From Candidatus Latescibacterota bacterium (lineage in GTDB: Bacteria > Latescibacterota > UBA2968 > UBA8231): a stretch of DNA of 64,000 nt. The position numbers and the translations under genes were made by a program. The notes beneath the pieces were generated by a model. The model made no database searches. It saw only the letters and a list, made by a program, of their open reading frames with translations, and had not been told where the DNA came from. Within the stretch, counting starts at the first letter, position 1. Each line of letters opens with the position of its first letter. This document shows, in pieces, positions 1 through 64,000 of this stretch. The stretch lies in NCBI GenBank assembly GCA_965215195.1, contig CBDCDC010000002.1, positions 64,001 through 128,000 on the forward strand, written 5' to 3'.

Positions 1-1
1 T

Positions 2-394
2 GCGGCTCAGCGCACCGGGGGCCGCGTCTTTAGTTTGGATCGGATGCCGGAAAAAACGGCGGCGGCCCAAGCCAATTTGCGCCAAGCCGGCCTAGACCCC
101 CTCGTGGAATGCTACACTGGGGAGGGGGATGCCTTTATCGCGGCTCTCCCCGAGCGGGTGGATTTTGTCTTGGTTGACTTTGGCCTGCCCGCATTTGCAC
201 CCATGTTCGCCATGCTGGAAAGCCGTCTGGTGCGCGGGGCGTTTCTCTTTGTCGATGGCTGGTCCAAAGTCGAACAATGGGACCAGAATATAGAGTGGGT
301 CGCCTTTAGAAGCCGCTTAGACGAGACGGCCGATTACCTGACCTACATCCTGCCGCTGGAAAAGTCGCACCTGATTGCCGTTAAGCTGTCCTGA
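2..394 (+). CDS. Class I SAM-dependent O-methyltransferase, 5' partial
   Basis: Frame is open from the window start (AAQRTGGRVFSLDRMPEK...). A..NL.QAGL, G+G and VDFVLVD motifs are typical of O-methyltransferases. Confidence 0.75.
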   Translation, partial: AAQRTGGRVFSLDRMPEKTAAAQANLRQAGLDPLVECYTGEGDAFIAALPERVDFVLVDFGLPAFAPMFAMLESRLVRGAFLFVDGWSKVEQWDQNIEWVAFRSRLDETADYLTYILPLEKSHLIAVKLS

Positions 395-588
395 GCGGCG
401 GGAACACTCCGCGCCGCTGTCTGGGTGCTCGCGCTCGAAAGCGAGGCGTATGTCGAGCACGGAGTGTTTGCCCGCGGCGATACAGCCACGTCGCGGCTGC
501 TTGATGGCCTTAGCGTGGATGTAGGTGCGGTGTTCGACGCCCCGGAGCGTTAGGGGTCAGGCCGCAGTGCTTGCGACCCGCCTTGGCG

Positions 589-2385
589 CTAAAAAGGGTT
601 TAAGCGGCTCCAGAAGCTCCGCTTCTCCGAGCCGCCGCTCTGCTGCGCCGAGCTGCCGCGATTGGCCAAGTAGCGGTCGAGGTTCTCATTCCCGGTGGGT
701 TGGATCACTTCTATGGTGCCGTAGATGCCGCCCATGTTCATCCCGTCGTACACCCACACGGCGACCGCGTTCTGGCCCTTGTAGGTGACCGCCTCGCTGA
801 TATCGAGGATGAAAGGGGTATTCCAACCGTAGTGTTCCCCCACCAAGGTGCCGTTGACGTACACCGAGGCGTTGTTATCCACGCCGCCGAAGGCCAGATG
901 TACAGGGCGGCCCTCGTCCGCATCCACCTCAATCTGGGTTCGGTACCAAGCGGCCTCGTCGTAGCCGACGTAGCCCTGATCCTCCCAAGCCCGCCCGATG
1001 TCGATATCAAACCAATTTGAATCGTCGAAATCTGGGGCGGCGTAGGCGCGGTGCCGCTGCGGATGCTCGCTCTCATCGAGGCGGAACTTCCACTGCACGG
1101 GCACCGCGGCCACCTTTTTATAGGCGTAGGGAATGTGCGGCGGCCGGTGAGCATAGTGTCTATAACGCTCGCCGCTGGTGAAGTGGGCCTTGAAAACCGG
1201 CCAGCCACTCCCTTCCAAGATCGCCAAGCGCCCGCCTCGGTTGGCGGCAAAGTTGTCTGTCGCCACCTCGTCCGTGGGTTGATGCACATTGATCAGGCCG
1301 TACACGCCGCCCATTAACATCCCGTCGTACACGTACAGCGCCACCGTATTCTCGCCGTCGCGCACCACTTGGTCGCTGATATCGAGGATGAAAGGCCGGT
1401 CCCACGCGTAGTGTCCGCCGACCCATTGGCCGTTGACGTACACATAGGCATCCTTATCCACCCCGCCGAAAGCCATGAGCACCGGCCGGTCCGCCTTCGC
1501 GTTCACCTCAATCCGGGTCCGATACCAAGCCCCCTTGTCGTAGCCGCCATAGCCCTGATCCTCCCAAGCCCGCCCAATGTCGATAGTATCCCAGTCCGCA
1601 TCGTCGAAGTCTGGGGCGGCGTAGGCGTGGTGCCGCTGCGGATGCTCGCTCTCATCGAGGCGGAATTTCCACTGCATGGGCACCGCGGCCACCTCTTCAT
1701 AGGCGTAGGGGATCACCGGAGGCGTGTAGGCGTAGTGGTAGTATTGCTGCTCCAATCCGCGCTCTAAGAAGTGCTGCTGTGCGACCTGCGCTAGCCGTTG
1801 TGCGGTCTGCCGCTCGGCCTGCTTCATCCGTCGTTGGGCGGCCTCTAACTGTCGGCGCATCTGCTCGTGGCTAAGTGCCGAGTCGAGCCTATTCATCGCA
1901 TCCTGCATTTTGCGCACCCACTCTTCCCTCAACGAGTCGGCACCGACGATCAACGAGGGCCACTGCTTGGACTGTTGTAGGAGGGATTGGATCTCGAATG
2001 CAGAGGCAGTGAGGTGAGATGGCCTCTCTAGCGTGGCCTCGCGCCGGTGGGTCGATGCCAAGCGTTGTGCTGCTTCCGCCCGCACCTGTGGCTGCCCGGG
2101 ATGCTCGTCGATCACCTCTTCGTAGGTCTGGCGCGCCTGTGCTAGCCCTATCTTCTCTTGGCACACCCCGATGCGTAGCTGGGCCCGGGCCGCCATCTTC
2201 TCGTCCCCCTTGCCCTTCTCGTGCGCCGCAATCACTTGCTTATAGAGGCGAATGGCCTCCTCCAAGTTGCCCTCGCCTTTCTCCTGCATGAGGGCCGCCT
2301 GATACGTTTCCTCCACGCTGCTGGCCAGCAGGCTGCTGGCACTCAGCAATGCGCAACTGAGAAAAATCGCAATAACGCGCTCCAT
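589..2385 (-). CDS. Secreted protein: TPR-like N-terminus, coiled coil, two tandem galactose-binding-like (GH2 N-terminal type) domains
   Basis: Signal peptide and GGAGG RBS. Two ~193-aa repeats carry WKF..D, FDD..W..I, WYR, L.FGGVD, VYVNG..VG.H, PF..DIS and G.N..AV.V. Confidence 0.8.
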   Translation of the reverse strand: MERVIAIFLSCALLSASSLLASSVEETYQAALMQEKGEGNLEEAIRLYKQVIAAHEKGKGDEKMAARAQLRIGVCQEKIGLAQARQTYEEVIDEHPGQPQVRAEAAQRLASTHRREATLERPSHLTASAFEIQSLLQQSKQWPSLIVGADSLREEWVRKMQDAMNRLDSALSHEQMRRQLEAAQRRMKQAERQTAQRLAQVAQQHFLERGLEQQYYHYAYTPPVIPYAYEEVAAVPMQWKFRLDESEHPQRHHAYAAPDFDDADWDTIDIGRAWEDQGYGGYDKGAWYRTRIEVNAKADRPVLMAFGGVDKDAYVYVNGQWVGGHYAWDRPFILDISDQVVRDGENTVALYVYDGMLMGGVYGLINVHQPTDEVATDNFAANRGGRLAILEGSGWPVFKAHFTSGERYRHYAHRPPHIPYAYKKVAAVPVQWKFRLDESEHPQRHRAYAAPDFDDSNWFDIDIGRAWEDQGYVGYDEAAWYRTQIEVDADEGRPVHLAFGGVDNNASVYVNGTLVGEHYGWNTPFILDISEAVTYKGQNAVAVWVYDGMNMGGIYGTIEVIQPTGNENLDRYLANRGSSAQQSGGSEKRSFWSRLNPF

Positions 2386-2462
2386 GATGGACCTCCTCGT
2401 TTAGGTGGGTGAATGCGCGGTTGTGCGCTCGCCTTGGAACCTAAACATCGGCGCTGTCCGAG

Positions 2463-2482
2463 TTGTCATGGTTTTGTCATGG
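2463..2482. promoter_or_regulatory. OmpR/PhoB-type direct-repeat binding site (TTGTCATGG x2)
   Basis: TTGTCATGG at 2463 and 2474 (11-bp period, Pho-box-like), ~80 bp upstream of the 2385 start codon. Confidence 0.55.
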
Positions 2483-2718
2483 ATGTGCAAAAAGGTTGTA
2501 CTTGCGGACTCGCCCCGTCGGCGTTGGCAATCTCTTTAACCGTTGTTACGCAGCCTTTGTCCCTAACCTTACTACACGACACCAGCCCTCAGCCTGCCAA
2601 GGATCGAGGGCATCTTGCCCTCGGCGAGGGCGGGACGCCCTCGATCCCGCACCCATCGGTAACAGCAGAAAAGGCGTACTCAAAGTAAGGGGCGCCTACT
2701 TTAGGGGTCGGGTACTAA

Positions 2719-3381
2719 GGTCCCTACATTGAGCAGTACGGCCTGCCCATCTACTCCAACGTCATCTATCTGCGTCCCGACGCCGGCCGCACCGATCCGG
2801 GGTATTATCTCCAAGAGCGGCACGGCTACCGCGTGCTGGTGCAGTACAAGGTGATTCGGCTGATTGACATAGCCGGCCAAGGCATTCTCGCCGAGGAGCA
2901 TCCGGGCTTGATCCCTTTCGCGCCGTTGATGCAGCGACCGGCCGATGTGGATGCGGAAGCATGGTTGCGCCAGTGTATAAGCCGGGCGCAAGCGATGCCC
3001 ATGGACGAGACCCTCAAGGCCAATTACCTAGCCGATCTTGCGATTTTGAGCGGATTGGTGTATAACTCAGAGACCATTATGACCATCATCTCGGAGGAGA
3101 CCATGTACGAATCGTCAGTAGTGCAGTATTTCACGGAAAAGGCCCTTGAGCAAGGCATTAAGCGAGGCATTGAGCAAGGCATTGAGCAAGGAGGCCGAGA
3201 ACGCGCCATTGAAGCCCTGCTTGATGTGCTAGAGATTCGCTTTGCGCTGGCCGCGTCGGATCCGTTGGCTGACCGCGTTGGGGCCATTGACGATGTGCAG
3301 CGTCTCAAGCAGTTGCATCGGGCGGCTATACACGTGCCCAGCCTCGAAGCCTTTAAGAACCTGTTAGATGCCGCCGAGTAG
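2719..3381 (+). pseudogene. 5'-truncated Rpn/YhgA-like (recombination-promoting nuclease/putative transposase) gene
   Basis: Homologous-looking sequence (YGLPIYSNVIYLRP) starts right after an in-frame stop at 2716, with no start codon. C-terminus has ESSVVQY, GIEQ repeats and L.VLEIRF. Confidence 0.6.
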
Positions 3382-3402
3382 GGCACTGCGTAACGTCAGT
3401 CT

Positions 3403-3610
3403 TTAATATGATTTGGTCGGCATCTCGATATACTGATTTGTCTTGGATGGCAAAAAAGCACCGTTCGATCTCCTTGAGCACAGCCGCATCGCAATATACC
3501 ATGCCACAGTGAAGGCAGGCTTCGACCGGGGCGTTGGGCACGGGTGGCTGTAAAGGTAGTCGATGCGCCGATCTTGGCCTTTCTTCATGGTCTCGCGCTC
3601 CCCAGCTCAT
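3403..3610 (-). pseudogene. Degenerate YgiT/MqsA-type zinc-finger antitoxin-like gene
   Basis: VPNAPVEACLHCGMVY..A.VLKEIE is in one frame and the C-terminal YIEMPTKSY in another; GGAGG RBS before the ATG at 3610. Confidence 0.5.
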
Positions 3611-3789
3611 AAAAACCTCCTGGGATACTGACGTTTTGAAATGTCAGAGGGATAAGGATTCAATGGACGACGGGCGGGCAACGCACCCGGCGTTGCCCGT
3701 CCCTGAGTCGGGTGAAAAAGATTGCCGGTGTGAAGAATGGGGCCTACTCTTTTTTGTAGGTTGAGCACCCAACCTTCAGATCCCAGAGC

Positions 3790-4046
3790 GTTCCACCGAC
3801 TCCGGGCCAGGACCCCGCAACCTTGTTGCCGCGGGTCCTGCTGGCGTTCGCGTTCTGGTAGGTATCCGCACGCCTGACGGTGCTGCGGCCGGATACCGAG
3901 GAGGCGCTTGGAAACGGCGACGGTTTCCAAACCCAGCAGCCAGTACGGTGGTAATGCGTCTCGTATACTCCTCGCGCTCGCTACATACCGAGTCGCGGCG
4001 GAAGAGCGGGAGAGGGTAAAGCCGACTTCTTTAGAGGTCGGTGGCA
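3790..4046. other. Multi-hairpin intergenic element (structured RNA or IS200/IS605-type non-autonomous remnant)
   Basis: Inverted repeats at 3808-3840, 3861-3897, 3908-3930 and 4022-4041. Confidence 0.35.
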
Positions 4047-4727
4047 TTACTCCACAAAGCGGTATCCCACTCCATGCACCGTGAGGATGTGGCGCGGCTG
4101 AGCCGGGTCGGCCTCCAAGCGGTTGCGCAACTCGGCGATGTGGTTATCTACCGTGCGCGTGGTGGGGTACACTTCGTAGCCCCACACCTGTTCGAGGATC
4201 TGCGCTCGGGTCAGGGCGCGGCCCTCGTTTTCCCACAGGAGGCGCAGCACGCCAAATGCCTTGGGGGACAGATGCACGGCCCGGCCATCCACGGTCGCCT
4301 CGTAGCGGTCGAAGTCGATCTGCGCCGGCCCGAATTCCAGCAGCGCACCCGCGGCGGGTGCGAGCTCACCGCGCCGCAACACCGCTTTGATCCGCGCCAT
4401 GAGCTCGCGGACGCCCACTGGTTTGGTGACGTAGTCGTCGGCACCCAACTCTAGGCCCAAGACTTTGTCGACCTCTTCGCCGCGCGCCGTGAGCATGATG
4501 ATGGGCGTGGTCGCCCCCTGAGCGCGCAGACGACGGCACACTTCGTACCCGTCCATCGTGGGCAGCACCACGTCGAGCAGAATCAGGTCCGGCCGCCAAG
4601 CCAAGGCCCGCGCCAGCCCCTCGGCCCCATCGGCGGCCGCCTCGGCGGCATAGCCTTCAAAGATCAAATTATCGACCAGCACCCGGGCGATGGCCGCCTC
4701 GTCCTCTACGACTAAAATTCTAGGCAT
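4047..4727 (-). CDS. OmpR-family DNA-binding response regulator
   Basis: ILVVEDE, PDLILLDVVLP, GADDYVTKP and winged-helix TRTVDNHI...TVHGVGYRF. Start set at MPRIL, overlapping the kinase stop. Confidence 0.95.
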   Translation of the reverse strand: MPRILVVEDEAAIARVLVDNLIFEGYAAEAAADGAEGLARALAWRPDLILLDVVLPTMDGYEVCRRLRAQGATTPIIMLTARGEEVDKVLGLELGADDYVTKPVGVRELMARIKAVLRRGELAPAAGALLEFGPAQIDFDRYEATVDGRAVHLSPKAFGVLRLLWENEGRALTRAQILEQVWGYEVYPTTRTVDNHIAELRNRLEADPAQPRHILTVHGVGYRFVE

Positions 4728-6684
4728 GGGCCTTCTCCTCGCTAAGTGCCGGGAAGTACAGACGGAATACACTGCCGCCACCCGGCCGGTTGGCCGCTTC
4801 CACCCGGCCCCCATGCGCCTCGACCACGCTTTTGACTAGGGACAATCCCAATCCGGTGCCGGCAGTGCTGACCGCGTTGGCCCCCCGGTGGAATTGCTCA
4901 AAGATGCGCTCCTCCTCGCCTGCGGGTAGGCCGATGCCGCGGTCGGCCACCTCGACCACCACCTCGGCCCCGCGCTGTTCTACGGCTAGGCGGATGGCCT
5001 TGCGCTCGGACGAGTACTTGACGGCGTTGCCCAAGATATTGGCCACCGCGCCCTCCACCGCCTCTTGGTCGGCCAGTACCAGAGGCAACTCCTCGGCAAT
5101 GGCTTCCTCCACCGCAAAGCCCTCCGCGGCCAATACCCCGCCAAAGGTTTCCAGCCCAGCCCGAGCCGCGGCCCCTAGGTCGCAGGGTTGGCGCTGGTAG
5201 GTTCGGTCGCCGCGCTCAATGCGGGCGAAATCGAGCACATTATCCACCAAGTGCGACAGCCGCCGGCTCTCGTGCAGGAGGGTGGTCAGGTAGTCCTGCA
5301 TCTGCTCGGCCGATCGGTAGCGGCCCATGAGCAGGGTCTCGGCGTACATGCGAATGGACGTGAGCGGAGTGCGCAACTCGTGCGATACATTGGCGACAAA
5401 TTCGGACCGCAGGCGGGCCACCTGCACCTCGCGCCCGGCGTCGCGCAGGATCATAAGCCCACCGAGGACCACGGATACGGCCAAGGCGAAAATGCCGCCT
5501 CCCACCAGATAGTTGCGCGTGCGGTAGTACCCGGTAGCTGCGGAGGCATCGGCCGCCCAAACCCCCAGCCGCACTCGGTCCATCCAGCGGCTGGCCGACG
5601 CGGTCTCGTAGATGGTCTCCCGATGCCCAGCCACAAAGGCGGCCTCTGCGTCGGCGTCGAACAGGGCCAAGGCAAAACCCCGCTCGGCCAGCCCATCCAC
5701 CTGCTCCTGCACTAGGGCCGTCAGCGCGGCCCAGTCGAATAGAATGCCCGCTGCGCCGCCGCCTTCAGCCGCGCCTAGGTACACGAGGAAACTCGTCCCG
5801 TCGTCGCCCACTCCCGATATATAACCTTGCGCCCGGGCCGCCGCCCATTGGTCCTCCACCACAGGGCCGAAGCGCCGCGCGAAATTGAGGGACTCCTCGA
5901 TCAGGGCCAACCTCTCCAGCAGAACGGGCCGGTCCTCCATGTCCGCCAGCCGACCTTGGGCCAACGCGCGCACCTCTTGCAGGGCCTGCTGGCAGCCCGC
6001 GTAGAGGGGATAGCGGCCGGTCAGCAGTGCCTCGGCCCAAGCCATTAGGCTGGCTTGGGCTTGCTCGGGCGCAGCATAGTGCCCTAGGCGCAAGTGGCTC
6101 AGGGTAACGGGGTGGGTCCCGTCGGCGTCGAAGACCGGGCCGTAGAGGGCCACCAGCCTCTGGTGCGCCTCCGCCACTGTTGCCGCGTCCTTCCCTTTAT
6201 GGGCGCAGCGGGCGAGGGCATTGAGGGCTTCGGCTTCCTCTGCGGGACTGGCCGCCTCCTTATAGGCTTGGTGGTAGAGCTGTACGCCGCCCATCCAGTC
6301 TTGGTGGCCGAACTCGTGCGCTGCGGCCTGCTTCATCTGCGCGGTAAAGGCCGCCCGAGGCTCCCCCAAGCGCAAGGGTTGCACCGAGGGATGGCGCAGT
6401 GCCCCGGTGGGGTCGACGGCGAAAATTTGTGCAATCTCGGAAAAACCCGCGTACTGGCGTGGGTCCATTCCGCCCTCTGCGACGTATGCGGCTAGGAGTT
6501 GGGCACGGCTATTGATCAAGCGGTCGAAGGCGTCCTGCGCTAGCACGGCCTTGGAGCGCAATTCCCGGCGCACACTGTCGCGGACATCGCGCAGCGAGCG
6601 CACGCTCAAAAAAGCCAGCAGGGCGGCTGGCACGAGAATGGACAGGAAGTAGAGGATTACCCAGCGAATTCCTAGGCGCGACAT
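4720..6684 (-). CDS. Membrane sensor histidine kinase
   Basis: Two TM segments, H-box SHELRTPL, N-box NAVKYS, DRGIG and GTGLGL; TPR-like helices in the sensor region. Confidence 0.95.
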   Translation of the reverse strand: MSRLGIRWVILYFLSILVPAALLAFLSVRSLRDVRDSVRRELRSKAVLAQDAFDRLINSRAQLLAAYVAEGGMDPRQYAGFSEIAQIFAVDPTGALRHPSVQPLRLGEPRAAFTAQMKQAAAHEFGHQDWMGGVQLYHQAYKEAASPAEEAEALNALARCAHKGKDAATVAEAHQRLVALYGPVFDADGTHPVTLSHLRLGHYAAPEQAQASLMAWAEALLTGRYPLYAGCQQALQEVRALAQGRLADMEDRPVLLERLALIEESLNFARRFGPVVEDQWAAARAQGYISGVGDDGTSFLVYLGAAEGGGAAGILFDWAALTALVQEQVDGLAERGFALALFDADAEAAFVAGHRETIYETASASRWMDRVRLGVWAADASAATGYYRTRNYLVGGGIFALAVSVVLGGLMILRDAGREVQVARLRSEFVANVSHELRTPLTSIRMYAETLLMGRYRSAEQMQDYLTTLLHESRRLSHLVDNVLDFARIERGDRTYQRQPCDLGAAARAGLETFGGVLAAEGFAVEEAIAEELPLVLADQEAVEGAVANILGNAVKYSSERKAIRLAVEQRGAEVVVEVADRGIGLPAGEEERIFEQFHRGANAVSTAGTGLGLSLVKSVVEAHGGRVEAANRPGGGSVFRLYFPALSEEKAHA

Positions 6685-6787
6685 GAGGTTGGGAATTGGG
6701 AATTGAGTTCACCTCGTTGCCGTGGCCTACTAGACAAGTTTGGTCCGGTGGCCTGTGCTTTTCGTCTCGGCATAGCGGCGATTCGTT

Positions 6788-8227
6788 TTAGACGATGCTG
6801 GCTCGCAGCCATGCTCGGTAGGCCAGCATGTAGGTGAGCGTGGCGAAGAAGAAGAGGCCGATGACATCGACGACCGCGTGGCGTAGCAGGGTGGTCGCCG
6901 ACATCTCCTCGGTAAAGACCGGCAGGGTGTCGGGGTCGATTTTCTGCCGCGATAGCCCTTGGGCGATGTGGATGTGCGGGCTTTTGGGATCGTCGCGGTC
7001 GAGGGTGAGCATGGTCTGCTTGAACTGCTGGACGTAGATGCGCACCTGCTCGACAAAGCTTTTGTGGCGCGCCAGTCCGGTGCCGGCGAGGGCCTCCATG
7101 CCGTATTGGAAGCAGCCGGTCGGCGACAAGCGCACGATGTGGCGGGCTTTTTCGACCTCCCCGAGGCTGTAAGCCAAAAATTCGTCTTCGCGGTTTTGGA
7201 GAACCCGAAGAAAGGCGTGGTCGGCCTCGGCCAACTGGCGCAATTTTTCGGGTTTTCTCAGATCGCGCCTCCGCGTATGGTTCCTAAGACTACTAATTTT
7301 CATTTTTTCTGGAGGGTTAAACTCCCACTCCATTACAACGGCCTCCCCGAATTCGCGGACCACCACGCGGGAGGCCAGCGCACCGCCAGCCGATGGCCAG
7401 AGCAACACCCCGCAGGTCCACAGCAACAGCACGCCCACCAAGCTGGAGCGCGTACTGCTGCTCCGTATCGACACCCACAGCCCCAATGCAACAAAGCAGG
7501 CCAGATACAGCAGGGCTAGGCCGACCATGCCGACCAAGCGCCCGGCCTCGACCAGACCCAAGTTTACCTGCGAGAGTGCGAGGACGATGAGTAGATTGAC
7601 GACAATGGCGAGGCTTAGGACGAGGGCGAGAGCCAACATCGCGCCGAGGAACTTGCCCAGCAGCAGGGTGTGGCGCGGCAGGCTCTGCGCCATGACCAGC
7701 TTGAGCGTGCCGCGCTCTTTTTCGCCGATGAAGGCGTCAAAGGTGAACAGCAAGGCCATGAGGCTGAGCAGGCCGCCGATGATAAAGACCCAGTCGATGG
7801 CTCGGGTCTTCATCAGTTGGCTGGCCTTGGGGGCCCAGATGCCTTCGATGTCCCAATAGATGAGTGGAAAGGGATCGTAGAACCAAGTGCCGCTGTACTG
7901 AAATCGCCAGCTCGGCGTCCACAGGCGCTCGGGCAGGGCGTCGTTGGCACCCACGGCGCAGAACATGAGGGGGCTAGGTTTTTTATAGATATAGTCCTGC
8001 CCCCCATGGACGATCAGCTTCCACAAGCCCATTTGGGCGTTGCTACGGCCGATTTCTTGCTCGGCTTGGACCTGTTCGAGATAGAGGTCGCGCCGGAACT
8101 CATACGAGCCGCCGACAAAGCTGAGGGCGTTGAGCACCATCAGCCCTACGATCAGCACGAGGGCCAAGCTGAAGCGCAGGCTGATGAGGTGATCGATCAG
8201 TTCGCGTTTTACAATGGCTGCGAGCAT
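6788..8227 (-). CDS. ABC-2-type transporter permease, type B copy 1
   Basis: I.KREL N-terminus, FDAFIGEKERGTLKLVMAQ...LLGKFLG motif, multiple TM helices and large extracytoplasmic loops. Confidence 0.88.
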   Translation of the reverse strand: MLAAIVKRELIDHLISLRFSLALVLIVGLMVLNALSFVGGSYEFRRDLYLEQVQAEQEIGRSNAQMGLWKLIVHGGQDYIYKKPSPLMFCAVGANDALPERLWTPSWRFQYSGTWFYDPFPLIYWDIEGIWAPKASQLMKTRAIDWVFIIGGLLSLMALLFTFDAFIGEKERGTLKLVMAQSLPRHTLLLGKFLGAMLALALVLSLAIVVNLLIVLALSQVNLGLVEAGRLVGMVGLALLYLACFVALGLWVSIRSSSTRSSLVGVLLLWTCGVLLWPSAGGALASRVVVREFGEAVVMEWEFNPPEKMKISSLRNHTRRRDLRKPEKLRQLAEADHAFLRVLQNREDEFLAYSLGEVEKARHIVRLSPTGCFQYGMEALAGTGLARHKSFVEQVRIYVQQFKQTMLTLDRDDPKSPHIHIAQGLSRQKIDPDTLPVFTEEMSATTLLRHAVVDVIGLFFFATLTYMLAYRAWLRASIV

Positions 8228-8257
8228 GGGGAAGCCTCCTTCTTTGGAGTCAGCGGA

Positions 8258-8379
8258 TTAGATGAGGTTGAACAGAAAGTTCTGCTCTGGAGGTATAACC
8301 TATAGCTATCGCCTTCCTAGTCTACGCACGCCGACTGGGCGAACCAAGCGGCGATTAGGGCGAAATACAAAGTTTTCAT
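8258..8379 (-). pseudogene. Collapsed remnant of a FYLREGVNNP-family gene
   Basis: Retains the start (MKTLYFALIAAWFAQSACV), a middle piece (DSYRLYLQ) and the 3' end of the 17920..18735 paralog in only 122 bp. Confidence 0.85.
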
Positions 8380-8410
8380 CGGTACACCTCTTCTGGGTTT
8401 GGGTTGGGTT

Positions 8411-8448
8411 GCCCCGGAATAGCGGCGATTAAGCCACTATCCCGGGGC
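8411..8448. repeat. Cassette intergenic stem-loop GCCCCGGAATAGCGGC-N6-GCCACTATCCCGGGGC
   Basis: Imperfect inverted repeat; further copies at 9366, 12047, 18767 and 29142. Confidence 0.8.
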
Positions 8449-8515
8449 GGGTTAGGGTTGGAGGAGAGGGCGAGTGGCCTAGACCAGTTTCTTTTTTTGC
8501 TCCGTTGGGATTGGC

Positions 8516-9334
8516 CTAGATGTAACCGAACAGAAAATACGGCGTCCCGATGCAGTAAACGAGCTCTACATGGCGCCACATAGCCTTGTCTGGATCCCAA
8601 GCCATGCGGAAGAAGAACGGGATGTGCGCCATTTCGAGGGCGGCGAACTCCTCGGGCTCTTCGACGATGAACATGACCTCGACAAAGGTCTGCGGTTTGC
8701 CCGCTTGGAGGTGCTCTTGGACCTCGCTCTTCATTTTGGAAAATCTGCCCGATACTTCCGTGGGTGGAAGCAGGCCGCGCTCCCTGAGGGACTCGGAATA
8801 AGGGCTGTACTCGGCCTGCCTCTCGGACACCTCAAACGCGCTGTCGAAAAAGGATACCTTTCCGAAGTAGTAATCGTATTCATTCTTGTCGAGGAGTTGC
8901 CGGTGTCCCGCTTTGAGGATGTCAAAAGGCGTCTCGCCTTTTAAGAGGCCCTCGCTTGCAAGCCGGTTTTTCAACTCCTCTATCGCTTCGGGGTTATTGA
9001 CGCCCTCGCGGAGGTAAAACGCGGCGGCGAGGCTGTCGCTACTCGAAACCGAAAAGGCGACTAAGAGATCGTAGAGGTAGGTGCGCAGATCGGCTTCTTG
9101 CTCGGGAGTGATGGGAGTGTCCCCCTCGACGGGGATGGCCGCGATGGCCTGCTGCAGCTCGTCCCCGGCCTCGACGTTTATCATCTCCAAGCTGTTGACA
9201 TAGTCGTGAAAGGCTTGGAGAGAGACTTGCCAGTTCTCGTCCCAGGAGTAGCCGCCGTACTGGGCTTTTGGCTCGGCAGCGGCACTGGAGGCGGCGAACC
9301 AAGCGGCGATTAGGGCGAAATACAAAGTTTTCAT
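8516..9334 (-). CDS. Secreted uncharacterised protein, FYLREGVNNP family paralog 1
   Basis: Signal peptide; shares the YGG, LVAFS.S.SDSLAAAFYLREGVNNP, SFFDSA, EEPEEF and W..E..MWR.VE blocks with 8 paralogs. Confidence 0.9.
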   Translation of the reverse strand: MKTLYFALIAAWFAASSAAAEPKAQYGGYSWDENWQVSLQAFHDYVNSLEMINVEAGDELQQAIAAIPVEGDTPITPEQEADLRTYLYDLLVAFSVSSSDSLAAAFYLREGVNNPEAIEELKNRLASEGLLKGETPFDILKAGHRQLLDKNEYDYYFGKVSFFDSAFEVSERQAEYSPYSESLRERGLLPPTEVSGRFSKMKSEVQEHLQAGKPQTFVEVMFIVEEPEEFAALEMAHIPFFFRMAWDPDKAMWRHVELVYCIGTPYFLFGYI

Positions 9335-9454
9335 CTAGATACCTCTTCTGGGTTTGGGTTGGGTTGCCCCGGAATAGCGGCGATTAAGCCACTATCCCGG
9401 GGCGAGTTAGGGTGGAGGGGCGAGTGGCCTAGAGTAGCCGCTCCGGAAGGGTGG

Positions 9455-9634
9455 TTAGGAGCTGCATACCGGATTCCCGTATGCGTCGCAATAGCACTTG
9501 ACCGCACTACCGATTACGATGCACCAACCGTTATCGCAGTCGGCCCCGCACATATCAGCCTCGGCCTTCTGCGGCAGGAAGCTGACGATCAAGCCCGTGA
9601 GGCTAATGGCCAGCCGGATGATGCGCTTTTTCAT
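9455..9634 (-). CDS. Secreted six-cysteine peptide, variant 1 (59 aa, not in ORF track)
   Basis: Manual translation: MKKRIIRLAISLTGLIVSFLPQKAEA-DMCGADCDNGWCIVIGSAVKCYCDAYGNPVCSS*. AAGGAG RBS; leader identical to 12137..12319. Confidence 0.9.
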   Translation of the reverse strand: MKKRIIRLAISLTGLIVSFLPQKAEADMCGADCDNGWCIVIGSAVKCYCDAYGNPVCSS

Positions 9635-9793
9635 GATAATCTCCTTTGATCTGGTGTGCTGCGTTGTCTCGGAGGCGATCTCCGAGGTGAAGCACTGGCC
9701 GCTAGAGGCCAGTTTAGACGACGTGTTTCATAAGCGTTCCCTCCTTTCTGTTGCTGTTGAAGAGTGTGGGTTGTTGCTTCAGTAAGACTTATC

Positions 9794-9808
9794 GCAATTT
9801 TCGTGCCA
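9794..9808 (-). promoter_or_regulatory. Sigma-54 promoter (-24/-12)
   Basis: TGGCACG-AAAA-TTGC, an exact match to the RpoN consensus. Confidence 0.9.
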
Positions 9809-9952
9809 ATGCGTGATCAGTGGTCGTCAAGTGCGCTGAGTTCTATGATTGTATGAATCCTAAATGACTGTTAAATAATGTCTTATGAAAAATAAAGAAA
9901 TTTTTATCGCCTGTGTCTCAGGCCCTTGCAAAGTCCTTTTGACGGCCTAAAA

Positions 9953-10014
9953 GTGCGACAATACATCGCACAAATGCGTCGAATTATCGCGTTTAGTGCG
10001 TCTAAACATCGCAC
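9953..10014. promoter_or_regulatory. Putative upstream activator sequence: three tandem (G)TGCG-N9-CGC(AC) dyads
   Basis: GTGCGACAATACATCGCAC, TGCGTCGAATTATCGCG and GTGCGTCTAAACATCGCAC, ~145 bp upstream of the sigma-54 site; conserved at five other promoters. Confidence 0.7.
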
Positions 10015-10261
10015 GGACGCGCCTAGCCAGCCGCCATTGCTGGGCACAGGCTCTGCTGATTGATGTCGCGCAGTCGGGCGAATCGGCGAATCGACGAGTC
10101 TGGCCCTGCGGATCAACGGGATTCCAACGAGTTGGTTTTTCGAGTCCCCACAGGGCACCCACCCCATCCCCGGTAGGGGCTGCTCTTGGGGCGGCCCTCG
10201 CAGTGCTAAGGGACAGAGTAGATGAGGATTGGGGCGGCTGGCCGGCGTGGCCGGACGCGAA

Positions 10262-10291
10262 AGGGGCAGCCCATAGATCGGACTGCCCCCT
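10262..10291 (-). terminator. Terminator-like hairpin after permease A
   Basis: GGGGCAG...CTGCCCC stem followed by TTT on the minus strand; repeated near 12790 and 19513. Confidence 0.55.
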
Positions 10292-10314
10292 CTACTTCCT
10301 TATGGGATTTCAGG

Positions 10315-11886
10315 TTACTTGGCGTCGTAGCGGGCAAAGAGCCGGTTGGCGAGGACAAACAGCCCGACTGCATACAGCAACAGAGAGGTTAGCTCCGGCC
10401 AGGCGTGGCGCAGACTCTGGGCGACGGTCCAGCCGCGTTCCTTAAACCGCGGCAGGTCGCGCAGGTCGGCGCGCCAGCCGGAATCATCGTTGAACCACTC
10501 ACGGGAGCCGAAGGCATCGCGCTCTTCGAGGAAGGTGACGATTTGCCCGCGATAGGTGCGTACTTGGGCAATGAAGTCGTCGTATTCGCGTCGGCTGGTG
10601 CCGGCGCAGGCACTGGCGGCTTGGGCATACGCACCGGCGGGCAGGAGGCGCTGGAGATAGGCATTCCAGCGTTGGATGCGGCGGGGGAAGTTTTCGAGCA
10701 GGGGGGCTTTGGCGTTCCAAGCGGTCTGGGCGTACTTCAGGCGCAGGCGCTCGCCGGTGCGGATGATGTCTTGGAACTTCGTAAGCGCGGGCGAATCGAC
10801 GACATTGGATAGATAGAAACCGGCAATATGCTCTTTCAGTTCAGAGTATGGGCCACCCATAATGTTCAATACCGTTCCGCGTCTTCCCTGTGGAGGGAGC
10901 TGCTCGACCATGCGGACGGGCGGATACTTGGTCTGGCCGTGCGTCCGAGCGAGGTCAGTAGCCTCTTGATCGAACTTCTTCCACACTTGCGCGGCTTGGT
11001 GATGGGCTCGCTCGTGCTTTTCGCCCATGTTGGCCTGCTCGTTGAGCAAGGCCGTGATGCTGTCGGGCAGCACAATCGCCAGCAACGCCCACGTGAACAG
11101 CGCGTAAATCAAGCTGGTCGCCGAGCGATGGGTCGCGCACGAGATGGCCAGCCCAATCAGGTAGAACACCAGCAGATACAGCAGCGACAGCGCCAACAGC
11201 AGCCCCAACCGCACCCATTCGCCGAGCCCGACTTCGATATATTCGGTGCCCAACAGCAAGATCGTCAGCAGGATAAAGCCCAAGGCCGTTGGAATGGCCA
11301 GTGTGGTCAGGCCGGCGAGGACTTTGCCGGCGAGGACTTGGGCGCGGCTGACGTTGGTGGTCAGCATCAGCCGCAGGGTGCCGTCCTCCTTCTCGCCGGA
11401 GATGGTCTCGCTGGCGATGAGGATGGCCAACAGGCCGAGCACGAGTTGGAAGATGTACACGATGTCGAAGGAGGCAAAGATGGCGAGGTAGGGATTACCC
11501 GACTGGAAGGGGGCAATCGCCTCGGTTTGGTAGGGCACCTCGAAGAGCAAGACTTTGACGGCTTGCCCCACCTCTTGTTCGACGCCTTGGGCGAACACTT
11601 GTAGGGGGCGCGGGGGCCGTAGCGCACGCGGGGCCGCCTTAGCTACTAAATCCCCCGTGACCGAAGCGTTGTAGTCCGTGCCTAGGGCCGAATATAGGGT
11701 GATTTCGTGCAGTTTGGTTTCCTCAACGGCGCGTTGCGTGAGGTAACTGGCCTTTTTCTGGACATAAGCCTGGCTGGTGAGCAGCCCGTTGGCGATGATG
11801 AGCACCACCGCGAGGGCGGTGCAAGCGGCGAAGCGCTGGCTGAGCAGATGGCTGAGCATCTCTTTTTTGAACACAATGCCGATCAT
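10315..11886 (-). CDS. ABC-2-type transporter permease, type A copy 1
   Basis: IVFKKEML start, ETISGEKEDGTLRLMLT...LAGK motif, multi-TM. Confidence 0.88.
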   Translation of the reverse strand: MIGIVFKKEMLSHLLSQRFAACTALAVVLIIANGLLTSQAYVQKKASYLTQRAVEETKLHEITLYSALGTDYNASVTGDLVAKAAPRALRPPRPLQVFAQGVEQEVGQAVKVLLFEVPYQTEAIAPFQSGNPYLAIFASFDIVYIFQLVLGLLAILIASETISGEKEDGTLRLMLTTNVSRAQVLAGKVLAGLTTLAIPTALGFILLTILLLGTEYIEVGLGEWVRLGLLLALSLLYLLVFYLIGLAISCATHRSATSLIYALFTWALLAIVLPDSITALLNEQANMGEKHERAHHQAAQVWKKFDQEATDLARTHGQTKYPPVRMVEQLPPQGRRGTVLNIMGGPYSELKEHIAGFYLSNVVDSPALTKFQDIIRTGERLRLKYAQTAWNAKAPLLENFPRRIQRWNAYLQRLLPAGAYAQAASACAGTSRREYDDFIAQVRTYRGQIVTFLEERDAFGSREWFNDDSGWRADLRDLPRFKERGWTVAQSLRHAWPELTSLLLYAVGLFVLANRLFARYDAK

Positions 11887-11914
11887 GGGGTGGCTCCTAT
11901 GAGTGGAAGGCGAA

Positions 11915-12043
11915 CGGGCGGGATGCCGTCTCGGTCATCTCGTCGGGCGATACCTCACTGTAACGCTCGTGAAAGTGCAACAGGTCGCGCAAGACTAATT
12001 CGGCGGGAATGAGCGGATCGGGCCAGATGCCGGCCCGCCACAG
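11915..12043 (-). pseudogene. Remnant of the 3' end of the GT2 glycosyltransferase gene
   Basis: Nucleotide match to ~30840-30983 (e.g. ggtcgcgcaagac.aattcggcgggaatgagc.gatcgggccagatgcc). Confidence 0.85.
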
Positions 12044-12136
12044 GTTGCCCCGGAATAGCGATTAAGCCACTATCCCGGGGCGGGTTAGGTGGAAGGTGAG
12101 GGCGGTTGGTCTAGACCAGCCGCTCCTGAAGGGTGG

Positions 12137-12319
12137 TTAGGAGCTGCATACCGCACTCCCGTTTGCGTCGCACTTGCACTCAACTATCCAACCGATTGCG
12201 GAGCACGATGAACCGTTAGGGCAAGTGATGCTGCACCAAACAGCCTCGGCCTTCTGCGGCAGGAAGCTGACGATCAAGCCCGTGAGGCTAATGGCCAGCC
12301 GGATGATGCGCTTTTTCAT
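12137..12319 (-). CDS. Secreted six-cysteine peptide, variant 2
   Basis: Signal peptide ending AEA, mature VWCSITCPNGSSCSAIGWIVECKCDANGSAVCSS; AAGGAG RBS. Confidence 0.9.
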   Translation of the reverse strand: MKKRIIRLAISLTGLIVSFLPQKAEAVWCSITCPNGSSCSAIGWIVECKCDANGSAVCSS

Positions 12320-12478
12320 GATAATCTCCTTTGATCTGGTTTGTTGCGTTGTCTCGGAGGCGATCTCCGAGGTGAAGCACTGGCCGCTAGAGGCCAGTTT
12401 AGACGACGTGTTGCATAAGCGTTCCCTCCTTTCTGTTGCTGTTGAAGAGTGTGGGTTGTTGCTTCAGTAAGACCTATC

Positions 12479-12493
12479 GCAATTTTCGTGCCA
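12479..12493 (-). promoter_or_regulatory. Sigma-54 promoter
   Basis: TGGCACGAAAATTGC; dyad cluster at 12638-12699. Confidence 0.9.
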
Positions 12494-12841
12494 AGTCGTG
12501 GACAATGGTCGTCAATCGCGCTGAGTTCTATGATTGTATGAATCCTAAATGACTGTTAAATAATGTCTTATGAAAAATAAAGAAATCTTTATCGCCTGTA
12601 TCTCAGGCCCTTGCGAAGTCCTTTTGACGGCCTAAAAGTGCGACAATACATCGCACAAATGCGTCGAATTATCGCGGTTAGTGCGTCTAAACATCGCACG
12701 GACGCGCTTGGCTTTGACGGTAGGCGGTGGATGGTGCGGGACGGGTAGATGGGGATTGGGGCGGCTGGCCGGCGTGGCCGGACGCGAAAGGGGCAGCCCA
12801 TAGATCGGACTGCCCCCTCTACTTCCTTCTGAGATTTCGGG

Positions 12842-14416
12842 TTACTTGGCGTCGTAGCGGGCAAAGAGCCGGTTGGCGAGGACAAACAGCCCGACTGCAT
12901 ACAGCAACAGAGAGGTTAGCTCCGGCCAGGCGTGGCGCAGACTCTGGGCGACGGTCCAGCCGCGTTCCTTAAACCTCGGCAGGTCGCGCAGGTCGGCGCG
13001 CCAGCCGGAATCATCGTTGAACCACTCGCGGGAGCCGAAGGCATCGCGCTCTTCGAGGAAGGTGACGATTTGCCCGCGATAGGTGCGGACTTGGGCCATG
13101 AAGTCGTCGTATTCGCGTCGGCTGGTGCCGGCGCAGGCACTGGCGGCTTGGGCATACGCACCGGCGGGCAGGAGGCGCTGGAGATAGGCATTCCAGCGCT
13201 GGATGCGGCGGGGGAAGTTTTCGAGCAGGGGGGCTTTGGCGTTCCAGGCGGACTGGGCGTACTTCAGGCGCAGGCGCTCGCCGGTGCGGATGATGTCTTG
13301 GAACTCGGCGAGTGCGGGCGAATCGACGACATTGGATAGATAGAAACCGGCAATATGCTCTTTCAGTTCAGAGTATGGGCCACCCGTAATGTTAAATAGC
13401 GTTCCGCGTCCCGGCTGTGGAGGGAGCTGCTCGACCATGCGGACGGGAGGATACTTGGTCTGGCCGTGCGTCCGAGCAAGGTCGGTGACCTCCTGATCGA
13501 ACTCCTTCCACACTTGCGCGGCTTGGTGATGGGCTTGGGCATGCTTTTCACCCATGTTGGCCTGCTCGTTGAGCAAGGCCGTGATGCTGTCGGGCAGCAC
13601 AATCGCCAGCAACGCCCACGTGAACAGCGCGTAAATCAAGCTGGTCGCCGAGCGATGGGTCGCGCACGAGATGGCCAGCCCAATCAGGTAGAACACCAGC
13701 AGATACAGTAGCGACAGCGCCAACAGCAGCCCCAACCGCACCCACTCGCCGATTCCGACTTCGATGTACTCGGTGCCCAACAGCAAGATCGTCAGCAGGA
13801 TAAAGCCCAAGGCCGTTGGAATGGCCAGTGTGGTCAGGCCGGCGAGGACTTTGCCGGCGAGGACTTGGGCGCGGCTGACGTTGGTCGTTAGCATCAGCCG
13901 CAGGGTGCCGTCCTCCTTCTCGCCGGAGACGGTCTCGCTGGCGATGAGGATGGCCAGCAGGCCGAGCACGAGTTGGAAGATGTACACGATGTCGAAGGAG
14001 GCAAAGATGGCGAGGTAGGGATTACCCGACTGGAAGGGGGCAATCGCCTCGGTTTGGTAGGGCACCTCGAAGAGCAAGACTTTGACGGCTTGCCCCACCT
14101 CTTGTTCGACGCCTTGGGCGAACACTTGTAGGGGGCGCGGGGGCCGTAGCGCACGCGGGGCCGCCTTATCTACGAATGAATCCCCCGAGACCGACTCGCT
14201 GTGGTCCGTGCCTAGAGCCGAATAATGGGTGATTTCGTGCAGTTTGGTCTCCTCAACAGCGCGTTGCGTGAGGTAGCTGGCCTTTTTCTGGACATAGGCT
14301 TGGCTGGTGAGCAGACCGTTGGCGATGATGAGCACCACCGCGAGGGCGGTGCAAGCGGCGAAGCGCTGGCTGAGCAGATGGCTGAGCATCTCTTTTTTGA
14401 ACACAATGCCGATCAT
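12842..14416 (-). CDS. ABC-2-type transporter permease, type A copy 2
   Basis: Close paralog of 10315..11886. Confidence 0.88.
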   Translation of the reverse strand: MIGIVFKKEMLSHLLSQRFAACTALAVVLIIANGLLTSQAYVQKKASYLTQRAVEETKLHEITHYSALGTDHSESVSGDSFVDKAAPRALRPPRPLQVFAQGVEQEVGQAVKVLLFEVPYQTEAIAPFQSGNPYLAIFASFDIVYIFQLVLGLLAILIASETVSGEKEDGTLRLMLTTNVSRAQVLAGKVLAGLTTLAIPTALGFILLTILLLGTEYIEVGIGEWVRLGLLLALSLLYLLVFYLIGLAISCATHRSATSLIYALFTWALLAIVLPDSITALLNEQANMGEKHAQAHHQAAQVWKEFDQEVTDLARTHGQTKYPPVRMVEQLPPQPGRGTLFNITGGPYSELKEHIAGFYLSNVVDSPALAEFQDIIRTGERLRLKYAQSAWNAKAPLLENFPRRIQRWNAYLQRLLPAGAYAQAASACAGTSRREYDDFMAQVRTYRGQIVTFLEERDAFGSREWFNDDSGWRADLRDLPRFKERGWTVAQSLRHAWPELTSLLLYAVGLFVLANRLFARYDAK

Positions 14417-14447
14417 GGCGCATCTCCTTAGGAAAGGGACTTAGTGG

Positions 14448-15452
14448 TCAAGCGGCCATGGCCTTAAGGACCGCTTGGCTCTGCATCTCCATACCGAGCT
14501 GCTTAAACAGACGCAACGCCGCCACCCATTCTGCCAACGCCCGTTGCTTGTTGCCATCCTGTCGTGCGTACAGATTGCCCAAGGATACGTAGTTGAAAGC
14601 CTGCATCCGCGCGTTCCCTAGCTGTCGGCACAAGTCCATAGAAGCCTGTATATGCCGTTGCGCCATCGCGAGGTCGCCGGCTGTCATGTAGAGGTCGGCC
14701 AGCAGCGTCGCCATGCCACAGCGGCCTTGGGCATGCCCCTGCGCCACGTAGATGCTCAAGGCTTCGTTGCCGTTGCTCAAGGCGCGGTCTATGTGGCCTA
14801 AGTTGCGGCAGACCGAAGCAATGGAGCCGAGTTGCAGGGCTACTTCAAGGGGCGTCCCTTGCTGCCGGGCGGCCGTGAGGCCGGCCGTGAAGTGGTGCAG
14901 GGCTTGCGCTGAGTCGCCGCGGCGCAGGGCCAGTTGCCCCAAGCTGTTGAGCAGGTTGCCCGGCACGTCGTCGTCGTAGAGGGCGCGGCTGCGCTGGAGC
15001 CACTGTTGGGCTTCCGCCAAATCGTTCTGCTGCATGTAGAGGTTGCCCATGTTGTTGGCCATCTTGGCGGCGAGGGCGGCATCGCCGCCTTGTTGGGCGT
15101 GCTGTATGGCCTTGCGGTAGTACGCGGTGGCTTCGGCAAAGCGGGATTGGCTTTGTTTGATGAAGCCGACGTTGCCTTCGGCCTCGGCTACATCGCATAG
15201 GGAGCGGCTCGGCGAGCAAGCGGCCAATGCCTCTTGGAAGTATTGTAGCGATCCGTCGAGGTCGCCGGCGATCTCGCAGTGGTGGCCGAGCTGGGTGCAA
15301 ACCTCAAACAGCCCCTTTTGGCATCCCTCGGCGCGAAAGAGCCGGCGCGCTGTTTGGTAGTGGGTGGCCGCTTGCTCGTGTTGCCCCTTTTTGCGGCAGG
15401 TATAGCCTAATTGGAGATGCGTCCACGCCTTGGTTGTCTTTGGCGAACTCAT
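14448..15452 (-). CDS. Tetratricopeptide repeat protein
   Basis: Repeated N.G..Y...G....A...Y..AL helical-hairpin pattern; no signal peptide. Confidence 0.88.
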   Translation of the reverse strand: MSSPKTTKAWTHLQLGYTCRKKGQHEQAATHYQTARRLFRAEGCQKGLFEVCTQLGHHCEIAGDLDGSLQYFQEALAACSPSRSLCDVAEAEGNVGFIKQSQSRFAEATAYYRKAIQHAQQGGDAALAAKMANNMGNLYMQQNDLAEAQQWLQRSRALYDDDVPGNLLNSLGQLALRRGDSAQALHHFTAGLTAARQQGTPLEVALQLGSIASVCRNLGHIDRALSNGNEALSIYVAQGHAQGRCGMATLLADLYMTAGDLAMAQRHIQASMDLCRQLGNARMQAFNYVSLGNLYARQDGNKQRALAEWVAALRLFKQLGMEMQSQAVLKAMAA

Positions 15453-15462
15453 GGTAGCCTCC

Positions 15463-16410
15463 TTATCGCGTCAGGGCCAGCACGGGTATGCGCACCTGCT
15501 CTGCGCCGATTTGCACCTCTACGCCACAGTGCAGCGTGCCAGTGGGGAAATCGCTCGTGTTGCGGATCTGGACGACTAAGCTGTTGTCGGCTTCTCGCTG
15601 GTATGCGATGTCCAGTTGCACCTCGCCGCACACGGGCGACGCCTGTACGGGTGCGTCGATCAATTTCGCTGGCAAGCCCACGCGTACTTGGCGCGTCTCG
15701 CGCCGCTGCGCTGCACCCACGCCGAAGGACGCGCTCTGCGGCGCTAGGCTAAAGCGAGGGCTGACCCGTCCGCGCACTTGGATGGAACGGGGAGACGCTT
15801 CGCCCTCGGCAGCAATCGTCGCTTCAATGGTGGCGACGATGCGATCGCCCCACGTCAGGCCCGCGGCCGGGGTGAGCTCTAGGGCGGTGCCATCGTCCAC
15901 TACCGACGCCTCTATGCCTTTTCCCGCGACCTGCACTTGGCGAATGTGTCGCGGCTGCCCGTTGATCTGCGCGAGGGGAATGCGGCGGATGATGGAGGAT
16001 AGATCGTCGCCTTGGATCGTCCCTAGGTGCAGTTTGCTGGGCAGCATGGGCACGACCTGTCCCTCCAACTGCAACTGCCATTTATCGGCTTGGCCGGCCA
16101 CGCTAAAGTCAATGCTGGGGGTAAAAGTCCCGGCGCGCCCCGAAGTGTCGATCTGGTAGGCAATCGAGTACGTCTCGCCGGCCTTCAACGGCCCTTGGGG
16201 GAACTCGACGCCGGTGCAGCCGCAGCCGGGTTCGGCCGCGACGATTTCCATGTCGTAGGGCGCGACAAAGCGCACCTCGCCGGTCGTGCCCTCGCTGTCG
16301 TAGGTCGTGCCGTACTCAGCGGTCTGCGGCAGTTCGTCGGCATGGGCCCAGCCCGTGTAAAATACGGCGACTAGGGCCGCTACTTTTAGCGTTAGGTTGT
16401 TCATGATCAT
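15463..16410 (-). CDS. DUF1573 domain-containing secreted protein (Ig-like domains)
   Basis: Signal peptide and GCGCT motif followed by P..L..GE...I, the DUF1573 hallmark. Confidence 0.75.
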   Translation of the reverse strand: MIMNNLTLKVAALVAVFYTGWAHADELPQTAEYGTTYDSEGTTGEVRFVAPYDMEIVAAEPGCGCTGVEFPQGPLKAGETYSIAYQIDTSGRAGTFTPSIDFSVAGQADKWQLQLEGQVVPMLPSKLHLGTIQGDDLSSIIRRIPLAQINGQPRHIRQVQVAGKGIEASVVDDGTALELTPAAGLTWGDRIVATIEATIAAEGEASPRSIQVRGRVSPRFSLAPQSASFGVGAAQRRETRQVRVGLPAKLIDAPVQASPVCGEVQLDIAYQREADNSLVVQIRNTSDFPTGTLHCGVEVQIGAEQVRIPVLALTR

Positions 16411-16449
16411 CTTGCTCCTGAGTTAGTGGTGTGGAAGTGCCTCAGTTCG

Positions 16450-17889
16450 TTAGACGATGCTGGCTCGCAGCCATGCTCGGTAGGCCAGCATGTAGGTGAG
16501 CGTGGCGAAGAAGAAGAGGCCGATGACATCGACGACCGCGTGGCGTAGCAGGGTGGTCGCCGACATCTCCTCGGTAAAGACCGGCAGGGTGTCGGGGTCG
16601 ATCTTCTGCCGCGATAGCCCTTGGGCGATGTGGATGTGCATGCTTTTGGGATCGTCGCGGTCGAGGGTGAGCATGGTCTGCTTGAACTGCTGGACGTAGA
16701 TGCGCGCCTGCTCGACAAAGCTTTTGTGGCGCGCCAGTCCGGTGCCGGCGAGGGCCTCCATGCCGTATTGGAAGCAGCCGGTCGGCGACAGGCGCACGAT
16801 GTGGCGGGCTTTTTCGACCTCCCCGAGGCTGTAGGCCAAAAATTCGTCTTCGCGGTTTTGGAGAACCCGAAGAAAGGCGTGGTCGGCCTCGGCGAACTGG
16901 CGCAATTTTTTGGGGTTTCTCAGATCGCGCCTCCGCGCATTGTTCCTATAGCGAGGAATTTCCATTTTTTCTGGAGGGTTAAACTCCCACTCCATTACAA
17001 CTGCCTCCCCGAATTCGCGGACCACCACGCGGGAGGCCAGCGCACCGCCAGCCGATGGCCAGAGCAACACCCCGCAGGTCCACAGCAACAGCACGCCCAC
17101 CAAGCTGGAGCGCGTGGTGCTGCTTCGTATCGACACCCACAGCCCCAATGCAACAAAGCAGGCCAGATATAGCAGGGCTAGGCCGACCATGCCGATCAAG
17201 CGCCCGGCCTCGACGAGGCCCAAGTTTATCTGCGAGAGTGCGAGGACGATGAGCAAGTTGACGACAATGGCGAGGCTGAGCACGAGGGCGAGAGCCAGCA
17301 TCGCGCCGAGGAACTTGCCCAACAGCAGGGTGTGGCGCGGCAGGCTCTGCGCCATGACCAGCTTGAGGGTGCCGCGCTCTTTTTCGCCGATGAAGGCGTC
17401 AAAGGTGAACAGCAAGGCCATGAGGCTGAGCAGGCCGCCGATGATAAAGACCCAGTCGATGGCTCGGGTCTTCATCAGTTGGCTGGTCTTGGGGGCCCAG
17501 ATGCCTTCAATGTCCCAATAGATGAGTGGAAAGGGATCGTAGAACCAAGTGCCGCTGTACTGAAATCGCCAGCTCGGCGTCCACAGGCGCTCGGGCAGGG
17601 CGTCGTTGGCACCAACGGCGCAGAACATGAGGGGGCTGGGTTTTTTATAGATATAGTCCTGCCCCCCATGGACGATCAGCTTCCACAAGCCCATTTGGGC
17701 GTTGCGGCGGCCGATTTCTTGCTCGGCTTGGACCTGTTCGAGATAGAGGTCGCGCCGGAACTCATACGAGCCGCCGACAAAGCTGAGGGCGTTGAGCACC
17801 ATCAGCCCTACGATCAGCACGAGGGCCAAGCTGAAGCGCAGGCTGATGAGGTGATCGATCAGTTCGCGTTTTACAATGGCTGCGAGCAT
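16450..17889 (-). CDS. ABC-2-type transporter permease, type B copy 2
   Basis: Near-identical paralog of 6788..8227. Confidence 0.88.
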   Translation of the reverse strand: MLAAIVKRELIDHLISLRFSLALVLIVGLMVLNALSFVGGSYEFRRDLYLEQVQAEQEIGRRNAQMGLWKLIVHGGQDYIYKKPSPLMFCAVGANDALPERLWTPSWRFQYSGTWFYDPFPLIYWDIEGIWAPKTSQLMKTRAIDWVFIIGGLLSLMALLFTFDAFIGEKERGTLKLVMAQSLPRHTLLLGKFLGAMLALALVLSLAIVVNLLIVLALSQINLGLVEAGRLIGMVGLALLYLACFVALGLWVSIRSSTTRSSLVGVLLLWTCGVLLWPSAGGALASRVVVREFGEAVVMEWEFNPPEKMEIPRYRNNARRRDLRNPKKLRQFAEADHAFLRVLQNREDEFLAYSLGEVEKARHIVRLSPTGCFQYGMEALAGTGLARHKSFVEQARIYVQQFKQTMLTLDRDDPKSMHIHIAQGLSRQKIDPDTLPVFTEEMSATTLLRHAVVDVIGLFFFATLTYMLAYRAWLRASIV

Positions 17890-17919
17890 GGGGAAGCCTC
17901 CTTCTTTGGAGTCAGCGGA

Positions 17920-18735
17920 TTAGATGAGGTTGAACAGAAAGTTCTGCGGCACGCCGCCGCTGAAATAGGCCTCTACATGGCACCACATAGCCCGCTCTGG
18001 ATCCCAGACCAGCCGAAAGAAGGCCGGGGTGCGCCCCTGCCACGGCCACGGGGAGACCCCGGGCGGCTCTTCGACGATGAACATGATGTCGGCAAAAGTC
18101 AACGACTCGCCTGCCTGTAGAGCTTCCTCCACCTCGTCGCGTAGTTTGGGGTGAAAATTCAAGGTGGTTTTGGGGACCATGCCGTGCGTCTGGAGGTATA
18201 ACCTATAGCTATCGTACGCCTCCTGCATCTCGAATACCTTGAACGCGCTGTCGAAAAAGGACGCGTTCTCGAAAAAGTAATCGCGCTTCGTCATGCCGAG
18301 TATGGCTCTGTGCCCGGCTGCAAACATGGCAAAGGGCGTCTCGCCGATGGGGGCGTCTCTGCTCGCGAGAAATTCTTGCAGGAACTCTATCCCGTCGGGA
18401 TTATGCACACCCTCGCGAAGGTAAAACGCGGCGGCGAGGCTGTCGCTGCCCGAAGCCGAAAAGGCGACCAAGAGTTCGTAGAGCCAATCGCGCAATGCGG
18501 CTTCTTGCGCTAGGTCAATGGGAGCACCCAGATCAACGGGGATCGCCTCGACCGCTTGCCGCAATGCGGCCCCGGCCTCGACCTTCATCATCTCCTGACC
18601 GTGGATGTAGTCGTAGAAGATTTGCAGGCTGTCGGGGTGGGATGAAAAGCCGCCGTAGTGGGACTTGCCTTCCTGTTCTACGCACGCCGACTGGGCGAAC
18701 CAAGCGGTGATTAGGGTGAAATACAAAGTTTTCAT
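17920..18735 (-). CDS. FYLREGVNNP family paralog 2
   Basis: Signal peptide and shared family blocks. Confidence 0.9.
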   Translation of the reverse strand: MKTLYFTLITAWFAQSACVEQEGKSHYGGFSSHPDSLQIFYDYIHGQEMMKVEAGAALRQAVEAIPVDLGAPIDLAQEAALRDWLYELLVAFSASGSDSLAAAFYLREGVHNPDGIEFLQEFLASRDAPIGETPFAMFAAGHRAILGMTKRDYFFENASFFDSAFKVFEMQEAYDSYRLYLQTHGMVPKTTLNFHPKLRDEVEEALQAGESLTFADIMFIVEEPPGVSPWPWQGRTPAFFRLVWDPERAMWCHVEAYFSGGVPQNFLFNLI

Positions 18736-18860
18736 CGGTACACCTCTTCTGGGTTTGGGTTGGGTTGCCCCGGAATAGCGGCGATTAAGCCACTATCCCG
18801 GGGCGGGTTAGGGTTGGAGGAGAGGGCGAGTGGCCTAGAGTAGCCGCTCCTGAAGGGTGA

Positions 18861-19043
18861 TTAGGAGCTGCATACCGCACTCCCGTTTGCGTCGCACTTG
18901 CACTCAACTATCCAACCGATTGCGGAGCACGATGAACCGTTAGGGCAAGTGATGCTGCACCAAACAGCCTCGGCCTTCTGCGGCAGGAAGCTGACGATCA
19001 AGCCCGTGAGGCTAATGGCCAGCCGGATGATGCGCTTTTTCAT
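18861..19043 (-). CDS. Secreted six-cysteine peptide, variant 2 (second copy)
   Basis: Protein identical to 12137..12319. Confidence 0.9.
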   Translation of the reverse strand: MKKRIIRLAISLTGLIVSFLPQKAEAVWCSITCPNGSSCSAIGWIVECKCDANGSAVCSS

Positions 19044-19202
19044 GATAATCTCCTTTGATCTGGTTTGTTGCGTTGTCTCGGAGGCGATCTCCGAGGCGAA
19101 GCACTGGCCGCTAGAGGCCAGTTTAGACGACGTGTTGCATAAGCGTTATCTCCTTTCTGTTGCTGTTGAAGAGTGTGGGTTGTTGCTTCAGTAAGACTTA
19201 TC

Positions 19203-19217
19203 GCAATTTTCGTGCCA
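19203..19217 (-). promoter_or_regulatory. Sigma-54 promoter
   Basis: TGGCACGAAAATTGC; dyad cluster at 19362-19423. Confidence 0.9.
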
Positions 19218-19565
19218 ATGCGTGATCAGTGGTCGTCAATCGCGCTGAGTTCTATGATTGTATGAATCCTAAATGACTGTTGAATAATATCTTATGAAAA
19301 ATAAAGAAATTTTTATCGCCCGTCTCTCAGGCCCTTGCGAAGTCCTTTTGACGGCCTAAAAGTGCGACAATACATCGCACAAATGCGTCGAATTATCGCG
19401 GTTAGTGCGTCTAAACATCGCACGGACGCGCTTGGCTTTGACGGTAGGCGGTGGATGGTGCGGGACGGGTAGATGGGGATTGGGGCGGCTGGCCGGCGTG
19501 GCCGGACGCGAAAGGGGCAGCCCATAGATCGGACTGCCCCCTCTACTTCCTTCTGGGATTTCAGG

Positions 19566-21137
19566 TCACTTGGCGTCGTAGCGGGCAAAGAGTCGGTTGG
19601 CGAGGACAAACAGCCCGACTGCATACAGCAACAGAGAGGTTAGCTCCGGCAAGGCGTGGCGCAGACTCCGGGCGACGGTCCAGCCGCGCTCGTGAAACCT
19701 CGGCAGGTCGCGCAGGTCGGCGCGCCAGCCGGAATCGTCGTTGAACCACTCGCGGGAGCCGAAGGCATCGCGCTCTTCGAGGAAGGTGACGATTTGCCCG
19801 CGATAGGTGCGGACTTGGGCAATGAAGTCGTAGTATTCGCGTCGGCTAGTACCGGCGAAAGCACTGGCGGCTTGGGCATAGGCTCCGGCGGGCAGGAGGC
19901 GCTGGAGATAGGCATTCCAGCGCTGGATGCGGCGGGGGAAGTTTTCGAGCAGGGGGGCTTTGGCGTTCCAGGCGGACTGGGCGTATTTCAGGCGCAGGCG
20001 CTCGCCGGTGCGGATGATGTCTTGGAACTTCGTAAGCGCGGGCGAATCGACGACATTGGATAGATAGAGCGCGGGCCTCTGCTCACCTCTAAAGTAAGCA
20101 TCAGTTCCCCCCCAAAGTTTTTTAGTCCCGCGTCCCGGCACATCCATCATCTGCTCGACCATACCTATGGGTGGGTAGCTGGTCTGGCCGTGCGTCCGAG
20201 CGAGGTCGGTAGCCTCCTGATCGAACTCCTTCCACACCTGCGCGGCTTGGTGATGGGCTTGCTCGTGCTTTTCGCCCATGTTGGCCTGCTCGTTGAGCAA
20301 GGCCGTGATGCTGTCGGGCAGCACAATCGCCAGCAATGCCCACGTAAACAGCGCGTAAATCAAGCTGGTCGCCGAGCGGTGCGTGGCGCACGAGATGGCC
20401 AGCCCAATCAGGTAGAACACCAACAGATACAGCAGCGACAGCGCCAACAGCAGCCCCAACCGCACCCACTCGCCGAGCCCGACTTCAATATACTCGGTGC
20501 CCAACAGCAAGATCGTCAGCAGGATAAAGCCCAAGACCGTTGGAATGGCCAGTGTGGTCAGGCCGGCGAGGACTTTGCCGGCGAGGACTTGGGCGCGGCT
20601 GACGTTGGTGGTCAGCATCAGCCGCAGGGTGCCGTCCTCCTTCTCGCCGGAGACGGTCTCGCTGGCGATGAGGATGGCCAGCAAGCCGAGCACGAGTTGG
20701 AAGATGTACACGATGTCGAAGGAGGCAAAGATGGCGAGGTAGGGATTACCCGACTGGAAGGGGGCAATCGCCTCGGTTTGGTAGGGCACCTCGAAGAGCA
20801 GGACCTTGACGGCCTGCCCCACCTCTTGTTCGATGCCCTGGGCGAACACCTGTAGGGTGCGCGGGGGCCGTAGAGCACGCGGGGCCGCCTTGTCAATGAG
20901 TGCATCGGTGACCGGTTGGGATAAGTCATTCCCTAGGGCTGAATAATAGGTGATTTCGTGGAATTTGTTGTCTTCAACAGCCCGCTGGGTGAGGTAACTG
21001 GCCTTTTTCTGGACATAAGCCTGGCTGGTGAGCAGACCGTTGGCGATGATGAGCACCACCGCGAGGGCGGTGCAGGCGGCGAAGCGCTGGCTGAGCAGAT
21101 GGCTGAGCATCTCTTTTTTGAACACAATGCCGATCAT
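19566..21137 (-). CDS. ABC-2-type transporter permease, type A copy 3
   Basis: Paralog of 10315..11886 with replaced variable segments. Confidence 0.88.
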   Translation of the reverse strand: MIGIVFKKEMLSHLLSQRFAACTALAVVLIIANGLLTSQAYVQKKASYLTQRAVEDNKFHEITYYSALGNDLSQPVTDALIDKAAPRALRPPRTLQVFAQGIEQEVGQAVKVLLFEVPYQTEAIAPFQSGNPYLAIFASFDIVYIFQLVLGLLAILIASETVSGEKEDGTLRLMLTTNVSRAQVLAGKVLAGLTTLAIPTVLGFILLTILLLGTEYIEVGLGEWVRLGLLLALSLLYLLVFYLIGLAISCATHRSATSLIYALFTWALLAIVLPDSITALLNEQANMGEKHEQAHHQAAQVWKEFDQEATDLARTHGQTSYPPIGMVEQMMDVPGRGTKKLWGGTDAYFRGEQRPALYLSNVVDSPALTKFQDIIRTGERLRLKYAQSAWNAKAPLLENFPRRIQRWNAYLQRLLPAGAYAQAASAFAGTSRREYYDFIAQVRTYRGQIVTFLEERDAFGSREWFNDDSGWRADLRDLPRFHERGWTVARSLRHALPELTSLLLYAVGLFVLANRLFARYDAK

Positions 21138-21214
21138 GATGCGGCTCCTAGATTGGAAGCGGTCTCCGAGCCTAGCGTGGAGACCGCTTCGCTCGCGTTG
21201 GCTACAAGGCTGGA

Positions 21215-22084
21215 TTACGTGGACGAAAATAACAAAAGAACCGGCGCGTTATTCGGCGCGAAGGCTTCTACAAGACGCCACATATCCTGCTCTGGACTCC
21301 AGATGAGGCGTACGAAAAACGGGTGGCGCACCGGCCCCTTTTCAAAGTCGGCGAACTCTTCAGGCGCTTCGGCAATGAACATGAACTCGGCCGCGACCCA
21401 CTGCTCGCCCGCCTTTAGCCTTTCTTCAAGCTCTTTTCTCAGCTTGGGGGACCACCCCATCTGGCCTCCCATAGGGAGCAGGCCGTGGGTCGTGGCGTAG
21501 TTTGCATAGCTCTCATACGCCCCTTGCAGTTCAACTATTCTGTACGCGCTGTCGAAAAAGGAGGCGTTGCCGAAGAAGTAATCGCACCCCTTCATGTTGA
21601 GGCCGAACCTGTGCATGGCTTTGAAGAGGGCAAAGGGCGTATCGTCAACAGGCTGCTGGGGAATCTCCATCCCCATTGACTTTAGCCGGGCGGCTGCGGG
21701 GCCGCTTTCAAAGGCTGCAAATTGCGCTTTGATCTTCTGTATTCCGTCGGGATTATTGACGCCTTCGCGGAGGTAAAACGCGGCGGCGAGGCTGTCGCTG
21801 CCGGAGACGGAAAAGGCGACGAGAAAGTCATAGAGCCAGTTGTGCAGGTCAGCTTCTTGCTCGGAGGTGATGGGGACGTCTGGCTTGACGGGGATGGCTT
21901 CGACAGCCTGCTGCAACGCAGCCCCGGCCTCAACCGGGATCATATCCAAACTGTGGATGTAGTCGAGATAGGCTTGGTGTCCGTCGGCATCGGGTGAAAA
22001 GCCGCCGTACTGGGGCTTAGGCTCGGCGGCCGTGCTGACGGCGAACCAAGCGGTGATCAGGGCGAAAATGGCTACGAGTTTCAT
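21215..22084 (-). CDS. FYLREGVNNP family paralog 3
   Basis: Signal peptide, family blocks, insertion after VNNPD. Confidence 0.9.
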   Translation of the reverse strand: MKLVAIFALITAWFAVSTAAEPKPQYGGFSPDADGHQAYLDYIHSLDMIPVEAGAALQQAVEAIPVKPDVPITSEQEADLHNWLYDFLVAFSVSGSDSLAAAFYLREGVNNPDGIQKIKAQFAAFESGPAAARLKSMGMEIPQQPVDDTPFALFKAMHRFGLNMKGCDYFFGNASFFDSAYRIVELQGAYESYANYATTHGLLPMGGQMGWSPKLRKELEERLKAGEQWVAAEFMFIAEAPEEFADFEKGPVRHPFFVRLIWSPEQDMWRLVEAFAPNNAPVLLLFSST

Positions 22085-22143
22085 GGTGTTCTCCTTGTCG
22101 AGATGGCTAGACGCCGTTGGTCATAGGTTTGTGCTAAGGCCGA

Positions 22144-22989
22144 TTACATGTAGTCAATCAGAAAAAAATGCGACAGTCGAGAGTTATAAAAAGCCTCTAC
22201 AAAGCGCCACGTAGCCCGCTCTGGGTCCCAAGCCAGCCGGAAAAAGAGGGGGGTGCGTATCTGTGCTGCAAACCACCCGGCGGACTCTTCGGGCTCTTCG
22301 GTAATGAACATGATGTCGGTAAAGACCCACTGCTCGCCCGCCTGTAGAGCGGCCTCAATATCTTCCCTCAATTTGGGCTCGTTCCCATACACTGGCCCGG
22401 CAACCACCATGCCGTGGGCCCGGGCGTAGGCCAGATAACTCTCGTAAGTGCCCTGCATCTCGAACACCTTGAATACACTATGGAGAAAGGACACATTTCC
22501 AAAGCGGTATTCATAGTCTTTGTTGTCGAGTGTGGCTCTGTGCTTGGCTTGGAAGAGGGCCAAGGGCGTATCGCCTTTTAGGAGTCCCCGACGCTCTAGA
22601 TCTTTTTTTATTTTTTCTAGGGCATCGGGGTTATTGACGCCTTCGCGCAAGTAAAACTGGGCGGCGAGGCTGTCGCTGCCGGAGACGGAAAAGGCGACGA
22701 GAAAGTCGTAGAGCCAGGTGCGCAGGTCAGCTTCTTGCTCGGAGGTGATGGGGACGCCCGGCTCAACGGGGATGGTTGCTACGGCCTGCTGTAGCTCGGG
22801 GCCCGCCTTGACCTTCATCATCTCCAAGCTGTGGAGATAGTCGATATTGACTTGGAGGCTGTCAGGGTGCGGCGAGAAGCCGCCGTACTGGCGTTTGAGC
22901 TCGGCAGCAACGCTGGAGACGCCGAGATAGATGGCGACCAAAGCAAGATATAGGGTGCGAATGGCCAGCCGGATGATGCGCATCTTCAT
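22144..22989 (-). CDS. FYLREGVNNP family paralog 4 (N-terminus matches the peptide leader)
   Basis: Begins MKMRIIRLAI, then continues as a family protein. Confidence 0.9.
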   Translation of the reverse strand: MKMRIIRLAIRTLYLALVAIYLGVSSVAAELKRQYGGFSPHPDSLQVNIDYLHSLEMMKVKAGPELQQAVATIPVEPGVPITSEQEADLRTWLYDFLVAFSVSGSDSLAAQFYLREGVNNPDALEKIKKDLERRGLLKGDTPLALFQAKHRATLDNKDYEYRFGNVSFLHSVFKVFEMQGTYESYLAYARAHGMVVAGPVYGNEPKLREDIEAALQAGEQWVFTDIMFITEEPEESAGWFAAQIRTPLFFRLAWDPERATWRFVEAFYNSRLSHFFLIDYM

Positions 22990-23147
22990 AACGAACTCCG
23001 TTACGTAGGTTTGCTGCGTTGTCTCGGAGGCGATCTCCGAGGTGAAGCACTGGCTACTAAGGCTGCAAGCCCAAGCCAGTTGAGACGATGTGCTTCATAA
23101 GCGTTCCCTCCTTTCTGTTGTGGGTTGCTGCTTCTGTAGGCATTATT

Positions 23148-23162
23148 GCAATTATCGTGCCA
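23148..23162 (-). promoter_or_regulatory. Sigma-54 promoter
   Basis: TGGCACGATAATTGC; dyad cluster at 23307-23368. Confidence 0.9.
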
Positions 23163-23502
23163 ATGAATGGCCAGCGGGCGATAATCGCGCCGATTCCTTT
23201 GATTTTATACATCCTAACTGACTGTTATACAATACTTTATAAAAAATGAGCTAATTTCCTTGCTCGTCTCTCAGGCTCTTTGCGATGCTTGCTTGACGCC
23301 CTAAAAGTGCGCGGATATATCGCACAAGTGCGTCTAATCATCGCGTTTAGTGCGTCTAATCATCGCACCGGGGGACTATTGATTGCGGCGTAGGCCCTGT
23401 TCAGTGGAACGGTGCCGCCGCCTGCTGAGGCCGTGTCGGACGGCGTTGGTGGAAGGGGAGAGAGGTTGGTGCGGGGGTGGCGGTCTATGGGGAAGGCGTT
23501 TG

Positions 23503-23575
23503 GGTCAAGCGGCCATGGCCTTCAGGACCGCGGGGCTCTGCATCGAGGCGCGCCGCCGCCACCCATTCGGCGACC
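23503..23575 (-). pseudogene. Remnant of the TPR gene 3' end
   Basis: ggtcaagcggccatggcctt.aggaccgc..ggctctgcatc and gccgccacccattc match 14446-14535. Confidence 0.7.
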
Positions 23576-23576
23576 T

Positions 23577-25028
23577 TTAGACAATACTGGTCCGCAGCCA
23601 TGCTCGGTAGGCGAGCATGTAGGTGAGCGTGGCGAAGAAGAAGAGACCGATGACATCGACAACCGCGTGCCGCAGCAAGGTCGTCGCCGACAGGTTCTCG
23701 GTGAAAATCGGCAGGGTGTCGGGATCGATTTTCTGCCGCGACAGCCCTTGGGCGACGAGGGGGATGTGCATGCTTTTGGGATCGTCGCGGTCGCGGGTGA
23801 GCATGGTCTGCTCAAACTGCTGGACGTAAGTACGCGCCTGCTCAACAAAGCTTTTGTGGCGCGCCAGTCCGGTGCCGGCGAGCGCCTCCATGCCGTACTG
23901 AAAGCAGCCTGCTGGCGACAGGCGCACGATGTGGCGGGCGTTTTCGACCTCGCCGAGGCTGTGAGCCAAAAAGCGGTTTTCGCGGTCTTGGTGAAACTGG
24001 CGCACGGCGCGTTGGGCGTCGGCCAACTGGCGCACTTTTTCGGGGTTTCTCAGATCGCGATTCCGCAATTTACGTTTAAGGTCAAGAAGTTTATCGTGGG
24101 CTGGCGTATTATTGTTTGCGAAGCCCCATCCCAGTACCAACTCCTCCTCGAATTCGCTGATCAACACACGGGCGGCCAATGCACCGCCGGTGGCCGGCCA
24201 GAGCAACGCCCCACAAGTCCACAGCAACAGCACGCCCACCAAGCTGGAGCGCGTACTGCTGCTCCGTATCGACACCCATAGCCCCAAGCCGACAAAGCAG
24301 GCCAGATACAGCAGCGACAGGCCGACCATGCCGACCAAGCGCCCGGCCTCGACCAGACCCAAGTTCACCTTTGAGAGCGCGAGGATGATGAGCAAGTTGA
24401 CGACGATGGCGAGGCTGAGCACGAGGGCGAGGACGAGCAATGCGCCGAGGAACTTGCCCAGCAGCAGGGTGTGGCGCGGCAGGCTCTGCGCCATGACCAG
24501 CTTGAGGGTGCCGCGCTCTTTTTCGCCGATGAAGGCGTCAAAGGTGAACAACAAGGCCATGAGGCTGAGCAGGCCGCCGATGATAAAGACCCAGTCGATG
24601 GCTTGGGTCTCCAGCAGTTGGCTGGCCTTGGGGGCCCAGATGTCGATGATGTCCCAATAGATGAGTACAAAGGGATCGTAGAATCTGACGCTGTTGTAGG
24701 TGTTTTCCCCGCCCTGTGTCCAGAGACGCTCGGGCAGGGCGTCGTCGGCACCCGTGGCGCAGAACATGAGGGTACTGGGTTTTTTGTAGATGTACTCCTG
24801 CCCTGCATGGAGAATCAGCTTCCACAGGCCCCGCTGGGCGTTGCTGCGGCCGATTTCTTGCTCGGCTTGGACTTGCTGGAGATAGTGGTCGCGTCGGAAC
24901 TCGTAGGAGCCGCCGACAAAGCCGAGGGCGTTGAGCACCATTAGCCCCACTGTCAGCACGAGAGCCAAGCCAAAGCGCAGGCTGATGAGGTGGTCGATCA
25001 GTTCGCGTTTTACGATAGCTGCTAGCAT
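23577..25028 (-). CDS. ABC-2-type transporter permease, type B copy 3
   Basis: Start reassigned to MLAAIVKREL (AAGGAG RBS); more diverged paralog. Confidence 0.88.
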   Translation of the reverse strand: MLAAIVKRELIDHLISLRFGLALVLTVGLMVLNALGFVGGSYEFRRDHYLQQVQAEQEIGRSNAQRGLWKLILHAGQEYIYKKPSTLMFCATGADDALPERLWTQGGENTYNSVRFYDPFVLIYWDIIDIWAPKASQLLETQAIDWVFIIGGLLSLMALLFTFDAFIGEKERGTLKLVMAQSLPRHTLLLGKFLGALLVLALVLSLAIVVNLLIILALSKVNLGLVEAGRLVGMVGLSLLYLACFVGLGLWVSIRSSSTRSSLVGVLLLWTCGALLWPATGGALAARVLISEFEEELVLGWGFANNNTPAHDKLLDLKRKLRNRDLRNPEKVRQLADAQRAVRQFHQDRENRFLAHSLGEVENARHIVRLSPAGCFQYGMEALAGTGLARHKSFVEQARTYVQQFEQTMLTRDRDDPKSMHIPLVAQGLSRQKIDPDTLPIFTENLSATTLLRHAVVDVIGLFFFATLTYMLAYRAWLRTSIV

Positions 25029-25054
25029 TGGGATATCTCCTTCTGTTGGGTCGC

Positions 25055-26629
25055 TCACATGGCGTCGTAGCGGGCGAAGAGCCGGTTGGCGAGGACAAAT
25101 AACACGGCCGCATAGAGCAACAGGACCATTAGAGCCGGCCAAGCGTGGCTCAAGCTCTCAGCGACGGTCCAGCCGCGCTCGTGAAACCTCGGCAGGTCGC
25201 GCAGGTCGGCTCGCCAGCCGGGATCGTCGTTGAACCACTCGCGGGCGCCAAACGCATCGCGGTCTTCGAGAAAGGTGATGATCTGCCCTCGGTAGGCGCG
25301 TACTTGGTCGATAAAGTCGTCGTATTCGCGTCGGCTGGTGCCGGCGAGGATGCTAGCGGCTTGGGCGTAAGCACCGGCCGGCAGGAGGCGTTGGAGTTGG
25401 GCGTTGAGGCGTTGGATGCGGCGGGGGAAGCCTTCAAGCAGGGGAGCCTTCTCGTTCCAAGCGCGCTGGGCGTATTTCAAGCGCAGCCGCTCGCCAACAC
25501 GGACGATGTCTTGGAACTTCGCCAGTGCGGGTGAATCGGCGACATTCGATACATAGAGTTGGGGCGTTTGCCCGTCTCTTGTAGAGTAGCATTTAGTTCC
25601 CTTATAGTAGGTTAGAGTCCCGCGTCCTTCCTGCGGCGGGAGCTGCTTGACCATATCTGTGGGAAAGTACTGGGTCTGGCCGTGCGCCCGTGCGAGGTCG
25701 AGAACCTCCTGATCGAACTCTTTCCACACTTGCGCGGCTTGGTGATGGGCTTGCTCGTGCTTTTCGCCCATGTTGGCCTGCTCGTTGAGTAAGGCTGAGA
25801 TGCTGTTGGGCAACACAATCGCCAGCAGTGCCCACGTAAACAGGGCGTAAATCAAGCTGGTCGCCGAGCGGTGCGTCGCGCACGAGATCACCAGCCCAAT
25901 CAGGTAGAATACCAGCAGATACAGCAGCGACAGCGCCAACAGCAAGCCCACCCGCACCCACTCGCCGATCCCGACTTCGATGTTCTCGGTGCCCAACAGC
26001 AAGATCGTCAGCAGGATGAAGCCCAAGGCCGTTGGAATGGCCAGCGTGGTCAGGCCGGCGAGGACTTTGCCGGCGAGGACTTGGGCGCGGCTGACGTTGG
26101 TGGTCAGCATCAGCCGCAGGGTGCCGTCCTCCTTCTCGCCGGAGATGGTCTCGCTGGCGATGAGGATGGCCAGCAAGCCGAGCACGAGTTGGAAGATGTA
26201 CACCATATCGAAGAAGGCAAAGAGGGCGAGGTAGGGATTGCTCGATTGGAAAGGCGAGACCTCCTCGGCTTGGTAGGGCACGTTGAAGAGCATCACCTTG
26301 ACGGCCTGCCCTGCCTGTCGTTCGGCACCTTGAGCGAACACTTGTAGGGGGCGCGGGGGCCGTAGCGCACGCGGGGCCGCCTTGGGCTTGGGACTACCGT
26401 TAGGCGACACCAACCAGTCCCAGCCTAGAACCGAATAATAGGTGATTTCGTGCAGTTTGCTGTCCTCAACAGCCCGCTGTATGAGGTAGCTGGCCTTTTT
26501 GTGGACATAGGTCTGAGTAGAGAGCACGCCGTTGGCGATAATGAGCACCACGGCGAGGGCGGTGCAAGCGGCGAAGCGCTGGCTGAGCAGGTGGCTGAGC
26601 ATCTCTTTTTTGAACACAATGCCGATCAT
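25055..26629 (-). CDS. ABC-2-type transporter permease, type A copy 4
   Basis: Most diverged type A paralog; directly precedes type B copy 3. Confidence 0.88.
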   Translation of the reverse strand: MIGIVFKKEMLSHLLSQRFAACTALAVVLIIANGVLSTQTYVHKKASYLIQRAVEDSKLHEITYYSVLGWDWLVSPNGSPKPKAAPRALRPPRPLQVFAQGAERQAGQAVKVMLFNVPYQAEEVSPFQSSNPYLALFAFFDMVYIFQLVLGLLAILIASETISGEKEDGTLRLMLTTNVSRAQVLAGKVLAGLTTLAIPTALGFILLTILLLGTENIEVGIGEWVRVGLLLALSLLYLLVFYLIGLVISCATHRSATSLIYALFTWALLAIVLPNSISALLNEQANMGEKHEQAHHQAAQVWKEFDQEVLDLARAHGQTQYFPTDMVKQLPPQEGRGTLTYYKGTKCYSTRDGQTPQLYVSNVADSPALAKFQDIVRVGERLRLKYAQRAWNEKAPLLEGFPRRIQRLNAQLQRLLPAGAYAQAASILAGTSRREYDDFIDQVRAYRGQIITFLEDRDAFGAREWFNDDPGWRADLRDLPRFHERGWTVAESLSHAWPALMVLLLYAAVLFVLANRLFARYDAM

Positions 26630-26660
26630 GGTGCATCTCCTTAGGAAAGGGACTTAGTGG

Positions 26661-27325
26661 TCAAGCGGCCATAGCCTTAATGACCGCTTGGCTCTGCATC
26701 TCCATACCGAGCTGCTTAAACAGACGCAACGCCGCCACCCATTCTGCCAACGCCCGTTGCTTGTTGCCATCCTGTTTCGCGTACAGATTGCCCAAGGATA
26801 CGTAGTTGAAAGCCTGCATCCGCGCGTTCCCTAGCTGTCGGCACAAGTCCATAGAAGCCTGTATATGCCGTTGTGCCATCGCGAGGTCGCCCGCTGTCAT
26901 GTAGAGGTCGGCCAGCAGCGTCGCCATGCCACAGCGGCCTTGGGCATGCCCCTGCGCCACGTAGATGCTCAAGGCTTCGTTGCCGTTGCTCAAGGCGCGG
27001 TCTATGTGGCCTAAGTTGCGGCAGACCGAAGCAATGGAGCCGAGTTGCAGGGCTACTTCAAGGGGCGTCCCTTGCTGCCGGGCGGCGGCGAGGCCGGCCG
27101 TGAAGTGGTGCAGGGCTTGCGCTGAGTCGCCGCGGCGCAGGGCCAGTTGCCCCAAGCTGTTGAGCAGGTTGCCCGGCACGTCGTCGTCGTAGAGGGCGCG
27201 GCTGCGCTGGAGCCACTGTTGGGCTTCCGCCAAATCGTTCTGCTGCATGTAGAGGTTGCCCATGTTGTTGGCCATCTTGGCGGCGAGGGCGGCATCGCCG
27301 CCTTGTTGGGCATTAGCTTGTTCAT
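26661..27325 (-). pseudogene. 5'-deleted TPR gene joined out of frame to the first codons of the DUF1573 gene
   Basis: 26661-27310 is nearly identical to 14448-15097, and 27311-27348 matches the DUF1573 start/RBS region at ~16390-16430. Confidence 0.8.
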
Positions 27326-27357
27326 GATCTTTCTCCTGCGTTAGTGGTAAGGGTGGA

Positions 27358-28191
27358 TTACATGACGTTAAAGAGAAAGTTCTGCGGTACGCCGCGGATG
27401 AAATAGACTTCTACATGGCGCCACATAGCCTTGTCTGGGTCCCAAGCCAGCCGAAAGAAGAACGCGCTGCGCCCCGGCCCCTCAAACCCGGCGAACTCCT
27501 CGGGCTCTTCAATGATGAACATGACCTCGGCAAAGACCCACTGCTCGCCCGCCTGCAGGCGCTCCTCAACCTCGCTCTTCATTTTAGGGATGGAACTCGA
27601 TATGTTCGTATTAGGCAACATGCGGCGGAGCATAAGGGATATGACATAAGAACTGTATTCCGCCTGCATCTTGGACACCTTGAACGCGCTGTCGAAAAAG
27701 GACACCTTTTCCAAGTAGTAGTCGCGCTCATTCCTGTTGAGCATTTCTCTGTGCCCAGCTTGGAAGATAGCCAAAGGCGTATCGCCTTTTAGGAGGCCCT
27801 TACTCTCAAGCCTCTTTTTTAGTTCCTCTACTCCGTCGGGGTTATTGACGCCCTCGCGGAGGTAAAAGGCGGCGGCGAGGCTGTCGCTGCCCGAGGCCGA
27901 AAAGGCCACGAGGAAATCGTAGAGCCAGTCGCGCAGGTCGGCTTCTTGCTGAGGGGTGATGGAAATGTCCGGCTCGACGGGGATAGCTTCAACGGCACTC
28001 TGCAACTCGGGGCCGGCCTCGACCGGGATCATATCCAAACTGTGGATGTAGTCGAGATAGGCTTGGTAGCCATCGGCGTCGGACGAAAAGCCACCGTACT
28101 GGGGCTGGGGATCGGCCGCAGTAGTGCTGGAGATGCCGAAATAGACGGCGAGTAGGGCGAAACGCAGGGCGGGAATGGTCAGCTTTTTCAT
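27358..28191 (-). CDS. FYLREGVNNP family paralog 5
   Basis: Signal peptide, GGAGG RBS, family blocks. Confidence 0.9.
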   Translation of the reverse strand: MKKLTIPALRFALLAVYFGISSTTAADPQPQYGGFSSDADGYQAYLDYIHSLDMIPVEAGPELQSAVEAIPVEPDISITPQQEADLRDWLYDFLVAFSASGSDSLAAAFYLREGVNNPDGVEELKKRLESKGLLKGDTPLAIFQAGHREMLNRNERDYYLEKVSFFDSAFKVSKMQAEYSSYVISLMLRRMLPNTNISSSIPKMKSEVEERLQAGEQWVFAEVMFIIEEPEEFAGFEGPGRSAFFFRLAWDPDKAMWRHVEVYFIRGVPQNFLFNVM

Positions 28192-28233
28192 GGTATTTCC
28201 TCCAGTTAAGTAGTGGTTTGTGGCAGGACTGGT

Positions 28234-29064
28234 TTACGTGGCGCCGAACGAGAACGCAACCGGCGCGTTATTAGACGTGAAAATTTCTACCAAACGCCAC
28301 ATACTCCGCTCGGGATCCCAGACCTGTCGCACGAAAAACGGGGCGCGTATTGCCCCCTCGAAGTCAGCAAACTCTTCGGGCTCTTCGACGATGAACAGGA
28401 CATCGGCAAAGACCCGCTGCTCGTCCGCTTGCAGGGCTGCCGCGACCTCGCGCATCAGCTTGGGGGGCCACCCCATCAAGCCCCAGGGAAGCAGGCCGTG
28501 GGACTTGGCGTATTCCATATAGCTTTCATACCCCCCTTGCTTCTCGAACACGCGGTACACACTGTCGAAAAAGGATGCGTTTCCGAGGAAATAATCGCGC
28601 CCCTTAAAGTCGAGATTTTCTCTGTATGCGGCTTTGAATACGGCCAAGGGCGTATCGCCTTTTAGGAGGCCCTTACTCTCAAGCCTCTTTTTCAGTTCCT
28701 CTACTCCGTCGGGGTTATTGACGCCCTCGCGGAGGTAAAAGGCGGCGGCGAGGCTGTCGCTGCCCGAGGCCGAAAAGGCGACGAGGAAATCGTAGAGCCA
28801 GGCGCGCAGGTTGGCTTCTTGCTGGGGGGTGATGGAAATGTTCGCCTCGACGGGGATAGCTTCAACGGTGCTCTGCAACTCGGGGCCGGCCTCGACCGGG
28901 ATCATATCCAAACTGTGGATGTAGTCGAGATAGGCTTGGTGGCCGTCGGCATCGGGCGAAAAGCCGCCGTACTGGGGCTGGGGATCGGCCGCGGCTGCGT
29001 TGGAGAGGGCGAACCAGATGGTCAGCAGGGCGAAAGACAGGGTGCTAATGGCTAAGGGTTTCAT
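28234..29064 (-). CDS. FYLREGVNNP family paralog 6
   Basis: Start reassigned to MKPLAIS (AAGGAG RBS). Confidence 0.9.
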   Translation of the reverse strand: MKPLAISTLSFALLTIWFALSNAAAADPQPQYGGFSPDADGHQAYLDYIHSLDMIPVEAGPELQSTVEAIPVEANISITPQQEANLRAWLYDFLVAFSASGSDSLAAAFYLREGVNNPDGVEELKKRLESKGLLKGDTPLAVFKAAYRENLDFKGRDYFLGNASFFDSVYRVFEKQGGYESYMEYAKSHGLLPWGLMGWPPKLMREVAAALQADEQRVFADVLFIVEEPEEFADFEGAIRAPFFVRQVWDPERSMWRLVEIFTSNNAPVAFSFGAT

Positions 29065-29217
29065 GGTATTCTCCTTGTTCTTGGGTTTGTCGTTGTTTCG
29101 GCGGCGAGTGGTCGGCTGAACCACTCGCCGCCGATCGGGTTGCTCCGGGGTAGCGGCGATTAGGCCACTATCCCGGAGCGCGAAATGCCCATTCGTGCAT
29201 TAGGCGTCAATGCAAAA

Positions 29218-29270
29218 AAAGCCGAGGGCGTTGAGCACCATCAGCCCCACTGTCAGCACGAGGGCTAAGC
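29218..29270 (-). pseudogene. Remnant of the type B permease 5' region
   Basis: aagccgagggcgttgagcaccat.agccccactgtcagcacgag matches ~24919-24965. Confidence 0.75.
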
Positions 29271-29321
29271 TAATCTCCTTGCTTTTCAGGTTGATAGCTT
29301 ATATCGGAAGTGGTCTGCGAC

Positions 29322-30236
29322 CTACAAGAATGAAAACCGAACCGGCGCGTTATTCGGCATGACGATTTCTACGAGACGCCACATAGCCTTCTCCGGGCTC
29401 CAGACGAGTCGTACGAAAAACGGGTAGCGCATTGGCCCCTTTTCAAAATCGGCGACCTCTTCCGGCTCTTCGAAGATGAACATGAGTTGGGCCGCCACCC
29501 ACTTTTCGCCGGCCTGTAGAGCTTCCTCTAGCTCGTTTCCCATGGGAGACAAACTCATATAGCCCATGGGGAGCAGGCCATGGGTCTTGATGTAAGCCCA
29601 ATAGTGCTCATACTCTCCTTGCAGCTCGAATACGCGATACGCGCTGTCGAAAAAGGAGATGTTGCCGAAGAAGTAATCGCATCCCTTCGCGTCGAGGTTT
29701 TTTCTGTGCTGGGTTTTTAAGATGGCAAGGGGCGTATCGCCCGCATCGGGGACCGGCTCGGGAATGGGGATACTCATCGCGAGCCCCGCCGCCTTTATCT
29801 GTTCCTGCAACTTTTTTATTTCGGCGATTTCTGCGGCACTAGGACCGCTTTCCAATCGCTCTTTTATCTGCTGTATCTCGTCTGGGTCATCGACGCCTTC
29901 GCGCAAGTAAAAAGTAGCGGCGAGGCTATCGCTGCCGGAAGCGGAAAAGGCGACGAGAAAGTCGTAGAGCCAGTCGCGCAAGTCGGCTTCTTGCTGGGGG
30001 GTGATGGAAATGTCCGCCTTGACGGGGATAGCCTCGACGGCCTGCTGCAATTCGTCGCCGGCCTTGACCAGGACCATGTCCAAACTGTGGATGTAGTCGA
30101 GATAGGCTTGGTGGCCGTCGGCATCAGGCGAAAAGCCGCCGTACTGAGGCTGGGGATCGGCCGCGGTCGTGCTGGCGACAGCCAGCCAAGCGGCGACTAG
30201 GGCAAAAGACAGGGTGTTAATGGCTAAAGGTTTCAT
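29322..30236 (-). CDS. FYLREGVNNP family paralog 7
   Basis: Start reassigned to MKPLAIN (AAGGAG RBS); long insertion after EGVDDP. Confidence 0.9.
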   Translation of the reverse strand: MKPLAINTLSFALVAAWLAVASTTAADPQPQYGGFSPDADGHQAYLDYIHSLDMVLVKAGDELQQAVEAIPVKADISITPQQEADLRDWLYDFLVAFSASGSDSLAATFYLREGVDDPDEIQQIKERLESGPSAAEIAEIKKLQEQIKAAGLAMSIPIPEPVPDAGDTPLAILKTQHRKNLDAKGCDYFFGNISFFDSAYRVFELQGEYEHYWAYIKTHGLLPMGYMSLSPMGNELEEALQAGEKWVAAQLMFIFEEPEEVADFEKGPMRYPFFVRLVWSPEKAMWRLVEIVMPNNAPVRFSFL

Positions 30237-30375
30237 GGTGTTCTCCTTGTTCTTGGGTTTGTCGTTGTCGCGATGGCGAGTAATTGGCTGGTACTTGTCC
30301 GTGTGCTGGCTTGCCTTGGGGTAGTGGCGAGTTACCTCCTTTCTGTTGTGGGTTGCTGCTTCTGTAGGCATTATC

Positions 30376-30390
30376 GCAATTATCGTGCCA
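30376..30390 (-). promoter_or_regulatory. Sigma-54 promoter
   Basis: TGGCACGATAATTGC; dyad cluster at 30535-30596. Confidence 0.9.
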
Positions 30391-30790
30391 ATGAATGGCC
30401 AGCGGGCGATAATCGCGCCGATTGCTTTGATTTTATACATCCTAACTGACTTTTATACAATACTTTATAAAAAATGAACTAATTTCCTCGTCCATCTCTC
30501 AGGCTTTTTGCGACGCTCGCTTGATACGCTAAAAGTGCGCGGATATATCGCACAAGTGCGTCGAATCATCGCTTTTAGTGCGCCTAAACATCGCACGGAC
30601 ATACCAGTCATTTGCGGCGCAAGTCCTGCTCCGTTGAACGGAGCCGCTGATATTTTTTAAGCAGCGTCTGACGATGCAGTTGATGCGGAACGAGCGGCAG
30701 ATGCGATCGGGTCGGGCTAACGGGTAAGTCGGCGGATAGTGCGGGGGGATGGCAGGAGGGGATTTCGGTCTCTGGGACGGTCAGTTGCGG

Positions 30791-30823
30791 CGGGGCGTCG
30801 CCTGCTAAACAGACGACGCCCCG
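30791..30823. terminator. Stem-loop after the GT2 gene
   Basis: CGGGGCGTCG...CGACGCCCCG inverted repeat immediately after the stop codon. Confidence 0.55.
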
Positions 30824-30827
30824 ATTT

Positions 30828-31883
30828 TCAGGCTGCCCGAGCGGGATGCCGCAGCAGCAGGGCTTCGATCTCGGCTAGCTCGTCGGGCTGGACTTCGCTG
30901 TACCGCTCGTGAAGGTGCAATAGGTCGCGCAAGACCAATTCGGCGGGAATGAGCAGATCGGGCCAGATGCCCGCCCGCCACAGCTCAATTAACCGCAGCT
31001 TGGGGTCGCGGTTTTCCCGCACCATGTAGTCAATGGCTTGGTCCCGGGTGCGCTGTTCGGCGGCGAGTTTGCTCGGGTCGGAAAACTCGTGATAGTGGTA
31101 CAAGTGATACGTCAGGGCGCGGCGGGCAAAGCCCGGGCCGACGCCGGCGCGCTGCAAGCGATAGGCCAAATCCCATCCCTCGGAAAACGGAATGTCCGCC
31201 GCAAAACCGCCCACCTCGCAGAAGGCTTGGCGCGGCACCGCGCTGTTGTGCGGATAAAAGCCGAGAAAGCCCACCGGCGAATCGGGGTGCGCCGCGTACA
31301 GCTCCGCGGCTTGATCCTGCATGGCCTTCAGCTCGTCAAAGGGATAGCCGCCCTCTTGGGCGCGGGCGTGGATGCCGGCAAAGTCGTGGCGAATCTGGTC
31401 TTGGGTAATCAGCACCCGCTCTCGATTGATCAGCAGGAAATCGGCTAAGACGCTCGGGGTGCGCTCTTGGTCAAACACGGCCTGCTGCGGGTCGGGCAGA
31501 TACTCGATGAGGGGCAGGCTATACATGAAGCCGCACAAATAGCGCTGGCACGCCCCGCGCTCCCACTCTGCCCACAGGTGCTCCAACCAATCGGGATGCG
31601 GCAGGGCGTCGCCGTCGAGAAAGGCCACCAACGCGCCCCGCGCCTGTTCGACGCCGGCGTTGCGCGCCCGGCAGCGCCCCACATTGGGCCGCATTCGCAC
31701 CACATGTACCGCTGGATATTCAGCGGCCAGCATGGCGTCCGTGCCATCGGTGCAGCCATCGTCAACGACGATGACCTCAAAACGCTCCTTGGGAAAATGC
31801 TGGCAAGCTAGGCCGCACAACACCAAGCGCAGACGCGCCCGCTGGTTGTGGGTGGCAATGACGACGGAAATATCGGGGTTCAT
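30828..31883 (-). CDS. Glycosyltransferase family 2 (GT-A)
   Basis: ISVVIATHN, EVIVVDDG.TD.T, ARNAG, AFLDGD (DxD) and F..VGGF...E..DL.YRL. Confidence 0.92.
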   Translation of the reverse strand: MNPDISVVIATHNQRARLRLVLCGLACQHFPKERFEVIVVDDGCTDGTDAMLAAEYPAVHVVRMRPNVGRCRARNAGVEQARGALVAFLDGDALPHPDWLEHLWAEWERGACQRYLCGFMYSLPLIEYLPDPQQAVFDQERTPSVLADFLLINRERVLITQDQIRHDFAGIHARAQEGGYPFDELKAMQDQAAELYAAHPDSPVGFLGFYPHNSAVPRQAFCEVGGFAADIPFSEGWDLAYRLQRAGVGPGFARRALTYHLYHYHEFSDPSKLAAEQRTRDQAIDYMVRENRDPKLRLIELWRAGIWPDLLIPAELVLRDLLHLHERYSEVQPDELAEIEALLLRHPARAA

Positions 31884-32494
31884 GGGGTTGTCCTCCGAGG
31901 TATGCCCCCCACCGCCGCCGTTGGCGGCGACTCCCCCCCGAGGGGGGAGGGATGGTTGCCCAAAGTGGAAACCATCTCGGGCGACTCAGCTCTTGGGGGG
32001 GCGTGATGGATAATCTCAAGGGTTAAATGGCATTCGTAGTGCAGCCCTTCGGGAACGGTCAGCGGGCGGTTGGGTTCGGTGGCGGCGTTGGGGTTGGGGA
32101 CCATGAGTTGCGGAATGTCCACGACCGACTTGGAACACATCACCCGGTGGCAGTCTATATGGCCAAAGTAATAATCGAGAAACGCCTCGCTGTGCTGCTC
32201 AATGCGCTGGCGCAGCAAGGGGTCGGTTACGTTGTCCGCGGTCATGGCATGGCGGCCCAAGGCGATGCCGTGAAATTCCACGGGCAACCAGCCGGTTTCG
32301 TGCGCGTACAGCTCTACCCAAGTGTGGCCGAAGATGGGGTTGTCGTACGTGCTAATGCCATAGCGATCTGGTCCTTGCGGCGCGACAGCTAAGCCACCGG
32401 TCACCTCGCGGGCCGGAATGCCCAGCAGACGGCACAGGGCCATGTAGGTGCGGCTCAGGGTAATGCAGTGGCCGCTGTCGTCGCGGAGCGTCAT
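31880..32494 (-). pseudogene. C-terminal fragment of a transglutaminase-like protein
   Basis: G.C...S....ALCR..GIPAR.V.G, H.WVE.Y....GW.PVE core; N-terminus is missing and it abuts the truncated GT gene. Confidence 0.75.
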
Positions 32495-32501
32495 GGCCGT
32501 G

Positions 32502-33139
32502 CTACACGCTAGGCACCGGCCCGGCCGACGGATGGAACGGAGGCACATCGGCCAGCAGGAACGCGCTGCGGTGGGGCCGCTGCTGGGCGAAGTGTTCGGC
32601 GAGGTATTCGTCAAAGCGGCCGGCTTGCCTCGGGAAGTAATCGGGCAGGCGAATGGGGCTGGAGTAGGTGGGCAGGTTGTACGCCGCGTCTATAAAGGCG
32701 ATGTCGATGCCTTCCAAGGCGGCCGTGAGCCGCAGCGTGGGTCGCAAGTCGGCGATGAGCAAGGAGGGCTGCACTTGGCGCACCAGGGCTCGCTCGGCCT
32801 CGACGCAGCGCCTGATCCACTCGTCGTCGTAGTATTCGTACTCGCCCCGGGCTACGTATTCGTCCATGCGCTGTTGCGGCATGGTTTCGATGTCGTAGAG
32901 CGCGAAGCCTTCGTCCGCAATTGCGGCCCCCGCCCGGCGAAGACGACCTCGTACCCGCGCTGGCGCAGCGCACGTGCGACCACGAGCGGGCGAATCACGT
33001 GGGCCAAACTGTAGCCGTGACAGAACACGAGGAGGCGATGCTGGTTGCGCTGGAGGGCTGCCGCCCGCTCCGTTTTGGCCAGAAAGGCGTTCCAAACGGT
33101 CAACCAATCCCACAGCTTTTTGTTCAATTGTGCTAGCAT
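32502..33139 (-). pseudogene. Frameshifted, 3'-truncated GT-B (family 1/28-like) glycosyltransferase
   Basis: LAHVIRPLVVARALRQRGYEVVFAG in one frame continues as ADEGF...VQPSLLIADLRP in another (shift near 32922); the C-terminal domain is absent. Confidence 0.75.
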
Positions 33140-33192
33140 GGCGTTCTGCTTTCACCAAGGGGTGCAGGGTATTGCTTCTGCTAGCATTACTT

Positions 33193-33207
33193 GCAATTGT
33201 CGTGCCA
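33193..33207 (-). promoter_or_regulatory. Sigma-54 promoter
   Basis: TGGCACGACAATTGC; dyad cluster at 33331-33391. Confidence 0.9.
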
Positions 33208-33452
33208 GTCGTGGGCCAGCGGGGTGCAAACGGGCCGCTAAAAGTGATCTAAGTATCTGTTAGATAAGGGATTGTGAAAGTAACGAAAATTTTGTCGAGC
33301 CTTTTGCTGCGACTGCTTGCTCCTGTGAAAGTGCGATAATATAGCGCATAAATGCGTCGAATTATCGCGCTAATGCGATTAATCATCGCACGGGTGCGGT
33401 GGGCAGGCTCTGCTTACTGGAACGGTGCTGATGCCTGTGAGGCGGCGTTTGA

Positions 33453-33692
33453 CGATTAACTCCCGAAGAACGTCTGGCTAGGCTCAAGGGCGTTTACGAG
33501 CATCTAGCGACGCAGGCCCATATTAGCGAAGTCAAAGCCGAAGTTGGCGGAGTCAAAGTCGAAGTTGCCCGATTAGAGGGAGAGCTCAAAGCCGAAATTG
33601 CCAACCTCAAAGGCAGTTTTCGAACTTTGCTTATTGCACTATCTGCTGGTTTAGCTCTACTCAATATCATTTTGCGGTTCTGGTCTTCGTAA
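33453..33692 (+). pseudogene. Small coiled-coil + C-terminal TM protein (DUF1640/CCDC90-like) lacking a start codon
   Basis: Manual translation RLTPEERLARLKGVYEHLATQAHISEVKAEV...LLIALSAGLALLNIILRFWSS*; stop directly upstream. Confidence 0.5.
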
Positions 33693-33715
33693 TTTCGTTG
33701 ATGCGGTCGGCCGCG

Positions 33716-33749
33716 GAAACGGGCAGCCCGTCTATGAGCTGCCCGTTTC
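33716..33749. terminator. Hairpin between convergent genes
   Basis: GAAACGGGCAGC-N10-GCTGCCCGTTTC, perfect 12-bp stem. Confidence 0.7.
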
Positions 33750-33774
33750 TGCTGCATTGCCTATTAAAGTTGAA

Positions 33775-34626
33775 TCACGTGGCATCAAATAGAAACAGAA
33801 CCGGCGCGTCATTAGGCGCGAAGGCTTCTACAAGACGCCATATATCTTGTCCTCGAATCCAGACGAGTCGCACGAAAAACGGATGGCGCACCGGCTCTGC
33901 AAAGCCAGCGAACTCCGCAGGCTCTTCGGCGATGAACGTGAACTCGGCCGCTACCCACTGCCCGCCCAACTTTAGTCCTTCCTCAATATCGCCTCTCAGT
34001 TCGGGAGACCACTCCGTATAGCGCATGGGGAGCAGGCCGCGGGTCTGAGCGTAGTCCCGATAGCTCTCGTAATAGTCGCCTTGCAGCTCGAACACTCGGT
34101 ACGCGCTGTCGAAAAAGGAGACCTTGTCAAAGCAGTAATCGCGCCTGTTCATGTGGAATTCGTCCCTCTTTACGTTGAGGCTGAACCTGTGCATGGCTTT
34201 GAAGAGGTCAAAAGGCGTCGCGTCAACGGGTAACTCGGGCATCTGTCTGTATCCCATGGTCTGTAGCTGCTGGGCGGTTAAGGGGCCACCCAGTTTAATG
34301 GCTGCAAGTTGCCTTTTTAGCTCTGCGATTCCTTCGGCATTGACGCCTCCGCGCAGGTAAAATTCGGCCGCGAGGCTGTCGTTGCCGGAGGCGGAGAAGG
34401 CGACTAAGAAGTCGTAGAGCCAAGCGCGCAGGTCGGCTTCTTGCGCGGGGGTGATGGAAAGGTCCGCCTCGACGGGGATGGCCTCGACGGCCTGTTGCAA
34501 TTGGTCGCCGGCCTCGATCTTGATCGTCGGGTGCCTGTCGGCATCGGGTGCGCCTCTAGGGACGGCAGCAGCCGTGCCAATGGCGAACCAAGCGGCGATT
34601 AGGGCGAAAATGGCTACGGGTTTCAT
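33775..34626 (-). CDS. FYLREGVNNP family paralog 8
   Basis: Signal peptide; FYLRGGVN variant; N-terminal YGGF helix deleted. Confidence 0.88.
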   Translation of the reverse strand: MKPVAIFALIAAWFAIGTAAAVPRGAPDADRHPTIKIEAGDQLQQAVEAIPVEADLSITPAQEADLRAWLYDFLVAFSASGNDSLAAEFYLRGGVNAEGIAELKRQLAAIKLGGPLTAQQLQTMGYRQMPELPVDATPFDLFKAMHRFSLNVKRDEFHMNRRDYCFDKVSFFDSAYRVFELQGDYYESYRDYAQTRGLLPMRYTEWSPELRGDIEEGLKLGGQWVAAEFTFIAEEPAEFAGFAEPVRHPFFVRLVWIRGQDIWRLVEAFAPNDAPVLFLFDAT

Positions 34627-34658
34627 GGTATCCTCCTCGGGTGGATGGTTAGGGGCCG

Positions 34659-35456
34659 TTATATGGCCGAGAAAAGGAACGAATGCGGCAGTTTGGCGTT
34701 ATAGACGACCTCGACAAAGCGCCACATCGCCCGCTCCGAATCCCAAACTAGTCGGCAAAAGAAGGGGGTGCAGACTGGCTCGGCCGAACCAGCCGATTCG
34801 GTCGGCTCTTGGGTGACAAATGCGACGTCGGTGAAAATCCGCTTCTCGCCCGCCCGCAGTGCCGCCTCAATCTCTTGCTGCAATTTGAACCTCGCCTTGA
34901 CCACGTTCCTCGGATGCGACCGATAGCGCTCGTAGCGGCCCTGCATCTCGAACACCTTGAACGTGCTGTGGCGAAAGAAGGCATTGCCAAAGCGGTAGTC
35001 ATAGCCTTGGTCGTCGAGTATGGCGCGGTGCATGGCTTGGAACAGGGCAAAGGGGGTGTCGCCTTTGGGGATGCCCCAACTCTCCAAGGTCTTCTGCATG
35101 TTCTTCAAGGCCGTGGGGTTGTTGACGCCCTCGCGCAGGTAAAATTCGGCCGCGAGGCTGTCGTTGCCGGAGGCGGAGAAGGCGACTAAGAAGTCGTAGA
35201 GCCAGTCGCGCAGGTCGGCTTCTTGCGCGGGGGTGATGGGGACGCCGGTGGCGATGGGGATGGCCTCAATGGCCTGCCACAGCTTGGGACCGGCCTTGAC
35301 CTCGATCTTCTCCACGGTGTGGGTATAGTCCAGCAAGCCTTGGAGTTTGTCGAGGCGGGGATCAAAGCCGCCGTGCGGGTACTTGGTCTCGACGGCCGCT
35401 GCGCTGGAGACGGCGATCAGCGCGAGAGATAGGATGCCAATGGCTAAGCGTTGCAT
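34659..35456 (-). CDS. FYLREGVNNP family paralog 9
   Basis: Signal peptide, AAGGAGG RBS, family blocks. Confidence 0.9.
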   Translation of the reverse strand: MQRLAIGILSLALIAVSSAAAVETKYPHGGFDPRLDKLQGLLDYTHTVEKIEVKAGPKLWQAIEAIPIATGVPITPAQEADLRDWLYDFLVAFSASGNDSLAAEFYLREGVNNPTALKNMQKTLESWGIPKGDTPFALFQAMHRAILDDQGYDYRFGNAFFRHSTFKVFEMQGRYERYRSHPRNVVKARFKLQQEIEAALRAGEKRIFTDVAFVTQEPTESAGSAEPVCTPFFCRLVWDSERAMWRFVEVVYNAKLPHSFLFSAI

Positions 35457-35506
35457 GATGCCCTCCTTGTGGAAGAGTGTGGGTTGTCGCTTCGATGAGG
35501 GCTATT

Positions 35507-35521
35507 GCAACTATCGTGCCA
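35507..35521 (-). promoter_or_regulatory. Sigma-54 promoter
   Basis: TGGCACGATAGTTGC, ~50 bp upstream of paralog 9. Confidence 0.88.
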
Positions 35522-35716
35522 AAGGAGGGACCAGCGGCTGCCAATCGCGCCGCTTGTTTGATTATTACTACATAACTGCCTGCTAAATAATACTTTATGA
35601 ACGTAAGGCGGTTTTTTATTTGTCTCTCAAATTCTTTTCAGCGGCCATTTGGGCGATCTACTCACTGTGCGTCAGCGGACAGCAGGTGTTCGCCAGCGGA
35701 CAGTAGGAGAGCGCCT

Positions 35717-37120
35717 TCAGGGCCAGCGGCTGTACTGGCTCACGTCGATGTTGAACTGCTTGATCTTGCGCTGTAAGTTGCGCCGCCCCAACTGGATCTG
35801 CTGAGCAGCGTGGCTGATGTTGCCGCCGGTTTTCTCTAGGGCGTCGCGGATGAACTGCTCCTCAAAGCGCTGGCGCGCCTCGTGGAAGAGCGAGTCGGGC
35901 CGCTCCACCGCTTCGGCTTCTGCCGCGACTGGCTCATCCTGACGGCCGGTGTTCTCTACGATAGTCGCCGGCAGATCCTCCACCTCGATTTCCCGTCCTT
36001 TGGCAAGGGCTAGGGCGCGCATGAGCGCGTTTTCCATTTCGCGCACATTGCCCGGCCAGTCGTAGGCTTCGAGACACTCTAGGGCCTCCTTGCTGACCCC
36101 TTGTATCTGCTTGTTGAAGCGGTCGTTGAGGCGGTCGATAAAGAAGTGGCAGAACAAGGGGATGTCGCCCTTGCGCTGGCGCAGCGGCGGCACCTCAATG
36201 GTGACCGCGTTGAGGCGGTAGAACAAATCCTCGCGGAACTGGCCCGCGGCCACGGCCTCGGTCAAATTGCGGTTGGTCGCAGACAGGACGCGCACATCCA
36301 CCTTGTGAGTCTCGGTCGATCCCACCATCTCGAACTCCCCTTCCTGCAACACGCGCAACAGCCGGGTTTGCAAGCCCACCTCCATGTCGCCGATTTCGTC
36401 GAGGAACAGGGTGCCGCCGTCGGCTTCCATAAAGCGCCCCTTGCGGTTGCGCACCGCGCTGGTGAAAGCGCCTTTTACGTGCCCGAACAATTCGCTCTCT
36501 AGTACGCCCGGGTTCAAGGCCGCGCAGTTACAGCGCACAAAGGGGCCGGCCGCCCGGTCGCTGGCGCGGTGGATGGCCGCGGCCACGAGCTCCTTGCCGG
36601 TGCCGCTCTCGCCGCAGATTAGCACCGGCAGGGGGGTGGAAGCCACGTCTTGGACCAGCCGGTAGATTTGCCGCATCTGCTCGGTCTCGCCGACCATGCC
36701 CAACCCGGTGCCCTGTGCTTGGCGCAGGCGCTCGTTTTCGGCCCGCAGCTTTTGCAACTCGCGGATGTTGTTGATGTGGCTGAGGATTTCTTCGGCGTTA
36801 AAGGGCTTTGCCAGATACCCATAGGCGCCCAGCTTGACGGTTTCTACCGCGCTTTGGACATCTGCATACGCCGTTAAGATGAGCACTTCCTCGGGCCGCT
36901 GGCGCACGTTGAGCTGCCGCAGAAATTCGAGGCCGCTCATCTCGGGCATGTGCAAGTCGAGCAGGATGATGTCGAAGGACTCGTCGCGTAGGAGCGCGAG
37001 GGCCTCGCGCGCGTCTGAGCGGGTTTCCACCGCAAAGCCCTCGCGCCGCAAGATGCTGCTCGACAGCTTGAGCAGGTCCTGCTCGTCGTCGATCATGAGT
37101 ATTTTGCCGTCGTGGGCCAT
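35717..37120 (-). CDS. NtrC-family sigma-54-dependent response regulator
   Basis: Receiver domain, GESGTGKE, ESELFGH.KGAFTSA, LFLDEIGDM, FREDLFYRL, WPGNVRE and a Fis-type HTH. Confidence 0.96.
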   Translation of the reverse strand: MAHDGKILMIDDEQDLLKLSSSILRREGFAVETRSDAREALALLRDESFDIILLDLHMPEMSGLEFLRQLNVRQRPEEVLILTAYADVQSAVETVKLGAYGYLAKPFNAEEILSHINNIRELQKLRAENERLRQAQGTGLGMVGETEQMRQIYRLVQDVASTPLPVLICGESGTGKELVAAAIHRASDRAAGPFVRCNCAALNPGVLESELFGHVKGAFTSAVRNRKGRFMEADGGTLFLDEIGDMEVGLQTRLLRVLQEGEFEMVGSTETHKVDVRVLSATNRNLTEAVAAGQFREDLFYRLNAVTIEVPPLRQRKGDIPLFCHFFIDRLNDRFNKQIQGVSKEALECLEAYDWPGNVREMENALMRALALAKGREIEVEDLPATIVENTGRQDEPVAAEAEAVERPDSLFHEARQRFEEQFIRDALEKTGGNISHAAQQIQLGRRNLQRKIKQFNIDVSQYSRWP

Positions 37121-37123
37121 GTC

Positions 37124-46451: not shown

Positions 46452-48494
46452 TCAGTTGGGCCGCTCCCCTCGACGCAAGGCCACGGACAGCGGCTGCACC
46501 CCGTCCTTGTTGGGCTTTGAGCGCACCTTGCCGGTGCGGGGATCCACGCTGTAGATTTTCACGTCTGCGGGCAGGTCAAAGTCCTTTTCCGGCCGCCCCT
46601 CATTTACTGCGATCATAAAATCCGCCCAGATGGGCACGGCGCCGTTGCCGCCGGTGATTTGCACCCCGCGCGTATCCACTAGCTTATGGGTGCGTCGGTC
46701 GTCAAACCCCACCCAGACGCTGGCGATTAAGTCCGGGGTGAAGCCGGTGAACCAAGCGTCGGTATTGTCGTTGGTCGTGCCGGTCTTGCCGGCGGCTGGC
46801 CGCGCAAAGCCCAACTTGCGCACTTGGTGGCCGGTGCCGCGGTCCACGGTCTGGCGCAAGAGATGGACCATTTGCGCGGCGAGGTCGGGCGCGATGGCTT
46901 GGCGGATCTGCGGCTGGTGGGTAAAGATCGGCTGGTCGTCGGCATCGACGATTCGCTCTATTAAGGTCGGGGTCACCTGCAAGCCGTAGTTGGCGAAAGC
47001 CCCGTACGCCGCGGCCATTTCCAACACGGTGACTTCGTCGACGCCCAAGGCAATGCTCCTGTAAGCTCCTATTGGCCCGGCAAAACCCAAGCGGTGAGCC
47101 ACCTCGGCGACGCGGACTGGGCCGACGCGTTCGGAGATTTGTATGGCCGTTGAGTTGACTGAGCGAACTAAGGCCCACGCCGCGGTCGTCCGCCCTAAGT
47201 AGCGGTTCCCGTAGTTGCGCGGTTGCCATTTTTGCCCGTTGACGATATAGGTGCGCCGCTGGTCGTTAAAGAGGGAAACCGGGCTGATCGTACCTGCTTC
47301 CAAAGCCGCTAGGTAGGCCATTGGCTTAAAGCCGGAGCCGGGCTGGCGGCGGGCGGTGAGGGCCCGGTTGTAGTAGCTGACGAAAATGTCCCGGCCCCCG
47401 ACCATGGCCAGCACTTTCCCGGTCGGCGACAGGCACACCAACGCGCCTTGGACGTAGGCCGGGCGCTCGTCCAGCGACGCTTCCGAATAGGGCTTAAACC
47501 CCAGCCGCTCATCCAATTCGACCATGCCCTTGGCCACGGCCGCTTCGGCCGCTTCTTGCATGGCAATGTCCAAGGTAGTATAGACCTTCAAGCTCCCGGA
47601 GTTCAGGGCCGATGGCCCCCACTGCCGCTCGATTTCCGCGTTGATGGCTTCGACCCAATAGGGCACCGGGTTGCGGGGTGGGTAGCCGGGGTCGATGAGG
47701 TCTTCGGCGCGGAGAGCGGCGTATTCCCGGCGCGTCTGTGGGTCGAGAAAGCCGCTGGCGACCATGCGGTTGAACACGTGTTGCAGCCGGGCAGTGGCCC
47801 GTTGGGGATGCCGCAGGGGATTGTACTTGGTTGGGGCGTTGATTTGGCCGATGAGCATGGCGGCGCGAGGCAGGCTCAGCGAGTCTGGGGTCGTGTTGAA
47901 GAAGGTGGCCGCGGCGTCGTAAATGCCATAGGCGTTGGTGCCGTAGAAGACCTCGTTGAGGTACAGCTCTAGGAGGCGATCTTTGTACGCCGGGTGGCCA
48001 GCGGCATTGGTGTCTGGGTACGAGGCGGCAAAAAACACTTCTAGCTGCACGGCGAGCAGTGCTTCCGACAGCTTGCGTTCAAAGGTCTTTTTCGGCGAAA
48101 AGAACAGGCGCTTGACGAGCTGTTGGGTCAAGGTGCTGCCGCCGCGAGTGAGGCTGACCGCTAGCAGGTTGTCGCGCATCGCGCCGACAATGGACAGCAG
48201 GTCAATGCCGCGGTGGTGGTAAAAGCGCGCGTCCTCAGTGGCGATGAGCGCGTTGCGCACGTGGGGGGTGATGTGTTCGAGGGGCACCCATTGGCGGCTC
48301 TGATTGAAGGTGTAGATGCGCTCGCCAGAGGCCGCGTACATCTCCGTGCCCGGGCGGATGCCCAGCTCGCGCGGGTCGGTGGGCAGGCTGGGCAAGCTCG
48401 GGGCCATGCGCTGGACGGCGTACCCCACGCCCAGCCCAGTCGCCAAGACGAGGAGTGCGGTCAGGACTGCGCCGCTGAGCAGCGGGCGTCTCAT
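46452..48494 (-). CDS. Class A penicillin-binding protein (PBP1A family)
   Basis: EDARFY.H.G, GGSTLTQQL, ELYLN; transpeptidase motifs SGFK, SVN and KTGT. Confidence 0.95.
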   Translation of the reverse strand: MRRPLLSGAVLTALLVLATGLGVGYAVQRMAPSLPSLPTDPRELGIRPGTEMYAASGERIYTFNQSRQWVPLEHITPHVRNALIATEDARFYHHRGIDLLSIVGAMRDNLLAVSLTRGGSTLTQQLVKRLFFSPKKTFERKLSEALLAVQLEVFFAASYPDTNAAGHPAYKDRLLELYLNEVFYGTNAYGIYDAAATFFNTTPDSLSLPRAAMLIGQINAPTKYNPLRHPQRATARLQHVFNRMVASGFLDPQTRREYAALRAEDLIDPGYPPRNPVPYWVEAINAEIERQWGPSALNSGSLKVYTTLDIAMQEAAEAAVAKGMVELDERLGFKPYSEASLDERPAYVQGALVCLSPTGKVLAMVGGRDIFVSYYNRALTARRQPGSGFKPMAYLAALEAGTISPVSLFNDQRRTYIVNGQKWQPRNYGNRYLGRTTAAWALVRSVNSTAIQISERVGPVRVAEVAHRLGFAGPIGAYRSIALGVDEVTVLEMAAAYGAFANYGLQVTPTLIERIVDADDQPIFTHQPQIRQAIAPDLAAQMVHLLRQTVDRGTGHQVRKLGFARPAAGKTGTTNDNTDAWFTGFTPDLIASVWVGFDDRRTHKLVDTRGVQITGGNGAVPIWADFMIAVNEGRPEKDFDLPADVKIYSVDPRTGKVRSKPNKDGVQPLSVALRRGERPN

Positions 48495-49375
48495 TGTGCA
48501 AGCCCGAGGCGCTGTTGCACGAGCTGGGCCGGCAGCACGAGCGCCGTGGCCTCGTGGCCCGGCACTAGCGCGTACGCGGCAAATTGGTTCCCAGTGCGGG
48601 TCAGGCGCAGTTCAAAGCTGTCGGTGCCGTCCCAAGCCGCGAGCAGGCGCTGGGTCTCGCTCTGGCGCAGGGAGTCGGCCCGCGCTTGCACGATCTGCGC
48701 TAAGGCCGCCGAGATGATCGGCCCGGCATCGCTTTGTGCGCGATCGGGGTCGGCGCTCAAAAGCGGCGCTAGATGCGTGCGCCAGTAGGCCGTGTCTTCC
48801 TCTTTCATTTTCAGAAAGGTCCAGGCTTCTGGCTCGTCCTTTGCCCGCAGCCGCTTGTGGAGCTGGTGGAAGAGCGAGCCGTCCTCTAGGGCTATTTGTG
48901 CGCCGATGAGGGCGTGGAGATGCAGGACGTCGCTGGGTATGGCGGCTTGGGTTAGCAGGTAGCGGCCCTGCTCGTAGATCTGTAGGGAATAGGCCAGCTC
49001 GCGCAGGGTCTCCGGGCCGAGGTGATCGGATTGGAGGGCGGTGTCCCGCCGCGCGACCGCAAAGAAAGCCGCGTGCGCGCCGTGGTACTGGAGCTGGTAG
49101 TGGTTTTGCAGAACGGGTAGCGGGGCTTGGCTCGGCTCTAGTGGTGCCTCGGCCAGCGAGTCGGACAGGGCCATGCGGGTCTGCCGGCTGGCGAGAATGC
49201 CCTGCCAGAGCGCACCGCTTGGCTGGCGCTCTGGGTTTTGCCGCATCAGGTATTGGCCGATGAAGCGAGCCGCGTATTGGGTTTGGTATTCGATGAAGAA
49301 GAGAGCGCAAGCCGTGCCGAAAGGGACCAACGCACATAGGGCGATGCGGCTGAGACGCAAATAAAAAGACGCCAT
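48491..49375 (-). CDS. Membrane-anchored hypothetical protein
   Basis: 294-aa ORF with N-terminal hydrophobic segment, tightly coupled to its neighbours. Confidence 0.7.
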   Translation of the reverse strand: MASFYLRLSRIALCALVPFGTACALFFIEYQTQYAARFIGQYLMRQNPERQPSGALWQGILASRQTRMALSDSLAEAPLEPSQAPLPVLQNHYQLQYHGAHAAFFAVARRDTALQSDHLGPETLRELAYSLQIYEQGRYLLTQAAIPSDVLHLHALIGAQIALEDGSLFHQLHKRLRAKDEPEAWTFLKMKEEDTAYWRTHLAPLLSADPDRAQSDAGPIISAALAQIVQARADSLRQSETQRLLAAWDGTDSFELRLTRTGNQFAAYALVPGHEATALVLPAQLVQQRLGLAQ

Positions 49376-49379
49376 CTAT

Positions 49380-50369
49380 TTATTTGGCGACCTTAAAACT
49401 CTCAACCCGACTCACCGAATTCTCAAGCCCATCGACGTGCGTACTGGCCACGACCTTCCAGTAGTACACCTGCCCAGGTTCGAGGGCGACCAAGCGCCCT
49501 TCCTTAATGCGACCGGTAAATACGGCTGTGGTGTCGCTAGTCAGCGGCATGTCCGACACTTCGCCGCTAGTCAGCGAGGTAGTGACGATCACCTGGAAGG
49601 CACGCGCTTCGGGCAAGCGACCCCAAGTAAAGGTCAAAGGGGCAGAGGTCTCTTCCCCAGCGACCGGGACCAACAGCTCCGGCGAGGGCAGCGCGACGTC
49701 GCTTACCGCCTCAGAGACAGCGCTTTCCTTGCCGCCGCGATCTAGTGCCGTAATCCGGTAGTAGTACACTGTGCCAACCTCGATCTCCTCGTCGACAAAA
49801 CCCGGCACCGACACCTGCATTAGCAAATGCTCAAGGGTTGGCATAAAACCCGCCTCGGTTGAGCGATAGATGCGGTAACCAATAAGATCAGTCTCTGAGT
49901 TTTCATTCCAGTTGAGCGTAATGCCGAGCTGGCCGAGAACTTCGAGGTGGTGCGCTAGGGCGCGCAGCGAGGTCGGCACCTGCGGGGTCAAGCTGTTGAG
50001 GGGCTGTCCACTGATGGCATTTGAGGGGTCACTTTCGCCGCCGCTGGTTATCGCGGTTACTCGATACGTGTACTCCAGCTCGTATTGTAGGCCCTGATCC
50101 TTGAACCGGGTCTGGAACGTGGAGTCAATGGCCACGGCGGCGGCGTTCCCCACTGAGCGATAGACGACATAGAGCACCTCGTCCTCGCCCTCGGCGGCCT
50201 GCCAGTTGAGCCACACCTCGCCGTCGCCGATGCGCTCCACGCTCAGTGCGCGCGGTGCCTGCGGGGGATTGACGGACGCGACCGGCGCGGTGCCCTTTTC
50301 GCCATCGCCGCCGCAATGCCACAGCCCGACGACAGCGACGACAATCCATGCAACTGTTAGGCGTTTCAT
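49380..50369 (-). CDS. Fibronectin type III domain lipoprotein
   Basis: Signal peptide ending LWH-C; repeated P..L....L.W, Y.VYRS, F.D and Y.YR.TA....ES motifs. Confidence 0.85.
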   Translation of the reverse strand: MKRLTVAWIVVAVVGLWHCGGDGEKGTAPVASVNPPQAPRALSVERIGDGEVWLNWQAAEGEDEVLYVVYRSVGNAAAVAIDSTFQTRFKDQGLQYELEYTYRVTAITSGGESDPSNAISGQPLNSLTPQVPTSLRALAHHLEVLGQLGITLNWNENSETDLIGYRIYRSTEAGFMPTLEHLLMQVSVPGFVDEEIEVGTVYYYRITALDRGGKESAVSEAVSDVALPSPELLVPVAGEETSAPLTFTWGRLPEARAFQVIVTTSLTSGEVSDMPLTSDTTAVFTGRIKEGRLVALEPGQVYYWKVVASTHVDGLENSVSRVESFKVAK

Positions 50370-50482
50370 ATTTTTCTACCTCCCCAGATAGAGTACTCGC
50401 CTCTCTGCCAAAAGTACCATTAGCCTCCTAAAATAGGCAAGCACTTTTGACACGTAGCCACCCCGCAGCTATTGTCTCGCTG

Positions 50483-51802
50483 ATGAACGCGGATTTAGAC
50501 CTTGGGGCCCTGCGCGTCGTCGAGACCTTGCGCCGGGCCGGCTTCCAAGCCCTGCTGGCCGGTGGTTGCGTGCGCGACTTGGCGTTGGGCCGCGCACCCA
50601 AGGACTGGGATGTGGCTACGGATGCCGGGCCGGAAGAGGTGGCTGCGCTCTTTGAGCACACAGTGGCGGTGGGCGCGCAGTTTGGCATCTCGGTGGTAGT
50701 GCTCGACGAGGGCCACTACGAGGTGGCGCGCTTCCGCCGCGATGGCCCGTACCGCAATGGCCGCCATCCCGCATCCATTGAGCCGGCCAATGCCCGCGCC
50801 GACGCCCAGCGCCGCGACTTTACCATCAATGGCCTGTTCTACGACCCGGAAAGCGGTGCGCTCCTCGATTACGTCGGCGGGCAGCGCGACCTCCGCGCCA
50901 AGGTCATCCGCGCCATTGGCGACCCGGCCGCACGCTTTGCCGAAGACGACCTGCGTCTGTTGCGGGCCGTGCGCTTTGCGGCCCGGCTCGGCTTCGCCAT
51001 TGAACCCGCGACGTGGGACGCGCTCTGCGCCCGGGCCGGGTGCCTTGCCGGCGTCAGTGCCGAGCGCCTCCGCGACGAGCTGACCCTGCTGTTGACCGAG
51101 GGCGGGGCCGGGCGCGGCTTATGCCTGTTGGACCAGTCGGGCCTGCTGCCAGCCGTGCTGCCGGAAGTCGCGGCCATGCGGGGCGTGCCGCAGGAGGCTG
51201 AATTCCATCCCGAAGGCGACGTGTGGACCCACGTCCAGCTCCTCTTTGAGCATCTCGACGAGCCGTCGGCCACACTGGCTTGGGGCGCGTTGCTGCACGA
51301 CATTGGCAAGCCGCCAACGATGGTAAAGGCCGAGCGCATCCGCTTCCACGGCCACGACGCAATTGGGGCCAAAATGGCCGCCGCGATCTGCGGCCGGCTG
51401 CGGATGTCCAACGAGGTACGCGAGCGCATCAGCAGGCTCGTGGCCGACCACATGCGGATCGGCCACGTGCGCCAGATGCGCCCGAGTACGCGCCTGCGCC
51501 TGTTGCGCGAGCCGCACTTTCCCGAACTGCTCCAATTGCACCGCGCCGATTGCTTGGCCAGCCACGGCCAGCTCGACCTGTACGAGTTTTGCCAAGAGCA
51601 GTTGGCCGATCTAAAAAAGGAGCAATTGCGCCCGCCGCGCCTGATTTCGGGGAGGGACCTGATTGCTTTGGGATTGCAGCCTGGGCCGCGCTTTAGGGAA
51701 ATTCTCACCGCTGTCGAGGATGCTCAGTTGGAAGGGCGGATCGACAGCCGCGAGGAGGCGCTGCGTTTTGTGCGGCGCAATTTCAGCACCGGCCCTGCCT
51801 AG
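50483..51802 (+). CDS. cca: CCA-adding / poly(A) polymerase-family nucleotidyltransferase with HD domain
   Basis: AGGCVRDL, KDWDVAT, RRDFTIN, EDDLRLLRAVRF, HPEGDV and LLHDIGKP. Confidence 0.88.
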   Translation: MNADLDLGALRVVETLRRAGFQALLAGGCVRDLALGRAPKDWDVATDAGPEEVAALFEHTVAVGAQFGISVVVLDEGHYEVARFRRDGPYRNGRHPASIEPANARADAQRRDFTINGLFYDPESGALLDYVGGQRDLRAKVIRAIGDPAARFAEDDLRLLRAVRFAARLGFAIEPATWDALCARAGCLAGVSAERLRDELTLLLTEGGAGRGLCLLDQSGLLPAVLPEVAAMRGVPQEAEFHPEGDVWTHVQLLFEHLDEPSATLAWGALLHDIGKPPTMVKAERIRFHGHDAIGAKMAAAICGRLRMSNEVRERISRLVADHMRIGHVRQMRPSTRLRLLREPHFPELLQLHRADCLASHGQLDLYEFCQEQLADLKKEQLRPPRLISGRDLIALGLQPGPRFREILTAVEDAQLEGRIDSREEALRFVRRNFSTGPA

Positions 51803-51929
51803 TCGGCGGGCTGTTGGATCTGTTGAGTGTAGGGTTTGCAGACGGGTGCTGTTGGAACCGTTCCCATTGCGCAGCTTGCGCGGTAAAGTTCCCGATCTTC
51901 AATGGCAAATACGGCGGTAGCCACTATGT

Positions 51930-52068
51930 TTCCGTCCCAAGTGTGCTCAGCGACCCCGCGTTCAAACAGCGGCTTGACGAGGTGCGATCCATTAAGCAAG
52001 GTATGATACAGCAGCTTCTCACCGGCCGGGTGTGGGTGGTGAAATTTGCCCAGTGGAACTGGCTATAG
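51930..52068 (+). pseudogene. C-terminal remnant of a type I restriction-modification specificity subunit (HsdS)
   Basis: VLSD...QRLDEVRSIKQGMIQQLLTGRV matches the HsdS terminal helix pattern. Confidence 0.65.
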
Positions 52069-52142
52069 AAGGATTGCAGGCTTGGAGAAGCACATGACGC
52101 GATCAACCAACTACAAAGTTAGAGTTCTCGAATTGTAGGAGG

Positions 52143-52796
52143 ATGTACATGAAACGTCCCGAAGTCGTGCTGATGGCCATGGCGGCCGGTGGAGCAGGGG
52201 CGCAATTCGACCCAGTGCGAGTGCAAAAGCTTCTCTTTTTGGTCGATACAGAGATCCCACAGTTCCTTGAGGGGCCGTACTTTGATTTTAAGCCCTACGA
52301 CTACGGTCCATTCGATGTGGCCGTGTACCGAGAGCTCGATAAGTTATCTATGGAAAACGAAGTGAGCATCAACTATTCTGACAGGTATCGCCTGTACTCA
52401 CTGACGGACTCTGGTCACGCACGGGGTACGGCGATGTTGGCAGAGCTTCCGCAGTTGGTCGCTCGCTATCTGAAGGACACTGCCCAATGGGTTCTCTCGC
52501 GGACACTCAGACAACTGCTGGCCGCCATTTATCAGCGTTATCCCGCTATGGCGGTGAACAGCATCGTTCCATACGTAGCCTCGCCGCACCTTCGGACGTC
52601 GTATCTGTTGCCGACGCCTTCCTTCCTCTCCGGCATGGCGCGGACTTTGGATTTCATGGGAACTCTCGACGACCTGCCTATCGGGGAAAAAGAAAAACAG
52701 ATGGATGCCTTGGCGATCCGTAAGGATTGGATCGCAACTGGATACGATATAGAAGGTGCCATGGAGCGGGCGCAATCATCCGGTAATTTTCAGTGA
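52143..52796 (+). CDS. Hypothetical protein with Panacea/DUF4065-like N-terminal domain
   Basis: QKLLFL..., FKPYDYGPF...VY motif; AGGAGG RBS. Confidence 0.6.
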   Translation: MYMKRPEVVLMAMAAGGAGAQFDPVRVQKLLFLVDTEIPQFLEGPYFDFKPYDYGPFDVAVYRELDKLSMENEVSINYSDRYRLYSLTDSGHARGTAMLAELPQLVARYLKDTAQWVLSRTLRQLLAAIYQRYPAMAVNSIVPYVASPHLRTSYLLPTPSFLSGMARTLDFMGTLDDLPIGEKEKQMDALAIRKDWIATGYDIEGAMERAQSSGNFQ

Positions 52797-52978
52797 GCCG
52801 CAAACGCCGCCAGCAGCGTCGATCTACCAAGCCGCAATTGCCTGCTAATCGCGAAGCTACGGACGATTCGGTCGAGACCTCCGACGAGTTGGAGGCCGTT
52901 GTTCGGAGGGAGGTCAGTAATTTTGCACAGGAAATACTGGTTGCCGAACAAGAATTGTTTTTAGGGCCGCTCCCTTAA
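52793..52978 (+). pseudogene. Truncated gene, probably DUF2335-like
   Basis: GTGA overlap with the upstream gene; stops right at F.GPLP, the motif that opens DUF2335. Confidence 0.45.
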
Positions 52979-53145
52979 TGACTGGCGAATCGTCGCCCCC
53001 TCCATCGCTGCCTCGTTCTCCGCAATAGCAAAATCCTCCCCGCAAGATCCACGACTTCACGGTCTGCGACGCAGTTGAGCGTCCGCAACCCAAGCGCACC
53101 GCCGCGTGTCGCAGTGGGCACCAGCAACTGCGGGCTAGACGAATG

Positions 53146-54369
53146 CTACGAGGCCGGCGGCTCAATTTGGTCTAATAAAGCGATGACGTCTTTGGGCTGA
53201 ACCTTGTTTTTAAAGAAGAAGATCCCCCCAGGTACATCGGTGAAATCATCCTCGCTGACGTTGAGGTTGGACGAGACGGCCACGAGCAAGTCCTTGCGCT
53301 GAGCTTGGCGCAGTTTTTCGAGCTTGCGCCTTAGGTACTCGGGCCGCCAGTAGCCCATGATTTCCAAAAGCGCCGTGCGGCCGTCGGGATGGCGGAAGGT
53401 AAAGTCCGGGATCATCACCGTCTCTTTGAGGTTGACGATTTCGCTTTCCCGCTCTAGCTGCCATTGGGTTTTGGCCTTGGCAAAGCGCGCGACAAACGTT
53501 TCCTCCAGCAGGGAGTCGTACAGGGTCTGGTCCCGGTAGTGGGAGACTAGGCCCGACTGATCGTCGAGGACGAAGTGCTGACGGCGGCCATCCTTGCGGA
53601 CGATAGCGGCTTGCATTGACCAGCGGGTACACAGCAATAGGGCCGGGAGGAAAATCGCCATTTGCAGGCCGTATTTCTGCGAGTGGCGGAACATACTCAC
53701 CGGGCCATCGAGCCCGATCTCATAGCCGGCATCGACATCGCCTTCAATGGTGTGGATCAGCCGGTAGAACTTGATGAACTTGAAAAGCTGCTTGTAGCGC
53801 ACCGGCAGGTTGCGGTACACGCTTAGGCGCAGGACTTCGCAGCGGTAGAGCATGGCTTGGGCTAGTGCCACGTTGTAGCGCAGGAGCAACTCGTTGGGCG
53901 AGGGCGCGGCAAAGGTCGCAAGCTGGTGGTTTTCGGGCAGGTCGGCGTACAGCCCTGCGAGTACGTCTGCGCTGTTGATCTGGTGTTTGAGGGCGACCTG
54001 TTCGAGCAGATCCTCGCGCTTGACTGGGTAGATGAGGCTGGTCTCGCGGACGACCGGATGGTGGGCGCGGGCTAAGGTAAAAACGGCGCGGCGCAATTCT
54101 TCGGGGGGCTGGGGGCTGGCGACGTGGAATTCGCAGTAGTGATCGCAGAGTAGCTTGGCTAGGCCGCGCTGGATGCGGTAGTCGGTGCGGTCCCCGGCGA
54201 GCAAGTGGAGGGCGTGTTGTAGCTCTCGCCGGGTTTTGCCTTGGTGTTCGGCGTGGACCTCGATGAGTGCTTGGGCTAGGTCGATCAGGGCCGGGTCCTC
54301 AACGGCGACATAGCGCGGTTCAATATAGGGGCCGCGCGAGCGAGTAAGCAGCAGATCCGAGGTCAGCAC
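53146..54369 (-). CDS. DUF790 family (Bax1-like) endonuclease
   Basis: Start reassigned to GTG LTSDLL; LYADL, RYN.ALAQ, GP.S.F....KYG, DS.LE..F, MIPDF and LEIMGYW.PEYL. Confidence 0.9.
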   Translation of the reverse strand: MLTSDLLLTRSRGPYIEPRYVAVEDPALIDLAQALIEVHAEHQGKTRRELQHALHLLAGDRTDYRIQRGLAKLLCDHYCEFHVASPQPPEELRRAVFTLARAHHPVVRETSLIYPVKREDLLEQVALKHQINSADVLAGLYADLPENHQLATFAAPSPNELLLRYNVALAQAMLYRCEVLRLSVYRNLPVRYKQLFKFIKFYRLIHTIEGDVDAGYEIGLDGPVSMFRHSQKYGLQMAIFLPALLLCTRWSMQAAIVRKDGRRQHFVLDDQSGLVSHYRDQTLYDSLLEETFVARFAKAKTQWQLERESEIVNLKETVMIPDFTFRHPDGRTALLEIMGYWRPEYLRRKLEKLRQAQRKDLLVAVSSNLNVSEDDFTDVPGGIFFFKNKVQPKDVIALLDQIEPPAS

Positions 54370-54374
54370 GGTGC

Positions 54375-55730
54375 CTACTCGTAGGCTTCGTGGCGGCGGC
54401 GGCGGTCGCTGATGCGGTCTTCGACCGTGTCCTTGGAGACCACTTCGTAGAGCACGGCCTCCTTGCCTTGGCGGCGGCGCAGGATGCGCCCGAGGCGCTG
54501 GACGTGCTCGCGGATAGTTCCCGAGCCAGAGAGGACTACCGCGACGTTGGCTTCGGGGATGTTGACGCCCTCGTTGAGCACTTTTGAGGCGACGAGGGCG
54601 AGGTACTCCCCCTTGTTGAAGGCTTCGAGAATGGCCTTGCGCTCCCGCGTGCGGGTGCGGTGGGTAATGGCCGGGACTAGGAAGGTGCGGGAAATTTGAT
54701 GGACGGTCTCGTTGTCGTTGGTAAAAATCAACACGCGGTCGCGCGGGTGGGCCTTGAGGATATCTTCGAGGACGCGGACCTTGGCGGTCGCGCCGAGGGC
54801 GAGCTGGCGGTGGCGGCGGTAGGCGTGCATGGCGCGCCGGCCGCTGGTGCTTTGGGCCGAGAGCATGACGAAGTGCCGCCAGCCATCGGCCGTGCCGAGG
54901 CGGATGTTCTTGTCGGCGAGGAAGGCCCGGTACTCGTCGCGGGCGGCCTCGTACTGGACGCGCTCCTCGGCGACCATATCCACTTGGCGGCGCTCGACGC
55001 GGTAGTCGGCCAAGTACTCGCCGGACAAGGCGCGGATGCCGCGCTCGTACGCGAGCGGACCGACGAGGGTGTCGAGGAGCACGTGGCGGCCATCGGCGCG
55101 TTCCGGCGTGGCCGTCAGCCCTAGGCGGTAGGGTGCTAGGCACATTTCAGCGGCGTGGCTGTACATTTCGCCGGGCAGGTGGTGGACCTCGTCGAAGACT
55201 ATGAGGCCGAAGCGGTTGCCGTAGCGGTCCATCTGCATATAGGCACTGTCGTAGGTGGCGACGGTCAGGTCGGCTAGCTCGTGGTAGCCGCCGCCGAGCA
55301 GGCCGACCTCAACAGCAAACGAGCGGCTGAGCAGGTCGTACCACTGGTTCATTAGGTCAATGGTCGGAGCGACGACGAGGGTGCTGCGCTGGACTTCTTC
55401 CATAGCCATGAGCGCGACCTGCGACTTGCCCGTGCCCGTGGGCAAGACGACCACGCCGCGGCAGCCGTGCTGTTGCCAAGCGGCGATGCTTTCGGCTTGG
55501 TGCGGGTGCGGCTCAGGTGCGGTGCGCAGTTGCAGGGAAAGGGTATTGTAGCGCGGGGCCGTATTCTTGAATGCGACTCCGTGCCGCTTGAGGTGTTCGA
55601 CGCTTTCGCGGTAGAAGTGGGCTTGGGCGCGCCAGTGATCGACGCGCACGTCCCAGACAAAGGCCGGGGGCGCATCCGCTCCCCGATAGTCGCGCAGGAG
55701 CAAGGTTCCTTCTTCAAAGGTCAGACGCAT
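54375..55730 (-). CDS. XPB/Rad25-like SF2 DNA helicase
   Basis: VVLPTGTGKS, DEVHH, LGLTATPER, LNEGV..P and QRLGRILR; start at MRLTFEEG. Confidence 0.92.
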   Translation of the reverse strand: MRLTFEEGTLLLRDYRGADAPPAFVWDVRVDHWRAQAHFYRESVEHLKRHGVAFKNTAPRYNTLSLQLRTAPEPHPHQAESIAAWQQHGCRGVVVLPTGTGKSQVALMAMEEVQRSTLVVAPTIDLMNQWYDLLSRSFAVEVGLLGGGYHELADLTVATYDSAYMQMDRYGNRFGLIVFDEVHHLPGEMYSHAAEMCLAPYRLGLTATPERADGRHVLLDTLVGPLAYERGIRALSGEYLADYRVERRQVDMVAEERVQYEAARDEYRAFLADKNIRLGTADGWRHFVMLSAQSTSGRRAMHAYRRHRQLALGATAKVRVLEDILKAHPRDRVLIFTNDNETVHQISRTFLVPAITHRTRTRERKAILEAFNKGEYLALVASKVLNEGVNIPEANVAVVLSGSGTIREHVQRLGRILRRRQGKEAVLYEVVSKDTVEDRISDRRRRHEAYE

Positions 55731-55815
55731 AGGCACAGATTGATTAGGAGGAAGGGAAATGATACATTGGGGCCACAGAGCGAGCAAGACATCATCAACC
55801 AAGGAGACATGCGAC

Positions 55816-56763
55816 ATGGACCTAGCCCGAGTGGGTTTGGCGCGCGCCGGTGCGCGGCGGGCCAACGTATATCAAGCGCTAAATTGGGTGCGCGAGGACG
55901 TCGAGCCTAAGCTGGCCGCCCAAGTGATGCTCAAGCCGAACTTCCTGTCCAGCGAAAATCCCCTCGCCTCAACCCACGCCGACGCCATGCGCGGTGCGAT
56001 TGACTTCCTGCTCAGCGCGGCGCGGCCACCCGAGGAGATCGTCATTGCCGAAGGCGGCAACGAGAAGTATTCGGGCGAGGCGTTTGCCAATTTCGGCTAT
56101 GGCGCACTCGTCGAAGAATACCCGCTGCCGATTCGCTTGGTCGATCTGCATCAGGAGACGCGGTGGGAAGAGACCACAATTCACATGGCCGGCGGCGTTG
56201 AGGCGACCGTGCGGATGCCGAGCGCGGTGCGCGAATGCCCCTGCACCATTTCGGTGGCCGTGGCCAAAACCCACGACGTGTGCGTGGTCACGTTGGCGCA
56301 GAAGAATATGATCATGGGGACGCTGCACAAAGAGGATCGCATCAAGATGCACGGCTATCCCTCGCACGCCGAGCGCGTGTTGCCCAGCGAAGCCGAGGTG
56401 CTCAACGTGAACTTGATTCGCTTGGCCCAGTACCTCAAGCCGGACATTGGGATCGTCGATGGCACGGTGGGCTTGCAGGGCAATGGCCCCGGGGGAACCG
56501 ATGCTGTTCCTATGGGTGCAGCCGCGGCATCGGCCGATGTGTTTGCCGTGGATGCGGTCGTGGCCAAGGCCATGGGCTTTGAGCCGATGGAACTGGGCCT
56601 TTTGCACTACGCCGACACCTTGGGCTACGGCGTGGCTGACTTGGAGCGGATCGAGGTGCGGGGCGTGCCCATTGCCGAGGTCGCCTGTGCCTTCAAGCCG
56701 CACGCGACGACCGCGCAGCAGATGCAGTGGCGCAGTGCGGCAACAGCGCAGTTTTTGCCGTAG
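55816..56763 (+). CDS. DUF362 domain protein
   Basis: V.LKPN, IAEGG, KTHD...TL..KN, IVDG..G.QGNGP and D..AVD; AAGGAG RBS. Confidence 0.85.
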   Translation: MDLARVGLARAGARRANVYQALNWVREDVEPKLAAQVMLKPNFLSSENPLASTHADAMRGAIDFLLSAARPPEEIVIAEGGNEKYSGEAFANFGYGALVEEYPLPIRLVDLHQETRWEETTIHMAGGVEATVRMPSAVRECPCTISVAVAKTHDVCVVTLAQKNMIMGTLHKEDRIKMHGYPSHAERVLPSEAEVLNVNLIRLAQYLKPDIGIVDGTVGLQGNGPGGTDAVPMGAAAASADVFAVDAVVAKAMGFEPMELGLLHYADTLGYGVADLERIEVRGVPIAEVACAFKPHATTAQQMQWRSAATAQFLP

Positions 56764-56781
56764 GGAGTGTTGGAATCCGCA

Positions 56782-64000: not shown

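Follow-up and report, generated by a model that had tools for sequence, protein, structure and literature searches.

Polymorphic toxin-immunity cassettes are known from class II bacteriocin loci, from CdiA-CT/CdiI and from the colicins with their immunity proteins. Conotoxins and legume NCR peptides are built as a conserved signal followed by a hypervariable mature part, and RiPPs, the prochlorosins for example, are marked by a leader that is conserved and a core that is hypervariable. Small peptides of the disulfide type, in which the signal stays constant and the core is hypervariable, are textbook matter in animals and plants and, to our knowledge, have hardly been described in bacteria outside the RiPPs. 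In the mussel, the cysteine-rich peptide superfamily MgCRP-I likewise combines a conserved signal with a hypervariable mature part (PMC4558851). The bacterial cis-defensins, in which a cysteine-stabilised helix packs on a beta-sheet, are reported mainly from Proteobacteria, among three phyla in all, and the term "Latescibacter" is absent from the text (PMC11561630).

Here we describe an unnamed family of small peptides in uncultured Latescibacterota, a lineage whose biology is known from genomes only. The stretch of DNA analysed (the window, 64,000 nucleotides) holds three of the genes, two of them followed by a member of a secreted protein family here called S270 and the third by a GT2 remnant:

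9455 to 9634, minus strand: peptide gene A, 59 aa, a leader and a six-cysteine core
9557 to 9634, minus strand: leader-coding part of gene A
9458 to 9556, minus strand: core-coding part of gene A, 33 aa with six cysteines
9455 to 9457, minus strand: stop codon of gene A
12137 to 12319, minus strand: peptide gene B, 60 aa, with the leader of A and a core that differs from A
11900 to 12061: remnant of a GT2 gene in place of an S270 gene, after peptide gene B
18861 to 19043, minus strand: peptide gene C, 60 aa, protein sequence the same as that of B
17920 to 18735: S270 gene of the conserved type (S270c), next after peptide gene C

An earlier note, made from the sequence alone, had reported a leader shared by the peptides at 9455, 12137 and 18861 and a mature part at 9455 unlike the other two. 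The ORF list agrees residue for residue: the first 26 residues are the same in A, B and C, and the cores of B and C are the same. The cysteine spacing that it gave as common to all three, C-x3-C-x4/5-C-x8-C-x-C-x7-C, was recovered by a six-frame regular-expression search of the whole window at three places, A, B and C only. In DNA identity, A and C match at 78/78 positions of the leader and 71/99 of the core, with 486/522 in the 5' intergenic region plus UTR and 110/120 in the 3' spacer; the cores of A and B differ by 28 substitutions of all types plus a 3-nt indel. N-x-S/T sequons occur in the core of B and C and not in that of A. As read from the family sequences, the mature parts are hydrophobic, with a charge that ranges from acidic to neutral.

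Homologues of like length, in databases and in relatives' genomes, confirm the earlier claim that 9455-9634 is a real gene. The ORF is kept as a 58-62-aa protein in 14/14 database candidates and also in relatives' genomes, and this constancy of length, together with the invariant cysteines, excludes a chance ORF. The gene had been called hidden; it was indeed absent from the earlier reader's ORF track, but NCBI/ENA contains a 59-aa protein of its 90% cluster. Gene A, though small, is real and encodes an exported peptide of 33 residues with six cysteines. In an alignment of 24 sequences the six cysteines, one glycine and the leader end LPQKA.A are invariant. Homologues that lose the cysteine spacing and the frame, which the earlier note had named as evidence against it, did not appear among them: frame, length and six cysteines are kept in 24/24. 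The family occurs in 12/31 genomes of one Latescibacterota genus (E<=1e-5) and in 0/30 genomes outside it, and in relatives the same leader heads several different cysteine frameworks. Neither the peptide nor S270 matches a family in Pfam or NCBIfam, a sequence-profile search of the PDB returned a single row (E 1.4), and the ESM Atlas gave for both only scores of 0.75-0.78 to unnamed clusters.

The leader comprises M-K-K-R, a 13-residue hydrophobic stretch and P-Q-K-A-E-A, with alanine at -3 and -1, and conservation within the family stops exactly at its A-x-A in all frameworks. As read from the sequence, it has the basic n-region, the h-region of 10-15 hydrophobic residues and the small residues at -3/-1 that mark a Sec/signal peptidase I substrate, in keeping with the AxA signal proposed before, and cleavage is predicted after A-E-A.

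The core was modelled by AF2 (15 sequences, mean pLDDT 95.1) as four strands and no helix, a compact all-beta mini-protein with six cysteines. The mini-protein of the earlier note is in line with this model; of the two structural checks that it had suggested, prediction gave a confident fold, but Foldseek with the core model gave no significant match among 13 rows. The sole recognisable rows are EGF-like domains and follistatin hairpins, with MIC6 EGF domains at ranks 3-4 and the EGF rows at E 3.6-3.8, TMq 0.43-0.46 and a probability of about 0.1; no knottin, a fold with 1-4, 2-5 and 3-6 disulfides and a threaded knot, is among the rows. Like EGF domains, the core has some 30-40 residues, six cysteines, two small beta-hairpins and a C-x-C with the last cysteine 7-8 residues on. 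Unlike them, it has no significant Foldseek row, and EGF Pfam models match none of the 24 members even at E<=10. An EGF-like domain is recognised by an EGF profile match plus 1-3, 2-4 and 5-6 disulfides, and with no Pfam match and a weak fold match we rejected that assignment.

Compared with the cis-defensins (PMC11561630), the peptide is likewise secreted and bacterial, with three pairs of cysteines and the motifs C-x3-C and C-x-C, but in the four-stranded core model C-x3-C lies on a strand, a helix is absent, and the 13 Foldseek rows include no defensin. Because the model is without a helix, the core falls outside the CS-alpha-beta definition, which bonds C-x3-C on a helix to C-x-C on a beta-strand; a bacterial cis-defensin was therefore rejected, and the defensin kinship drawn in the earlier note is not supported. 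Nor are its three disulfides borne out. DsbA, DsbB, VKOR and Thioredoxin_4 were not found in the 95%-complete genome, and a crude count of exported-like ORFs gave 306 with even and 426 with odd cysteine numbers, hence no even bias; for these reasons disulfide formation in the periplasm is unsupported. Two homologues (P0018 and P0032) carry the first four cysteines only, a hint that Cys5 and Cys6 would pair.

The contrast between a variable core and a constant leader, claimed earlier, is clear over 7 independent pairs, with pN 0.276 in the core versus 0.046 in the leader (Fisher p 9e-23). The diversifying selection that had been proposed along with it did not emerge: core pN/pS is 0.97 and rises to 1.12 when the invariant columns are left out (p 0.5), values from simple Nei-Gojobori counts and not significantly >1, which fit relaxed constraint and a mixture of constraint and diversification equally well. 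Synonymous divergence is also threefold higher in the core (0.285 vs 0.098, p 1e-4), which points to old core lineages in flanks that recombine or are homogenised. The family resembles conotoxins, MgCRP-I and NCR peptides in its single signal, invariant cysteine framework or frameworks with hypervariable residues between, multigene nature and several frameworks per leader. It differs from them in being bacterial and operon-encoded, without a pro-region and with a co-varying binder, and it is related to them neither in sequence nor significantly in fold.

Contigs from RNA libraries (X1-X4; four runs, four studies) have pieces 90-99% alike on the S270 gene, and X1 (9617-9781) and X4 (9545-9704) also have pieces on the 5' UTR and leader. 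These are relatives' sequences, represented by contigs only, with 9426-9533 of the core outside their cover, and they hint only weakly at transcription because DNA carry-over is possible in RNA libraries; X1 gives no transcript start because its contig runs past 9781 into unlike sequence. Literature searches found no description of the peptide family, and supplementary files might list such genes; in a paper on sponge Latescibacterota (PMC12993501), the words "bacteriocin" and "sigma" are absent.

Three genes lie near gene A:

8516 to 9334, minus strand: S270v, a 272-aa secreted protein of an unnamed family, predicted binding partner of peptide A
6788 to 8227, minus strand: ABC-2-type permease paralogue of 479 aa (ABC479; ABC2_membrane_2 + DUF3526), next gene of the module
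10315 to 11886: permease partner type of 523 aa (ABC523), upstream of the promoter

S270 is a family of secreted proteins of ~270 aa with at least 491 clusters and no name. An S270 ORF directly follows 17/17 peptide genes compared, a set that left out gene B and two relatives' genes with another framework (L029:16007 and L033:3691), none of which is directly followed by an S270; at the latter two, ABC523 and ABC479 stand before one. Copies B and C are without an adjacent S270v, B being followed by the GT2 remnant and C by S270c. S270 outnumbers the peptide, with nine genes versus three in the window and 25/31 versus 12/31 genomes of the genus, and 12/12 peptide genomes hold S270. One S270 (22144-22989) begins with the peptide's own first residues and has the same promoter and UTR before it, which fits co-transcription.

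Predicted together, peptide A and S270v gave a median ipSAE of 0.74 (runs 0.74, 0.38 and 0.76) versus 0.02 for the best control, with partner pLDDT >=77 and at least 47% of contacts common between runs. The pass mark was reached by 58/80 solved complexes and 2/110 mismatched pairs, counts that hold only roughly because we used our own alignments. Both families being unknown, recall of a solved complex is unlikely, and peptide A appears to pair with the S270v encoded beside it, even with one of the three runs at 0.38 only. In S270v (n=10) the 20 predicted contact columns have a pairwise identity of 0.48 versus 0.80 in the other 232 (Mann-Whitney p 4e-6); the same columns in S270c (n=6) give 0.82 versus 0.86 (p 0.5). 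These figures support the view that S270v, the subtype encoded beside the peptide, is hypervariable on the surface modelled as the contact, though as variable surface loops are common, low identity at a predicted interface is supportive and not proof. The 67% S270 identity between modules A and C was considered as co-divergence with the core and rejected, the subtypes being different (S270v and S270c).

The control region of gene A and the regulators at the head of the island are as follows:

9996 to 10014, 9975 to 9990 and 9953 to 9971, minus strand: three palindromic sites (about TGCGA-N7-TCGCA)
about 9840 to 9905: AT-rich stretch after the palindromes
9794 to 9808, minus strand: sigma-54 -24/-12 element TGGCACG-N4-TTGC; the start codon of A follows 159 nt later
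12479 to 12493 and 19203 to 19217: identical sigma-54 elements before B and C
23148, 30376, 33193 and 35507: four further sigma-54 elements of the island
9635 to 9782, minus strand: predicted 5' UTR, from a presumed transcription start
9715 to 9732, minus strand: 5-codon mini-ORF in the 5' UTR
9694 to 9713 and 9668 to 9686, minus strand: hairpins in the 5' UTR
about 9640 to 9647, minus strand: Shine-Dalgarno sequence
9367 to 9402, minus strand: 16-bp hairpin without a U-run, between the peptide stop and the S270 start
35717 to 37120, minus strand: NtrC-type sigma-54 activator (Sigma54_activat), island head
37124 to 39247, minus strand: dCache-HAMP histidine kinase, island head

Each of the three peptide genes has an exact promoter of this kind, with three palindromes before it and a structured 5' UTR after it. 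The sigma-54 motif occurs seven times in the window against 0.19 expected, a number reached by 0/100 shuffles, and precedes 17/19 relatives' peptide genes at 130-178 nt upstream of the start. Gene A has what would define a sigma-54-dependent promoter, namely GG at -24 and GC at -12 within TGGCAC-N5-TTGC, an rpoN in the genome (200 bits), an enhancer-binding protein and candidate upstream sites. The palindromes at 9953-10014 are a candidate upstream activating sequence, at which the enhancer-binding protein may bind; such sites are common to 6/7 promoter regions, and columns -335 to -306 have a mean pairwise identity of 0.90 over 12 loci. The same activator/kinase pair flanks the island in relatives, and we infer that these two proteins (35717..39247) are candidates for the control of all seven promoters. 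Across the genome, the motif is also found before ORFs that by eye are PspA-like, small-HSP-like and ammonium-transporter-like. PspA, small HSPs and ammonium transporters are typical sigma-54 targets. There are 25 strict sites in the genome, 10 of them in the window or before peptide genes of a second family; a sizeable share of the best sigma-54 promoters thus serves peptide operons, which is unusual for sigma-54. In the 5' UTR, the second hairpin region has an identity of 0.88 across the genus, and Rfam gave no match at E<=1 over 9300-10400. An intrinsic terminator after the peptide gene was rejected, as the terminator scan called none and the hairpin there is without a U-run; copies of the same 34-nt hairpin element lie at 8413-8446 and 18769-18802. 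The sigma-54 promoter, the S270 partner and the genus-wide island had all been missed in the earlier reading.

The reading that we prefer is a polymorphic secreted peptide with a cognate binder, most likely a bacteriocin-like toxin and its immunity protein, to which we give a probability of roughly 0.4. The peptide gene would be the first cistron of a sigma-54-driven operon, its promoter probably turned on by the dCache kinase and NtrC-type activator of the island via the three palindromes. The pre-peptide would lose its 26-aa Sec signal after A-E-A, releasing the 33-aa all-beta six-cysteine mini-protein outside the cytoplasm, where it may bind S270v by adding its second strand to an S270v edge strand. 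S270v would then act as the neutralising or immunity protein for an antagonistic peptide, S270 copies that stand without a peptide would represent orphan immunities, and the part of the ABC-2 permeases would be to aid export or protection. Because the core and the predicted S270v contact surface vary while leader, promoter, UTR and neighbours are alike, the unit behaves as a polymorphic cassette.

The locus can be compared with the systems named at the outset. As in bacteriocin and other toxin-immunity loci, the gene for a small exported peptide comes first and the binder gene directly after it in the 17 genes compared, and transporter-like membrane proteins share the island with a kinase/regulator pair. 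As in toxin-immunity cassettes, a constant export part heads a variable payload, variability is concentrated in that payload and, in the model, in the matching surface of the binder, and binder copies occur as orphans, in form at least, in the excess of S270 genes in the window. It is unlike bacteriocins and CdiA in having a Sec signal in place of a double-glycine leader or a large delivery domain, unlike known immunity proteins, which are small and cytoplasmic or membrane-bound, in having a 250-aa secreted binder of unknown fold, and unlike bacteriocin loci in its predicted control by sigma-54 and an enhancer-binding protein and in that neither an ABC ATPase, by motif scan, nor a C39 peptidase, by Pfam scan, was found.

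Several observations weigh against a bacteriocin. The acidic-to-neutral hydrophobic cores are unlike most antimicrobial peptides, which are cationic; the substitution counts give no proof of positive selection on the core; the Dsb-type enzymes searched for were not found; and B, C and the two genes with another framework stand apart from an S270v or from any direct S270. In a diderm, a Sec signal carries a peptide to the periplasm only, and no outer-membrane route was identified. The permease domains are clear (ABC2_membrane_2, E 1e-25 to 1e-28), but a scan for Walker A and LSGGQ motifs, run as a motif and not an HMM search, found no ABC ATPase in the first 250 kb of C2, the contig of the window, which includes the island, nor in 12 relatives' island loci. 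Matches to MutG, SagH and GldF are far under the family cut-offs, and a LanFEG-like exporter or immunity transporter was rejected, since by the motif scan the permeases are without a cognate ATPase gene.

The alternative that survives best, though we consider it unlikely, is that the peptide is a signal or effector, either a secreted cue for the island's dCache kinase, closing an autoinduction loop, or a small ligand of eukaryotic (EGF-like) type directed at the animal host or at neighbours, with S270 as carrier, chaperone or receptor. A kinase and an activator do head an island whose promoters they probably drive, the non-cationic cores are atypical of membrane-active antimicrobials, and the complex model has the peptide binding a secreted protein. 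EGF-like domains and follistatin hairpins are the only Foldseek rows that can be recognised; the records of relatives are MAGs, and among the RNA runs with related sequence one is labelled sponge metagenome. The EGF rows, however, are not significant and find no echo in Pfam, a signal read by a single conserved kinase should neither vary so much nor come in several cysteine frameworks, and a neighbouring binder with matching hypervariability is more in keeping with an arms-race pair than with a carrier.

We regard as distinctly improbable a RiPP-like precursor, glycosylated for instance in the manner of glycocins, in which the island glycosyltransferases would modify cysteines or Ser/Thr/Asn residues, with a transglutaminase-like (papain-fold) domain as processing enzyme. 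Like RiPP precursors and glycocins such as sublancin, the peptide has a constant leader, a hypervariable cysteine-bearing core, several copies and glycosyltransferases in its island. In L029, L031, L034, L035 and L040, an 838-aa fusion of a macrolide-GT-like GT1 with a transglutaminase core, and a GT2, immediately precede ABC523 and the type-I peptide; the same pair adjoins a second, unrelated cysteine-rich peptide family in this genome, and that no Dsb machinery was found also speaks for such modification. Against it, the hydrophobic leader is a classic Sec signal, unlike the recognition leader of a RiPP, the GT matches are generic and far below family cut-offs, and the sequons are lacking in core A. 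In the window a GT2 gene is present and the peptide genes are intact, but the gene for the GT1-transglutaminase is broken, and Pfam scans of the window ORFs found no radical-SAM, LanM/LanB/LanC, YcaO or C39-peptidase ABC exporter. A RiPP precursor would be expected to have a non-Sec leader and a dedicated enzyme alongside, neither of which was found; with the GT genes at hand, a glycosylated variant of the peptide may still exist.

Less probable still is a periplasmic metal or redox buffer whose six cysteines bind Cu, Zn or Fe or serve redox: C-x3-C and C-x-C motifs among six invariant cysteines in 33 residues would suit it, as would a genome in which neither a Dsb system nor an even-cysteine bias was found, but hypervariable non-cysteine positions, several frameworks and a co-varying partner are not expected of such a protein, and Pfam scans found no metal-homeostasis genes in the island. 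That the core was diversified by a retroelement, or that the ORF is a frame arisen by chance in an intergenic repeat, has next to no likelihood: the edges between near-identical flanks and divergent core are sharp, but the sole two reverse-transcriptase matches (C2:200788 and C2:298818) are far from the window (C2:64001-128000), the genome holds no template-like second copy of either core, the differences between A and B are of mixed types with an indel, and the frame is conserved throughout the alignment; a diversity-generating retroelement was accordingly rejected.

Returning to the bacteriocin-like pair, its concrete form is a 33-aa peptide and a 252-aa binder, which belong to a whole unnamed bacterial family of small peptides with constant signal and hypervariable core and to a large unnamed partner family. 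If the pair serves antagonism or recognition, it offers a molecular handle on competition or discrimination between close relatives, and, if true, adds compact, naturally diversified scaffolds. More tentatively, and we would call it doubtful, the lineage may follow a toxin-library logic, in which one head of signal peptide, promoter and UTR, homogenised by recombination, serves many unrelated cysteine frameworks, each with a co-diversifying secreted S270 binder of a new fold, and all under a sigma-54 enhancer switch; if true, the lineage would have a polymorphic peptide-binder system of a new class, cone-snail-like in kind. The second peptide family in this genome has another leader and a sigma-54 promoter and is followed by FG-GAP proteins, an arrangement which suggests that a toxin-library strategy could be general in the lineage.

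The window carries three minus-strand genes for six-Cys peptides, each of which follows an exact copy of the sigma-54 element TGGCACG-N4-TTGC.

Peptide genes and sigma-54 elements
9455-9634, minus strand: peptide A ORF, 59 aa
12137-12319, minus strand: peptide B ORF, 60 aa
18861-19043, minus strand: peptide C ORF, 60 aa
9794-9808, minus strand: exact element, 159 nt 5' of the peptide A start codon
12479-12493, minus strand: exact element, 159 nt 5' of the peptide B start codon
19203-19217, minus strand: exact element, 159 nt 5' of the peptide C start codon

All three have the same residues 1-26 (the leader); over their full length B and C do not differ, and A departs from both in the core (the mature part) only. 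Together with a six-frame search in which the Cys spacing occurred at exactly three places, namely these genes, this bears out the earlier note's description of a constant leader before a variable six-Cys core. At the DNA level, the copies are near-identical in ~400-520 nt of upstream sequence, in the leader and in the 3' spacer, but not in the core.

Identity between the gene sets around peptides A and C
ABC523 gene (523-aa ABC-2-type permease): 0.91
intergenic region and UTR: 0.93
leader: 78/78 (DNA)
core: 71/99 (DNA)
3' spacer: 0.92
ABC479 gene (479-aa ABC-2-type permease): 0.97

Counted over seven independent pairs, pN/pS was 0.47 for the leader, 0.97 for the core and 1.12 (p 0.5) for the core minus its invariant columns. 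The core is thus hypervariable, but these ratios do not demonstrate positive (diversifying) selection as proposed earlier. The core pS of 0.285 is three times that of the leader (0.098; p 1e-4), and either the cores predate their flanks or recombination homogenises the flanks. A retroelement mechanism for core diversification was excluded.

That the peptide gene is real was confirmed in a large protein collection, where 14/14 candidates were homologous (all 58-62 aa, 59-95% identical to A), and by a 24-sequence alignment in which all members keep the six Cys, a single Gly and the end of the leader (L-P-Q-K-A, then A); the gene is also already annotated in the public record (a member of the peptide's cluster). 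Source records are Candidatus Latescibacterota MAGs, one of them labelled Gemmatimonadota. Among 61 genomes, matches at E<=1e-5 occurred in 12/31 of the window's genus, our own counted, and in 0/30 outside it. Members were nameless in every source searched; Pfam, NCBIfam, a PDB sequence profile and the Atlas returned nothing, and no description was found in the literature searched. In relatives, several other Cys frameworks, as well as truncated cores, stand behind the same leader, which in one case is joined to a DUF1573 C-terminus; this 46-65-aa ORF of leader plus last DUF1573 residues (L035:5826-6023 and P0027) is a recombination scar within the relatives' island. Searched with a profile, 1.84 billion representatives yielded 24 proteins at E<=1e-3; three of them are longer (88, 185 and 424 aa) and have a signal of their own, followed by a core-like module. 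Such six-Cys modules behind the signal of longer proteins come from other metagenomes (P0034, 88 aa; P0036, 185 aa; P0025, 424 aa; P0035 and P0038, ~460 aa). P0025 has two core-like units; at the end of each comes a Gly/Cys-rich stretch with a hydrophobic segment and an Arg cluster, an arrangement that resembles a C-terminal sorting signal. Two repeat proteins matched the C-x4-C-x-A-[IV]-G hairpin five times each.

All three parts of a Sec signal are present in the leader, which has Ala at -3 and -1 and, judged from its sequence, would be cleaved. The 33-aa core was modelled with a mean pLDDT of 95.1 as four strands (2-7, 10-15, 20-23, 29-32); Foldseek gave no significant relative for this model, EGF-like domains and follistatin hairpins appearing among weak rows only. 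Disulfides in the core are plausible, and two homologues that retain Cys1-4 only hint at a Cys5-Cys6 pairing. In our own 95%-complete genome there was no family match to DsbA, DsbB, VKOR or Thioredoxin_4, and a crude count showed no even-Cys bias among exported-like ORFs. Secreted Cys-rich peptides of two or more families are nonetheless encoded in this genome.

The window has seven sigma-54 sites, every one on the minus strand, with 0.19 expected; three palindromes (9953-10014 in copy A) and an AT-rich stretch are common to 6/7 promoter regions. The genome has rpoN and 25 strict sites, and the motif's meaning in this organism is supported by the strict sites that also precede PspA-, small heat-shock protein- and ammonium transporter-like ORFs (named by eye). 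In relatives, 17/19 peptide genes have the motif (<=1 mismatch) 130-178 nt upstream. The transcript as predicted is well folded (z -4.5): its 5' UTR has two hairpins, and a further one, of 16 bp, lies beyond the stop codon. There was no Rfam match, and a terminator scan called none. Over 12 loci, conservation was 0.90 for the third palindrome (-335 to -306), 0.88 for the second UTR hairpin, 0.83-0.84 for the leader and only 0.55-0.71 for the core. Four RNA-library runs (four studies) contain contigs of relatives that match the S270 gene and the UTR plus leader at 90-99%; since DNA carry-over is possible, this is no more than a weak hint of expression. Identical 34-nt hairpin elements (8413-8446, 9368-9401 and 18769-18802, minus strand; 16-bp stem, no U-run), with a diverged copy at C2:93144, lie 3' of peptide genes and of one S270 gene; they could be attenuators, RNA-stability elements or recombination elements. 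Additionally, the 5' UTR contains a five-codon mini-ORF (9715-9732, minus strand), which has a strong Shine-Dalgarno sequence, lies 5' of both hairpins and recurs at the equivalent place in copies B and C; identity of this region is 0.81 across the genus, and the frame is longer in a paralogous UTR at 23000-23100.

The peptide genes belong to an island (~6.8-35.5 kb) that also encodes nine paralogues (40-66% identical) of S270, a secreted ~270-aa protein without known family. Its other genes are those for six large ABC-2-type permeases, which fall into two kinds, for DUF1573 and TPR proteins and for a GT2, together with a GT1-transglutaminase-like gene that is broken. Neither this island nor 12 loci of relatives yielded an ORF with ABC ATPase motifs. 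Two genes head the island.

35717-37120: NtrC-type activator
37124-39247: dCache-HAMP kinase

The order conserved in the genus is kinase-activator, then promoter, peptide, one or two S270, ABC479, DUF1573 and TPR. An S270 ORF lies directly 3' of the peptide gene in 17/17 genes examined, three others being left out: peptide B, followed by a GT2 remnant, and L029:16007 and L033:3691, followed by ABC523-ABC479-S270. S270 occurs in 25/31 genomes of the genus and 0/30 outside it, and in at least 491 database clusters, all nameless. The paralogue at 22144-22989 (minus strand) opens with the leader's first residues behind a peptide-type sigma-54 promoter and UTR, and looks like a deletion fusing the two cistrons. 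The GT2 remnant (11900-12061) spans 42 aa; the GT1 (macrolide-GT-like) glycosyltransferase-transglutaminase core gene (31880-33190, minus strand) is shortened and has in-frame stops; in relatives it is one 838-aa gene.

S270 (8516-9334, residues 21-272) modelled with core A passed our complex mark, with a median score of 0.74 (runs 0.74, 0.38 and 0.76; best control 0.02), a partner pLDDT of 77 or higher and no less than 47% of contacts common to runs; the mark was reached by 58/80 solved complexes and 2/110 mismatched pairs, counts that are rough because our own alignments were used. Peptide strand 8-15 is predicted to pair with S270 residues 191-199, with further contacts at 116-124, 180 and 263-271. 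Behind type-I peptides comes the variable subtype S270v, often with the conserved S270c next. In S270v (n=10), identity was 0.48 in the 20 predicted contact columns vs 0.80 in the other 232 (Mann-Whitney p 4e-6), and 191-199 ranked second in variability among 9-residue windows; for S270c (n=6) the values were 0.82 vs 0.86 (p 0.5). The S270 model itself (pLDDT 80; a helical and an alpha/beta part) had no significant fold match.

Taken together, the unit joins a constant head for export and regulation to a variable Cys-rich payload and a matching binder that is itself variable; many further copies consist of the binder only. Bacteriocin-immunity and polymorphic-toxin cassettes follow the same logic, and a function of this type is the most likely one, at a probability of about 0.42. 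A signalling or host-directed ligand carried by S270 is rather unlikely and ranks second; a glycosylated RiPP-like product is improbable, and a metal or redox peptide very improbable. The peptide and its partner are best filed as a polymorphic secreted peptide-plus-binder kind, with new families and unusual sigma-54 control.

The window's genome encodes a second, unrelated Cys-rich peptide family (91-95 aa; loci L060-L062), in which variable cores follow a different conserved leader.

C2:464267-464542, plus strand: second-family peptide
C2:2165260-2165547, minus strand: second-family peptide
C2:2185289-2185570, minus strand: second-family peptide

Each has an exact sigma-54 motif ~145-160 nt upstream and ~700-aa FG-GAP/FlgD_ig (T9SS-tail-like) paralogues 3' of it; genes for GT2, DUF4159, transglutaminase-like and TPR proteins are close by. 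A second, more divergent island at C1:779000-801000 (L063, L004) repeats S270-ABC523-ABC479 units with DUF1573, transglutaminase-like and GT2 genes; at C1:786595 a distant leader-bearing Cys-rich peptide lies 3' of an S270 gene rather than 5'. The window's right part holds defence-like genes.

43770-45296, plus strand: STAND/ATPase with Swt1-like HEPN domain
53146-55143, minus strand: DUF790 protein
56767-58702, plus strand: AAA_21/AAA_15 ATPase, then HNH protein
58904-62098, plus strand: 1064-aa AAA_11/AAA_12 helicase
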